A model generated the notes under the pieces. The model was not told the DNA's origin. It saw only the letters and a list, made by a program, of their open reading frames with translations, and made no database searches. Made by a program: the position numbers and the translations under genes. DNA of 64,000 nt, from positions 62,001 through 126,000 of the forward strand of contig NW_026862806.1 in assembly GCF_026571515.1 (NCBI RefSeq), in the 5' to 3' direction. Each line of letters starts with the position of its first letter. The first letter of the stretch is position 1. Origin of the DNA: Ruditapes philippinarum (lineage: Eukaryota). Positions 1 to 64,000 of the stretch are shown here, one piece after another.

Positions 1-2960
1 ACCATAGACGAAAAAATCAAGCAATGATGACAACTGTAAGTAGAAATGATATCAATACTGTTTTAATAATGAATTTAAATGCATGAACCATGAGGTACAT
101 TGATCTAAAATGCTCGGTATGACTTTTTTGTAAAGGTAGAATAATAACACGATTCTGTTCACAATTTCCGTCTTTGTTATTGCTTCTGGATGATTTTGGT
201 TTGTCTGGATATACTTCTGAAAATATTTGGAATGCAAATACATAGATATAAAATGGTTGTAAAATGTACTGTTTGGTAAAGTAGGCTTTATTGAACACTT
301 TACCTGATTTCTTAGTTCACACTAGGTTTATTGTGTCTTTTGAATTTATTTTCATTAAATTATAATAGATCAGTAGGAATATTTTTTTTTTGCAAACAGT
401 TTAAATAATCAATAATTTGGTAAGATACTAAGTTAGAAAAAAAACAATCCCTGTGCTCTGCCGATTGAAACCGATCTACCTCGTGGTGGGTTTTTTCCTA
501 ACCTTTATCTTATTAAGTGATTCAATTTATTCATTTTTTTAAATATTACTTTATTTGGATCACCAGACGTGACGTTTACCTAACCAATGCTGAAATTAAA
601 CACATGTTATCGTTCCGCATACTATTGATTTCAGTTTAGACAAAAAGTCGTGTGAAGTTTTATTTTTCAGTTATTTAGTGTGAAGATTTTCACATTGAAA
701 CAAAGCATTCTTCTTTGAAAAATAGACATTTATTTAAAGTTTGCATAAAGTAATAATTTTAACAAGTATTTTGCAAAAGTAATGCATATTTTGCCGCTTT
801 CCAAATCTTAGAAGTATGAAACAAACGTCGAGAAAACCCAAAACAACAATAATCTTACTTGCAGCTTTCCAAACAGACATTCAACATGAACAAAATGTAC
901 AAATAACACTTTACAAATGATTTATACTCCTATATAGTAAAATGTACGGCGGTGTAGAATAGACATTTTTCTCCCGATTGTTCCAATCCTTTAATAAGAT
1001 AAAAGAAAATTGACCTTAAAATGGCCTATTTTATAGGTAAAGAGAAGTATTGTAAACCAATCCATACAAGAAACGCATCCTAATAATTGTAGACATCAAT
1101 CGAGATTTGTTTTGTCTTTCAAATAAAATAAAGAGTTCATTTATTTAGTTGGATGGCGTAATTCCGTGTCCGTGTGCCATCGAGATTCGATTTGTAAAAC
1201 AAACGACATTCGTTTACGTATTGCTAGGCCGATACTTCAATCGCCGTGTCGTCAATAAAAAAAAATACAGCGTGAGAAATATACAGGATCGTAAAATATT
1301 ATTCATAATGTAGTAAAATCGCACGGATGATGCGAAATAATTTGAAATCTTGACACAGTGTCAGTGTAATACCCTCTAACATACTAAAACACATGATTAA
1401 AGTATTATATTTATGATTTGTTTTAATTTGCAATTATATCGTAAACAGGAAAACTTTGTCTATTTAAATGTTTGTCTAACTAAATGTGAAATGAGACCAA
1501 CAGAAGTATAAAAAGGTTATTTTAGTAGTATCACTTGTATTTAGCTCTTGTGCACTTTACGAGAACGTGAGTCTTAGACATATACACTCAACCCAAATTA
1601 AATATAATTCCTAGCGCCTTGATTAGTATGCATCCTATTATATGCGATATAACCTTCATTCAATTAACAGACATTTACTGTTACTTATACCGAACAAATT
1701 TCCTCCACCCTACATTTAACATAGATTTCAGTAAGACAAGAATAACATCAAAATTATGAACAATAGTTCTAAAGCTCTTGAACAGACTCTCTTGAGGGTA
1801 CAGCAATATTTGTTATTATAACTCTACATTTATACTACTGCCTATGAAGACTTGTGAAGGAAATGATCTGTTTATCACGTAAGCAGGTGAACTTTGAATT
1901 GTAGCCGTACAAACTGTTCAGAATGCCAATTTTGTGACTAAGACTTGACAAATTATTAACGGGTGTCCTGTAAATAATGTTATTGTTGATAAGATTGTAA
2001 TAACGATTTTAATAAAATGGTATGGTGCGTTTATGCCTACTATCTTATTATCCTGCAATTACTTTTAGATGATATTTTCTTTGGTCGGGAAAGACATGGG
2101 CCTTTTTAATCAAGCAAATTCTTCTGATCCTTTTTACTTATAAATAATGCCGACAAGTACTTCCGTTTAAAGGGATTCAATGCTTAAATCTTGCTGACTC
2201 CATTTATCTTTTAAAGGCAAAACGTTTCATCGTGAATTCATAAGTTAGCTTTTTAATATATAGCAGGTGTAATTAGTATGATTTTAATGTTATATCCTAA
2301 GAAATGATTTTATATCATGTGAAACATCTGAGGCTAAAATTTAATTGTCATTTTCTATAACTAAATAGACAACATATCTATCGAAGGAGAACAATAAAGG
2401 GGTAGCTATTGTGGTACAATGTAACGTCCCATTATGTTCTAATTATTTATATAATTATATGTATAGGCCATACAATCACAGTATGTTTAAAAATCACAGT
2501 ATGTTTGAAAGAGACAGTATGCCCAGTCAAAAGTAAATGGTCATTATTCAAGTAAATTTCAAATCATCAATATGTCAATTTTGGTTTTCAATTTAATATT
2601 TACCGTAACCCACATATTAAATATATATAAAGATATTTACGGAATTATTGGTTACGTATAATTATAAATAGGTTGGGGCAGAATTATGTCTTGGTCATAC
2701 AAACACTTTGTTCCTTGATCTTCTAGAAAACCACAGTCGTATAAAATGATAACCAACACAACAGTCTGGTATGAAATTATTGCTTTAAATGTTGGTATTT
2801 ATAACTTAAAACAAAATATGAAAATATTTATTGAATAATTGGGAGCATTGCCATAAATGAGCCATACAGCAGAAAAAAATAATGGCAATACTTTGAACTA
2901 TGTAGTATTCAAACACATTTCATTCAGAAGATTATTCCACATAATGTGACATTATATGAT

Positions 2961-3220
2961 AGTCTCGAGAAAATGTGAATCCTCGGAAGCATTAATCACA
3001 ACAAAAGTACATGAACATTTCAGAGTTTGTACACAAGGGATAATGAAAATGTGCAACATCCCTCGCGCTCCCTAGCACCGGCTTGAGCGGTATGAAATTT
3101 TTTACACTAAAAAGTGCTGGAATCAATGATCTCGAAGGACCAGAAAAATATAACAACACTTAAGTTAAAGACGGGGCAATTATTAACAGCTGCCTCACAG
3201 CACTTAACCTGCTGTAGTGA
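2961..3220 (-). mobile_element. Dispersed ~260 bp repeat (SINE-like fragment), inverted copy of 38450-38725
   Basis: cctcggaagcattaatcacaacaaaa, ccctagcaccggcttgag and acagctgcctcacagcactt are reverse complements of colinear blocks at 38450-38725. Confidence 0.75.
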
Positions 3221-5977
3221 ATTATCAAAAATGCCCAGAAATGCGTTTTTCTTTTTTGTATTATATTATTTGTCCATTGTTAATACAAATTCTAAAACAG
3301 ATGACCTTAAAAGGAACTTAAAAAGTCAAGCATATAGTTTGTGTAACTGTAGCATAATGATTGTATTATTAACAGGGTTACATTTCGACAATACATCATT
3401 GAGACGTCAAGTCGAAACACTACAGCCCATACAACGCACGCTTAACACACAATTGTGTTCCAAATCATGAGACAAATTCAGACTGAAAAGAAATTACCCT
3501 TTTAAACACGTAATTTGGGGCAAATTAGGAAACACAATCAATTTTCTTCAAAACATTAATCTTTGAAAATTAATACCTGACATGTTTTTGTGTGGTGTTT
3601 TCTTTCCACTAAATGCCATCATTTTTTGGGAAACATTGGACAAAAATCTTAATTCACTTCATGTTTCATTGCTACACTATTTAACGTAAATTGATAACAC
3701 AACTTTTCACATGTGCGCTTTTCCTCTATATCTTTAACAAATTATCTTGTAGCAAAGCAATATTACAATACACACCAATTACTTTCAATATTGTAGTCCA
3801 TACTCAAATATAATTGTTATTGCATCATCAATTTACAATTATACAAACTATGTCAATACAATATGAGTGCAAGTCTGTTATAGAATTATCATAGTTCACG
3901 TATCAAAGGCTTTCCGACGCAATTTTTATAGAAGAATGGTTCTTTATCGGTTTGAGTTAAACTATATCTTCACTCAATATATCATCTAATCTTATTATGT
4001 ATGTATGACACAAAGAAAGTGAGCATTTAGTTACTTTTTAATCAATTATAATATGGGAAGACCTTTTATCTACATAACAAGGTGTCATTGTTATATTATA
4101 TATTTACTTTTTGGTAAATTTCCAAAATAAATATTGCTAATATATTAAAAACTTTTTTACAATGTATAGGTAATGATATTGTTGGTATAGTTTTAGGACA
4201 TTTACTATACCAAACATTCCGACTTTACATCATTAATTAGGTACTTATTTTGAAAGAAAACAAAATTAATATGCGAAAATATCCATATTTATATATATAT
4301 AAATATATATATATTTAACTTTATAACTATAATTATTTTCATTATAAACAACCCTTTAACAACAATAAGCTTTTGGTGGAAAAAGAAAGTAAGAAAGTTG
4401 GTTTAACCCAACATTAATTTTTCTCAACACTCTAACCTATCGTGTTTATTAACAGATCAATGATTTCTATATGGCCATTACATACGGTTTACATTTCTGC
4501 TCTTGAAAATAATCTAAACGAGTAAAATTAACTCCCCATTTATTTGCCACTAATTTGATAAGTAGCATAGTGACCCCCGACTTCTCTTTTATAAATATGC
4601 TTCATCAAATTCTTTTCTATTCAAATATTAATAATATTCTATCTACTTCTTGAAATCTTCCTGGGTATAAATACGAAGGTGGATAATCTTTCGGTAAAAG
4701 GAAGAAAATGACAGTTTATTCATATGATAATGACTGTGAAAAATCATGTTTTGTGAATCTAGTAATCCTGCTAATAATGATTTTGCAAACAATCTGGTAT
4801 ACCTACCTCTCCTATTTCAGTGCTTACACTAAGTATTAAATTCCAAGGAAAATTATAAAGGGGAACTTTAACGTTTCATAACGGTATAATCATTTAACCG
4901 AAATTCTTACGGATTAATTGTTATGCCTGTAACTGTGATATGTTTCATTCATGTATTTAAGATTATGTATTTCCGTTTCAATTAACAAAGGCTTTTAAGC
5001 ACTTTCTCATAAATCTTCGAAATACGAGTACCACCCATCTTATACCCGGACCATACATATGAAAAACAAGATTAACAAGGACTGGTAGCATTAAATGAAT
5101 GCAACAACCACGAGACTTAACAACACAGGGCCACAGCTAAATTATAGATAAAAAATTGTCTACAGGCAAGTGGCAAAAAATCGAATAAAAGAGAAAAGTA
5201 AAGATTTCAAGAAAACAATGGTTTTCTTTCTAACTTATTTATGCAATTAAATGCATCCAGTGCAATATTTTCAGTAAACGCATTTTCAGCAAAATTGGCA
5301 ATGACATCTTGTGCACAATTGCAGGTTTGCCCGTCATAAACAATTTCCATCCTTTGTAAAGTTGCATAACGAAGTTGTGCATCTTTTTAAAAAACGAGTA
5401 CAATAATCGAACCAAATTTAATGAGTACAATGGCCGAATGATTTTATTGCCTGTCTTATTCCGTCATTTTTTCATTCATTATGCTTGTTTCTCGCTTCCT
5501 GTCATTGAAATCATACAAATACATTATTTGCAAGTTAAAAGTAGGAAGAAGTATTAAATTAAACGACTTCAGTTTGCTTGCAATAAATTCTCATCTTAAT
5601 AGTATTCTGATTTGATAACACACGAGTACATCGGCCTAATACAAAAATAAAATACAAACATGTACATCATACAGACATCATACAGACTTTATTTCACCAG
5701 CAAAATATCAGTTTCAATTACATACATAAAATGTCATACCATTTTGACAATTATTTTGGAAATAGTGTCAGTTGTTTTTTGGGGTTTTTTGTTTTTTTTA
5801 TTTATTTTTTTTTTTTGTATTTCATATGCAGAGAAAGGTGTTCCCATTAATGAAAAGCATGTTAACGTATATCTATGGAATATATACATGTATTATATAT
5901 TTAAAATTTTAATATTGCGTTTATGTAATCGTTAAATACTTCATTACACCATATTAAGTAATTCAATATCTATACAG

Positions 5978-6804
5978 GAATCAGAAATTCTGATGTGTTT
6001 ATTTGCCGGCATTATGACAAATCGTATAGAAGACGATCAGCTTCATGTCGTCACGAGCAGGTACAGATTGGGAAGATACGTCATAAATGCTGTGGGACAT
6101 GGTTCCTAAGTTTCGGCAAATTGCAAAGACATGGGTTTGTAAATTGCATATCATACGTGAAGTACATAGCTTTCTAATATTTCTACATACGGCTTCAGTG
6201 TCAAAGACGGAAAAAACACAAAGGAATTGTTACATGTAAATAAAGAAAAGCTATTAAAAAATAAATTAGATAACCCTGGAGCAATATTTTGCCCCATTAT
6301 TCGCTATAAGCTGCGACATACAATGTACACTTTGTGTTGACAAAAGAAACGCATTTTATATGTTTCTAATTTGGGTAAATTTCTTATGAGGAAAAATGTT
6401 ATAAAACCGGGTTATAATAGCTCCAACACCGGTAAACACAACATGAAAGCTATAATTACAAAAATAGACTGATAGTATTTCTAGATTCTAATTTGTTTCA
6501 GTTGTTTCAGAGCAAACAATTATGGCGGAGCAAAACTGCATCAGTGCAAGAATATGACAGTTCGTTTACGACAAAATCTAAACTTGAGCAACAGACGTTA
6601 TTTCATGCTAACCCAATCTAAGTTACAACATCTGCTCAAAGCTTTTCGAACAAGGGTAATACTGATTGATCACCTTTCTTCCCATTCCGGAAAAAAGAAG
6701 GAAGGAAACACATTATATCAATAGATCAGATAACTCATTATTAGTATGGAGGCTTTCCAATAATACAAACATTTTTTAAGATATCTGCTGAAGCATTCAA
6801 TGAA
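5978..6804 (+). pseudogene. Decayed multi-finger C2H2 zinc-finger gene relic; two putative exons, 5978-6134 and 6511-6804
   Basis: Exon A reads VFICRHYDKSYRRRSASCRHEQVQ then HKCCGTWFLSFGKLQRH. A GT..AG intron at 6135-6510 joins in frame to give LQRH-GANNY-GGAKLHQC. Exon B, allowing frameshifts, gives HQCK/YDSSFTTKSKLEQQTLFH, YNICS/KAFRTRVILIDHLSSHSGKK and AFQ*YKHFLRYLLKH. A GTGAGT donor follows at 6805. Several Zn ligands are mutated (C>Y, H>Q/Y), with stops and frameshifts. Confidence 0.65.
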
Positions 6805-6811
6805 GTGAGTA

Positions 6812-6846
6812 ATTATTATTATTATTATTATTATTATTATAATAAT
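6812..6846. repeat. (ATT)n microsatellite
   Basis: attattatt... run directly after the 6805 donor. Confidence 0.9.
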
Positions 6847-7927
6847 CATAGAGCCAGATTGTTACTCTTTTCTGACTTTCTTGATAATGTTGACCATGTG
6901 CTAATGAATGAAACAAGTATCAAGGACCTATAGTATATTTGAATGTCTAGATCAACAACGAAGAAATCTGCTTAACATTCAATGGGGATAGATATGCAAG
7001 TTTGTGTGTATAATGATAAAAAGTAAATTTCGGATCTACCTAGCAAATGACATCGATTTTGTTCTTGTAGAATTTAATTATATGCACAAAATATGATAAC
7101 AAGATAATCAAGGAAAGGCGGCGTTCACATACAAATTATTTACTTGTAACGTTGATGCCTAAATGCCCTTTGATGTGGCCTGATTCATTCTACATAAGCC
7201 AGTGCTTTGTTCCGAGTTGAAGATAAAACGATATGATATCGTCTTCTTAAGAATAGCATTTTATGTGTGCGAGTATGCAAGTGCTTTTTAATGATTACAC
7301 TACTCATTGTCTTCTCCGTTGTTTCAAATGTATTACGGTGTTTTTTCTGAACATGTGTCAGATAAACTAAGACATAGTACTAAAGTGACCTTTGAAATAG
7401 GACCCATCACATTGTCTTGATAAAATAAATCGTTTTAGCCTTAGTTTATACATAATGTTTATTAATTACACGAAATTTTAATGTAACATACTACTTGTAA
7501 AGTTTGTGTTTGTCAGTTTCCAACTCAGTACGTTAAGCCAAATTCATCTTGGTAACGGAGTTAAACAAAACATGATTACAACATTATAATGCTTTAAATA
7601 TATTGAAAATGCTTTGGAAGGATTTTCCACACATGAACATATGTGCACATCAAGAAAAATAACAAACAAAAAATTATCGGTTCGTGGAAATTTACTTCTT
7701 TTACTGACATTCGACCAAACCTCAGTGAAGTACCTTTAACAATACAGATGACACAATCAACTTTGATGTTTCATTTAAATTAAGATCAATCGCTTACGGC
7801 AATGCTCAATTTTAATCAAGATCTCACTGCCGTTAATTTTACCAATACTTCCATTGTGCGAAGCTCTCTTCTGCTATGAAATAGCATAATATCTAGCTGT
7901 ATACTGCCGAGTACTGAAGATTCTCCG

Positions 7928-8100
7928 ATTGGTTGCATTGGACAGGAGAATTCTTTTTATGAAAACTTGTATATCTTTGCACATAATGTTTTGAAACTTT
8001 AACTGCGCATGTTTGCAGAGATTATTATAATGAAAACCGAGAAAGTTACGCATATCAACATTCGATGTGTGCTAAACTGGAATTTATTTTAAATATAAAA
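7928..8100 (+). promoter_or_regulatory. Possible GPCR proximal promoter motifs
   Basis: Two reverse CCAAT boxes (ATTGG at 7928 and 7937), TGCGCATG at 8004 and TATAAAA at 8094, 170-350 nt upstream of the ATG. These are short motifs in AT-rich DNA, so support is weak. Confidence 0.2.
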
Positions 8101-8273
8101 TTTATATATATGTCTCAAAGATAAGATGGTTGTGAACCATTAAAAGTAGCCTTCTTTAAGTCGATACTGCTTTTATGTGATCTTGATGGTATTCTGTTTA
8201 TGGCAACTAACAGGAATTTTCTACGTTATCTTTTGATGTTATTTGGTATTATATGTAGTAACATTTGTATATT

Positions 8274-8625
8274 ATGGAAGTTGCTGCTAATGAAAGTTGC
8301 CTAAAAAACGCTAATATGACATTTCATGTTCATATGATTAATAAAAGCAATTGTGTGTTTGCTGACCCTTCAACGGAAGTGCCATCGTACCATTTGAGTT
8401 CTCAAATTACTGCGACGATATTTTTTGTTTTAATATTTCTAATAGGCTTTCTCGGAAATTTGCTCGTAATCATGGTTGTGTGTCTACATAGGACTATGAA
8501 AACATCTGTGAACATATATCTGATCAACCTATGTGTTGCTGATATTCTGGTACTCACTGTTTGTATGCCTACTGTACTAGTTGACGTATACTCGAGGGAT
8601 GTTTGGTACTTTGGGAAACTTATGT
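8274..8625 (+). CDS. Class A neuropeptide GPCR (ETHR-like), coding exon 1: N-terminus, TM1, TM2, ECL1
   Basis: ATG at 8274; N-glycosylation sequons NES, NMT, NKS; TM1 GFLGNLLV; TM2 NIYLINLCVADILVLTVCMPTVLV; ECL1 WYFG; canonical donor T|GTGAGT at 8626 splitting the TM3 Cys codon (phase 1). Confidence 0.93.
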
Positions 8626-11600
8626 GTGAGTAGGAGTTGCATAGTCGAGGGGCAACTGTATTTATTTGTTTCTGTTTTAACCTTTATAATATTATATAAG
8701 TAAGACATATTCCTTTTTTTAAATGTAGTCAAAATATTTTGATAGATATGTAATGAAAAATATACTTAAAATGCATGTTTAAAAATGATAATATATTTTT
8801 TTCAAAATGATTCATTACATACTCGTAACTATAGTACCTAGTTTATTAGTTTATTAATTAATTATTATAAACTATTTGTTACAAATAACATTTTCATAAA
8901 ATAAACTTCAATATAACAGGAAGCATTTTAATAGATTCTTGAAATTACTCAAAGAATAAAGACACACATAAGAATGATAACACTAACTTCAGAGAAATGA
9001 CCTAAAATAGTAACGTATGTTTGAGGTACTTGTACAACGATTAATGGATATTTCTTGATATTTTTTCTTTTAAATATTTAGTTTCGTCTACTTAAATTTG
9101 AATTCATTTGTTTTGAAATATACTTCTTTTTTAGATTAAAAATGCGTTTTTTTAAATAATTTATGTACGATCACTTATTTTAACGCGAAAAAGAAAAAAA
9201 CTAATTTTATAAAACAATACTAAAGCACAAAGATAGAAATCGGCATAAATTGCCTGTATTGTTTTAATTGTAGTTATACATACTTAACTTGTTTTAAATT
9301 TCCTATATCTTCCAATTAAGTTCTTTGCTAACCTACATGACGAGTCTATAGCGAAGAAGAATTTTTTATTTGCTCAGAATTTTATTTTTATTATTCTGTA
9401 TTTAACAAGATTAATATCTATTAAGTACTCAACAGCATAGTTCATTGTGCCGTCTTTTGCTTTGTTCCGTGCCATCACATATGACTTTTAACATTAACAA
9501 ATGGCAAACTTAAAGAAAATGCATACTTTCCTTTATAGATTGTTTCTCGGTCTTACAGCGCTGATTCTACCAAAGTAAACACAATTTACAGCATTTCCGC
9601 CCACCAGTTTTTAAATCTGAAGGTATGACAATCATAATTACCTCCGCTTTGAAGAATATTCAAATAGGCTAGAACTGCTGTCCAATACAATGAAACTAAG
9701 GGCCGTGGGTTTTAATCCCAGAGTTAACCTTTTTTCTTTTAACATTATTCATGTATCTCATATATTCCTTTTGCGTTGAAAAAAAAGTTTTCTTATTTCA
9801 ATCAATTTACACAGGCATCTATTGGCTAAATAATACTAAATCTTATAACAAATATTGAACCTGATATTTTCAAAGTGGAATAAAACCAAAACTAGACTGT
9901 AAGAGTATTTAATATTTTACAAAATCAATCAATATATCAAACAATAGGGAAACCGACACTCATTTAAGTAAATTTAAGGGATTCAAAATTAAGCTCTTAA
10001 AGTAAGAAAATTGTAAACCACGTGTTAAATTTTTTTTTATACATATTTCGTACATTTTGAGTAAAAAAACATCATTTTTCTTATGTGGATTGTAAGCTGA
10101 AAGTTACATTTTGTTTCTTACAAAAATAGATGGGAAAACATGTTTGATTAGGATGATAATGTAGATTATTTAAAGGTTTCTCATTTCTGATAAAATGCCC
10201 TTCTAGCATCAAAGATTAAAATCAGAAAAGGGGCCATAATTTTCCATATGGTAAAGTGTATTTTAATGTTACATACAGGTGTCCTTTAAGGTTTATATTT
10301 GACCTGTGATAACAATTTTTCAGTTCCTTATAGTACTCGTGAAGATGGTCATACCTTAAATATTTTAAGCAAATAAATAAGCTGTATATTCATTTGCAGA
10401 AAATATGTTGAACTTACAGTTAAATACTTACGCTCTTAGCAACTCCTTGGTGTTTAGCTTACTTATGCCTTTAAAGCGATGTTCAGCTTTTCTAAAGGTT
10501 AAATATATTATTTTTACATAACTTGTTTCATAAAAATGTAAAATCGAACGAATTAAGGCGGGAAATGATATTTGCAGACAATAGAATACATATTAAACAA
10601 TGAAATAAACCCCATGATATCTTAAATCTACCGGTCTGCTCTCTTTATTTAAAGCAGTAAAAGGACGATTCGTTTCCCGATCTTCCATTTTTAGAAACGA
10701 GCGTCATATACGCATAATAAATAGCTCTAGGAACGCTGTTTTGATGAGGATTAACAGTGATATGATGTACTTTTCCAAGATGAAATTACTGAAGTACTTA
10801 GTTTGAAACAACACAGAATTGTTCTTCCAACAAATTCTGAAAATTGAAGACCGCTTTTAACTATTTTAAAAATAAAGTCTGTACAAGGTTTTATTTAATT
10901 ATGATGTCAATCGTATTGTAAACAAGAGGTTTCTTTAATTAATTAAGCTACTTGGCCGAAGTAAATCTACTCTAACTTGCAAAAATCATTTCCAATGTTT
11001 GGTTTTATGAAGAAATGTTATCACATCCTGTTTAATTATTTAATAATGAAAGTAATTACTTTGCAAAATGTAATGCAGGAATCTAAAAAGGTTGGTCCAA
11101 CAAACTGCGCTAGGAGTTGATGTATTGTGCTGTTTTATGTATGGGCAATATATCCCTAATACAACGTAGGAGCGATGTTCCGAACTAGAACAAAACAGAA
11201 AACACAGAATCGATTTGAAATATTGAATTATTTTAACTATTAAAAGCTTCTTTATCACACGAGTCCAAAGCTCTTTAACTGAAAGTTTTCAAACAGTTAT
11301 TTTTCTTGTATTCGTGTATGTATTTTTTATATTTTTGATATACAATGTAATAGAAATGTTTCACTTTTAAAAGTTATAAATAATTGGTTATAATTATAAG
11401 TATCAAACATATTATTAATTGTATTTTTAACCCAAATAAATCAACTTTAAAAACATATACTGATTCTAATAACTTTATTCAAACACAACATTTTCGCTTT
11501 AATTCATTTTACCCTGCTGTATACAGCTTTCAAATTATGAATGCCGGGTTAAATTGAAACAGAATAAACTTGTATAATTCTTAAAGTCATTTTAGATTTT

Positions 11601-12442
11601 TAAAAAGAACTACATAACCAACTGAAGTTTAATCAAGTCAAAATTTAATAGGAATTTATAAATTCTTTCATTGATTCATTCTTGCATAGATTAGGGTCTC
11701 ACGCTGTAAAAACACTACCAATATGGAAAAACGTTAAGACAAATCAATCAAATCTTTTATGTATATCATATGTTGTCGCACATAGATTTTACAAGACAAA
11801 GTCTTTATTTTTCAGCAAAATGTACAAATGTTACGTCCTTTTAACATCAACCTTTTTACTTTTTACTTTTTTGACCTTTGACTCGTCTTTGCATTTATGT
11901 ATATTAATGTAACACTATCGTCAATACAGTATTTTCCGAACAGAATAGTATCGTAACTAATTTTGTCCTAGTAAAACATTTTATTCGAACATTTTTACAA
12001 AATGTTGCATTTTTTAATTTGCTAAATTCGAACTTCATTTCAAGTTGATATAAGTTAATATTGCTTTGTTTGGATTTTGAAAAAAACGTTGTAAGGAATG
12101 TTTAACCCCGATAATTTATAATGTCTTTGGCTTGGATTTTCTAACCGAAGTCAGACTATAGACGTACAACTAAACGAACCATTTTAAAGATACTTATTTA
12201 GTCTAATCGGAAAAGGTAAAATAAATCTGCTTGTCTGGTGTTAATACGAAGCTTTGATAATGTTCAATCTTTCCTGCCTTATAAAATTAACAATGCTTCA
12301 TTAATGGCTTAAAAGAGGATCTGATAATATGAAATACTTACAATATTAACTAAAGATGATTGCATTTAATCACATTTTGAGTCAAAGAGAGATTGTTATT
12401 GTTCATTGAACAAAATCAAAGTATCTAGCTATATATTTGTTC

Positions 12443-13203
12443 TTTTTAATCCCCTACAAAGTGGGGAGCATATAGCGTTGCACTTGTCCGTCCATCCGTA
12501 CGTCTGTCCGTCCGTACGTCTGTCCGTCCTTACGTCTGCCCGTACGTCCCGAAATCTTGTGAACGCAACTCCTCTTAAACCGGATGGCAGATTTTGCTTA
12601 AACGTCCAGGGATGAACGACCTTAATTAGTAGATGGTAGTAAAGGAAGGAATTTTTTCTGCGACCAAATTTAATAGAATTATGGCCTTTGTTGATTTTTT
12701 CACTATATACTATGTAGAAATTTTGTGAACGCAACCCCTCTTAAACCGGATGGCAGATGTTGCTTATACTTCCAGGGATGAACACACAGAATGTGTTGAT
12801 GGTAGCAGTAAAGGAAGGAATTTTTGCTGCGACCAAATTTAACAGAATTATGGCCCTTTGTTGATTTTTTCACTAAATACCATATAGAAATTTTGTGAAC
12901 GCAAATCCTCTTAAACCGGTGGCAGATTTTGCTTAAACTTCCAGGGATGAACAACCTTAATGTATAGAAAGAGGTTAAGGAAGGAATTTTTGCTGCGACC
13001 AAATTTAACAGAATTATGGCCTTTGTTGATTTCTTCACTATGTACCATATAGAAATTTTGTGAATGCAACTCCTCTTAAACCGGATGGCAGATTTAAATA
13101 AAAAGTTCCACATAAAAATCTTACATACAGATATGCATGCTCTTGTTTACGAGCACATCTGCACAGTGGGGGCATCCGTGTCCTTTGGACACAGTTCTAG
13201 TCT
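12443..13203 (+). mobile_element. Non-autonomous Helentron (HINE/DINE-1-like) with ~3.2 internal ~166 bp tandem repeats, inside the GPCR intron
   Basis: 5' T-run, then subTIR/IR atcccctac..gtggggagcat; (GTCC/GTCY)n microsatellite at 12487-12550; repeat marker TTGTGAAYGCAA recurring at spacings of 166/170/165 bp; 3' subTIR gtgggggcat (13166-13175); hairpin gtgtcc-ttt-ggacac (13178-13192); CTAGT end. Confidence 0.88.
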
Positions 13204-16200
13204 AATTTTGAGATTAATTCTTAAATCGTTTTGGTTTCATAGGATATTTATTAAATTTGTTAACATATATTAACTATATTCTCCAGTTTGATAAGAAGAT
13301 CTTTGATGATAATCATGATAAAATCTTTATTTAGAGAAGGTAGCAAACAAACTTAACGCAAATGATGGAAACACTCGTTTGTCTAGAATTGGAGTTTTAT
13401 ATGTCTTTAATGTCTTTAGCTAGTTCTTTAAGCACGATATACCATTATTTGTTCAATAGGAATAATATATTATATATCAATAGCAATATTATGACATATT
13501 GACTACTACCACAGGGGTTCCCACCACTCATTACTTAAATATCGTTGATAACATTTATTAAGTTTCTTAAAACTTCTTTTATAATATGACAAATACCTTA
13601 AGTAAATCGAATAAGTTTTTTTTTTGACATTGGAAAAAACATACTTTTGCGCAGCATCTAAATGATTCTTATGAAAAACGAAATTGTAATTAACTTTGTC
13701 CGCGTGACTTTTTTCTCTAATACAAACGTTTTGATCGTTCGTTATGGATTTCTTTTCTCTTTATTTAACAAATGCCTTAACTCACATATTCATGATTAGA
13801 CAGGTTTCTTTAAATAAATAAGCCAACATAAATCACTATTTAGGAGCAATTCGTTTAAAGATCCTGTATGTTGTTTTAAAGAATTTGTGTGTGTTTGGGT
13901 TTGTTTGCCCTCGATTCCGGGAAGAAACCATATGGGCGAGCATAAGGATATAATAATATAAGTGAAAAGTTTTATTATGTATAAGATTATTCTTCTAAAA
14001 CAATTTCCAAACATCAAAGAAATTGTAAAATATGTACTGCTAATGTTTATATGCATTATAAGTAATTATTAAAATATATGCATTCATATCTTGTTGAAAA
14101 CTTTGGCTTAGAATTTATCAAAAATGAATTTCCACCTTTTATTATATCGTTACAAATAATGCTTATTGGAACTTACAATATTAATAAATCTCCTTTTGAG
14201 CATCATATTTATGATTATATAAAAACATAAAAAAAAATGAGTTTCATGATCTTTAACAATGTTTCAAGTACTTCAGATATTTGAATGCTATGCTTCCAAA
14301 TATCTAATAGTTCTTAACTGTTCAAATATTGACTCCCCTCGATATATTTATCTTAAATTTTGTGAAAATAACATACACATAGATAAATATTTCGATAAAT
14401 AAAAATCTCCTCAACATGCATAATATGTAATATTTTTTAAAGAAAGAAAAGGAAACAAGCATCAGTGAAAGGGAGGAACATAAACAAAAGGAATCAATGC
14501 CAATGCCAAAACAAAATATTGGAGAGAAATTACATTTTACATCTGTTACTGCTGTATCCATGTTTTTTGCTTGTTTATTACGGCAATTTTCTAACCAATA
14601 CGTTACTTGTGCATAAGAAATTGTATTGCTTTAAGATTCATGTTCGTTTTAATTGACTCTTAAACAGAAGAAAGAATTGTATTAGGAAGAGGATCTTTCT
14701 TCTGAAATAACACCTTTATAATCCATTCTATAATAATATTTAAGCACCTATGGCTGGAACAAGTTCTATAGTAAAATAATCTTAATGGTATTTACTGTAC
14801 GGCAAATGACGGCCCTACCGGTATTTAGCACATCAATTCCTTAAGCAATTTTGTGAAGGGGAAGGTTTAATTTCGGACGGAGTGCAGATTTTGAAAATGA
14901 TCTTGTCTATGTTTTATTTTATTTTGAAATTGTGGTCGTGATGGATGGTTTACATATTTGTTGCTGAACAGATAAGCATTTCAAATTGATTGATTAATAT
15001 TGCGTGATTTCTTTTCCATAATGTATAACCTATGTGACTTGAAAATAAATATGTATCTTTGATGGTTTACCAGATATGAAAGAAATTGCAGACATGATAT
15101 GAAACATATAATTATATAGTATATTTTAAGTGCATCATATGTACACGAGTTATTTGAATTATTTAATATCGGCAATTATTTATATAAGTTACATCGTGAT
15201 AAAAATTGACATAAGCAAGTACTTAAACTACTAAAATCAAATTTCGTTAGTTCGAGTAAATGGTTAAATATGAAAACACATTCAATTCGATGTTTTATTA
15301 AAAATAGTAATTTACGATACACTTTTATTTATATGAATTTTAAGCAAAGTAAAATTATGTGATAAAATTAAATTAACTACATGTATTAACAGTATTACAG
15401 ATTTGTTTTATATTTGAAGTCACAGTTCTTCATCTCTATTTTTTCATCAGGCAAGATACTACAATAATTAAAGTTGATATAACATTTTCTTTCATTTTCG
15501 CTAAATTGTTGAGGCATGGAAATGACCTTTGATGAGTACGGTGCCCAATTTGGACAAGGCTGGTTATTGATTATTTTGCAGAATCAGATGTTCCAATGTT
15601 ATTTATTTTGATTTGAGTGCATATAAATTTTAAATAATTTGATTGTCTGGTAACGATTGCTTATTTTCTTTAATGATTTACCAACAACATTATAAAGTAA
15701 GTATTAGTGTTCTAACTTGATTTAGTTGGAACTAACAGGATTTATAGACTGATGCTGATTGAGAAATGACACTTGTGTATGTTGTGATTACCAGCTGTAT
15801 TTTAATATGTTGCAGATATAATTTGGGTACGGTTCATAATCATTTTGCTGATTTTAGCAGGTAATACAAGTGTGTGGTTAATTCTCTTTGTATTGTTTGC
15901 ACTTACTTCTTGAAAAACATGTTGACCAATATCTTATGAAATAATGTCTTATTTAACCTGTATCAAGTATTACCAGCTGTTTTGATGTTAAATTAAGATT
16001 AAAAAATGTCTATATAGTGATACTTATTGTTGGATCAAAACTTTACATACTTTATACTGATTTGTTTTTGGAAACAACAACTTGAATGGCGAGACTAGTA
16101 GTTGTGTATGTTTTTAGTTTTTATTTCGGTAACAGATAATAAAAAAATATTTTTTTGTTTAATTTTATACATAATGATAAGCTCTCTTATGTCAGAAAGG

Positions 16201-18460
16201 TTCTTTTGATTCAAAATATAGTTCCGGTTACTTTGATACCTGCATTATGGAAAACAGTAATGATTGGAATGTTTAAAAAACGTCTGTTTTAATAACATGT
16301 TTTTTAAGTTCATTTTAATGTTGTATTTGTTTGTTTAAAAGGTAAATATGTCAGGAATATTAACTATTCAAGTCTCTTGACAAAACAGTTATTTGATTAT
16401 GATTTAATAAAAAGATGAATAATGTGTATGAGTATGAATAAGCAAAGAGGTAAAGTTTAGTACTGTCAGAGATTTAAATTTTTATCAAATATAAGGTAAA
16501 TTAATAAAATTTAAGCCGATAAATAATATGAATCTATATTTAGTAGGTTTTTAATTATGCTCAAATTGGATTTTTGAAAATACCAATAGATGCTATACAG
16601 TCATTTTTAAATGTAAACATCTTTGGAAGATATGCTTTTACGTTTGAAACTCGTTTAGCTAGTGTCTGACATTTTTGTTACAAGTAAGAACGGGCAAAAT
16701 TAACTTGTAAAATAGAATGCATCATCCCATATATTGTTTGTACATTGTCTTATTTTAGTTAGACAAATTCAGTAAGAATATCCTAGATTTTAGTAAATGT
16801 CTGCAATAAAAGGGGTTTACCCAAAGATGGGCAAATTTATATTTTAAGATATATAGCATTGACAGAGATCAGTTTTTGTCTTTGATATTTGCTCTCGTCT
16901 AATTATCCCAGGTATCAAGCAATTTTCATCTCGATACTTATGATTAAGGTCGTTTGTTAAACTTTACTAACAAAGAAAGATAATAGTTATTAATTAAATG
17001 TTTGTATGAAAAATAAAATCTTACACTTGAAAGGACACTCCATATTGGTTAATTTGACATAATAGATCGTTCTGACATTTCTTATTACTTAATAATTATA
17101 CTGTATGAACCACTCGTTACAATATAATATAACATGCTGCATTTATGTTCTGCAATTTTTATGTCATCTGTTCAGTGCAATGGTGTTTAACGATGTTAGA
17201 AATCAAAGTACTGAAGTACATATGGGATTGCTTTGTGACAATATTCGGTTAACATCAAATTGCATAGTTTAGTTACTTTGGTTTCAAAAAAATCAAATTA
17301 AAGTTTATGCAATAAGAAAAGTTTTATGGTGACTTTGTTGTTTTTTTATCAAACAATAAAAATAATAAATCTGATATTTTTTCCCTTTCGATACGCTATG
17401 CAGATAAATATTTATTTGAAATCAGTAACACATTCCAATAAATGTAGAATATGTGGCAAAACTTTATGTATGCCAGTTTTTAACAATAACAAAAATAAAA
17501 CAAAATAAAATGTGGCAAGTCATGCTTTTGTGCATTATACAAACAATTCTTTTGCAATCAATTTGATTGCAAATATTTTGTTGGTCACATAACCGGTCTA
17601 TTGTTTCCCATCTACAGACATAATGTCAAGAATTCCAGTGCCACAAAAATCTCAAAGAATCGCTTTAAGATGAAGACTTGAAATATAATTACATATGGTA
17701 GTTAAATATGAATTGAAAAGTAATAAGTGCATAACATACTATTGTCGTATGCGCAGTATTACTGTTGATGTAGGCGGTTTGAAGCGATTTGTAAAAGCCT
17801 TTGCTGACATGCATGATCTTTGGATTCCTGCAAACTACCTTAATATCAATAAACAGTAAACGGCACGATTTTGGCAAACAAAGTTATTAACAAGGTTCAG
17901 GTGATCTTCTGAAGATTGCCTGGCCAAAAGTGAACGCGGTTTTACCGAACATTATAGAAATTTATATTGTCTTTCTGCAAATGTGAATTGATCAGAAATG
18001 GGTACATGTTACATAAGAATGTCTTATATTGATTACCAGGAAGAAAACATAAAAAATTCATCATTTGGATATTCTTATATTAAACTATTTCCTGAAAATA
18101 TATTTTGATACAGTTCAAAGTGATTTAGTATGAACATTTTATGATGAATAATATTTAGTGTCAGAACAATGTTTTAACTTCTATAAAAATATATGTCATA
18201 TTGGACCATGTATATCTAACTCACAAACAACAACCACTTAAAACTACTTCGTGGTTTATACTAAATATAATTTTATCACAATAGCTATTTATGGTAACAG
18301 ACGTCTTCCAATTTGGACAAATTCTGTTAAAAGATATATTTTCATAATAAATAATATTTACCCTTTTGATAGATCATTTTAAAACTAACTGAAAGGTTTG
18401 AACGGAATTTAATCAGTTAATTGATAATATGACTGAAGAAATATTTGTATTTACTTTCAG

Positions 18461-19416
18461 GTTCTTTGGTACCATTTCTGGAAAACACAGTTGTACATGC
18501 ATCAGTGCTCACATTGATTGCCATTGGTATTGAGAGATACAGAGTTGTTAATCGGCCATTGTTAGGTATCGAAGACAATTTACATAAAAGCATCAAAGTT
18601 GTTCCTTTTATATGGTTAATATGTGGCATTTCAAATATTCCATGGTTTATTATTGCGGAATACAAAGATTCCAGCCATTTGGACGGCACTCCAATCAAAG
18701 TATGCAGGTTGCCAATGATAAATGGTTTGCATAAAGCATATGTCACTTTCGCAAGTCTTCTCTATTTCATGATCCCATTTTTCATACTTTTGCTGCTGTA
18801 CTGCCGGATATGTTTCATATTGCATAACACTAAAGATGATGCCAGTCACTATGAACTACGGAACTCTTCCCAAAGTCGTTACAGGCGTCGACTTCGTGCT
18901 CAAGTCATAAATATCATTATTTCCTTAGTTCTTCTGTTCTTCATATTTCATTTACCATATAGAATTGTTAGTATATGGTTGATTTACGCCGATAAGTATG
19001 AACTACACAATCTTGGTATACATAAATATTTTGACATTTTGTATTCTGTCAGGATTCTGTTTTACCTTAATCATGCGTTAAATCCAATACTGTATAATTT
19101 CGTTTCAAGTAAATTCCGAAATGCACTTCGATATTTATTAACCAAACGGGAGTCCCGGGGAAGTTTACTCCTTTCATCAAACAGAAGAGGTCTTTTAGAC
19201 AATCAAATCGCACGACCAAAGCAGAGTCAGATCATCTTTATGGAGAATGATTACGAAAATAAAGGCCGTGCTAGTGATTCAATCAACTCCTCTTCTAGAC
19301 AGAAAATAAACGAATTCTATCCAATGTATGCTAACATAATACATAATCATGAAGATAAAAACGAAACGAGTCGCGAGGATGGAGACGGCGATTCCGAGAA
19401 CGCTAATCCTATGTAA
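18461..19416 (+). CDS. Class A neuropeptide GPCR (ETHR-like), coding exon 2: TM3-TM7 and C-tail; spliced product 435 aa
   Basis: Acceptor tttactttcag|GT restores TGT(Cys): KLMC-SLVPFLENTVVHASVLTLIAIGIERY. ECL2 DGTPIKVC; TM5 YFMIP; TM6 FFIFHLPYR; TM7 LNHALNPILYNFVSSKFR; TAA at 19414-19416. 352+956=1308 nt, in frame. Confidence 0.95.
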
Positions 19417-20590
19417 TATAATATATCCTTACACCAAGGAAAAGTATTGTATGTTTGTAGATGAACTAGGACATACCTGTTTGTCATGAAAAGGACGTAC
19501 ATGATGTGACCATTAGTGAATTATATAATCGTATAATCAACATAAGAAGTGATCCTTGTAATGGGAGTATTTGTTTTATAACACACAATTTTATTATTTC
19601 TTTAAATCAGTCATGACAGGTATGGTATTTCAAGAGAGATAATATGGCGTGTTTGTCTCTATGTTTCAATTCTGAATATTGATGATTGAAATGTGTGTTT
19701 GTTTCATTTTCATTTTGTTTGTAAAAGGCAATGATAGCAAAATGTAACAGAAAATTCTCAGTTCGAATAATCGGTAAAGAGTAATGTGGAACATGTAAAT
19801 AACTATACTACCTGTTGAATAAGAGTTCTTTTGTGAGTTCTATTCAATTCTGAGTTCTATTTTATTCTTGCATATTTTCTTTTTTGATAGTTTATGCGTA
19901 TAACATATGCTAAGCAGCTGCATTTATAAAAGTTAAACACGTATTGCTTACATTTAAATACACGAACGTATTGTTAATAGCGTAGCAATATTTTGTGCTT
20001 TTTAATATTTTTGTCAAGGATCCAACATTTCTTACCGTTCCGGGAGATGGTATTGATTTTTTGTTTGTAGAATCTTATTGTAAATATATAACTCAATTAC
20101 TTAACATGACGAAATTTCTTGTTTTCAATATGTATTAAAAGATATTTTGATATTGACTGACGTTCGTCTTATTATATTTAAAATAATATGACGTATTGGT
20201 ATAAATTTAAAAAGTTTTGTTTAATAAACAGGGGTGTATTGTTTATCCAATTATTGCATTGATTTACATGAGTTAATATATTTGTTACAACACTGGTAAT
20301 GCAACAATTACATTATCATAAAAGTTTGATAAAAATTTAAATGTTTTGTAAATAAATATATTATAATTACATAAACTGGTTATGCCTACGTCAAATGCAC
20401 TTAGGGGTTATTTTTTATCAAGAACATTTGTGTTCATGTGTTGCTCATAATATTACAATTCTATATTTTTCGAAGCAGTGAAGAAAAGTTCATGAAATAT
20501 ATACGTTTTTTTTTTGTTTGTTTGTTTTTGTATGAAAAACAAAGAAGCGTTAAAATTGTACAGAAGATACACCTTCCACTTAAGTTTTTG

Positions 20591-20812
20591 TTTTACCCTC
20601 TACCTGCTCCGACAAATAGTGAATAGCCTCCTTCACCAGTAAAGAGCAAGGCTGGCCAGTACATCCGTACAGTCTGATCAGTCTCTTTATCATTTGAAGC
20701 TGCATTGATTTGTTTTTTTTGATAATGAAATCCCTAAACTTCAAATGATTTGTCCAAATTCACAGCAGATGAAAATAAATGTTTGTCGATCTAAACTGGG
20801 CTAAAGATTTAA
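20591..20812. mobile_element. Decayed MITE-like fragment
   Basis: cagtacatccgtacagtctgatcag..atccctaaa..tgtccaaatt resembles, from recall, a common bivalve TTAA-type non-autonomous element; termini are degraded. Confidence 0.35.
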
Positions 20813-23800
20813 AATGCATGCCGCTGAATGGTACCAATACAACGGACGTCAATCGAAATAATAAGAGTTGTCACTATTAGAAGATACAAACACATTCATA
20901 CTAACAGACATTTTGTATTTCTGAACCTGAAATGAATATCGAGCAATGTTTCTCTAAAATATAACTAAACTGAGTTTTAATTTTTAAAATCTTATTTTAT
21001 TTGCCAAAAGAGTATTCCTTTAGGAAATAATAATAGATGATAAATGCATTTGTGTTCGCTTTATAAATAGCACTACTGAATTGATTTTAGTCAAACAAAT
21101 TGCTTCATAAACACAATGATAAACATACATGATTTTTAAAAGAAAAAACAAATTTCACATTTGCAGCGGTCTTTTAGGCTAAGCATAGGTATTTTAATAA
21201 ATTAGACTAAGAGCTGCAATTACCGAAACAATTACATAACAAATAGTAAGTAGATGAAATAACAGTGTTAAATTGTGATAAACTGTTGTTAAGTTTAAGA
21301 TTTAAAAGCTTTTGAAAGATACGTTTACATTAATTGATGTTATTATATACATTGTATCACTAATTTCATTCATATCTTTCCAAGTAAAGTGTAGTTTATG
21401 ATATAATTTTTTATCATTTATGCATCTGAATGTAAATATTTCACTTTATAATATAATGAAATATATAATTAATTTGAAAACTTTCAACACTATCAAAAAG
21501 ACGACAATTTTAAAAAAGGAAAAAAGAAAAAATGATACCGGTTATGGCTCAAATTAACGCTTCATTTCCATATGATTATAACCAATTGTTTACCTCCCTT
21601 TGAAACATTATTTAGGATAAGGTTTGTAGTGTTTGTAGCTTAATGTTGATCATTTTGTTGTTGTTGTCATATCTGTTGTTCTTGTGTTAACGGTAATTCA
21701 AAACTTGTACACGTACTTTCCTAAAATGCTTATCAAATTAGATCTATACAGTTTGAATGTCTGAATTAGTTATACACTGCATGCTTTTATAACAAAGTTG
21801 CAAAGAATATATTCAACAATTACAAAATATACATGCATATCTATAATGCCAATAAATTAATAAATATAGAAGCAAAATTTATTAAGGTGTAAGTTTTCTT
21901 TTCTCATAACAATGAGTTACCATGTTATTATGATCCGATAATTTAAACATACATTTTCCAGTAATTATAGAAAAAAAAATATCCGTTTCCGTTTGATTCT
22001 AAACATATGCAAAATGCCAAACAGAAAATTCATTGATTTCACTAGCAGATGCATCATTGCAATACGTGCATTGAATATATCCTTAAGTTTCTATTACTAG
22101 TCCAGTCATTCTAGCTCAAAATAGAGCCAAACCTCAAACAAATTGCAACAGAAAATATTTTGAGTGTTTTGAAACCCCAGACCTATATTGTATAACATAT
22201 CAAAAGTCTAGAAAAATCTATATTGGAGAATGTTTTCAAAAATTAGGATCAAATATATGGGTATCATTGTATTTATTTTTTTAATTTGAACTCAATGTAA
22301 TACACACACATACAATTTTCTAATCAGTTTTATATATAATATGCATAAAAATATAGCCTAATCTATCCCTATAGTAACATAAAGTAATCACAAAGTTGTT
22401 TTTGTTTAAAGAAACTACTTTTACCTTCTGAAATTTATAAATTAACTTAAGTGGGTGGGGTAATACTATATTTTTAAATTGCTGTAGATCAACAATTTAT
22501 TGAAAGATGTATGTTATATGATATTAAACAGAAAATACATATTGGTTTGTGTACATGTGAAAACTGTCAAATTTCAACGTTTTATGAATTTAATTTACAT
22601 TCCATCAATATTTAATGCATATATTGAAATATTTATGTTAACATTGTACAGCTAGTGGGTGGGGTAATCTTATACAAAAATAAAGAAACATTAAGTAAAT
22701 TTATATTATCTATGATAATAATATTGAGTTTTATATTAACTTGAATACTTTTAAGCACATCTGTTGTATTTTTTTTCTGAGTCATTATATAACACCATGA
22801 TATTGGGTAAAAAAAGGTGACATTGACCTTTTGGAGGTCAATTTCAATTATTTGATATATTTGAGCATAAAATGTAAAAAAATAAATATTTGGAAATTTT
22901 AATTTGTAAAATATCTTCGCTAAGCATAAGCACAAGAATGTCATGACTTTTACAAAGCGTCACTCGCTTCTTTAATTTCTGGTCTACAAATCTTTCATTT
23001 TTTATCACTCTAGATGGTAGCACCTGAAATTAGTCTGGTATATCTTTCCAGTTCTGAAATTAGAGGAGCATAAACAAGTTTGATGGTAAAGAGCATCGGC
23101 TACAAGCAAGTCGTGAACCTTTTCTATCCTTGCTCTCACTGTATCAGACAAACAGTCGTTCCTCTGTATGCTTATATTCAAAATAGTGGGTTATAAATAT
23201 ATAGTACTGCCATTACTGGCAAAACATCACACTTCCTTGTTTTACCCCTTCTTATTACAGATTGACCATAATATAATTTTTTTTTGTATGAAAACTTATC
23301 AGTCATCTCAATGGTGTTAATGGTGGCATTATTGTTTTCTTTTTCTGTCTTAGTGTCTCTTTTAGTGTAATGTGATCTTTCTACACTCAATATGAATAAA
23401 TTATTCCGATTCAACTTTTAAACTGTCATTTCGTTTCTCACTGACAGCATTTATTCCCTTGCATTCCTTTCCGATCCTTTAACTGTCTTTGTATGATCAT
23501 CAAACAGCCGTTAACAAATCCGACAGGTGTTTATCTTGAAAAAAAAAAACAACAATAACTGATATTGTAAGATTTATAAAATCTGTTGTTTTACATTATA
23601 TGGAGGTTGATCCAGAATTACCCAAAATTTGTTTATTATTCTGATAACTTTTTTATGTTTTCTTCATTAAATTTATAAATGCGCAAAGATCGATGTTTCT
23701 TCTATTTAATTGCCATATAATTTATTAAAAACCTCCAGTATCGTCTCAGGCCGCTTTAAATAACCATGGATACGCCAAAGCAGCGCAACTCAAAGAACAT

Positions 23801-25519
23801 GACGTCCGTTGAAATTTATAATACACCAAAGTGTCCGACACAAAAAGGGATCATGTCCAATCTTGCCGAAGGTTAATGTAAAGCCTACTTAAATTTTACG
23901 ACGTTTGAACATGGTATTATTGTGTAATCATTTGTAATTGCAACGTTTATTTATGCAAAAACGTCTTCATTAAGGCGTCGGAAAACGGCACTTTCATAAA
24001 CATTTGTCAACTGTTCAGACAGCCTACCATAGAAAAATCTAATACGATAAAAGAAATTCGACACAAGTATTTTGTTAGTCATGCATACAAAACTTTTTGA
24101 GGGGTAAAGAAGTTTTTTTTACCAAACTGTTGAAGTAATTTTAAAGATAAATACATATCGTTTGCGGCATAGAAGAATACGCGTGAAGTTAACGTTCTCC
24201 GTCGCTGTGGCGATTGAAAAAATACATATATGCTGTCATATGCGGCCTTGCACAATTTCAATGCGATTTAAAAATGAATTCTTATTGACGATTATGTGCT
24301 GTTTTTCATACTTTATTTTTTTCTTTTACATGCACTTTTTTCTAATTAAATGAAATGAATCATATATTTTATGCCTTCAACTTTAAGATGATCATGTGTA
24401 TGAATCACAGCAATCAAAGCAAATACATAGGTTTAGGTTGTTAGTACACTTACAGTGAATGGCATCGGGAGGATTCCCTATGTATAAGAACAATAAAACA
24501 TCAACCTTTTTTGCATAATGTGGCAAATCCTATGTTTGCTTATATGGTAGGCATACTGTGTTTAATTATCATATTCTTGTTTCCTTGTAAAGAGGATATA
24601 TTAAGCAGTAATAAAGTGTTTATTATATGAACTTTGAATAAATATTATTGAATTTACTGTTTAAATTACAGGTATTTCTGGATCATCCCTTGTATTCTTG
24701 TATTCTGGTTATTGGTAGCTGATTACGTATTGTTTCAGTTATCACAGAACAGTATGTGTTATTTTAAGATGTAATTTTCCTAAAAGGCTTCTTGTTAAAA
24801 TTTTTTAGGTGTATTTATTTGATCAAAGTTGCTGATATGACACAATTTTATTTTTTAAGGTTTTAATCTAAAATTATAAAAATATTAAATACCAACTGGT
24901 TAAAGTGTTTGGAAGTAACGTAAAGATTAAGTCACATATTGAGTTTAAAAATGTCACCTTTCAATTTTAAGCATTTCTAATGCCCATCCGTGCATGTATT
25001 CAAAAATATTTGTACTGATATGTTACATGTATTTGCTTAAAGTTTGGTTTTAAAAGTGATAAAATTATTCTATAGTCAACTTAGGTGTGCATTCCGAAAG
25101 TAATACAAATATATCCGTATTTCGCTGTGAATTAATCTTATACACGTAATACACTTTTTCAAATTCACACAGGTGCTATTGTATGCATAAAAGTTTTTCT
25201 TTTAAATTATGGATCAACTGTGCATGTTTAACCTGAACTCGTACACATCGCCAATCATGAACCATAACTAGAAATCACGTTTGTTTATGTTTGTTTATTG
25301 ATAAATTTTTCATGTCACCTTTTCATGTATAAATGTCTTCTATGTCTATTAAAAACTGAAAATAATTTCATATATATTGAATTATGCATACATCGCTCTA
25401 TTTCCTCCATGTTTAATATTCACTTAAACTAGTAAAAGATAATGTGTAATATTTGTGTAATATATGTAAAAATATTACAAATATAAGCAAACTTACTCAT
25501 TTAGTGTACATATAGTTTA

Positions 25520-26128
25520 CTGGTTGGAGAGATAACTCCGACACTAAATCACATATATTTTGCAATATATAAATTATCTTTCAGTATATTTTAAATATTG
25601 AACAACCTAAACAAAGTTCAGTTCAAAGACTTTACATTACACTACAAAAATATGTATGAAAATGGAACCTGGTACTTCTTTAAGGTCTTGAATGAGGTAT
25701 ACAAAACATGGTCTTTTTACCCCACCACAGTAGATAAAGTCGACACTTAAATTTTTAAGTAAAAAAAACCCTGGAAAATCAGCATCAATAATTTATTGTT
25801 ACATCTTATATGGTTTATCTATTTTTTGTAAATAATTAAACAATTTTTCAAAAATCTTTCCCAAGTCAGTGGCCTCTGGTCAATACATTTCTAACTACCT
25901 TATTGTAATTTAGTAAAAAGAACGTTTTGAAGCAGTTTTTGCCTACAAAAAGTTTAGGTTATTTGAAAACCATTAAAAAGTTTACCAAATTAAAACAAAT
26001 CATCACATTCTGTCCTGTTCCTATACTATTAGGTGATCATGTGCTTGTTTGTTGAAAAACAAAGTTAAAACAATTATATTTATCAAGTGTCGGGGTTATC
26101 TATGCGTCGGAGTTATCTCTCCGATCAG
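25520..26128. mobile_element. MITE with TA target duplication (Tc1/mariner/pogo-type, non-autonomous)
   Basis: 23 bp TIRs ctggttggagagataactccgac / gtcggagttatctctccgatcag (21/23 match), flanked by TA at 25518-25519 and 26129-26130; internal copies of the TIR motif near 25731 and 26085. Confidence 0.8.
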
Positions 26129-26964
26129 TACTGGATTTTTTTTATTTTCAAAATCAAGCATACATCAATGAAGACTGCCTCAAAGCGGTACCCCTGAAAT
26201 AATACATTATATATGTAAAACAATTTAAAAAACTATTAAAAAATACAAAAAAAAAACAACCTTGAATACACATTTAACAATAAAACATGATTAAAGTATT
26301 CAGAATTTATTTAATGTAATTCGTCAGAATTAAAGTGATAATGGCGTTCCATAGTTTAAAAAATACTTTCGAAATTAACTTGTTATAAATACACACTTGT
26401 ATGCCGTTTTTGAATGTTTACTAAGACAGGAATTAATCAGAGTTGTAATTTAGATGAGTTAAACTATTTTCCGTGAATATTATAATACAGAATGCTTGAA
26501 ACCCCTGTTGACCTTCAATGGATAAAGAACTGGTAAAACAAGTAATAATTTTCAACAAATACTCATAATAAAGTTACGACCCCACATTAATTTTTCCTAT
26601 TATGATCTGTTATATTTTAAGGAAAATATACCAACCCACTTTACAGTGTACTTTACTGAATTTAATTTGTTTACACTTATGTTGTTGTTGTTGTCACCAT
26701 TATGCATACGCTTTTCTGAGTATTGTAGACGCTTTGTTCGCCTATGGAAGACCGTTGTCGTCAGAAAAAAATCACAAAAAAATAACGCGATAAAAACCCG
26801 TTTTTTTCTATGTTGCGCAACTTAGATTTTGCTAGACTTTTGATATGATTCATGTTATTCCATATACTTTCTATACCAGGTAAAATATTTTCTGTTGCAA
26901 TTTGTTTGGGGTCGATTTACAGACTGACTGGACTATACGGTCTCTGATCGAAATACTATTCTAG

Positions 26965-27065
26965 TCGCAGTCTGGATGTTTAATAATTTATGAATATATG
27001 TTTTGAGGCAAAACAATATCATGTTGATTTGGACGGAATCTGATAGCTTAAGACGATTGAATTCA
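26965..27065 (+). repeat. Dispersed repeat, copy 1 (direct copy at ~34813-34910)
   Basis: gcagtctggatg...caaaacartatcat...cggaatcygatagct is shared colinearly between the two sites. Confidence 0.7.
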
Positions 27066-30000
27066 CAGCTTGAAATGCTATTTTAGAAACATTTGATCTT
27101 ATTGATGCAAGCAAAATGTTTTCCGTAATAAAAATTTCGTTATTGAAACATTTTGATCGACATACATTATATAACAAACAATTTTAGAATATTTTTGTCA
27201 TGTTTTGTGATGCAACGGATTTCATAGCGCATGAAAAAACAACATCAAAAAATCAATTTTTTAATTTTATTTATTTATTTTTGGAAATTCAAATGCTGCC
27301 ATTTAGAATATATAATAGTCATTTGTTTGTTTCAAATATAAAATTTATGTAACCTTATCTAAGTGAAATAGCGTCGCATTAGGAAACATTGTCTAGCGTC
27401 AGTAAGTATCGTACCCACAACACTTTGTTACGATTTAAATATCTTTACGACTTAGCGGTTACTTTGAGTTCAAGGTTATTGCTGCTAGAGGCATGACTGT
27501 ATAGCAATTTTATGTTTTTCTTTCGTTCAAAAACCTCATAATCAAGATAATTCAGATCGATTATTTTATCCAATAATAACGTTATTTTTGTTATTACACT
27601 TAAACCGAAATGAATCTCATTTTTCTTAAAGTATAAAAGTAATTAACTCTGAAATAGATCTTTTGAAGTACGAGGTAATGGAAACAGTAATGTGAGAAGA
27701 ATGTTGGCAAAGGGGATAATTATTCATCTTAAAATAGTTATAATATTAGTTATGATCGCAAACTGTTCTAAATTATGATTTTGACGACGGGAAATACAAA
27801 CAGTCAATATTATACATGTCACACAAATTTGTATTTAATTGTTAAAAGACATCTATCAAAATGCAATATGATATCAAAAATATCCTAGAATTTAGCAATC
27901 AAGTTCATGCATATTTTGACACATATAAACAAAAATCAAGAAGTTCCAAAGAAAACACATGGAAAATAGAAAAGTTTCTTTCCAGTTCCGTTCATAGGTA
28001 GACTTAATCGAACTGAGCTTGCAACATTTTTAATTTGGCGTTTTTCACGTTCTTAAGGGGTTCCGTTTTCTCTGTTTTCTTAATGTATTTGTGCTTTATT
28101 TTTAAAATGAAAATCAGACTAAAAAGATACATTTACATTAAATGAGCAGCATACAGTCTGTTTACATTGCCTTTAATTAAAGCATGATTGTCAAGTATTA
28201 TTTTACATTTTAAAAATTGCTTCATTTTTGTTTCAAGACAGCTAAAGATTTAATTATGGGTGCAAATTAGATAATTAGATACAACAACGGAACAATAAAA
28301 ACATACAAATCAGAGAGTATTGTCTTTTAGTGAATATATAAATGCTTATTTCTGTGTGTTTAACAAGGCTTTGCGTCATCTGACTACTCCCGCTAAGAAA
28401 ACAACATAAGTTGAAGAAGCTTATTGTTAAAGACTTTCCGTGACTGCAGACTATTTCCAGAGGCTGTTACGTAAACAGATAAACAGATAGATTAGAGTGT
28501 TACATATGTATATGATTTACAACATAAACCATTTTGGCGTAATGATATAACACGCTTTCATCTGAAAAAATAATGGTAATGCAATAAACAATGAACAGGT
28601 CCTATCTCAATCCGTTTTGAATAATGTAATATGCTATGTTGATTCCCTGCGATGTTTTTACTTGTGCATATTTCTGCATTTTAGGCATGTTCTTTAATGA
28701 ATAAAACCAATTAATTGGGAATGCCCCCTTTTCCGTTTATATCTCACTCTTTGAAAAGATCTATGTGAAACCGTTTCTACAAGAAGAATGATTACAATGC
28801 AATCGACTTCAAACAATGATCTAAAGGTTTAAACAACGAATGCTATTGCAATTATCATTAATATGACATTTTTGTATTATATATTTAATAATCTGCTTTT
28901 CTAGTGGACACTGGTATCAGTTTTAAAATGATGGTGTCATGTAGGACTGATCGAAAATTATACTTAGAAATACTTTGACAAAACTGGTTTTAAATCATAT
29001 TCATCTTGTTTTCATCCATTTAATTACAACATGTATATCGTCTGAACATGTTGTGATTAAAAAGAAGTAAAGACGTCATGCAACAATTTCATGATTGCTT
29101 TCATCTTAACGATTATTGCATTTACGCATTTATGGCCTATGTTTTTACCTTAATTAAAGTAACGTATGATTGATACAACATGGTTAGTTTTCCCAATAAT
29201 GTTTTGTTATTACGTCAGATGTTTAATTCAAAATTCCTTTTTTTATCTCTTATATGTATTTACCAGTAAACCAATAACAAAGCTTTGTATAAATCGTTTT
29301 TTAGGGTTAAACAATGTACTATGTCAGTTTTTTTCTATTTTAGTTGACATTCTTAATTTGTTTGAATTGTTAAATTGCAGGATACACTATTTTTATCCCA
29401 TAAAGGTTTATTAGCAGCATTTCGTTTTTATAATATTTGGGGAACGCCCATGGATTTTATGAACAAGTAGGATCCTGAATGTGAACTTTTCATTATTATT
29501 TTTATCATAATTTATATAATTATTATTCATAAATTATTACGTCTAATTTCGGGGAGAAGTTTTTTTAAACAATTTTAACCAATGTCACAAACGCTTATCA
29601 AACATTTTTGTTTCCCTTTCTACTTTAAAATCAGTAAGTAGCATCTACTTTTTATCATCTAGGGGACTTTTTCAATTAATATATCTTAAATTATTGCATC
29701 ATGTTAAGTAGTTCCGTGTCTCAACTCACAGCTGTTGCCATAATCAATAAATCTGAAGATGTTTTTCTGAGGTAACTTATACTTTGTTGTTATAAAACAA
29801 CATAAAATTCAGAAATAATATAACGATGCTACTACATGGACACATTGGATATTAATTAAGTTATACATTATTGTCTTCTTAGTGCTCTTTTGGTAATGTT
29901 AAGTCGAAATGTTCTTAAGTATATAGTATCATTTCTCTGTTCTTATTAGTTTATTGATTGCTTGATCAAATTGCTTGAGTGTATATGTTTCTATTTAATT

Positions 30001-30299
30001 ATGTACATGTACACGTATTTTTCTGTTCAGTTTCTTTCTTTGTCTGATAGTTAATTTCCTTTATCATCATCTAATCACCTGTTAGATTACTAATTTTGGG
30101 TATTTCTGTTTTGATAAAGCACGCAAAAATTAAATGCTACCATTCATATTTCCTTCATATCATTTTGTTTTTGACAATTTTGAATGAAGCTGTAGAATAA
30201 AGTCACCATCTCCAGAAATATTTCAAAAATACAAATTAAATTCGTTTGAACTTACATTTGCTTGTATGTCGAAACCAAATTTATAAAGATTTTTATTAA

Positions 30300-30850
30300 A
30301 TACCTTTACGTTATTAGTCCAATAAAAAGCACGTTCAATAACACGATGGCCTGCCGTAAAACAGTGCCAATATCCATATCTCTTTTTCGGCCCGGGCCGA
30401 AAAGTGATAAATGTATAGATATAAAGCCCGCATTTAAGTAATTTGACTGGCTAATAAAGCAGGGCCAAAAATATATAGATTTATTAGGTATGTGTAGACG
30501 CCGACAGGTTGCATAATGAAATAAAATATTCTCAGTTAATAAACATGCAAATCATGATTTAGTGTTTAGTGAATATTTTATAAATTTACAACGTGTAGAT
30601 TTCACGAAAAAACAAACAAACATTTACCGACAATGAACTGCACAGTCGTCTGCGTCTGGGAAACAGAAACGGGGATACAACAGGAAAAAAATCGAGAAAA
30701 TCGTCACGCAGCGAATAAATGCTAGAACTTCTTATTAATGAGTTATTTACTAAAATTGTCAATTGCCTTCGGCCTTGGGCCAATACCACTGCCCTCGGAC
30801 AAATAACAGGATCAATACCAAATCACTTATTTATTAACATATAATAATGT
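30300..30850. mobile_element. Foldback-type non-autonomous element fragment
   Basis: Perfect 20 bp palindrome TTTTCGGCCCGGGCCGAAAA at 30384-30403 with imperfect outer arms; GC-rich gccttcggcc/gccctcgg motifs near 30785-30800. Confidence 0.45.
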
Positions 30851-31569
30851 CCTATCAAATTTTAAACCTATCAGTCTGTAAAATAAATGAATAAATTGCT
30901 TTTGGTGACCCAATAGTTGTATTGTATTTAGAAATAATGCGAAACATCATCTTCATTTTGTAATGATTAAATACAAACAAGTCGTATTTAAATAACATCA
31001 TTATGGTTTCATATTTGTCAACATTTTTTTCTTTGAATATCAGTAAATAACAAACACCGTAACAAAGGATTTTGTTCAGAAAAATTTCCAGAAATACTAT
31101 ATTCCTAAAAAAGGCTATAGTTGGCTTACGATTGCATTGACTTTTGAAGTTTTTTTTATAAGTTCATAATTGATAATTTAAGTGGATGACAAAAATACAT
31201 ATATAATGGGTATATAATCGGTCATGCCCTGAATACAAATATGACGTCATTAATAAAGCATTTGACTGATTGATATAATGGAGCGTTAATAGGTTTCCTA
31301 GTGACGTCGGATAAACATAGTTTTATTATTCTATAAAACATCTCTGATCATAGAAGAACACTTGCCAACTTTAATCTTCATGTTTTTGTTGTTATTTCAG
31401 TGTCAATGTGTGTGAAATGACTTATATCTTATCAAATGGAAAAAAACAGGATATGATTTTAATGTGTTTGAAATCTAAAGCATTTTTTTTTTACATTTTG
31501 ATCAAGATATATACCTTAAATTATTGTCTTTCACATATATAGTATATTCATGAAGGACTAAAAAGGTGA

Positions 31570-32255
31570 TGAAATAAACAAGGGCAACATTGTTACAAAA
31601 AACGCCCGTCACAAAAGCTTTTGACATAAATGTGGACAATATATTATAAGCATTTGCCCTGAGCAATATCCAGACAAAAACGATAATTCTTATTATAAAG
31701 GTGCTAGAATTATGAACATAGCAACATATGAAAAGGGCGGTGATAAGAAACCGTTTGAAGTTGATAAATTAAGAAATTAAGATGTTTAACAAGACATAAA
31801 CATTTTTTTAATGAAAATACTATCTATTATATAGTAATAATTTTCATGCTAGAATTGTGAACATTGTCATGCATACTCTCCATACTGTCATCATCCATAT
31901 TTCAATCTTCATTAAGATATTTTAGTTCATTTTAGCTATTACAAATATTGTTATATTTATAAAAAGAAGTGCAAATACTCCAGACTGCCAACCACCCATA
32001 TTTCAAATTTCATAAAAAATATTTTAAGTACTTTTTCTATTATCAGGGGATCCGGTTTGTGTGTTATACTTGCCGCCATATTTGAAGTTGAAGTCTATTT
32101 GTTGCCAAAGCAACCAAACTTTTCAACAAATGAACAAAAAAGACGTGAACAATGTCCAGACTGCCATCTACCCATACTTCATGTTTCATAAAAGATATTT
32201 TAGTATTTTTTGCGTTGTCACGGGATCTGGTTAAATCGATAGGGGACAAATAACT
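31570..32255 (-). mobile_element. Decayed HINE-type element(s) with a 176 bp internal tandem unit
   Basis: ccagactgcca..cccata..tttcataaaa..gggatc.ggtt recurs at 31980 and 32156; tgctagaatt.tgaacat occurs twice; aacaag and aggggacaaataa are terminus-like motifs. Confidence 0.5.
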
Positions 32256-32799
32256 TTGAGGTCATGGTTAAGTATTATTTCATCAAGCATTGACTATGAT
32301 ATATATAGACTGATGCCTGTTAGATAAATGTCTTGAATGATATATATGTAAGACTTGCGTCACAAGTACATTTTATTTCTTTCATTACGAAGGCTTCTGG
32401 TGTTTGCACGCTATTTTGCGAGCCTTCTTCTCATAAAAGGATTGGTGTTTTCATTTCTTAGATAACAAATGCAATAGCTGACAAACAATGTTCTTGTGTT
32501 CATTGATTTAATTTCGAAATACGAAACACATTTGTTGATATTGGATGTGTATAGATATGGGAGCAAATACTGGAAATGACATGTTTTAAATGAAATGTAT
32601 TCTTTTATATATTAGAAAGTTTTTTTTTGTAAAGATGAACTGGCATTCTTTCTAAGATGTTTCGAATTTATATAAAATAGAGAGAAATAAGAATCCCCAA
32701 GGAAAGTCCAATACGACATAATTGAAAATGTTGCAGAATCGGTTTGATTGTCCTATGTATTTCTTTGAACATTTACACGTTTTGTGATGTCCTTTATTG

Positions 32800-33432
32800 T
32801 TGGAAAAATACGACAGAAGGGTGCCAATGAGACACGTAATATATGTCGACTATTTGCATTTCATCTATCAGGGTTATAGTATGGTGAATGTCGGGCGTTC
32901 GGGGAAAAACTTTTCGCAACAGTTTTCTCAGCAACTTCTTATCATAGCCTCTTGATATTTGGCATACAGCATTGACACATGCTCTGTCGCTCATCCGCTT
33001 CCTGTTTATCGACTTAGTTAAATTTTCATCATTAATGGTTAATGTTAGGATGTTTTCGTAACAGTTTTCTCAGTAACCACATAATCACAGCCTCTTGATA
33101 TTTGGCATACAGCAATGACACATAGTCCCATACCGTGGGATTCGATTTCAGGTATGTCGCCCGTTCACTTATCCCGTTTATCGACTTAGGTAAATTTTCG
33201 ACATTAATGGTCAATGGTAGGAAATTTTAGTTACAGTTATCTCAGTTCAGCAACTACTTATCACAGCCTCTTGATATTTGGCATAAACATTGACACGTGG
33301 TCACATACCGTGGGATTCAATTTAAGGTCTGTTGCTCATCCACTTCCTGTTAACCGACTAAGTTAAATTTTCGACATTAATCGTCATTGTTAAATTTTTT
33401 CGTAACATCATAGCATCGTGATATTTGGTACA
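32800..33432 (+). mobile_element. HINE-like element with ~3.3 tandem units of 143-176 bp
   Basis: agcctcttgatatttggcat at 32946, 33089 and 33265, degenerate at 33412; the units share cgacttagttaaattttc; termini are decayed. Confidence 0.7.
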
Positions 33433-34812
33433 CAAATGCAACCCGGAATTTTATGTCTTTACCCAGTTTTAATTACTTAACAGGGTGTCCCTTTTCCAAA
33501 ACATTAAAACAAGTTTTTCAGTCAGTAAATAATTAACTAAAGAGAGAGGGCGAGTAGATTAGAGGTATCGGTATCGAGGGATTTACTTATTGTGTATGTT
33601 TTGTACCGACGACAACTTTCACATTCCACCTGATTTCCTTTGATTTTACAATTATATGAAACGATGTATCTAAAAATAATATATTAAACCTTTAGAAAAG
33701 CTGAAGGCCGCTTTAAATAGAAATAATCTGCAAAACAGACACAGTGTTTGACGTAATAAGTCTGCAAAAGATGCTGCAGAGGTATATTTAAGGTTATATA
33801 GAGCACTTTAACATATCTGTGTACATCTGCATAATTGCAAAACAAATGATTTGACAAAATGACTAATATATCGCATGATACAAATGTTTTTCTTAAAACA
33901 GGTACTTAATATAAAAACTCATGTCATCATTATAATCATCGTCGGTTACCCACGGTATATATTCCTCTGACATACTACATTATCTAGATAATGTAGTAAT
34001 ATGTCCAGTACAGTTGATAACAATCTAAACAATTTATATAATTATCTGAATTATGGTAAAGAAATGATAACATTAAATTTGAAATGTTTCTATTATAGCG
34101 AAGTTCGGTTACATGTTTTGAATAGAATTCCGTCTATATAAATAATATCTTGTCTGTGGTACATTATGTAAGATATGAATGTTTCAGGTATTAATAACAT
34201 AATGTTGTAAGTTTCGTCCAGTGTGTTACTTTTCTTTTTCCTTTAATTTTGTTGCAAATTGATGCATAAATTATAACAAAATGCCTTCCTAAATCTTATA
34301 TTAAAATAGGTCTATAATGTTTAGTGTGTCGTAATAAGTTAAACCGACGTTCGTTTTTAACAAAATTGTTCAAATGATATCTTTATTATGAAATATACAC
34401 TTGCTAATTACTGCTACTGATACACTGAAACTAATTATGAAGCACAGCATTAAAGTATCGTAAAATATATTAGAAACTTCATGATTTTGTACCAGAAATC
34501 TGAAACTGATCCTGTTACGTAATTGTTAAAAAAAACATTTACAAACAACAATACGAAACGATTTAAACCAGAACAAACGATGATTTTCATCACAACCTTC
34601 CGCTATGTTAAGTGTTACAACTTTCAAGTCAATATTTCCAGCCAATATTTCAAATAAGAAAAAAAATGCCTTTGGTATCATTTCATTGGATTCATTTGCA
34701 TTTCACAGCAAGCAATATGTCTAGCTGCTAGTCAAATGGACGTTGTTATTGTCGTTGTTATATTAAAAATAACATCCTCTCAGAATCTGACTGATGAAAG
34801 TGTCTGATAATG

Positions 34813-34910
34813 GCAGTCTGGATGGTTGATCTATTTTGAACATATGTTACAGACAAAACAGTATCATTTAGTTTCTGGCGGAATCCGATAGCTGCAAAAG
34901 ATCGGAATTA
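34813..34910 (+). repeat. Dispersed repeat, copy 2 (see 26965-27065)
   Basis: Colinear similarity with 26965-27065. Confidence 0.7.
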
Positions 34911-36381
34911 AATGTTTCAGCACATTTTGTTGATTAATATTCTGCATTAATGTCGTAAGCCGCCTGTAAAATTATACATTTTTTTTCTTGAGAAACATAA
35001 CAGATACACCTTTCTTTAAATTTGATTGAACAAAATCTATTTTCCACGTTTCAAGGTTCATTTGGTTTAATACTCCGTTATAATTGATATGCCTTTGTAA
35101 AAAAAACGTTCTTGTAACAAAATACCAATTTATCTTTAAAATAACAGTAAAACAAATCCATGTATGAAAGTATGCCAAATACTGTCCTGGGATGATAATT
35201 TGGTCTTAACGGTACATGGGAAAGTCCAAAAACGGTGTTATCTGGATAACTATCCGATATCGTTAAAGTAAATATTCACATTTACTATATAGCATGATTC
35301 TTACAGTATCGTTTGTGTATTACCGTTATGGCCCTGCCGGTAGATGGAAGCTATTATAACTTTTAATGTGTTGTACTCGTATGTTCGAACCCCACGTAGT
35401 GCCATTTTATAACCACAATTTTTTCTCCTTGCTCTGTTTTTTTATCACTATTATTTATTTATTTTCGTTTTCCTTTTTATTTTCTTCTTATGATATATAT
35501 TTTATGGTATATGTTTATTATTTATTTCTATTCTATTTTCTTTTTGTATTTTATGACCGCAGTGTAATAAACCACAGGGGATTCTGTCATTTTTTTTCCT
35601 TTCCCACTATATATATAATATAACAAGGGATACAACTCAAAATTTGTCAATTCATAAAAAAGTACATAAAAGCCATTATACGACAATATTTTTCTCTTCT
35701 GATTGTTGGAGATTCATGAAAGAATCGATTATTATAAAAAAATGTCCCACTTGGATACACTGACAAGATAATATTAAAAGTTAAGCTCTCGTGTTTCATT
35801 TTTACACACGTTCGTAAAATTTCGGCATGTAAAATAACACATGTAAAAATATATTTTATGCAAAGTTATACTCATATGAGAGAGTTTAATCATGTTATCA
35901 CATAAATATCAATCACCCACCACCAGCAATGATGCAATAATAAACTTCTGCTACATATAAATCAAGGAATTCTTGTTTGTTTTGATATTTTTAAACTTTA
36001 GCTGCCATTTTGTAGTTGCCCGTATGTTCCAATGCGTAAATCCAACTTCTGTTAGTAACTGTCAATTTCATTGGCTAATGAATAATAATAATCCGGATAA
36101 TAACGGCATATAGCCGCGACGAATAGCGGTTTTTTCATCAGCCAATGAAAATACTCGGAACATAAACACACCTGCAAAATGGACGACAACTTGACAGCCA
36201 ATGTAAATATTGAAATGTTAGCTATTTGCTGCAATGTTACAGGTTTTAATGAAGTGTTTGTAGTAGAACTTGGGTTATGACTCGTTCATATATTAACTTC
36301 TACAATAACTTTGATGGAATATTTTATACAGTTTACACCTGTGAATGCATTTTACGAACCCGTGCTGGTAGTGCGTGGCCA

Positions 36382-36559
36382 NNNNNNNNNNNNNNNNNNN
36401 NNNNNNNNNNNNNNNNNNNNNNNNNNNNNNNNNNNNNNNNNNNNNNNNNNNNNNNNNNNNNNNNNNNNNNNNNNNNNNNNNNNNNNNNNNNNNNNNNNNN
36501 NNNNNNNNNNNNNNNNNNNNNNNNNNNNNNNNNNNNNNNNNNNNNNNNNNNNNNNNNNN
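36382..36559. other. Assembly gap (178 N)
   Basis: Run of N. Confidence 1.
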
Positions 36560-38449
36560 CAGATTTCCCTGTGTAATAAACTATTCGATCTCATATGCAT
36601 GTATGTATATGAAAAAACCGGTCAAACTTGTTTTCTGAACAATTGACTGTTCTGAAGTAAAAAAATGTGTCTTACCAGTAGTCGAACTTCTGCCTGTACG
36701 GATAAAACACATTACTGACATGGTTGCTCCACCTACTGCGCTAACAAGACATATGATACCATGTAGATTTATTTTCATTTTTATAGATTGTGGCATTGAT
36801 CTGCCTAACCTATTTTTCGCATTGTTATTGGTCTTTGTTATGTAAACAAAGGCTCAAGTTATCATCCTAGGACAGTACCCTCGGTTTTGTGTTTAGTTTC
36901 CTCATCAGCGTTACCAATATTAGATCTTACTATCCTTTCATAACCAAAATGATATGTGTAGAAATAAAGCAATGTTATCATCCATAAAATGTAACGCAAC
37001 TCGTAAAACAGGACCACCGAACAAAATAGAGAAGAGAGCACAAGAGAAAATCAAGAAGGTAAGAGAAGCCTCCTAATTAAGATATTTTCATATCAATACT
37101 TCAGTTTTATATTCAGGTCAACCATATTATCTCGACGGTAGCTTAAAACAGCTATTTTACTGAAATAGAAACAAATCTGAAATAGATTTTTAAAGTTCAT
37201 GATAAACGGATATTTTTTTACGATTCGGATATATTGCAAAGATTTTTTTTGATTAAGGGCTAAATATTTATTTTATTTTATGGAAACAAATGAAATCCAG
37301 ACGGCACACATTTATCAGATTATCTACCATGTAATTTCTAAACATTCAGATTGAAAATAATATCCGAGAATATGATAAACAAGATTAACAAGGAAAGGCG
37401 ACGTTCACTGAACGCAACCCCCACACGACCGGAGGCAAGAAGCCCAGGAGGACTTCCAAACAAAAACAGAACAGGGAACAAGGCAAAGTACAGACAGGCT
37501 TTCTTTTTATGTATCAGCGCAAAATGTCAGGTATCTGTCATGTATATTTTCTACACTAGTTACATTTAAAAAAGCAGAAAATATCAAACTTATTCAGCTT
37601 TTATCCTTTTTATCTGCTGTTTACTATTTAAGAGCTTTCAACAGCATTGAAAAACAAAACATTTCAATAATATCAATTATAACTACAAAAGGGCCATCAT
37701 GGCCGTGAATCGCTCACCAGAAACAACTGTTGTTCAGGGATTATAGAAATATCTTTCCAAATAAACTTGTACAAAGACAAGTCCACCTCAACTTAAACTT
37801 TCCTCTCTACTTATAAAGTTTCCGACACTAATAGTTTTTTCTTCTTTATAGTAAAAATGAAAGGAACCAAGCTTGGTGATCATCCATACATTAATTTGTG
37901 ATAAGATTTACCTATGGCTGTATTTCGAAATTGTGATCTTTCTTTTTTAAACTAATCTTTAAAATTCGATAATTATATAATCTTAGTATTTAGATTTACA
38001 TGTAAACTGTTTGTCAGAATGACACCACCTGTCAATAATTATTTAAGTTAACATAGGTATACCTGTCAACTCGACTAGAAGATACGTTTCAGGTCGAATT
38101 ATTTTATTCTCTAATAGAAATAGGTAACATTATAACGTTAATAACATAGAAGAAAAAAGCAAAAGGTAGTTTTGTTGAAATATATTCAGTGAACAAGAAA
38201 ATCTCTTTATAAAGCAACTTTACACACAGGCTGGAAAAGGGATATTGTATGAAAAAGTGCAAAATTACTTTGAACAAGTGATAACCAAGTTTGCCAAATG
38301 TGATTCTGAATAGAAATAATTGAAACTGATAATAAAAAAGTACAAAGAATAAAAATTACAAATTACAAAAAGGCAAGCAAGAAAAACTGCTAAAATTGAC
38401 ATGAGTTCACTTAAACTTATTATACTTTTATACTTTTAAATTTTTATAC

Positions 38450-38725
38450 TTCACAAAAGCAGGTGTCAAGTGCTGTGTGGCAGCTGTAAAAAGTTGTCCC
38501 GTACTTAACTTCAGTGTTGTTTAATTTTTCTGGTCTTTCGGGTTTATTGATGCCAGCACTATTAAGTGTTGAGAATTGAGTAACACTCAAGCCGGTGCTA
38601 GGGGCGTGAGGGATGTTGTACTGATTCATTATCCCTCATGTACAGACTCAATCAAACCGAATCTGCAATTCTTATGTTATTTTGTTGTGATTAATGCTTC
38701 CGAGGGATCACTTTGTTTCCAGACT
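38450..38725 (+). mobile_element. Dispersed ~260 bp repeat (SINE-like fragment)
   Basis: Reverse complement of 2961-3220; shares gtgtgg..gctgtaaaaagt..cccgtac and aatcaaaccga with 39211-39761. Confidence 0.75.
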
Positions 38726-39153
38726 TTTAAGTTTTGTTCCTTAATGTAAAATGCAAAGTTACAAAAGATTATAAAGTAAAATAGGATGAAAAATAATTTA
38801 AGCCATATCTACATGATTTATGAAATAATTCAAGTTTTTTACATTTAACTTACTAGTTTGAGTGTTTCTCTATTGAAAAATTGTTTGAATATTACTTAAT
38901 ATAAACGAATAAAAAATAATTGATAACTGAGATCAAGGAAAGTGGTAATGCAGCTAGTGAATACCAGAGGCTCACAGTTCCATCGATCAGGCTATTCGAT
39001 ATATTATTATTATTTTCTCATAGAATTCAACAGATACTGTAAATGAGTCTCATAGAAAAAAATCACCTATCTGTTATACAGTGACAATAGCCCATGCACA
39101 TAACACATCAGGTTCATGAGTGTGTCCTAATAATGATTGAAATGTGGAAAAGC

Positions 39154-39818
39154 CTGCAACATTTTCAATATTGCCGTATTTGGCTTTCTTTAGGGATTCT
39201 TATTTTCTCTGTTTTATCGCCACATCAGCGTTGTTTGTGCCGTGTGGAGGCTGTAAAAAGTCGCCCCGTACATTCAATCAGAGATGTTATATTTCCGATC
39301 CTTAAGGAGCATTATTGTTGTGCTTGTGGTATTTTTAGTTTTAACTTTTCGGAATTTTCTAGTTGGGTGGTTTCAATATTCCTACTTTAATATTGTTGAA
39401 TAGGATATTTTGCCTGCTTTTTAACTTGTCTTTTGACGTCTTACTTGTGATATGCAGGCTTCATAACCTCTGATCCCCTTTCAAAATTCCATTTTAATTA
39501 GTTCCGCCCATTGTTTTCTCGTTTAAGGCACACGCTGTTTATTTCTTGGGGACCAAACGCCGCTTTTCATGGAATGGCACGGAAGTGTCAATTGAAGGTT
39601 CCATGATAACCGCCGTATGAACACATCTGCGGATGTTTTTAGATTCAAAATTTAACCATTTCATGTTTTAATGTTGAATTCTGCTTAAGCCTGTTCTAGA
39701 GGGCGTGGACGGCAGTTTGCACTTTCCAGTACCGTCCATGGACAGGCCCAATCAAACCGAGCTGTAACATTTTCAATATTGCCGTGTTGGGCTTTCTTTA
39801 GGGATTCTTATTTTCTCT
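39154..39818 (+). mobile_element. 551 bp repeat-related insert flanked by 57 bp direct repeats
   Basis: 39154-39210 and 39762-39818 match at 54/57; the interior is related to the 38450-38725 family. Confidence 0.7.
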
Positions 39819-41689
39819 ATTTCATTCTCCAAGTTTGGATCCAATACCACAAAAATTGAAAATAAAATACAAAATAATGTTCAACATAATTCATTAGAAA
39901 ATGAGCATGTTAGTAAAGTTCAAGATACAAATGTTTAAAAAATTTTCCTTAGACCTTCTTTCATTTCCTGGGGAATATTCTCTACTTTGACCAACAAATG
40001 ATCCTGCAGAAATTTGATAAAAGACTACCTAAGAATGCTACAACAAAGTGTGGCGGTCATCCATTATTTAATTTAGTAGAAGAATATGTTTAAAGGTCTT
40101 TCTATTATTAGCTCTGTTGACCCCTAAAAGGGGCCATGACATGAGCAAATTTAAGTGTGTCACAAGCACGCTACAGACCAGATTTGAGGTGCATCTGCCC
40201 AGCAGTTTCAGAGAAGAAGATGATTGTTTATTCATGACCACGGACCATCCCCCTTTGATTCCAATAGCTCACCCTGAACATTCGGTTCTCAGGGTGAGCT
40301 AATAAAATATAAAAACAAATATCAAATGAGAGTAGCATTAAATGAACGCATCATATCCATTTTTCTCTTAATATAACAATTCACATCTCTTTTTACTCTG
40401 TCAAAGTTTCCATAAGAAAAATACCCGCAATACGCTTTGTATCAGCTAATAATTTAATATACGTCTGTTACAATTAACGTTATAACATTTATCTGTTTCA
40501 ATGCATTTGTAGACGTTATTTACAAAAACTTAACGTTCTGATATTATTTGAACTTTCTATAAAATATAGACTACTCTCAACTATTACGGGGATACATAAA
40601 TAAAAAAAATGAATAACAATTCGCCCATATCAAGGCAGTTACATATTTGCGATTACAATGTACTTTGTAAACGAAGCAAACACAGATTTCTTTCCAAATC
40701 AAAAAAATTATTAGCTTTTTCAACCATTAGAGAATAACAGTTCTTGTTTCAATTCCCAAATTGTGTAGAAAAGTAATTTTGTATGACAATCGTAAAACCT
40801 CAATAAAAATACAAGATTTAACCAAACGCAGAAACGTTAAATGTTCTTTTGCTGGTTATTATTGTGACTGTTTCTTTGTGAACTTAATGCGATAACAAAA
40901 AATCAATTGTGAGAAAAATCGAAATCGTAGCTGCATGTGAATATATATTTCCATACTTACTCACAGCATGACAACTCAATAATTAAATAAAGTCGGAGTA
41001 TAGACAAAATAACAACAATAAAACATCTATCACAAATGCCAAGTTTTAGCATTGTAGGTCAGATTACAAAATGTGTTCAATATCTGTTAAAATATGTATC
41101 GATCATCTGTCAATGCATTGTAAGAATCCATTTGCTATAAAAAATAAAATTAAAATTATGAATCACGAGTAAATGATCAATATAACTGCTGTAAAAAAAC
41201 CAGGAGTTTCAAATGAAACAATTTCATAAACTTACGTCTAAATACCATGTTTTTATAAACACACAAATTAAATGATAATGATGCTTAATGAGTATTATGT
41301 AAAAGAATGCATCATCAATTAGGCTGTGCAATTCTGCGAAATTTTACGAAAGGTGTGATTAAATGTGTTTCGAGTTCAAATATAAACGCTCACAATTTAG
41401 ATTGCTGCACGAAACAATATGTTTTATCATTGTTCTCAATTTTACAATTTTGGCAATTAAGGATTCGTTTCGTTTTTTTTTCTATTTTAATATAAATCAA
41501 TTACATCATTTCCGGTCGAAAGATTTATTTATTTTTTTACTTTCTGCTTTCACAACTGTAAAGATAATAGAACTAAGTTCAGTTAATATACAAGAAATTC
41601 CAGATATTACATGGCTTTGAAGATATTTCTAGAATACAAAATTGCCAGGCATTTATTTATCAATGTTAAATACTGGCTTGTCTTTAGCT

Positions 41690-41828
41690 NNNNNNNNNNN
41701 NNNNNNNNNNNNNNNNNNNNNNNNNNNNNNNNNNNNNNNNNNNNNNNNNNNNNNNNNNNNNNNNNNNNNNNNNNNNNNNNNNNNNNNNNNNNNNNNNNNN
41801 NNNNNNNNNNNNNNNNNNNNNNNNNNNN
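41690..41828. other. Assembly gap (139 N) truncating the 3' end of the Penelope-like element
   Basis: Run of N. Confidence 1.
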
Positions 41829-41892
41829 TTCCTTGTGCAGTGTTGAAATAGATAAAATAATAATGTTTAAGAAATAACAAACTCCATGTATA

Positions 41893-41936
41893 TTCGGTAG
41901 CGCTTTCAATGCTTTCTTCGCATATCTTCAGCCGAA
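41893..41936 (-). ncRNA. Minimal type I hammerhead ribozyme in the 3' pseudo-LTR (sense to the element)
   Basis: Minus strand: UUCGG-CUGAAGA-U-AUGC-gaagaaa-GCAU-U-GAAA-GCGC-UA-CCGAA. Stem I UUCGG/CCGAA, both core boxes, stem II, palindromic stem III AGCGCU, CUA cleavage triplet. Confidence 0.8.
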
Positions 41937-42317
41937 ACTTTAATAAACAATAAACATATAAACAAATGACGTAACGTCATGAAAAAAAGCGGGAATGTTA
42001 AATGATAACGTATTTCCCGGCAAACACAATATGGTTATTTATACTGAAAAATTATAATATTACGGACATTGAGCATAATCCGTACAATCTGGCAGTGAAT
42101 TAATGACATTTATTAAATGGAGGTAATAAAATTCACAAATTAATGATTTTATGGCCACAAATTGTATGGTAATTAACAATTTTTACTCAATAAATATTGG
42201 TAAATAAACGGACAATTGGATTGAATAAAATCGCAAGCGTTTCTTTCATAATTAAAAATGAAGAGATTGTAATAAATATGATGTACTTATATATATATAT
42301 ATACCTTGTTAAACGAA

Positions 42318-43456
42318 TTACCAATGAGCATTTAGCTGTGGTTTTAATAACTTGATTAAAAGTTTTTCTTTTTCTTCTCTAAAATTGTCACTTTCGATTA
42401 ATATCTTATATAGAGGGAAAATGCTAAATTTACCTCCTGAACAATTATGTAAATGTTTATTTACTTGTAACATTCTGAGTTCTTCAGTGTTTGTTTGTTG
42501 CCTATGTAAAGTCATACGTTTACATAATTCATTTTTTGTTTGGCCAATATAAAACTGTTTACAGTTGTCACAAATTATTGAATATATCACATTTTTGAAA
42601 CACAGTTCATACTTTGTTTTATCTTAAATGTCTTACTGTTACAAAATTGTATTTCATTTCCTTCTATTAGAGAAGGACATGTCTTACACCTACTCCTGTT
42701 GCACTTAGAAACTGTTGTTACAGTATTATTTGTCATGTCGAACTTTGAAGAGGTTAAGATGTTTTGAAGATTTTTTGCTTGTCTTTTACTGTTTATAATG
42801 CGCTTCTTTTCTAAAACACTGTTCATCCTTTCACTTTTTCGTAACACATTCTCACAAGATCGAATTGCTTGGGAAATATTGGTATTTTTTGGATTAAATG
42901 TTGTTACACATGGGATAACGTTGTACTTGTTGTTAGCTGTTATGTTTTCTTCAGTTTTGATGGGACCTTTTAATTTGGCTTTAGATATTCCGTATGTAAT
43001 AATTTCATCTGGGTAATTCTGATTTTTAAGTCTTGTAGTTAGTTCTGAGAGGCGCTTTTCTTGCAGTGTTTCTCCTCTTACTATAGTTATGATTCTTGAC
43101 GCAAGGTTGAAAGGAATGTTTAACTTTGTATGTTTCGGATGACACGATTTAAAGTTGAGGTAGTTGTATGTGTCCGTCGGTTTACTGTAGATATCTGTTG
43201 TTATATGTGTTCCAGATTTCATAACTAATACATCTAAAAATGACATGCTCGTTTCACTTTTATTCATCGTAAATTGAATACAGGGGTGTAAATTGTTTAT
43301 TTCTCTTAATAAATCATCTGTGTTGATATTTTTTCCGACTATTAAAAAACAATCATCCAAAAATCTCTTCCAGTTCATTTTAATGTAGTTTGAAAAGTCG
43401 TTTCCGTGTATTGTTGATATTCTTTCGTAGAGTGTTTTCTCTAGATATCCAAGTAT
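42318..43456 (-). pseudogene. Truncated PLE reverse transcriptase (C-terminal half) plus GIY-YIG endonuclease, one frameshift
   Basis: The frame is open upstream of the listed Met: ILGYLEK...WKRFLDDCF (YxDD-type motif), SFLDV, IYSKPTD, SCHP, KCNRSRCKTC. Adding one A to the A5 run at 42592-42596 gives NCVSKNVIYSIICDNCKQFYIGQT..R..H..E..LN. Confidence 0.92.
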
Positions 43457-43505
43457 TTTTCATGACGTTACGTCATTTGTTTATATGTTTATTGTTTATT
43501 AAAGT

Positions 43506-43549
43506 TTCGGCTGAAGATATGCGAAGAAAGCATTGAAAGCGCTACCGAA
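43506..43549 (+). ncRNA. Minimal type I hammerhead ribozyme in the inverted 5' pseudo-LTR (antisense to the element)
   Basis: ttcgg ctgaaga t atgc gaagaaa gcat t gaaa gcgc ta ccgaa; identical to the 41893-41936 copy; predicted cleavage after A43544. Confidence 0.8.
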
Positions 43550-43628
43550 TTTACATAGAGTTTGTTATTTCTTAAACATTATAATTTTATCTATTTCAAC
43601 ACTGCACCAAGGAACATTTATCACGTTT

Positions 43629-43633
<5 letters not shown>

Positions 43634-43705
<72 letters not shown>
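43634..43705. repeat. (TA)36 microsatellite
   Basis: Perfect TA run 19 nt beyond the pseudo-LTR. Confidence 0.97.
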
Positions 43706-43708
<3 letters not shown>

Positions 43709-45956
43709 TTAAACGGCATTTGCAGTAGAACAAATTGTCAAGTAAAAAATACTATAATTGACAAATGTGACAAATCATCTCTAATGCATGCGCTCCCCCC
43801 CCCCCCCTAAAATTGTAACTTATAATTATAAAGAATCGCAAAGATTAAAATGTATATAACCGGTCATGGCCTGATAATGTTTACAAATTTTTTCCGGTAA
43901 TATCATGTTATAGAAGTAACACTTCAAAATGGCTTCATAAGTTAGTCATGTACATAGCAATACCAAGTACATGATCTTGGCAAGTATCACAATTATGACT
44001 TTCCTTGTTGATCTTGTTAATCATATTTCATGTTTTCCAAGTTATTTCCCTTGTTAGCAATTTGAAAATAGATATTGTTAACATAAACTGGCAGTTTAGA
44101 TATATAACAGGTTCTACCTGTACTGATGCACATTCCACTACCGTCAATGAACATGCTGAAAGGCAAGTCCAGCACTTTCGGAAAGTTTGGCTCAACTTTA
44201 ACTAGCCCCTTTAGTAATATATGTTAACAACACTGATTGGTTTAGTTGTTTTCTTCATAATGAGCAATAGGGCCACTAAGATGCCCTAGATCACTCATCT
44301 AACCCATCATTTTTCTATTGACTATGTAAATTGAAATATTTTGCCCTTATCTTTTGGAAAGGCTTTGTTGAAAAATATCTAAGTTGCAAGTGTATTCCTA
44401 TGAGACTATGTAGAATAAATATAGAATAAATGACCACTTGAGCATGATCAATTTTGATTGGACATTTTTTTAGAACTTTAGTGAATGAATTATGACACAT
44501 TCTTGAACAAATCAGTGTTCTAAAAGTATATAACTAGAGGGGCAGGTTAAAATTGAGCTGGACTTGCCTATAGGAAAGTTCATTTGAAAAATAATTTCCA
44601 ACACTGAAAAACAGTTGTTTCTTAGCTTTCAAAATAAAATCGTCGGTTACTTATCAGTTATTATTTTTCCACCAACGATGTGATGTTGTCTTGTAATAGC
44701 ATGCATTAAATGTCATGTATTGTTCATTACAGTAAGGTTTTTGTCTTCATAAAATTTATATGAAGCAGACACACCTTACGTTCAAACTTTCGACTGCCCT
44801 ACATTTTATCTACAATCTATATATTGTGGATTAAAAAGTATCAGGAAAGTGCCATTTCCATTGTATATTTTTAAAAGTGATAATATGACAAGATAATTAG
44901 ACTTGAAAAACCGCACATATACATATTTATCACGAATGACCTTTTTTATATGTTCTAAGACATAACAAAGACAAACTTAAAAACATATGTGATGGTCAAA
45001 ATCGTTAAATGAAATTGCATAAGGCAAACAAGAAAAACAAGAAATAATAAATCAAATATATTAACTGTCCTTTCATGTAAACTTAATTACATCTTATAAT
45101 GATTTAGATAAAAACAATTTGTCTAGAATACGACAGACTTCGAAGTCTTATCAGATTTAAATTATAACTTGAGTTCTGAGAATATAAAGGACACATGCTC
45201 GTGAACATCAAGAACTTCAATTTACATAAGAAAAGCAAATCTAACTTTCAAAATTCAATCAATGCCTCTAAAAATGCAACTATTGTCCACGGGGTCTCAA
45301 AATGGGTACACAAATTGTTTGAGCAAAGGAATATCCTTTATATACCGAACTTAGGGCACGTACGAATGCTTTCAAACATCAGATGTCCTAGTTGTACAGA
45401 AGAGAAATTGAAATTGTATGACAATATTTGATTACACGAAAGTAATTAAATAATATAAATCAAAACTTTTGTGTTTGTTTATCACGTATCAGATTTCTAA
45501 TACTACCGAATGTTTGATGAAATTAAACATATCAATATCAGTGGCTTTTCCAGCTTCAATTGGTACTTAACGATCAAAACTATGCCGCACAGAACATTAT
45601 AACCATCAACAAAATGATATTTTCGCATTTGTAAAACACACAATGTATAATAACAGAAATACTTATGTCATTGAATATTATCAGGAAGTGATGATAGAAC
45701 AATATTTTATGTCTGTAGCACCGTTTCCATTAACAAAGTAGGACAAACAAATCAATCGTTTCTTTTAAATGCAAATAACATTTTAAATCCAGACAAAATG
45801 AATATTACCAGTTAGGATTTCTATCTCATATACGCAACAGGAAATAAAACTGTCGCTACTTCATACACCTTGATAACATTTTTATGACTACAACAGGTTT
45901 AGAATTGTCTAAAGCAGTGCTTTATTATCATACACAAGGGCGTATGTAAGATAACA

Positions 45957-45959
45957 TTT

Positions 45960-45998
<39 letters not shown>

Positions 45999-46120
45999 TT
46001 ATTTATTTATTATAATAATAATATTACTATTATTATTTATTATTTTTAGTAGTAGTTAGTAGTAGTATCATAATTATTATTATTTTTTTTTTATCATTAT
46101 TATTACTATTATTATTTTAT
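45957..46120. repeat. Compound (TTTA)n/(TAT)n/(TAG)n microsatellite
   Basis: Directly visible. Confidence 0.93.
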
Positions 46121-48723
46121 TCATTTCGAATGTACTGTTTGGGATTATTTTCTTTAATTAAGTTTGTACACTACATTGCATGATTAGCTAGTCAATTTAA
46201 AGAACGAACCATCTTCTTATTTAATAAATTTGATATAAACGTTACAATCCAGGAACTATCTTGTTGTAATTATAAGACAAATTAATTTCTTATGGAATTA
46301 TAGACGACATTTAAAAAAAAAAATCAAAATTCAATTGCATTACATTTGTATGAAAATAAGCATTGTACCTAGATAACTATATAATTACACGTATTAACAT
46401 CACAATTCGCTTACGTATAATTTAATAATGTCAGCTATTTAGACCTAAATACGATTCACCCAACGGTTTTCCACCAACATAATAATTTCAATCATTGATA
46501 ATATATACCATTTTCTATTTCACCGAGCGGAATGTTGACGCATTTTAAAAGCACACAGATAAATAAAAGATTTTAGTTGTGTCATTAAAACACATGTGAT
46601 GTACTAGCAATTCTGTAATTCAATGAATTATGTGAAAAAGCCAGAAATATTTTTTCACAAAATACGACACAGCCATGCACAAATTTTGTAACCATCTTTT
46701 ATGTAAATAATGTAAGCCATTATTATTTCAAATGAATAAGACATTAGATATTTTTAAGAAATAAATTGATATGCGTTTATGTGTAATTATTTTCAACATT
46801 GCAAGCATTTGACGTGATATATTGTTTGTTTCTAAAGTATTACAGAAGAATGTTCCTAGTTATGGATAAGATATGTACAGAAACACTCATCATCAAAGTT
46901 TATTTTTGAAATACTTTCCTGTAATTATTGAAAAGTAGAGACAAAGTCTGGAAAACAAAGCCGATTAATGATTACAGTAAATAAAATAGAAAGTATAACA
47001 TTAAAGAATTGATTACTTCCTTATTCTACAAATCATATGTACATTTCCTTAAAATGCTAATATTATACAATGCGAAGTATAGTTGCTCTGATTTTTAACA
47101 GTTTCATTCAAAAGATGATAGTGAAGTTTAAAAATGTATCTGAGAACTTCCTCTCATCAATAAAATTATTTTAAAAAATACTAATTAATAAAAATATAAA
47201 ATTATATTTCATAGTTATCTATGTAATTTCACACGTTTTAATGAAAATATTATTTTTGAAGATTTTTCGCGTGTGGCACATTTACCTCAATTTTATTTTT
47301 GCATACAATTCCGACATTTCCAAGGCTGTTTAGAACAAAGCAAAGCTAATATTGACAAATTACCTAAATTTCAGACGTAATTTAAATGTTAAAATGACAA
47401 ACAAGTTCATCAAGGAAGGGCGAATTAATTCAATATACCAAACACCAAATATCATTTCTATTTAATTTATCTTTTTTATTTCATGTTTTATTTTATTTTA
47501 TTTCAAAAGTCTGAAAAATACACATTGTCTTCCTTCCACATGGAAAAATGCTGTTGATGTAATTTTAGCATATTTAAATATCCTACGATCATCAACTGTA
47601 ATTCAATGTGTAATAGCAATGACAGACATCAGTATAAATTCGTAAGACAGCCTTTCAAAAAATTCATGTTTTCAAAATTCCTAGTCATTTTTTTAATTTT
47701 CAACAGTTATTTAATGTCTGTTACAATCCTTATATAAGTTTACTTTCTTATGAAAAGATTATCAAACCCAAATGATATCCCTCTAAATCAAAAAACATTT
47801 CTTTTTCTCTCGTGTGAAATACACATCATTTAAAAAAGGCAGCTGCTTGCATCTCATATAAACCTCCGCAAAAAACTAATGAAATAAGTGTAGCATGGTG
47901 TAGCTGTTTCTTCTTCTATAATACATGTAATATATTGTATGTTTCAAGCTATCCAATTTTTTGTATCAAATAAATAATACTATTTTCATTTAACTTTCAT
48001 TTTTAACTTATTTTTTTACTCAAACCTACATGTATTTTTGAGAAATTCGTCTGAAATTGAGGCTACCAATGGGGAAAACAGAATTGGATATTCAAGATAA
48101 TAATTTATTGAGATAATTTCAAGTATTTCACACTTGCCAACACAGTCAATATATAGTTATTTTGTGTTATTTTTCTGAATTCTAAATTCTAATTCTCTTG
48201 AACATTCTTGTATCAGATACTAATTCATTTTACAACTCAAAGCAATGTTTCGCAGAATAGATTTATAAACACCATATCAACAGCGGTTGTGTAGACGAAA
48301 TAACACCTGGATATTTAATATCATTATATTAATTAATACAGGTTATTATGACGAAATTATAAAGTTATTTTTGTAAGTATATTTTTAAAGTAGGTGTTTT
48401 AATTTGAATAGTTATTTTTTTATTTAAAAAAATATAAATCAGTGATAAAAATTATATAACAGTGGACGTGAAATGTATCGTCTTTTTCAAATTTGATGTT
48501 AGAACTATATACTATGTTCTAAAATGTATAAGAATTTCCCTTGAAGTATTTTGATTATTAGGTAATAGTACAGCATCATCCATGTTACTATGTAAAGTTA
48601 TGGAAAAATAGACAAAATATAAATCTATGTTGTTCTAATTCCATGTCATGATGTTTACAGTTCTGTACAATATGAAATACCATATACTTTGTCACTGGAA
48701 TAAGTGTCCTTCAAACTCATTAA

Positions 48724-49049
48724 CAATGGTAGAATACATTGTTATCGCGCACCTACAAAATGCTCTTCTTTTGTATTTTTTGTATTTATTTGTTGTTTTT
48801 GTTGTTGTTTGTCAGACTCCTTAACGAAAAAGAATCTTTTTTAATCCTGGATCAGAAACGTTCAATAAAATTATATCAAGCACTAAAGTCAAATTTTTAT
48901 GCTTTGCATATTTCTTTTTAATATTCTAACGATTTCTTAAAATAAAAACATATTTTATATACGAGTCGGCTGGATGTTTCCAAAGAAAACACAAACAACA
49001 AAACTGTCCGATTGAGAGCATTTTGCAGGTGCGTTATATTCTACCATTG
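48724..49049. mobile_element. Decayed MITE/foldback
   Basis: caatggtagaata..cgcacctacaaaatgctct versus agagcattttgcaggtgcg..tattctaccattg form an inverted repeat. Confidence 0.65.
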
Positions 49050-50679
49050 ATTTTTAGGAGATTTAAATAACATATTTTAATGAGTATTCTGAAAACTACG
49101 AAGTTGTAGTTCTAGTTGGTTGCATAATTCTCCCTCATTCAAATTTCGAAAACGTTTTGAAGCTCAGGTATTATCTTGGTTGTGTATATTACACATATGT
49201 GCAGTCGATTTATAAATTTAAAATACAGATTGATTTTCCAGAATGCTTGTTTCAGAACAAAAGTACCCTGTATCCTTAGCTTTTAGTTTGAAATTGCATT
49301 AATTTTGTTATCTTCAATTTAAATTACTTTATGTTACAGTCATTATTTAACACTTTTGGCAATTACATAATTAATTATTTTGACGAAAAATTTCATAATA
49401 AGTATATTAATTATTATTTATTGCTTGGATCTTCATGAATTAGTACATTCAAAGTGGTTTCAATGATTATTTTCTATTATGAAAAGTGTTGGATAATTGA
49501 AATCATTTTGCTATCTTATTAAATGTAAATTATTAAAAATATTGTGTTTCGTTTGATTGAAATTAAAATGCATTATGACTAAACCTTTTCCCCGAGGTAT
49601 AATTTACGATTAACATATTTAACTATGCTTTTTGATTTTAAAACATATTAAGCTTAAAATCATTACATAACATATTGCAAATCCAGCTTGATTTTCTGGC
49701 TGGATGCAGAATTGAACCTAAGAAAAAAAAGTGATTACCTTCGTTTACCTTAAAATTATATATGTTGAAATTGCTCGAATACTCACGACAAAAATCTTGA
49801 TTTATTAGATGTCCATTGCACAATCAGTATGTATTATCAGTAATTTCATCACAGAATAGGACCTTAATTGTTATATAATATAATAAATATAAGAATGTCT
49901 TACATAATGTTTTGCATTTAACTTAATCTTCAAGGCAAGATGGTGTAATAATAAGTATCTTTATTCAAATACTTATCTTTAAAATTTATAGTATCTATTT
50001 TTAAATTACCATTGCATTATAACACTCCTACATAAGCAATTAAGCTTGTTGAATTAAACAAAGTCAAAATGTCATGTATGCATTGTTCGGCCGTTTTGAG
50101 TGTCAATTTATTTTTGATTTGATGTTGTACAGAAATATGCATTATTTATACATGATAATAAAAAAGTAACAATTTATTGATTGAATGTAAATCGTGAAAT
50201 GGATAAAATCTAGTTCATGTTAAAATGGAAAATGTTGCTTATAATATTTTTAAATCATTGTGCATACTTAACGACAAACAACTTTATACCCCTGACATTC
50301 TTTTCTAGTACATGTACATATATCAGTAACATACAATTATATCTTCTTACATGTACCACATCACAAAATAATTGGAGTTGATGGCACATGTAACTATAGT
50401 TAATAATTTAAATAACATATGACCTAGACAAAAGTATGTTAAATGATAGGAAATAATCATATAATTAAATAATCATAATTTTGACCTTAATTTCGGATAA
50501 TAAGGTTGTTTTGAGTGAATAAAGGTTGTTTTTTTTTTCCCGAAATAAAATAAATATTTCTTTTTGAAACCGTCAAGATGAGGTGCAAATATATTTCATA
50601 AATATAACTTTATATTAAAGAGCATTTCTATATGTGAACATTTCTGCTTAGAAAGATATATCATTTGATGTTAAAGGTA

Positions 50680-51165
50680 TAATCAAACAAATTAATGACA
50701 AAAATATTAAAATGATTTTTTGCACTCAAATCACACTGAAGTAACATCTTTTAAAGTCCCAGCATGAATTTCTGTATAATTTCTATATATTATGGGTTTG
50801 AAGTGTGAATGTATCTATATATGTTGAATGCAATTTAGACGCCGACAAAATCAACAAGTGGTTTTAGATCAAGTTATGTAACTTTAACAAACCTTGGAAG
50901 TTACAATTGTGGATATTGTAAGTGACAGTTATTCATTATCACGTACTTTAACGTTTCCAGAGTTCACTGTGACAACTTTTGGGAAATCTTAAGTCCCTAA
51001 TCTGGCCCAAGTTGGTCAAGTTAGGAAACCATCTATTTATTCTTTTTAAGGAGAAAAGTTTTGGTCCCGTGACTGTCAAGTGTTTCAATTTCTAGGACGT
51101 TTACAGAACAATGAATGAAAAATTCAAAACTAAAACATGAAAATTTAGCCTATGTCTCCCTTTAA
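50680..51165 (-). mobile_element. Fragment of a TTAA-terminated non-autonomous DNA transposon (Kolobok/piggyBac-like)
   Basis: Ends in gtctccct-ttaa; colinear inverted similarity with 51981-52345. Confidence 0.65.
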
Positions 51166-51980
51166 ATGACAGAATTGTTGTTAGTTATGAAGCACCACAG
51201 TAATACAAGTTCACAATAACTTTAAGTTATAGAGGAAAGCCTCCTCGAAATTGTTCTTGAACGTGCATAGCTGCTCCTACAAATGTAAAAGCAAAGATCT
51301 TGTAATTGATAGCAAATATATCCAACAAGTTTATCATTTTAACAATAGATTAAATAAATAACAATAAATAAGTTGGAAGCATTTTTGATAAAGATGAAAA
51401 AAAATATTATAGCTAAACAGTAAACAAATCTTTGTTTATAAGAAGAAATGTATTTGATTTAAGAACCAGATACTGCTTATGATTAGAAGAAAATGTAAAT
51501 GAATCTGAAATAAAAAAAAACAAATCCAGCTATGCATTAAATAACTGAAACCTAAATCTGAAGATAAATTATTTATCAGGAATATAACGCTTATAAATTG
51601 GTACGCGAATTATTCAAGGGCGTAAAGTGCCTTAACGGTAATTTTGTTAGGAACGTAGACCTGTTTTACCACGACTTTAATAGCTTCAATGATTTGATTC
51701 AATCACTTTGCTTTATCAAACAGTGTCATTGTCCGTGCAATTAGGACAATTCTTCGGTTCTAATATTAACTATTTTTGAAATAATATCCAGACACAAAAA
51801 TGTACAAAATATAGCTTTTATCTGGTATGTCTAGTTGATAAATGAAGAAAATGCGCTGAAAGATGTTCCAATGTCTGGCCTATAAAACTTGTTCAGTCTA
51901 ATGGAACACAATCCCCTTACAGACAAATGAAAAGATAAACTTCGTAACTTGAAATGATAAAAGCATATTAAGTAAACATG

Positions 51981-52345
51981 TTAAAGGGAGACACAGGCAA
52001 AATTGTTATTTCTTTGTTTTGAATTGTTCATTCTTTATTCTTCAAATGTCCTTAAAATAAATACACTTGACAGACACAGGAACAAAACTTTTCTTCTTAT
52101 AAAGATTCAAATGGTAGTTTCCACGTGGGTCAGGTAAGGGCGTTAAAATTTCACAATAGTTGTCATAGTGAACTCTGGAGACTTTAAAGAACATGTCAAT
52201 GAATGACTATTATACACTATCCACAATGTATGTTATTGTAACTTCAAGGGTGTGTTCAAGTCACATGCTACTCGGTGATTCTGTCGGCGTCTAAATTTCG
52301 TTTAACAAATAATCATTGTAATATTTTTATCATTAATTTGCTTGT
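51981..52345 (+). mobile_element. Second, inverted fragment of the same TTAA-terminated element
   Basis: Starts ttaa-agggagac; acacttgacag, agtgaactctgga and tgtcggcgtctaaatt are reverse complements of blocks in 50680-51165. Confidence 0.65.
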
Positions 52346-52532
52346 GTAGCGCTTTAATACCTGTTGGTATGTATCATGCGTGAGTGTAAAATGCGATAGC
52401 AATGTCAAATAGAAAGATGTGTTAAGAATAACGACAACTTACTAGATCTTATATCTTGTTTTTGATTCAAAAGTGACACGTGTGACTTGCTTCAATCTAA
52501 TCCTTTTTCGTTCTTTACTTCAACTAAGTTCA

Positions 52533-52752
52533 TCTGTGACCGAGTTGTTAATGTCGTTGTTGACCACTATTGTGGATTCGAATCCCGCGAGGAACTATGG
52601 ATTCGTTCTTGTGAGGAAACTATCCAAATAGCTTACGGAATATCGGTGGTTCTACTCAGATACACGCTTGTACCTTACATAATGCACGAAGGGGCGTCTG
52701 GGATCTTTCTCCCCTCCCCCATCGAGCCGGAAAGTCGCCAGTGTTAAACCCT
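52533..52752 (+). mobile_element. tRNA-derived SINE, Meta-domain type
   Basis: A-box-like tgaccgagttgtta (52537), B-box-like gattcgaatcc (52575), then tgtgaggaaactatcc..gcttacggaa..tcggtggttctactcag..ataatgcacg, recognised from recall as the bivalve Meta-SINE body. Confidence 0.75.
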
Positions 52753-53139
52753 TCCACAATATAAAACTCAACAGAAAGTAGAATAGTCCAGTCAAATGTG
52801 GCAGTCAAATGACCTGAAAATTGTTAAGGATAAAACTAATTTAAAAAATAAATAAAAGTGTAAACACAAATGTTCGTAAATTGTGGAAGAAACAACTATT
52901 CGTTCTTGAATTAGCTTACTTTCAATACGCAATAAAGGAAATTGAATGCTTTATTTATTTGTAAAAATGTACTCAATTACAGTAAGAAATATTTACAAAA
53001 ATTAGCATCACAGCATCACACTAGCCTCAAATACAAATTTTAAAGGTAAAATGTTTATGAACAAACCACGAATCATTACTATGGTCTTTGTTATAATTGT
53101 TTTGAGATCATATAATATTAACGATATGCAAGGATTAGT

Positions 53140-53315
53140 TTTGATCGCTAGTCGCATGGGTTCAAACACCGTCAGAGGCAAGTCGTTGTTTCCTTAAGCA
53201 AGATACTTTACATTCATTGCTCAGTACTGGTTGGTTTCAGGAACGGATTCGAAAGTGTGTCTATAGGCTTATAGCTTCCCTCACAATCGAACTAAAAATA
53301 AATTCTGTATAAACC
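53140..53315 (+). mobile_element. tRNA-derived SINE, CORE-domain type (5'-truncated)
   Basis: B-box ggttcaaacac, CORE-like gttgtttccttaagcaagatacttta, tail gtactggttggtttcaggaacggattcga..cacaatcgaactaaaa. Confidence 0.7.
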
Positions 53316-55497
53316 ACAAAGAGTCGGTTATCATTGCAATTTACAAAAATATGATGCAACAAAATATGTTGCAAAAATTGCTGCTCTGTTATGAAATCAA
53401 TTACTGAACAAATCATTTGAGTCATTTCAAATGCATTTCATAACACAAACCATCATCTACTTATAAGTCAACAACCAAATATAAGATGTTATAAGATTAG
53501 AAATTAAATATAATATTTAAAAACTGAAAAGAATTAGTGGTGACTTAAGTAACTAAAAGATTATGTCACTGTTTTTTTTATAGAAATGAATTGTTGTTAT
53601 TATGTATGAATGATTTACATTAACATCAATATTTACGAAGCAAAAGTAATACATTTATTATATATAATAAGCAAAGTAATAATACATTTAAAAAGAAAAT
53701 GTAGCTTATTTCTTAACCGCATTGTAGAAAAAAAATAATGATTTCGTTATTAAAATAATTAAGAACAAGGTGGTACCATTACGTGTGTCAATAACACACT
53801 TGAATTCAAACCACTATACAAAAGGCATTGCATAATATCGAGTGAATAACTATTATTATTCAAGTAAACGAATTTGCATGTATACCAACATAATAGTTAA
53901 TTACCTCTTAACCAAATTATCTAAACTTTTACTTTTATGTTAATAACTACGGGCGTAAAAAAGAAACAGTTGAGTAGAGATTAGCGAATAAAAGTTAATA
54001 GAGAAAACTAAAGACACAAATGGAATAGGTCTGTTCATCACGAACACTTTAAACATACAATGCCCTTCATGATCTTTTTGATTATTAATAAGTGTGTTCA
54101 TGACTAATATTTAAACATACAATGACGTTCTTGATCATTTCTAAGTTATTCAAACTATAAACATTCAAATTTAAAGCCTTAGGGGCGGGGAGTTTTTTCA
54201 ACTATAAACCCTTCCCGAAACTACATAAAACATATTTGATGCTTTATGTAGCTTCTGTTTTGTTTCTGTCTGATAGTTATGATGCTAGTATATTTCTGAA
54301 GAGGTAACTATCATTAATCATATACTTGATGTTGTTTGTTCCCATACTTGGAAATAAAAGACAGTCATTTGGTTTATAACATTATTTCTTCATTTTTTAA
54401 GGTTATAAACTGAGTTTGTTAAAAGATACTTTTCGGAAAAGATATGATTTTTGATTTTAAGACATAGTGACTGTAGCGAACAAGTAAGTACTCGTTAATT
54501 GAGATCCTGCTTAAAAGTTCCAAAGTCATAATAATTCTATAATCATTATGTCTAAACACATTGTTGCTGCAGAAGTTAACTAAAATTTTCAATCTCAAAT
54601 CATAAAAACGATATATTTCAAACAAACATAAATAAAATCAGGCAAAAAGTAACATATAAAAATAAAAATCCGTTTCGTTATTGTATCAAATAATGATTAT
54701 AAAATATACTGGAAACTTATGTTTACTGTTGAACTGCATTATTCTTCGTTTCTCCCACGTATACGTAAAATAACTAAACACGATATGAAAATGTTTTCAA
54801 TTATACGTTAAGGAGCAAAACTTCAAATATTGCTATTTTTGGAAACTATTTTACTGATACGGCAGCATTATAATCATAAGTTGCACAGTAAAAGAGCCAA
54901 GAGACAGACACTTTTTCACCGTAGAAAACAAAATCAATGAAAACAACTTTTTATTCCTTTCAGCCGATTATTTGATTTAACAGATGACTTGCGGCATTTG
55001 CATTATATTATGTTACATCTCGAGTAAACTAAATATGATAGAATGGAAAGGGTTTTTTTTAACGATAAGGTTTTTAAGTGCTTTGTTTTTATGTAGTGTA
55101 TTGTACTTGGTTTTATGAGTTCTAGACAAATGAAAAATGTGTGCAAGCTAAAAGTATCATAACACCAGTTTGAGATTTACGTGTCGTTGTTTTTTTTTCA
55201 GAGTGTAAAAACGAACTTTATTTTTTTAAACTCACTTTCTTAATCACTTGAAATAAAGTTAAGTTTAAATACTAAATCTGGCACTTGTTTGTTTTCGTCT
55301 AATTTTACTTCTGAAATTGACCTATAATTAATTAAAATTGAGTTGCGGTTTTTAACAAAAAATGAATAAATAAATAGTAAAAGTATCAAAAGATCGTTTC
55401 TGAATAAGTAAAAGATACAGATATTAATGATAATATCTGTAATTATAAATTATTAATATTCTACTGAAATGGAGAAGCTGTGTAAGTCTTTAATGTA

Positions 55498-56006
55498 CGA
55501 AAGTCCGGTAGGGCCATTTCAAATTCATGAATTCCCGATTTCATCTTCATGAATTCACAATTTAAACTTCGTGAATTTCCGTTTTCAAAATACGGAATTC
55601 ACGAATTCATGATTCAGCTTCATAAATTCACGATTTCAACTTCACGAATTCACGATTTCAACTTCATGACTTCATGATTTCACCTTCATGAATTCACGAT
55701 TTCAACTTAACGAATTCACAATTTCAACCTTATGAATTCACGATTTCAACTTCACGAATTCAACATCGTTAATTCACGACTTCAACTCCGTGAATGCACG
55801 AATTCAACTTCACAAATTCACGATTTCAACTTCATGAATTCACGATTTCAACTTCATGAATTCACGATTTCTTCATGAAGGTGAATTCGTGAAGCTCAAA
55901 TTGTGAATTCGTGAAGTTGAAATCGTAAATTCTTGAAGTTGAAATCGTGAATTCGTGAAGCTGAAATCGGGAATTCGTGAAGTTGAAATGCCCCCACCGG
56001 CCTTTG
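55498..56006. mobile_element. Foldback MITE built of 22 bp tandem repeats, TA target duplication
   Basis: TA-cgaaagtccggtagggccatttca.. / ..tgaaatgcccccaccggcctttg-TA; unit AATTCACGATTTCAACTTCAYG occurs ~16 times forward, then ~5 times inverted after palindrome cttcatgaag (55871-55880). Confidence 0.85.
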
Positions 56007-59000
56007 TAATAATGCTATAATTTTGTATTTCTCTACAGCTTTTTATTTTGTTAGATTTCTTAATTTTCCAAAAAGTCACTTATTGGCGATAAAACTGAGA
56101 CATTTTTGCATTTTGGTAATAAGTGCAGTATAGTGATTAAGTAGTTTTATGGTAGTCAAACTATCGCTTTGTTTACATATTGCTCCATTTATAGCGAATT
56201 GTTCCACAGCCAACGCTGTTTTCTTTGGCTGATAACAATCAAACGTGCTTTACTTTTCGCGTTTAGTTGTAATATTATATACCTTAATATTCCCTGACGA
56301 ATTCAGAGTTATAAAATGCTTGTTTATCATCGTAAATGCGTTGATTTAATTGTCATATGTTTTGAAAGCTTTGCAATAAAAGTCATAATGATAGTTTTAT
56401 TTTTGTTTTAGACATTAACGATGAAACTTTGTTGTTGTTGTTGTCGTCGTCGTTTTTGCAGAGGATATAATAAATGAAAGTAATAAAGCAATATATATTT
56501 AAATTTATTGAATTGAATGAATCTTAATTTCAGTTAATAGAGATGTCTCCATATTTTTCTCGGAGTGTACCGACTTCACTGTATTATTCCGTTTTTCATA
56601 ATTATGTGTAGTTAAGTCTTTCTGAATTTGAGAGAAAACCAAAAAAAAAAAAATAATAATAATTTAAAGCTAGGAATTAATTGTAGATGTTCCAGTAGGC
56701 ACTGAAATTCAGATTATTTCAAGTTATTATTTGTTTCTGTAATATAGGAAAAACGACAAAGACAAACATTTCTATCACGGCGATATTTTTTACTTTTGTC
56801 ATTCTGTCAGAAGATTTTCAATCAATTACAGTAAATGAATAATTATATTTCTATGAAATTAAAATTGATGTTTCTTACTAATAATAACCCATACTTCGTC
56901 TACGATCATATAATTTTGTAACCTTTTAAATGAGGTGTGTATATTAGTTGAAAGCTTTAGTAAAAATTCGTATGGCAATAAAACAATCGGGCTTGAACAT
57001 CACAAATTATTGAAATCACTAATTACTAACATGCGGCTGTTGTAGAGAAGTGTCATTTTGTATTTGACTATCTTGATTGTTGTTTTTTTCTGTTCTTTGT
57101 TCTGGTGCTGATATTGTTTTAATTTTATTGCTTTTATCTGTCGAGATCTAACCAAATTCTTGTGTCTGTGACCTTAAATAAAGGTTATTAAATTTCTAAA
57201 TCTCGGAAAAAACTTTCTTGGTATAAAGAGAAGTTAGTACACCATCATGTCATCATATCATTGTACGTGATATTTCAAGTGTAATTTAATAGTCTACCTT
57301 ATAGATTCCTATTCTAAATTGTGAAAACTCGAGACAATATGTTACCGAAATTATGACAAATTTACGTTGACGTTAAGTTAATGATGATTAACAACTTTCA
57401 ATTTTATCACATTGCAAGGCATGAGTTTATTCAATTAGATATTCTCTACTTTGCCTATACGTTTAAATATTTTTTTTCTAATACAAAAAAAACCCATAAA
57501 ATATGTAATTTCATTATACTTATAAATCTTTGATTTACTGTCTCAAATAATAAGCACGACTTATGCATTATATAAAGTATATTACATGTTTTTGTACTTG
57601 TAAGTATGTATACCAGAATTATCGGCGTGTACACATAAGTTTTAACACTCTTTGTCATTTTAATACTCTTGTCATTTAACAATTAGTTATTAAATAAATG
57701 GTTGCCGTATTCTTTTATTATGAACACGATTAGATATCTTAATTACAACATCTTCCACTGTTTATCAAAGCTTGTTTCGGTATGCTTGTAAAATTGTACA
57801 GTCTGAGTTGCGCATGGAAAGAATTGTCACATAGTATACATTACCGTTTAACGCTGACAAGCCTGCACTGTGGAATTTAAAATTACAAATGACTACTTTG
57901 AATTCATTTCCATTCAAATATTTCATTGTTTTATATCGCATATAGATCGCCATTGATTTTATTTTTCTTTGTATCTCTCATATGCAATTTAAAATTATTT
58001 TGTCTGTAATTGCACAATAAACAGGAATAAAAAGGTTTATTAAAAGATTATAAAATTCGGTTTCCTGATTCATCAATCCCTACAGTAATTGTAAGGAGAT
58101 TGCCTATCGATCTAGGAGAAACCTGCACTTTTAAAAGTTTAAGAAATAAGATTTACATCAGATATTTTAGTGTTCTTCTTATTTAACACGATGTAGCCAT
58201 ATATTGTATAAAAATAGAGAAGTAAATGATGTACTAAAAAGTACATCAAAAAGCCAATATCCAGATAAATAATGGTGTTTATTTGTAATTTTATATCTAT
58301 GTCTCTTCTTTAGTGAGCAAATAGAAATATAAATGATATTAACACCTCATCTAAATAGAGATTACGCAAACATTTATTTTAATTATCACACACTGTGTAT
58401 ATTACCCTGCTACGGTTTTCTTGCTTATTTTTTGAAGTACCTAAGTTGATCTACGTAAAATGTTCGATAACATTACATTCAAAATGCATTCTAATGAAAG
58501 TCATATAAGTCTCAGAAATATTTTTCTTGAAGGGGAGACGACATTATAGATGCTTATCAAGTAAAGTAAATAGCAAAGAGTAAACGAAGTAGTTTTCTGA
58601 CTTCCTTTCAAACAACAATCAGTATATCTGTTTCATTTGCCAAAACACAAAGAAAGCAAACGAGCATACTAAGTAAAAAGCCAAGAACTAATATGTAAGA
58701 AATATTAATAATTAAAATAGTTTGAGATTTAAAAATGGGCCTTTTCAATCTGAAGTGTATAACTATAAGAGTAAAAACTGTACAATTAAGCAAATGTTAA
58801 TTTGAACAAATGTGTAGTTATATTTAACTTGCATTTATTAAATAGAATCTAATTGTTCTACAAGTACAGGGGTAGAGACCACAAATACATTTAAACTGAA
58901 TGACAATGTAAATCGAAAAGTATTTATCAGAAAATAAACTTAGACATTACGTTTTTAATGATATTTTTTTTACATATTTTAGAAATTTCATGCTGCGGAA

Positions 59001-62000
59001 AATTAGTAGTTTTATAATGTTTCATTACTAACACCAATGATTATACTTTCCATATTTGGCAAGAGAGCAGCAATAATGAGCTGATATTAATAAATAATAG
59101 TGACGTCAAAATTTTTTTTACTGGCCACATAGGGAAGTCTTCTCTCGGTTTTCTTTATACGGTCATATTTACTACGGAAATATCTTAAAGATATCCTGAC
59201 CCAATTTAGGAGTCATTCACTGCAGATTTTAGTCCTCCTTGTAGTTATGTTACAAACCAAAAGGATTTTATAGGAAAAGGTTTTAAAAGACCACCCTCAC
59301 CGGACGGCTAAATTTTGACTTGTTGATTATTTAGGAGATGTGAACAGGATTATTTATACGATGATTTATGTGCAATATATTTTTTGATATGTATATGACG
59401 AGAGCATCTAAGTCAATGAAATCTTCTTCATTATTATTATTGCAATTTAATAACATATTGCATATCCAGATTATTTTTAAATCTAATGATTTACGCTCTC
59501 TTCCTTCTGTGATAGCATTTTCATTGTTGTGAAACGTTTCAAATCCGTTTAGGAACAGTGTAGTTTCTGAACTCAATTTGCGTAATCCATGTTTTTTGTT
59601 TATTAAAAGTGCCTAACCGACTTTTGTCCTTTTTACAATAATTATGTAAAAGCAAAGAAAGCATTTTGCATAATTACATTACTAAGCCACAAGGGCATAC
59701 TTGTAAAAATGGAACAGAATTCAAATAATATAACTGAAATATTGAAAGTCTTGTGATAGAATGTTACCCCTCATTCTGATATTAATAACGTGAAATCCAT
59801 GACTATAGAACCTTATAAGATGCATCATACATTCAACATGTTTTTAGACACGAAATCATTACATCCTTGATACTTGCTAAATAGAATGGCATGCCGTTAT
59901 TCACTTGTGACAAACATTTTATATACTCGGTATTTTTTCAGATTTTAAGTTTTTATTTATTTTGTTAGCATCAGATAGGTAGTTTGCCTGTTTAGGAAGT
60001 GATATTTTTTTTTTTAATTTGTAACTTTATTTTCTGATTTCACATACAAACATTATAACATATCTTGAAATTCACAAAGACATACAATAGTATATAAATG
60101 CATATAAATTCACAAGGACATTACATACTTATAGTATTTTCTAAATGTATATGAACAAACATTAGACATTTTCAGATACTTCTTTATAATTTACAGTAAA
60201 CATTTGACCTATTCTCTATTTTACTATAAATGAATATAGCAATGTTTTTTTTGAGCTCGTAAAATCAAAAATGAACATTGATTTTCTTATAAACAAACTA
60301 TTCTCTGAAATTGTTACAGTCTAAGTCTAAGTTCGATTGAATATTCAATATCACCTTTTCTGAGTATATAGGAAATTTAACATGTTCTGTTACAAATTCA
60401 CAAGTACATACAATAAATTATAATCATATACAATTCTTAGTCATTATAAAAGACATTTATTAGGATATATATCTATTACTTATACAGAACTAAGAAAACA
60501 AAGATGGCTAGAGAATATATTACATCCATTTACTGGAAAGGAAAAAAACAACAACAATAATATGCCTTCTGAACAGTCATGAATAATGACTAATGTCTTT
60601 GGAAGTGATATTTAATTACCAAACTTATGGAATTATTTGCTTTTATTCAAAGCTACGGAATTTGAATTGTTATTCAATTACTAAAGGAAAGTGATCCTTA
60701 GTTTCGTAGATGGTTTCTTATATCGCCTATGGATCTCTTCAGCAGATATGGAGCTCGACTGGAATTTTGACAGGCATTTTCTTTATTTTGAGTCAAATCT
60801 CAATAAATATTTCAAAAAGGGTTTGTTTGAATGTTAAGCATCGTTTGGTGGTAATATTTTGTTAAAACCCTGTATTTGAAGTCCGTTGAGTGACATTTTC
60901 ATCATACGCATTTTATATTTTGGGCACACCTGAACCGACGACGGAAAGAATATCGTAATGAAGACTGCATAAAAATCCAAACAAAAATGGGTTATTGTAG
61001 AGGAATCACATTTCAATTTTCTTTAAAAAGAAGGTTTGAATTTTATATAAATTTTCAAAATGTTGAAAACTAACCCTATGATTGACCTATTTTCTCCTTC
61101 ACTGACTGAGGTATACTGCAAATCTGGAGCAGCAGAAATTCACATATAGTTTTACCGATGCTCTATTTTGAGATTCATATGGGGTTCCACCCTCGTGTTA
61201 TTATTCGTATATTTAATTTTTAACCCATAGCAATATATCTCGAACTAAAGGTACTTATCTTTGGAAAATACATTAAACCGGCTTTAACGTTCTGTTTAAT
61301 GATAATCAAGTGCGCTGTTTAATCTTCGAGCATTACTGAATAGGCAATAGATACCACCGCCATGCGATTTTATTTTAATTTGTAAAACTTCCTGTATAAT
61401 AATTCCTTTTTATCAACAAGGGGTGTATGTATTTGGGTTGTACTTAAATTATGATTAAAGAACGGCAATGTGTTTAAGAGTGTTTCTTTTTTTAATCCTC
61501 GTAAACTTCCTTAAATAAAAAGGAAACAACTGTAATATTTATCTGTATGTATCTGTACAAAAATATGACAATTAATAAAAGTTACCAGTAAGATACAAGA
61601 GATCTTCCAAAAACTAAGCAAATTAAATGGTATTTTGAAATATTATAATGCCGATAAAGGCATAATATTATTACAAAGAGTAGACACTATTGAAGCTTCT
61701 TTACTTTATTCCACCGCGCTTACTTGCACCTTGGCCGCACCATAAAATATCGGTGCGCTTTGACATTATGAATGTATTTCTGTAGTCTTGAAATTATCAA
61801 GTGCAAATTTGTAGCATGAGATATCTTGCGAAGAATATTGAGTGTCTTTCACACTTTTAGCTGAATATTTCTGATTTTATTGTATTGTTATTTGTCAAAC
61901 ATATTCTTAATTTTGTTTTATTTCTACTAAAGAAGATAAGGTATTTTGGTAAATACGATGCAAACATTTAAGGTGCACAAGACACGTATGTTTAAGAATG

Positions 62001-64000
62001 TTAAGATCTAATAATAATTTTATAATGTGTAATAGATTGGTAATAAAGAAGCCTTTGAGAATAAAATACAATGATTTTTCCTCCAGAAAGCACCGCAGTA
62101 ACAATTGTAATATGTTTTCAAAAAAGCATTTTTGTCAAATCAATTGTTCTTAGATATGCACTTTTATTTGTTTTTTGTTTGTTTGTTTGTTTGTTAGTGT
62201 GATTTATTATTTGATTTTTGTTTGTTTAAGAAATGTTATTCGTTTTCGTATACTTGCATTCTTGCTTTAAACATTAATTGTCAAATATGTAAGTCATTAA
62301 AATATATACATGTATATATATATACATGTTTTCAAAAACACGTGTCAGTGTTAAAAATTATTTAACACTAATTATGGTACCAATGACTTTTGTTATATGT
62401 AAAATGCGAAATTAAAACGATTTTTGATTAACGGTGTTTTAACAACAAACAAACTTTAAATGGAGTAGTTTTCAAAACTTTTTTTCAATCATTTCTAAAT
62501 ATATTATTCCATTATATGTTAAGGCGTCATTAAAATGGAACCATCTCGAATCTAGAAACAAATTAAATAATGAAAATAGTTGAAAAATGACACTATGATT
62601 CGACGTATCGTTAAATGACTTTTTTCAATAAAGCAGCATATTAATAAATCCGTGAAAAATATCCTTCCTCCAGAGAATAAATTATATTATCACCGAGCAA
62701 AGAATCAGTTTTGAAAAATTAAACACTGACGTATATGAATAATTATAATCAACGTTTGGTTTTACTCTATTACAGAGATTAACATAAAATAGGTGTTTTT
62801 GTAATTCATTGTACTGTTGTTGTTTTGTCTGTGCAAAAAGGAAATGTAAAATTAAAATAAAATCATTAATTCAAAAGCAGCACTTTTTAGTAATTATTAT
62901 TTTAATTTTATCATAATGTTCTTGAATAAGAAATTTTCTTTTTAGTATAATTGCTTTTCAGAGTCACGAATTTGAACAGAATCAGCTAGTTTACTTGTTT
63001 TCTAATAATGAGGTGCATACTTGTCAGTTAAAATAAATTTCCTTAAACATTATTATAATAATTCCTATTATGGGCACATTTAGTTTATTTTGTATAAATT
63101 GTTTTATCAGTGAGAATGAAAATGTCTAGATAACAATTGAATTGCCGTTTGGCTACAAATAATTCCTCATTTTCTTTAGATATAATATATAAAGCATGTC
63201 ATTTGTTGACTCTTACATAACACAGACAGTACATCTGAATAAAATTATGAACACATATTGGTACGTTGAACATGGTCATGTAAAATATGTCGAATAATTG
63301 CTAGATGGTTACAACATTTTATTTTGTTATTATTTAAGTATTTTAATGACATATTAATCTATAATGAATGATATGAAAAACATGATAAACAAACATGGGT
63401 TGTATTCGATGAACGCATCAAACAACAAAGCACCACCGGTAAGGAAAAAAGCAGGACACCAAATAGAACAATACTAATCTTCTTCTTTTTTCAGCAAATA
63501 AATTATTTTTAATTTAAAATTTAGTAAATCAAAAACAGGCAGGTGTAAATTAAAAACATTAAAGAAAGTTTTATAAAATTGAAATTAATGAAAAAAATTT
63601 AGCAGAACAGAATTAAAGAGAAACAAAACTTTAAAACATAATAACAAAATAAATTAGATATTTTTCACTTAAAAATGCCGTTGATATCATTTTATTATGC
63701 TCTATGATATCGTAACGGAGGTATACAACTGATTTTCTTTATTTTACGCACATTTTCATAAAGAAATAAATAAGGTTAATATTAAGGTTTGGCTGCCCGG
63801 ATTTGGTTATCAATAAAATAAATGATATACTGTTATGAAAAAGTGCTTCTTTTTACTACACGGTAATAATAAGGTACTAAAGAGCCTGTAATTAAAATGT
63901 CAGCTGTTTATTGTGAGTACATTTTTATTATAAGTGTCTGAAAGATAATTGCAAAATCAATTTTAGTTTAAGTTTCTTATACTTGCACAATTCCTCGATG

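What the first reader, a model, noticed from the sequence alone, without database searches (positions are those of the whole stretch)
41829..43614. Penelope-like element bracketed by two identical hammerhead ribozymes on opposite strands
Seen: each ~158 bp inverted terminal repeat contains a 44-nt motif with every hammerhead element in order: stem I UUCGG/CCGAA, CUGAAGA, stem II AUGC/GCAU, GAAA, palindromic AGCGCU and a CUA triplet. The copies lie at 41893-41936 (-) and 43506-43549 (+). Established: PLE pseudo-LTRs carry minimal type I hammerheads whose palindromic stem III is thought to need dimerisation, so the class is not new. Inference: because one copy is inverted, transcripts in either direction would each meet a potential self-cleavage site at their distal end. 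A read-through RNA would also contain the exact antisense of its own ribozyme, which could switch cleavage off by forming a long duplex.
Basis: partly seen in the sequence, partly recalled or inferred. Interest (0 to 1): 0.8.

Follow-up and report, generated by a model that had tools for sequence, protein, structure and literature searches.

The report
Truncated clam Penelope element, inverted hammerhead ends
This is a dead, 5'-truncated Penelope-like retrotransposon joined head-to-head to a short second copy, so that the family's small hammerhead ribozyme motif sits at both ends on opposite strands; this layout is an already described by-product of how these elements insert, not a new device.

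Summary
Two inverted arms (41835-41986 and 43456-43607, 152 nt, 98%) each carry an identical 44-nt hammerhead-like motif.

Between them, on the minus strand, lie the C-terminal part of a reverse transcriptase and a GIY-YIG endonuclease. That is a 5'-truncated Penelope-like element (PLE).

The plus-strand arm is the 3' end of a second, very short copy, joined at 43455|43456. It ends in a 36-nt "tail" and (TA)n.

Eight of eight opposite-strand arm pairs I saw in this genome are head-to-head, and their arm lengths differ (152, at least 265, 389 nt). Inverted pseudo-LTRs, tails and microsatellite bias are described PLE traits (PMC8557442, PMC3846280, PMC11167929).

The motif is a minimal type I hammerhead with U10.1-U11.1 in place of G-C. 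Rfam misses it, but Rfam also misses this genome's canonical minimal hammerheads. In PLE relatives from other organisms the same U/U form recurs downstream of the ORF with compensatory changes in all three helices.

Cleavage is untested, and the RNA reads were uninformative. The proposed antisense switch is thermodynamically plausible but has no evidence of function.

Verdict: an ordinary new family member; low interest.

The parts
41829..41986 (-). Left arm. This is the 3'-terminal pseudo-LTR segment of the minus-strand PLE copy. Its outer 19 nt (41829-41847) are the visible start of the tail. The arm abuts the masked N stretch.
   Evidence: Inverted repeat; arm sequence; 40 of 40 scored matches in the genome are 95-100% identical.
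41893..41936 (-). Minimal type I hammerhead motif, sense with the PLE ORF. Predicted cut between 41898 and 41897.
   Evidence: Identical to the plus-strand copy; descriptor hit; covariation among PLE relatives.
41987..42317 (-). 3' untranslated region of the truncated copy.
   Evidence: Lies between the GIY-YIG ORF stop and the arm; aligns with other family copies.
42318..42590 (-). GIY-YIG endonuclease ORF piece (90 aa).
   Evidence: PF01541, E 2.1e-6, 28.4 bits against a cut-off of 22.6.
42587..43455 (-). C-terminal part of the reverse transcriptase, followed by a linker with a C-x4-C-x2-C motif. It is 5'-truncated at 43455 and is out of frame with the endonuclease piece near 42590.
   Evidence: ORF 42587-43378, 263 aa. 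Family copy L033 holds both pieces in one 389-aa ORF. Homologues carry PF00078, PF28514, PF26215 and PF01541. The three Cys are invariant in 22 of 22 aligned proteins. Breakpoint.
43455..43456 (.). Head-to-head junction of the two copies.
   Evidence: Other copies continue with PLE body after this point, whereas the window switches to the arm's T run.
43456..43594 (+). Right arm: the 3' end of a second, very short copy on the plus strand (family 'short form', arm positions 1-139).
43462..43476 (.). 15-nt palindrome at the inner (5') end of the arm. Its mirror copy lies in the left arm.
   Evidence: Read directly. Palindromes at inverted pLTR junctions are described in PMC3846280.
43506..43549 (+). 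Minimal type I hammerhead motif, antisense to the PLE ORF. Predicted cut between 43544 and 43545.
   Evidence: The centroid fold is helix I plus helix II.
43595..43630 (+). 36-nt optional 'tail' extension.
   Evidence: Of 33 distinct arms, 19 were classed as tail plus (TA)n, 3 as tail without (TA)n, and 8 lack the tail; one of the 2 classed 'other' (L017) also has the tail, by eye. Tails of 30-40 bp are a described PLE trait.
43631..43706 (.). (TA)n microsatellite at the 3' end of the plus-strand copy.
   Evidence: 28 of 33 family arms run into (TA)n.

Best explanation
The locus is one complex, dead insertion of a young, abundant Penelope-like retrotransposon in what is probably a clam genome.

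Structure (shown):
- A 5'-truncated copy on the minus strand holds the reverse transcriptase C-terminus, a Cys linker, the GIY-YIG endonuclease, the 3' UTR and the 3' pseudo-LTR segment.
- It is joined at its broken 5' end (43455|43456) to a second copy on the plus strand, about 175 nt long. That copy consists only of the 3' pseudo-LTR segment plus a 36-nt tail.
- The 3' ends point outwards. The visible one runs into (TA)n.

Origin (inferred): the most likely origin is target-primed reverse transcription from both strands of one target break, each cDNA starting at the element's internal start site and stopping early. This has been shown for a lizard PLE in vitro.

The hammerhead:
- Each arm holds the family's minimal type I hammerhead because that motif lies about 50 nt upstream of the short-form 3' end. 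Any pair of 3' ends joined head-to-head therefore puts it on opposite strands.
- The motif is a real, selected RNA structure of this PLE clade, with helices I, II and III covarying and U10.1-U11.1 next to the core (shown).
- Its role is probably processing of multimeric PLE transcripts as a dimer (inferred).

In this truncated locus the two motifs have no role of their own (inferred).
For: PLE identity:
- GIY-YIG, E 2.1e-6, above the Pfam cut-off.
- An RT motif and a C-x4-C-x2-C linker in the 263-aa ORF.
- 193 homologues at E<=1e-5, whose listed members carry combinations of RVT_1, PF28514, PF26215 and GIY-YIG.

Family:
- 277 candidate copies, 40 scored, all 40 at 95-100% identity.
- A full unit with direct repeats of at least 403 nt spaced 4060 nt apart (L034).

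Layout:
- 8 of 8 opposite-strand neighbours are head-to-head and 0 are tail-to-tail: the window, C5479, C6784, C2166, C8996, C4253, C6685 and C1367.
- Inverted arm length varies: 152, at least 265, 389 nt.
- The junction is direct, with no target DNA between the two copies, and the PLE body does not resume beyond the right arm.
- 3' ends fall into a long and a short form 36 nt apart, and 28 of 33 end in (TA)n.

Literature:
- An inverted 5'-truncated copy, a 30-40 bp tail and microsatellite bias (PMC8557442 passages).
- 5'-truncated members flanked by inverted pLTRs, with head-to-head the most frequent form (PMC3846280 passages).
- Both strands cleaved and extended, with two internal RT start sites that match the tail (PMC11167929 passages).

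Hammerhead:
- Descriptor: 2 hits in the window against 0 in 300 simulations.
- A sister family in the same genome keeps every core letter and differs at N7 and loop 2.
- Among 63 PLE-relative loci from other organisms, 21 have a hit. All 23 hits are on the sense strand, and the nine I checked against the ORF match end (the eight U/U loci and the window) lie about 100-450 nt downstream of it. Eight have the same U...U form.
- On 10 such motifs, 92.7% of cells pair against 26-35% in slid registers. 10 of 12 pairs change on both sides. 0 of 500 shuffles reach the covariation score.
- Core-only matches: 39 sense against 4, 8 and 4 in the controls. 18 of the sense matches pass the pairing test and 0 of the controls do.
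- Natural U10.1-U11.1 hammerheads are known, and this mismatch is the best tolerated one (PMC3088659 passage).
- The cofold of two motifs gives the double hammerhead with a 6-bp helix III: -22.3 against 2 x -7.4 kcal/mol.
Against: - No cleavage evidence. Reads show no pile-up of ends. X20 and X21 look like DNA, and X22 and X23 gave 9 and 22 reads.
- Rfam hammerhead models give no hit even on the 66-nt stretch at E<=10.
- The monomer fold is no more stable than shuffles (z -0.10).
- Within this genome's two related families there is conservation but no covariation: 83.1% paired against 85.1% shuffled, with 486 of 500 shuffles as high.
- Helix II is 4 bp, and G10.1-C11.1, which the 2014 survey calls highly conserved, is absent.
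- The motifs aligned across species were picked by a descriptor that demands pairing. Part of that covariation is therefore built in, and one search is the only control for it.
- The two arms differ at 3 of 139 positions. That equals the median between random copies, so one shared template is not shown.
- The left flank is masked, so no target-site duplication can be checked.
Confidence: 0.85

Rival explanations
1. Two separate insertion events. A solo 3' fragment inserted first on the plus strand into a (TA)n tract. Later a second copy inserted next to it, guided by the endonuclease's preference for PLE sequence or for the same microsatellite.
For: The family targets (TA)n: 28 of 33 arms end in it. 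PLE endonucleases recognise PLE sequence, and the in vitro target in PMC11167929 was an ORF-pLTR junction. The two arms differ at 3 of 139 positions, no fewer than random copies do.
Against: All 8 of 8 opposite-strand pairs are head-to-head, whereas independent hits should give both orientations. No (TA)n or other target DNA lies between the copies. In three other pairs the partner arm is the closest relative of its mate, with 0-1 differences.
Confidence: 0.1
2. One reading: the inverted pair is a working device. Transcripts from either side are cut at the far ribozyme, and read-through RNA switches cleavage off, or makes silencing double-stranded RNA, through the 152-bp duplex.
For: The geometry is right. 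The minimum-energy fold of the 1786-nt read-through RNA pairs 149 of 152 arm bases with the other arm, with an arm duplex of -234.6 kcal/mol.
Against: The copy is truncated and frame-broken. Arm length and spacing vary freely between insertions. Each transcript has only one sense motif, while minimal hammerheads need two (PMC4209133). No read ends pile up. In vitro, hammerhead mutants did not affect PLE insertion (PMC11167929).
Confidence: 0.04
3. The 44-nt motif is not a ribozyme. It is a protein-binding or reverse-transcription signal of the 3' end that merely resembles a hammerhead.
For: No Rfam hit. G10.1-C11.1 is absent. The downstream block and the tail are conserved as well. Every insertion seen keeps the uncut motif plus at least 50 nt beyond it, except one.
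Against: All hammerhead core letters are invariant, while N7, loop 2 and the helices vary with compensation, which is exactly the pattern a hammerhead predicts. Rfam also misses the canonical minimal hammerheads of this genome. U10.1-U11.1 hammerheads are known.
Confidence: 0.06

Closest known systems
Canonical endonuclease-bearing Penelope-like elements with a Cys linker (Neptune/Nematis type, as defined in PMC8557442 citing Arkhipova 2006)
   Same: RT followed by a C-terminal GIY-YIG; a C-x4-C-x2-C linker; pseudo-LTRs from partial tandems; an inverted 5'-truncated copy placed head-to-head; a 36-nt optional tail; microsatellite ends; a hammerhead in the pseudo-LTR.
   Different: I did not place it on a PLE tree, so the clade name rests on the linker motif alone. 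This copy is truncated, and its second copy is reduced to the 3' end.
Minimal hammerheads of metazoan PLEs (Cervera and de la Pena 2014, PMC4209133)
   Same: Type I topology, core boxes in order, helix I of 5 bp, a palindromic helix III that calls for a dimer, and a location in the pseudo-LTR. That paper also notes pairs on opposite strands 100-700 bp apart.
   Different: Helix II is 4 bp, not 6-8. In place of a bulged base followed by G10.1-C11.1 there is a U on each side (U10.1-U11.1). I could not see that paper's supplementary alignments, which may already hold this form.
Natural hammerheads with a U10.1-U11.1 mismatch (Perreault et al. 2011, PMC3088659)
   Same: Helix II starts with U-U next to the core. 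The paper says this mismatch supports more cleavage than any other.
   Different: I read only the passage, not which organisms or elements those examples come from. Here the U-U is fixed across a PLE lineage.
Poseidon PLE of Anolis (PAc), studied in vitro (PMC11167929)
   Same: Both target strands are cut and extended. There are two internal RT start sites a tail apart. The hammerhead is not needed for insertion, and no reads end at the cut site.
   Different: In PAc the hammerhead overlaps the ORF start. Here it lies about 390 nt downstream of the endonuclease ORF and 50 nt upstream of the short-form 3' end.

Membership tests
Penelope-like element (EN+) | Reverse transcriptase of the PLE type | tested here: met
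   The window ORF holds the RT C-terminus. A family copy gives RVT_1 at E 5.8e-4, below the Pfam cut-off. Homologues at 40-61% identity carry PF00078 together with PF28514, PF26215 and PF01541. No tree against named PLE references was made.
Penelope-like element (EN+) | C-terminal GIY-YIG endonuclease | tested here: met
   PF01541, E 2.1e-6, 28.4 bits against a cut-off of 22.6; E 4e-5 in copy L033.
Penelope-like element (EN+) | Pseudo-LTRs from partial tandem insertion | tested here: met
   Not present in the window itself. Family copy L034 has direct repeats of at least 403 nt spaced 4060-4061 nt apart.
Penelope-like element (EN+) | Inverted 5'-truncated copy adjacent, head-to-head | tested here: met
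   for the window; 8 of 8 pairs are head-to-head.
Penelope-like element (EN+) | Optional 30-40 bp tail at a 3' end | tested here: met
   The long and short 3' forms differ by 36 nt. Script classes among 33 arms: 19 tail plus (TA)n, 3 tail without (TA)n, 8 short, 1 ending at the hammerhead, 2 other.
Penelope-like element (EN+) | Cys motif CX2-5CxxC in the RT-EN linker (Neptune/Nematis) | tested here: met
   C-x4-C-x2-C in the 263-aa ORF; the three Cys are invariant in 22 of 22 sequences.
Minimal PLE hammerhead | Core boxes CUGANGA, GAAA and UH in type I order | tested here: met
Minimal PLE hammerhead | Palindromic positions 15.2-16.2 (dimer helix III) | tested here: met
   The GCGC palindrome is invariant in 11 of 11 rows from this genome. 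It varies while staying palindromic in relatives. Cofolding forms the 6-bp helix.
Minimal PLE hammerhead | G10.1-C11.1 closing pair with one base between positions 9 and 10.1 | tested here: not met
   The window has U on both sides of a 4-bp helix II. The genome's other minimal hammerheads have the bulge in 15 of 15 and G-C in 14 of 15. U10.1-U11.1 is a documented natural variant.
Minimal PLE hammerhead | Compensatory changes in the helices across families | tested here: met
   No covariation within this genome's two families. Clear covariation across PLE relatives: 10 of 12 pairs, 0 of 500 shuffles. The selection bias from the descriptor is checked only.
Minimal PLE hammerhead | Self-cleavage | not testable with these tools
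   Reads show no ends at the site, but depth is too low and two of the runs look like DNA.
Rfam Hammerhead_1 (RF00163) | Score at or above the gathering threshold | tested here: not met
   No hammerhead hit at the gathering score or at E<=10. The control shows Rfam also finds nothing at E<=1 in 5 loci that hold canonical minimal hammerheads, so the model cannot see this class.

The most novel reading that the evidence does not exclude
Two readings remain open.

1. The U10.1-U11.1 minimal hammerhead is a lineage-specific, selected variant of PLE ribozymes. It is fixed in two families of this genome and found in 8 of the 21 PLE-relative loci that have a hit. The main text of the 2014 survey does not describe it.

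2. Head-to-head dead copies like this one yield perfect 150-bp hairpin RNAs when read through. These could feed small-RNA silencing of the family while masking the ribozyme.
Probability: 0.12. Interest if true: 0.4.

Novelty: new member of a known kind. Interest (0 to 1): 0.15.

Why it matters
The locus itself matters little. It is a textbook example of how Penelope-like elements land: two outward-facing 3' ends, a tail and a microsatellite. It shows that a first-pass "ribozyme-bracketed element" can be explained by insertion mechanics.

Two by-products are mildly useful:
- Curated Rfam hammerhead models miss minimal PLE hammerheads altogether, so a negative Rfam scan says nothing for this class.
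- A U10.1-U11.1 form of the PLE hammerhead recurs with compensatory changes across relatives. That gives a natural series for testing how much the 10.1-11.1 pair matters in dimeric hammerheads.

Tried and rejected
- Rfam at the gathering score on the whole window, at E<=10 on 41829-43620, and at E<=10 on 43495-43560 gave no hammerhead family. I rejected this as evidence after the control.
- RF00163 on the whole genome gave 0 matches, but only 73 of 114,036 candidates were scored, so it is uninformative.
- Covariation within this genome's two related families gave none. The copies are young or decayed.
- tblastn of six PLE proteins (five fetched homologues and the L033 ORF) against 42 loci around other hammerhead hits gave 0 hits. 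I therefore could not tie the canonical minimal hammerheads to coding PLEs.
- RNA reads: X20 and X21 cover both strands equally. Their depth peaks on a GATC site, with 76-97 loose ends per side and low agreement. I read them as proximity-ligation DNA rather than RNA (my inference). X22 and X23 gave 9 and 22 reads, mostly from a diverged copy.
- Test for use of cleaved RNA: only one place in the genome has (TA)n starting within 30 nt of the core, and it sits at the predicted cut. A single case with a TA overlap does not count as evidence.
- Same-template test: arm differences within pairs are 0-3, against a median of 3 for random pairs, so it is inconclusive for the window.
- The monomer fold z-score is -0.10, as expected for a motif that needs a dimer.
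- Earlier notes of this scan had nothing near this place. Searches by words gave only notes on other pieces of the genome.
- Paper searches: 'hammerhead ribozyme' with 'Ruditapes' gave 0 papers.
The descriptor and full alignments of PMC4209133, and the family tables of PMC8557442, may already hold this family or the U/U form.
- I made no PLE tree and no family consensus.
Full report
**What is there.**
The window holds an inverted repeat with arms at 41835-41986 and 43456-43607. It is 152 nt long, 98% complementary, and the arms are 1469 nt apart.

The 44-nt motifs at 41893-41936 (minus) and 43506-43549 (plus) are identical. In order they contain helix I strands UUCGG/CCGAA, CUGAAGA, helix II AUGC/GCAU, GAAA, the palindrome AGCGCU and the cut-site A.

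My own minimal-hammerhead descriptor finds these two sites and nothing else in the 64-kb window. It finds nothing in 300 simulated windows.

The left arm abuts a masked N stretch. I say nothing about what lies there.

**The element.**
Two ORF pieces lie between the arms on the minus strand:
- 42587-43378 (263 aa) holds the end of a reverse transcriptase and a C-x4-C-x2-C linker.
- 42318-42590 (90 aa) is a GIY-YIG endonuclease (PF01541, E 2.1e-6, above the cut-off).

The two pieces are out of frame with each other near 42590. Another copy (L033) has both in a single 389-aa ORF.

That ORF has 193 homologues at E<=1e-5. Among the 120 listed, many carry combinations of RVT_1, PF28514, PF26215 and GIY-YIG. 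One protein, 96% identical over half the query, is labelled Ruditapes philippinarum. The protein atlas points to mollusc and other animal clusters with the same domains.

RT followed by a C-terminal GIY-YIG is the Penelope-like element (PLE) architecture. The Cys linker is the trait that PMC8557442 (passages) assigns to the Neptune and Nematis clades. The three Cys are invariant in 22 of 22 aligned sequences.

So the coding strand is the minus strand. The left arm is the copy's own 3' end, with the hammerhead motif in sense. The copy is 5'-truncated at 43455.

**The family.**
The genome is 1.41 Gb in 15,874 contigs. It gave 277 candidate copies of the arm. Forty were scored, and all 40 are 95-100% identical.

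One locus (L034) has direct repeats of at least 403 nt spaced 4060 nt apart. That is a full unit with pseudo-LTRs.

I examined 33 distinct arms, leaving out one locus that overlaps the masked stretch. The script classed them as:
- 19 with a long form plus (TA)n;
- 8 with a short form, 36 nt shorter, plus (TA)n;
- 1 that stops at the predicted hammerhead cut and then runs into (TA)n;
- 3 with the long form and no (TA)n;
- 2 unclassified by the script. By eye, one is a long form with (TA)n and one is a short form with a degenerate repeat.

In the window the right arm is a long form. Its tail is 43595-43630 and its (TA)n runs to about 43706.

**Why the motif is on both strands.**
The right arm is not a terminal repeat of the minus-strand copy. 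At 43455|43456 the PLE body stops and the T run that opens the arm begins. Other copies continue with PLE body at that point. Beyond the right arm and its (TA)n the PLE body does not resume. So this is not a nested insertion.

All eight opposite-strand neighbours I saw have their 3' ends pointing outwards, and none is tail-to-tail. They are the window, C5479, C6784, C2166, C8996, C4253, C6685 and C1367. They come from the 40 scored matches and their 3-kb loci, not from a census of the genome.

The length of the inverted arms differs between insertions: 152 nt here, at least 265 nt in C4253, and 389 nt in C1367. The arms therefore mark how far a second, 5'-truncated copy reached.

All of this is described for PLEs:
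- An inverted 5'-truncated copy next to the unit, a 30-40 bp tail often at one end only, and microsatellite bias (PMC8557442 passages).
- 5'-truncated members flanked by inverted pLTRs, head-to-head as the most frequent form, and palindromes at the junction (PMC3846280 passages). The window has a 15-nt palindrome at 43462-43476.
- A PLE protein that cuts and extends both target strands and starts reverse transcription at two internal sites a tail apart (PMC11167929 passages).
- Paired minimal hammerheads on opposite strands 100-700 bp apart in Schistosoma (PMC4209133 main text).

**Is the motif a hammerhead?**
Evidence against at first sight:
- Rfam gives no hammerhead hit at the gathering score, at E<=10 on the 1.8-kb region, or at E<=10 on the 66-nt stretch.
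- The monomer is no more stable than shuffles (z -0.10).
- Helix II is 4 bp. It is flanked by a U on each side, where the 2014 survey lists a bulged base followed by G10.1-C11.1 as conserved.

Control for the Rfam result: Rfam also finds nothing at E<=1 in five loci of this genome that hold textbook minimal hammerheads. The Rfam negative therefore carries no weight.

Those textbook motifs are common here: 210 pattern matches against 19 in the reversed-pattern control. In the fetched loci, 15 of 29 motifs pass my pairing test. Those 15 have six different helix II stems, the bulge in all 15, and G-C in 14 of 15.

Evidence for:
- A small older sister family in the genome (13 pattern matches against 1 control) keeps every core letter, the U/AUGC...GCAU/U arrangement and the GCGC palindrome. 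It differs at N7 and in loop 2, which are the free positions of a hammerhead. Within these two families there is conservation but no covariation.
- The descriptor hits 21 of these 63 loci. All 23 hits are on the ORF's strand. The nine I checked against the ORF match end (the eight U/U loci and the window) lie about 100-450 nt downstream of it. Eight loci have the same U...U form with different helix II stems.
- On 10 aligned motifs (8 distinct), 92.7% of cells pair, against 26-35% in slid registers. 10 of 12 pairs change on both sides. No shuffle out of 500 reaches the covariation score.

Caveat: the descriptor demands pairing, so part of this signal is built in. As a check, core boxes alone occur 39 times on the sense strand, against 4 on the antisense strand and 8 and 4 in reversed sequences. 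Eighteen of the sense matches pass the pairing test, and none of the 16 control matches does.

A hammerhead whose helix II starts with U10.1-U11.1 is a known natural variant. This mismatch was reported to support more cleavage than any other (PMC3088659 passage).

Cofolding two motifs gives the double hammerhead, with a 6-bp intermolecular helix III: -22.3 kcal/mol against 2 x -7.4.

I conclude that the motif is a genuine minimal type I hammerhead of a U/U subtype. Its catalysis is untested.

Each read-through RNA would carry one sense motif at its far end. That much is geometry.

However, only one sense copy would be present per RNA. In the minimum-energy fold of the 1786-nt read-through RNA, 149 of 152 arm bases pair with the other arm. 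The arm duplex is -234.6 kcal/mol, against -17.5 for one arm alone.

This supports "the duplex would mask the ribozyme" as a calculation. But it is true of any inverted repeat, and the locus is a truncated, frame-broken copy.

The reads do not help:
- X20 and X21 are labelled RNA-Seq. They cover both strands equally and peak on a GATC site, with 76-97 loose ends per side. I read them as ligation-based DNA libraries.
- X22 and X23 gave 9 and 22 reads.
- No place shows many molecules beginning or ending.

Every insertion but one keeps the uncut motif plus at least 50 nt beyond it. So the RNA used for insertion was not left cut at its 3'-proximal hammerhead. This agrees with the in vitro result that the hammerhead is dispensable for insertion.

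**Rivals.**
- Two separate insertions cannot be excluded for this locus. The arms differ at 3 of 139 positions, which is the median for random copies, and the left flank is masked. The uniform head-to-head orientation and the clean junction argue for one event.
- A non-ribozyme reading of the motif is unlikely given the pattern of variation.

**Verdict.**
This is a new family member of a known kind, in a known arrangement. Interest is low.

The earlier notes of this scan that I saw concern other pieces of the same genome and did not change this reading.

Noticed in passing
L026 360-448 (G000:C8996): One family copy ends at the predicted hammerhead cut (arm position 89) and runs straight into (TA)n. 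A genome-wide pattern search finds only this one place. The TA overlap leaves the break uncertain by 2 nt.
   Followed up: yes
window 42730-43047, centred on GATC at 42858-42861: Runs X20 and X21 are labelled RNA-Seq. They show a tenfold depth peak here, with 76-97 loose ends on each side of the GATC, low agreement among the loose letters, and equal strands. They behave like proximity-ligation DNA libraries.
   Followed up: partly
L035-L064 (30 loci of G000): Abundant canonical minimal hammerheads with a bulged A, a G-C closing pair and a CCGG helix III palindrome: 210 pattern matches against 19 in the control. None of the fetched 3-kb loci holds a PLE ORF, so they look like solo or non-autonomous copies.
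   Followed up: partly
L077 (FXLX01000113.1) and names: PLE ORFs with hammerheads sit in contigs filed under bacterial symbionts (a SUP05 isolate, Thiodiazotropha, a Solemya symbiont). These are most likely host animal DNA in symbiont bins.
   Followed up: no
window 43462-43476 and its mirror in the left arm: A 15-nt palindrome with CRE-like half sites at the inner end of each arm, next to the head-to-head junction.
   Followed up: no
L089 1790, L097 2979: Two PLE relatives carry the U3-A8 core covariant of the hammerhead with an 8-nt palindromic helix III. This core variant was reported for Cercyon elements in PMC4209133.
   Followed up: no
window 43790-43806: A run of about 12 C bases roughly 85 nt beyond the (TA)n tract. 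I did not examine it.
   Followed up: no
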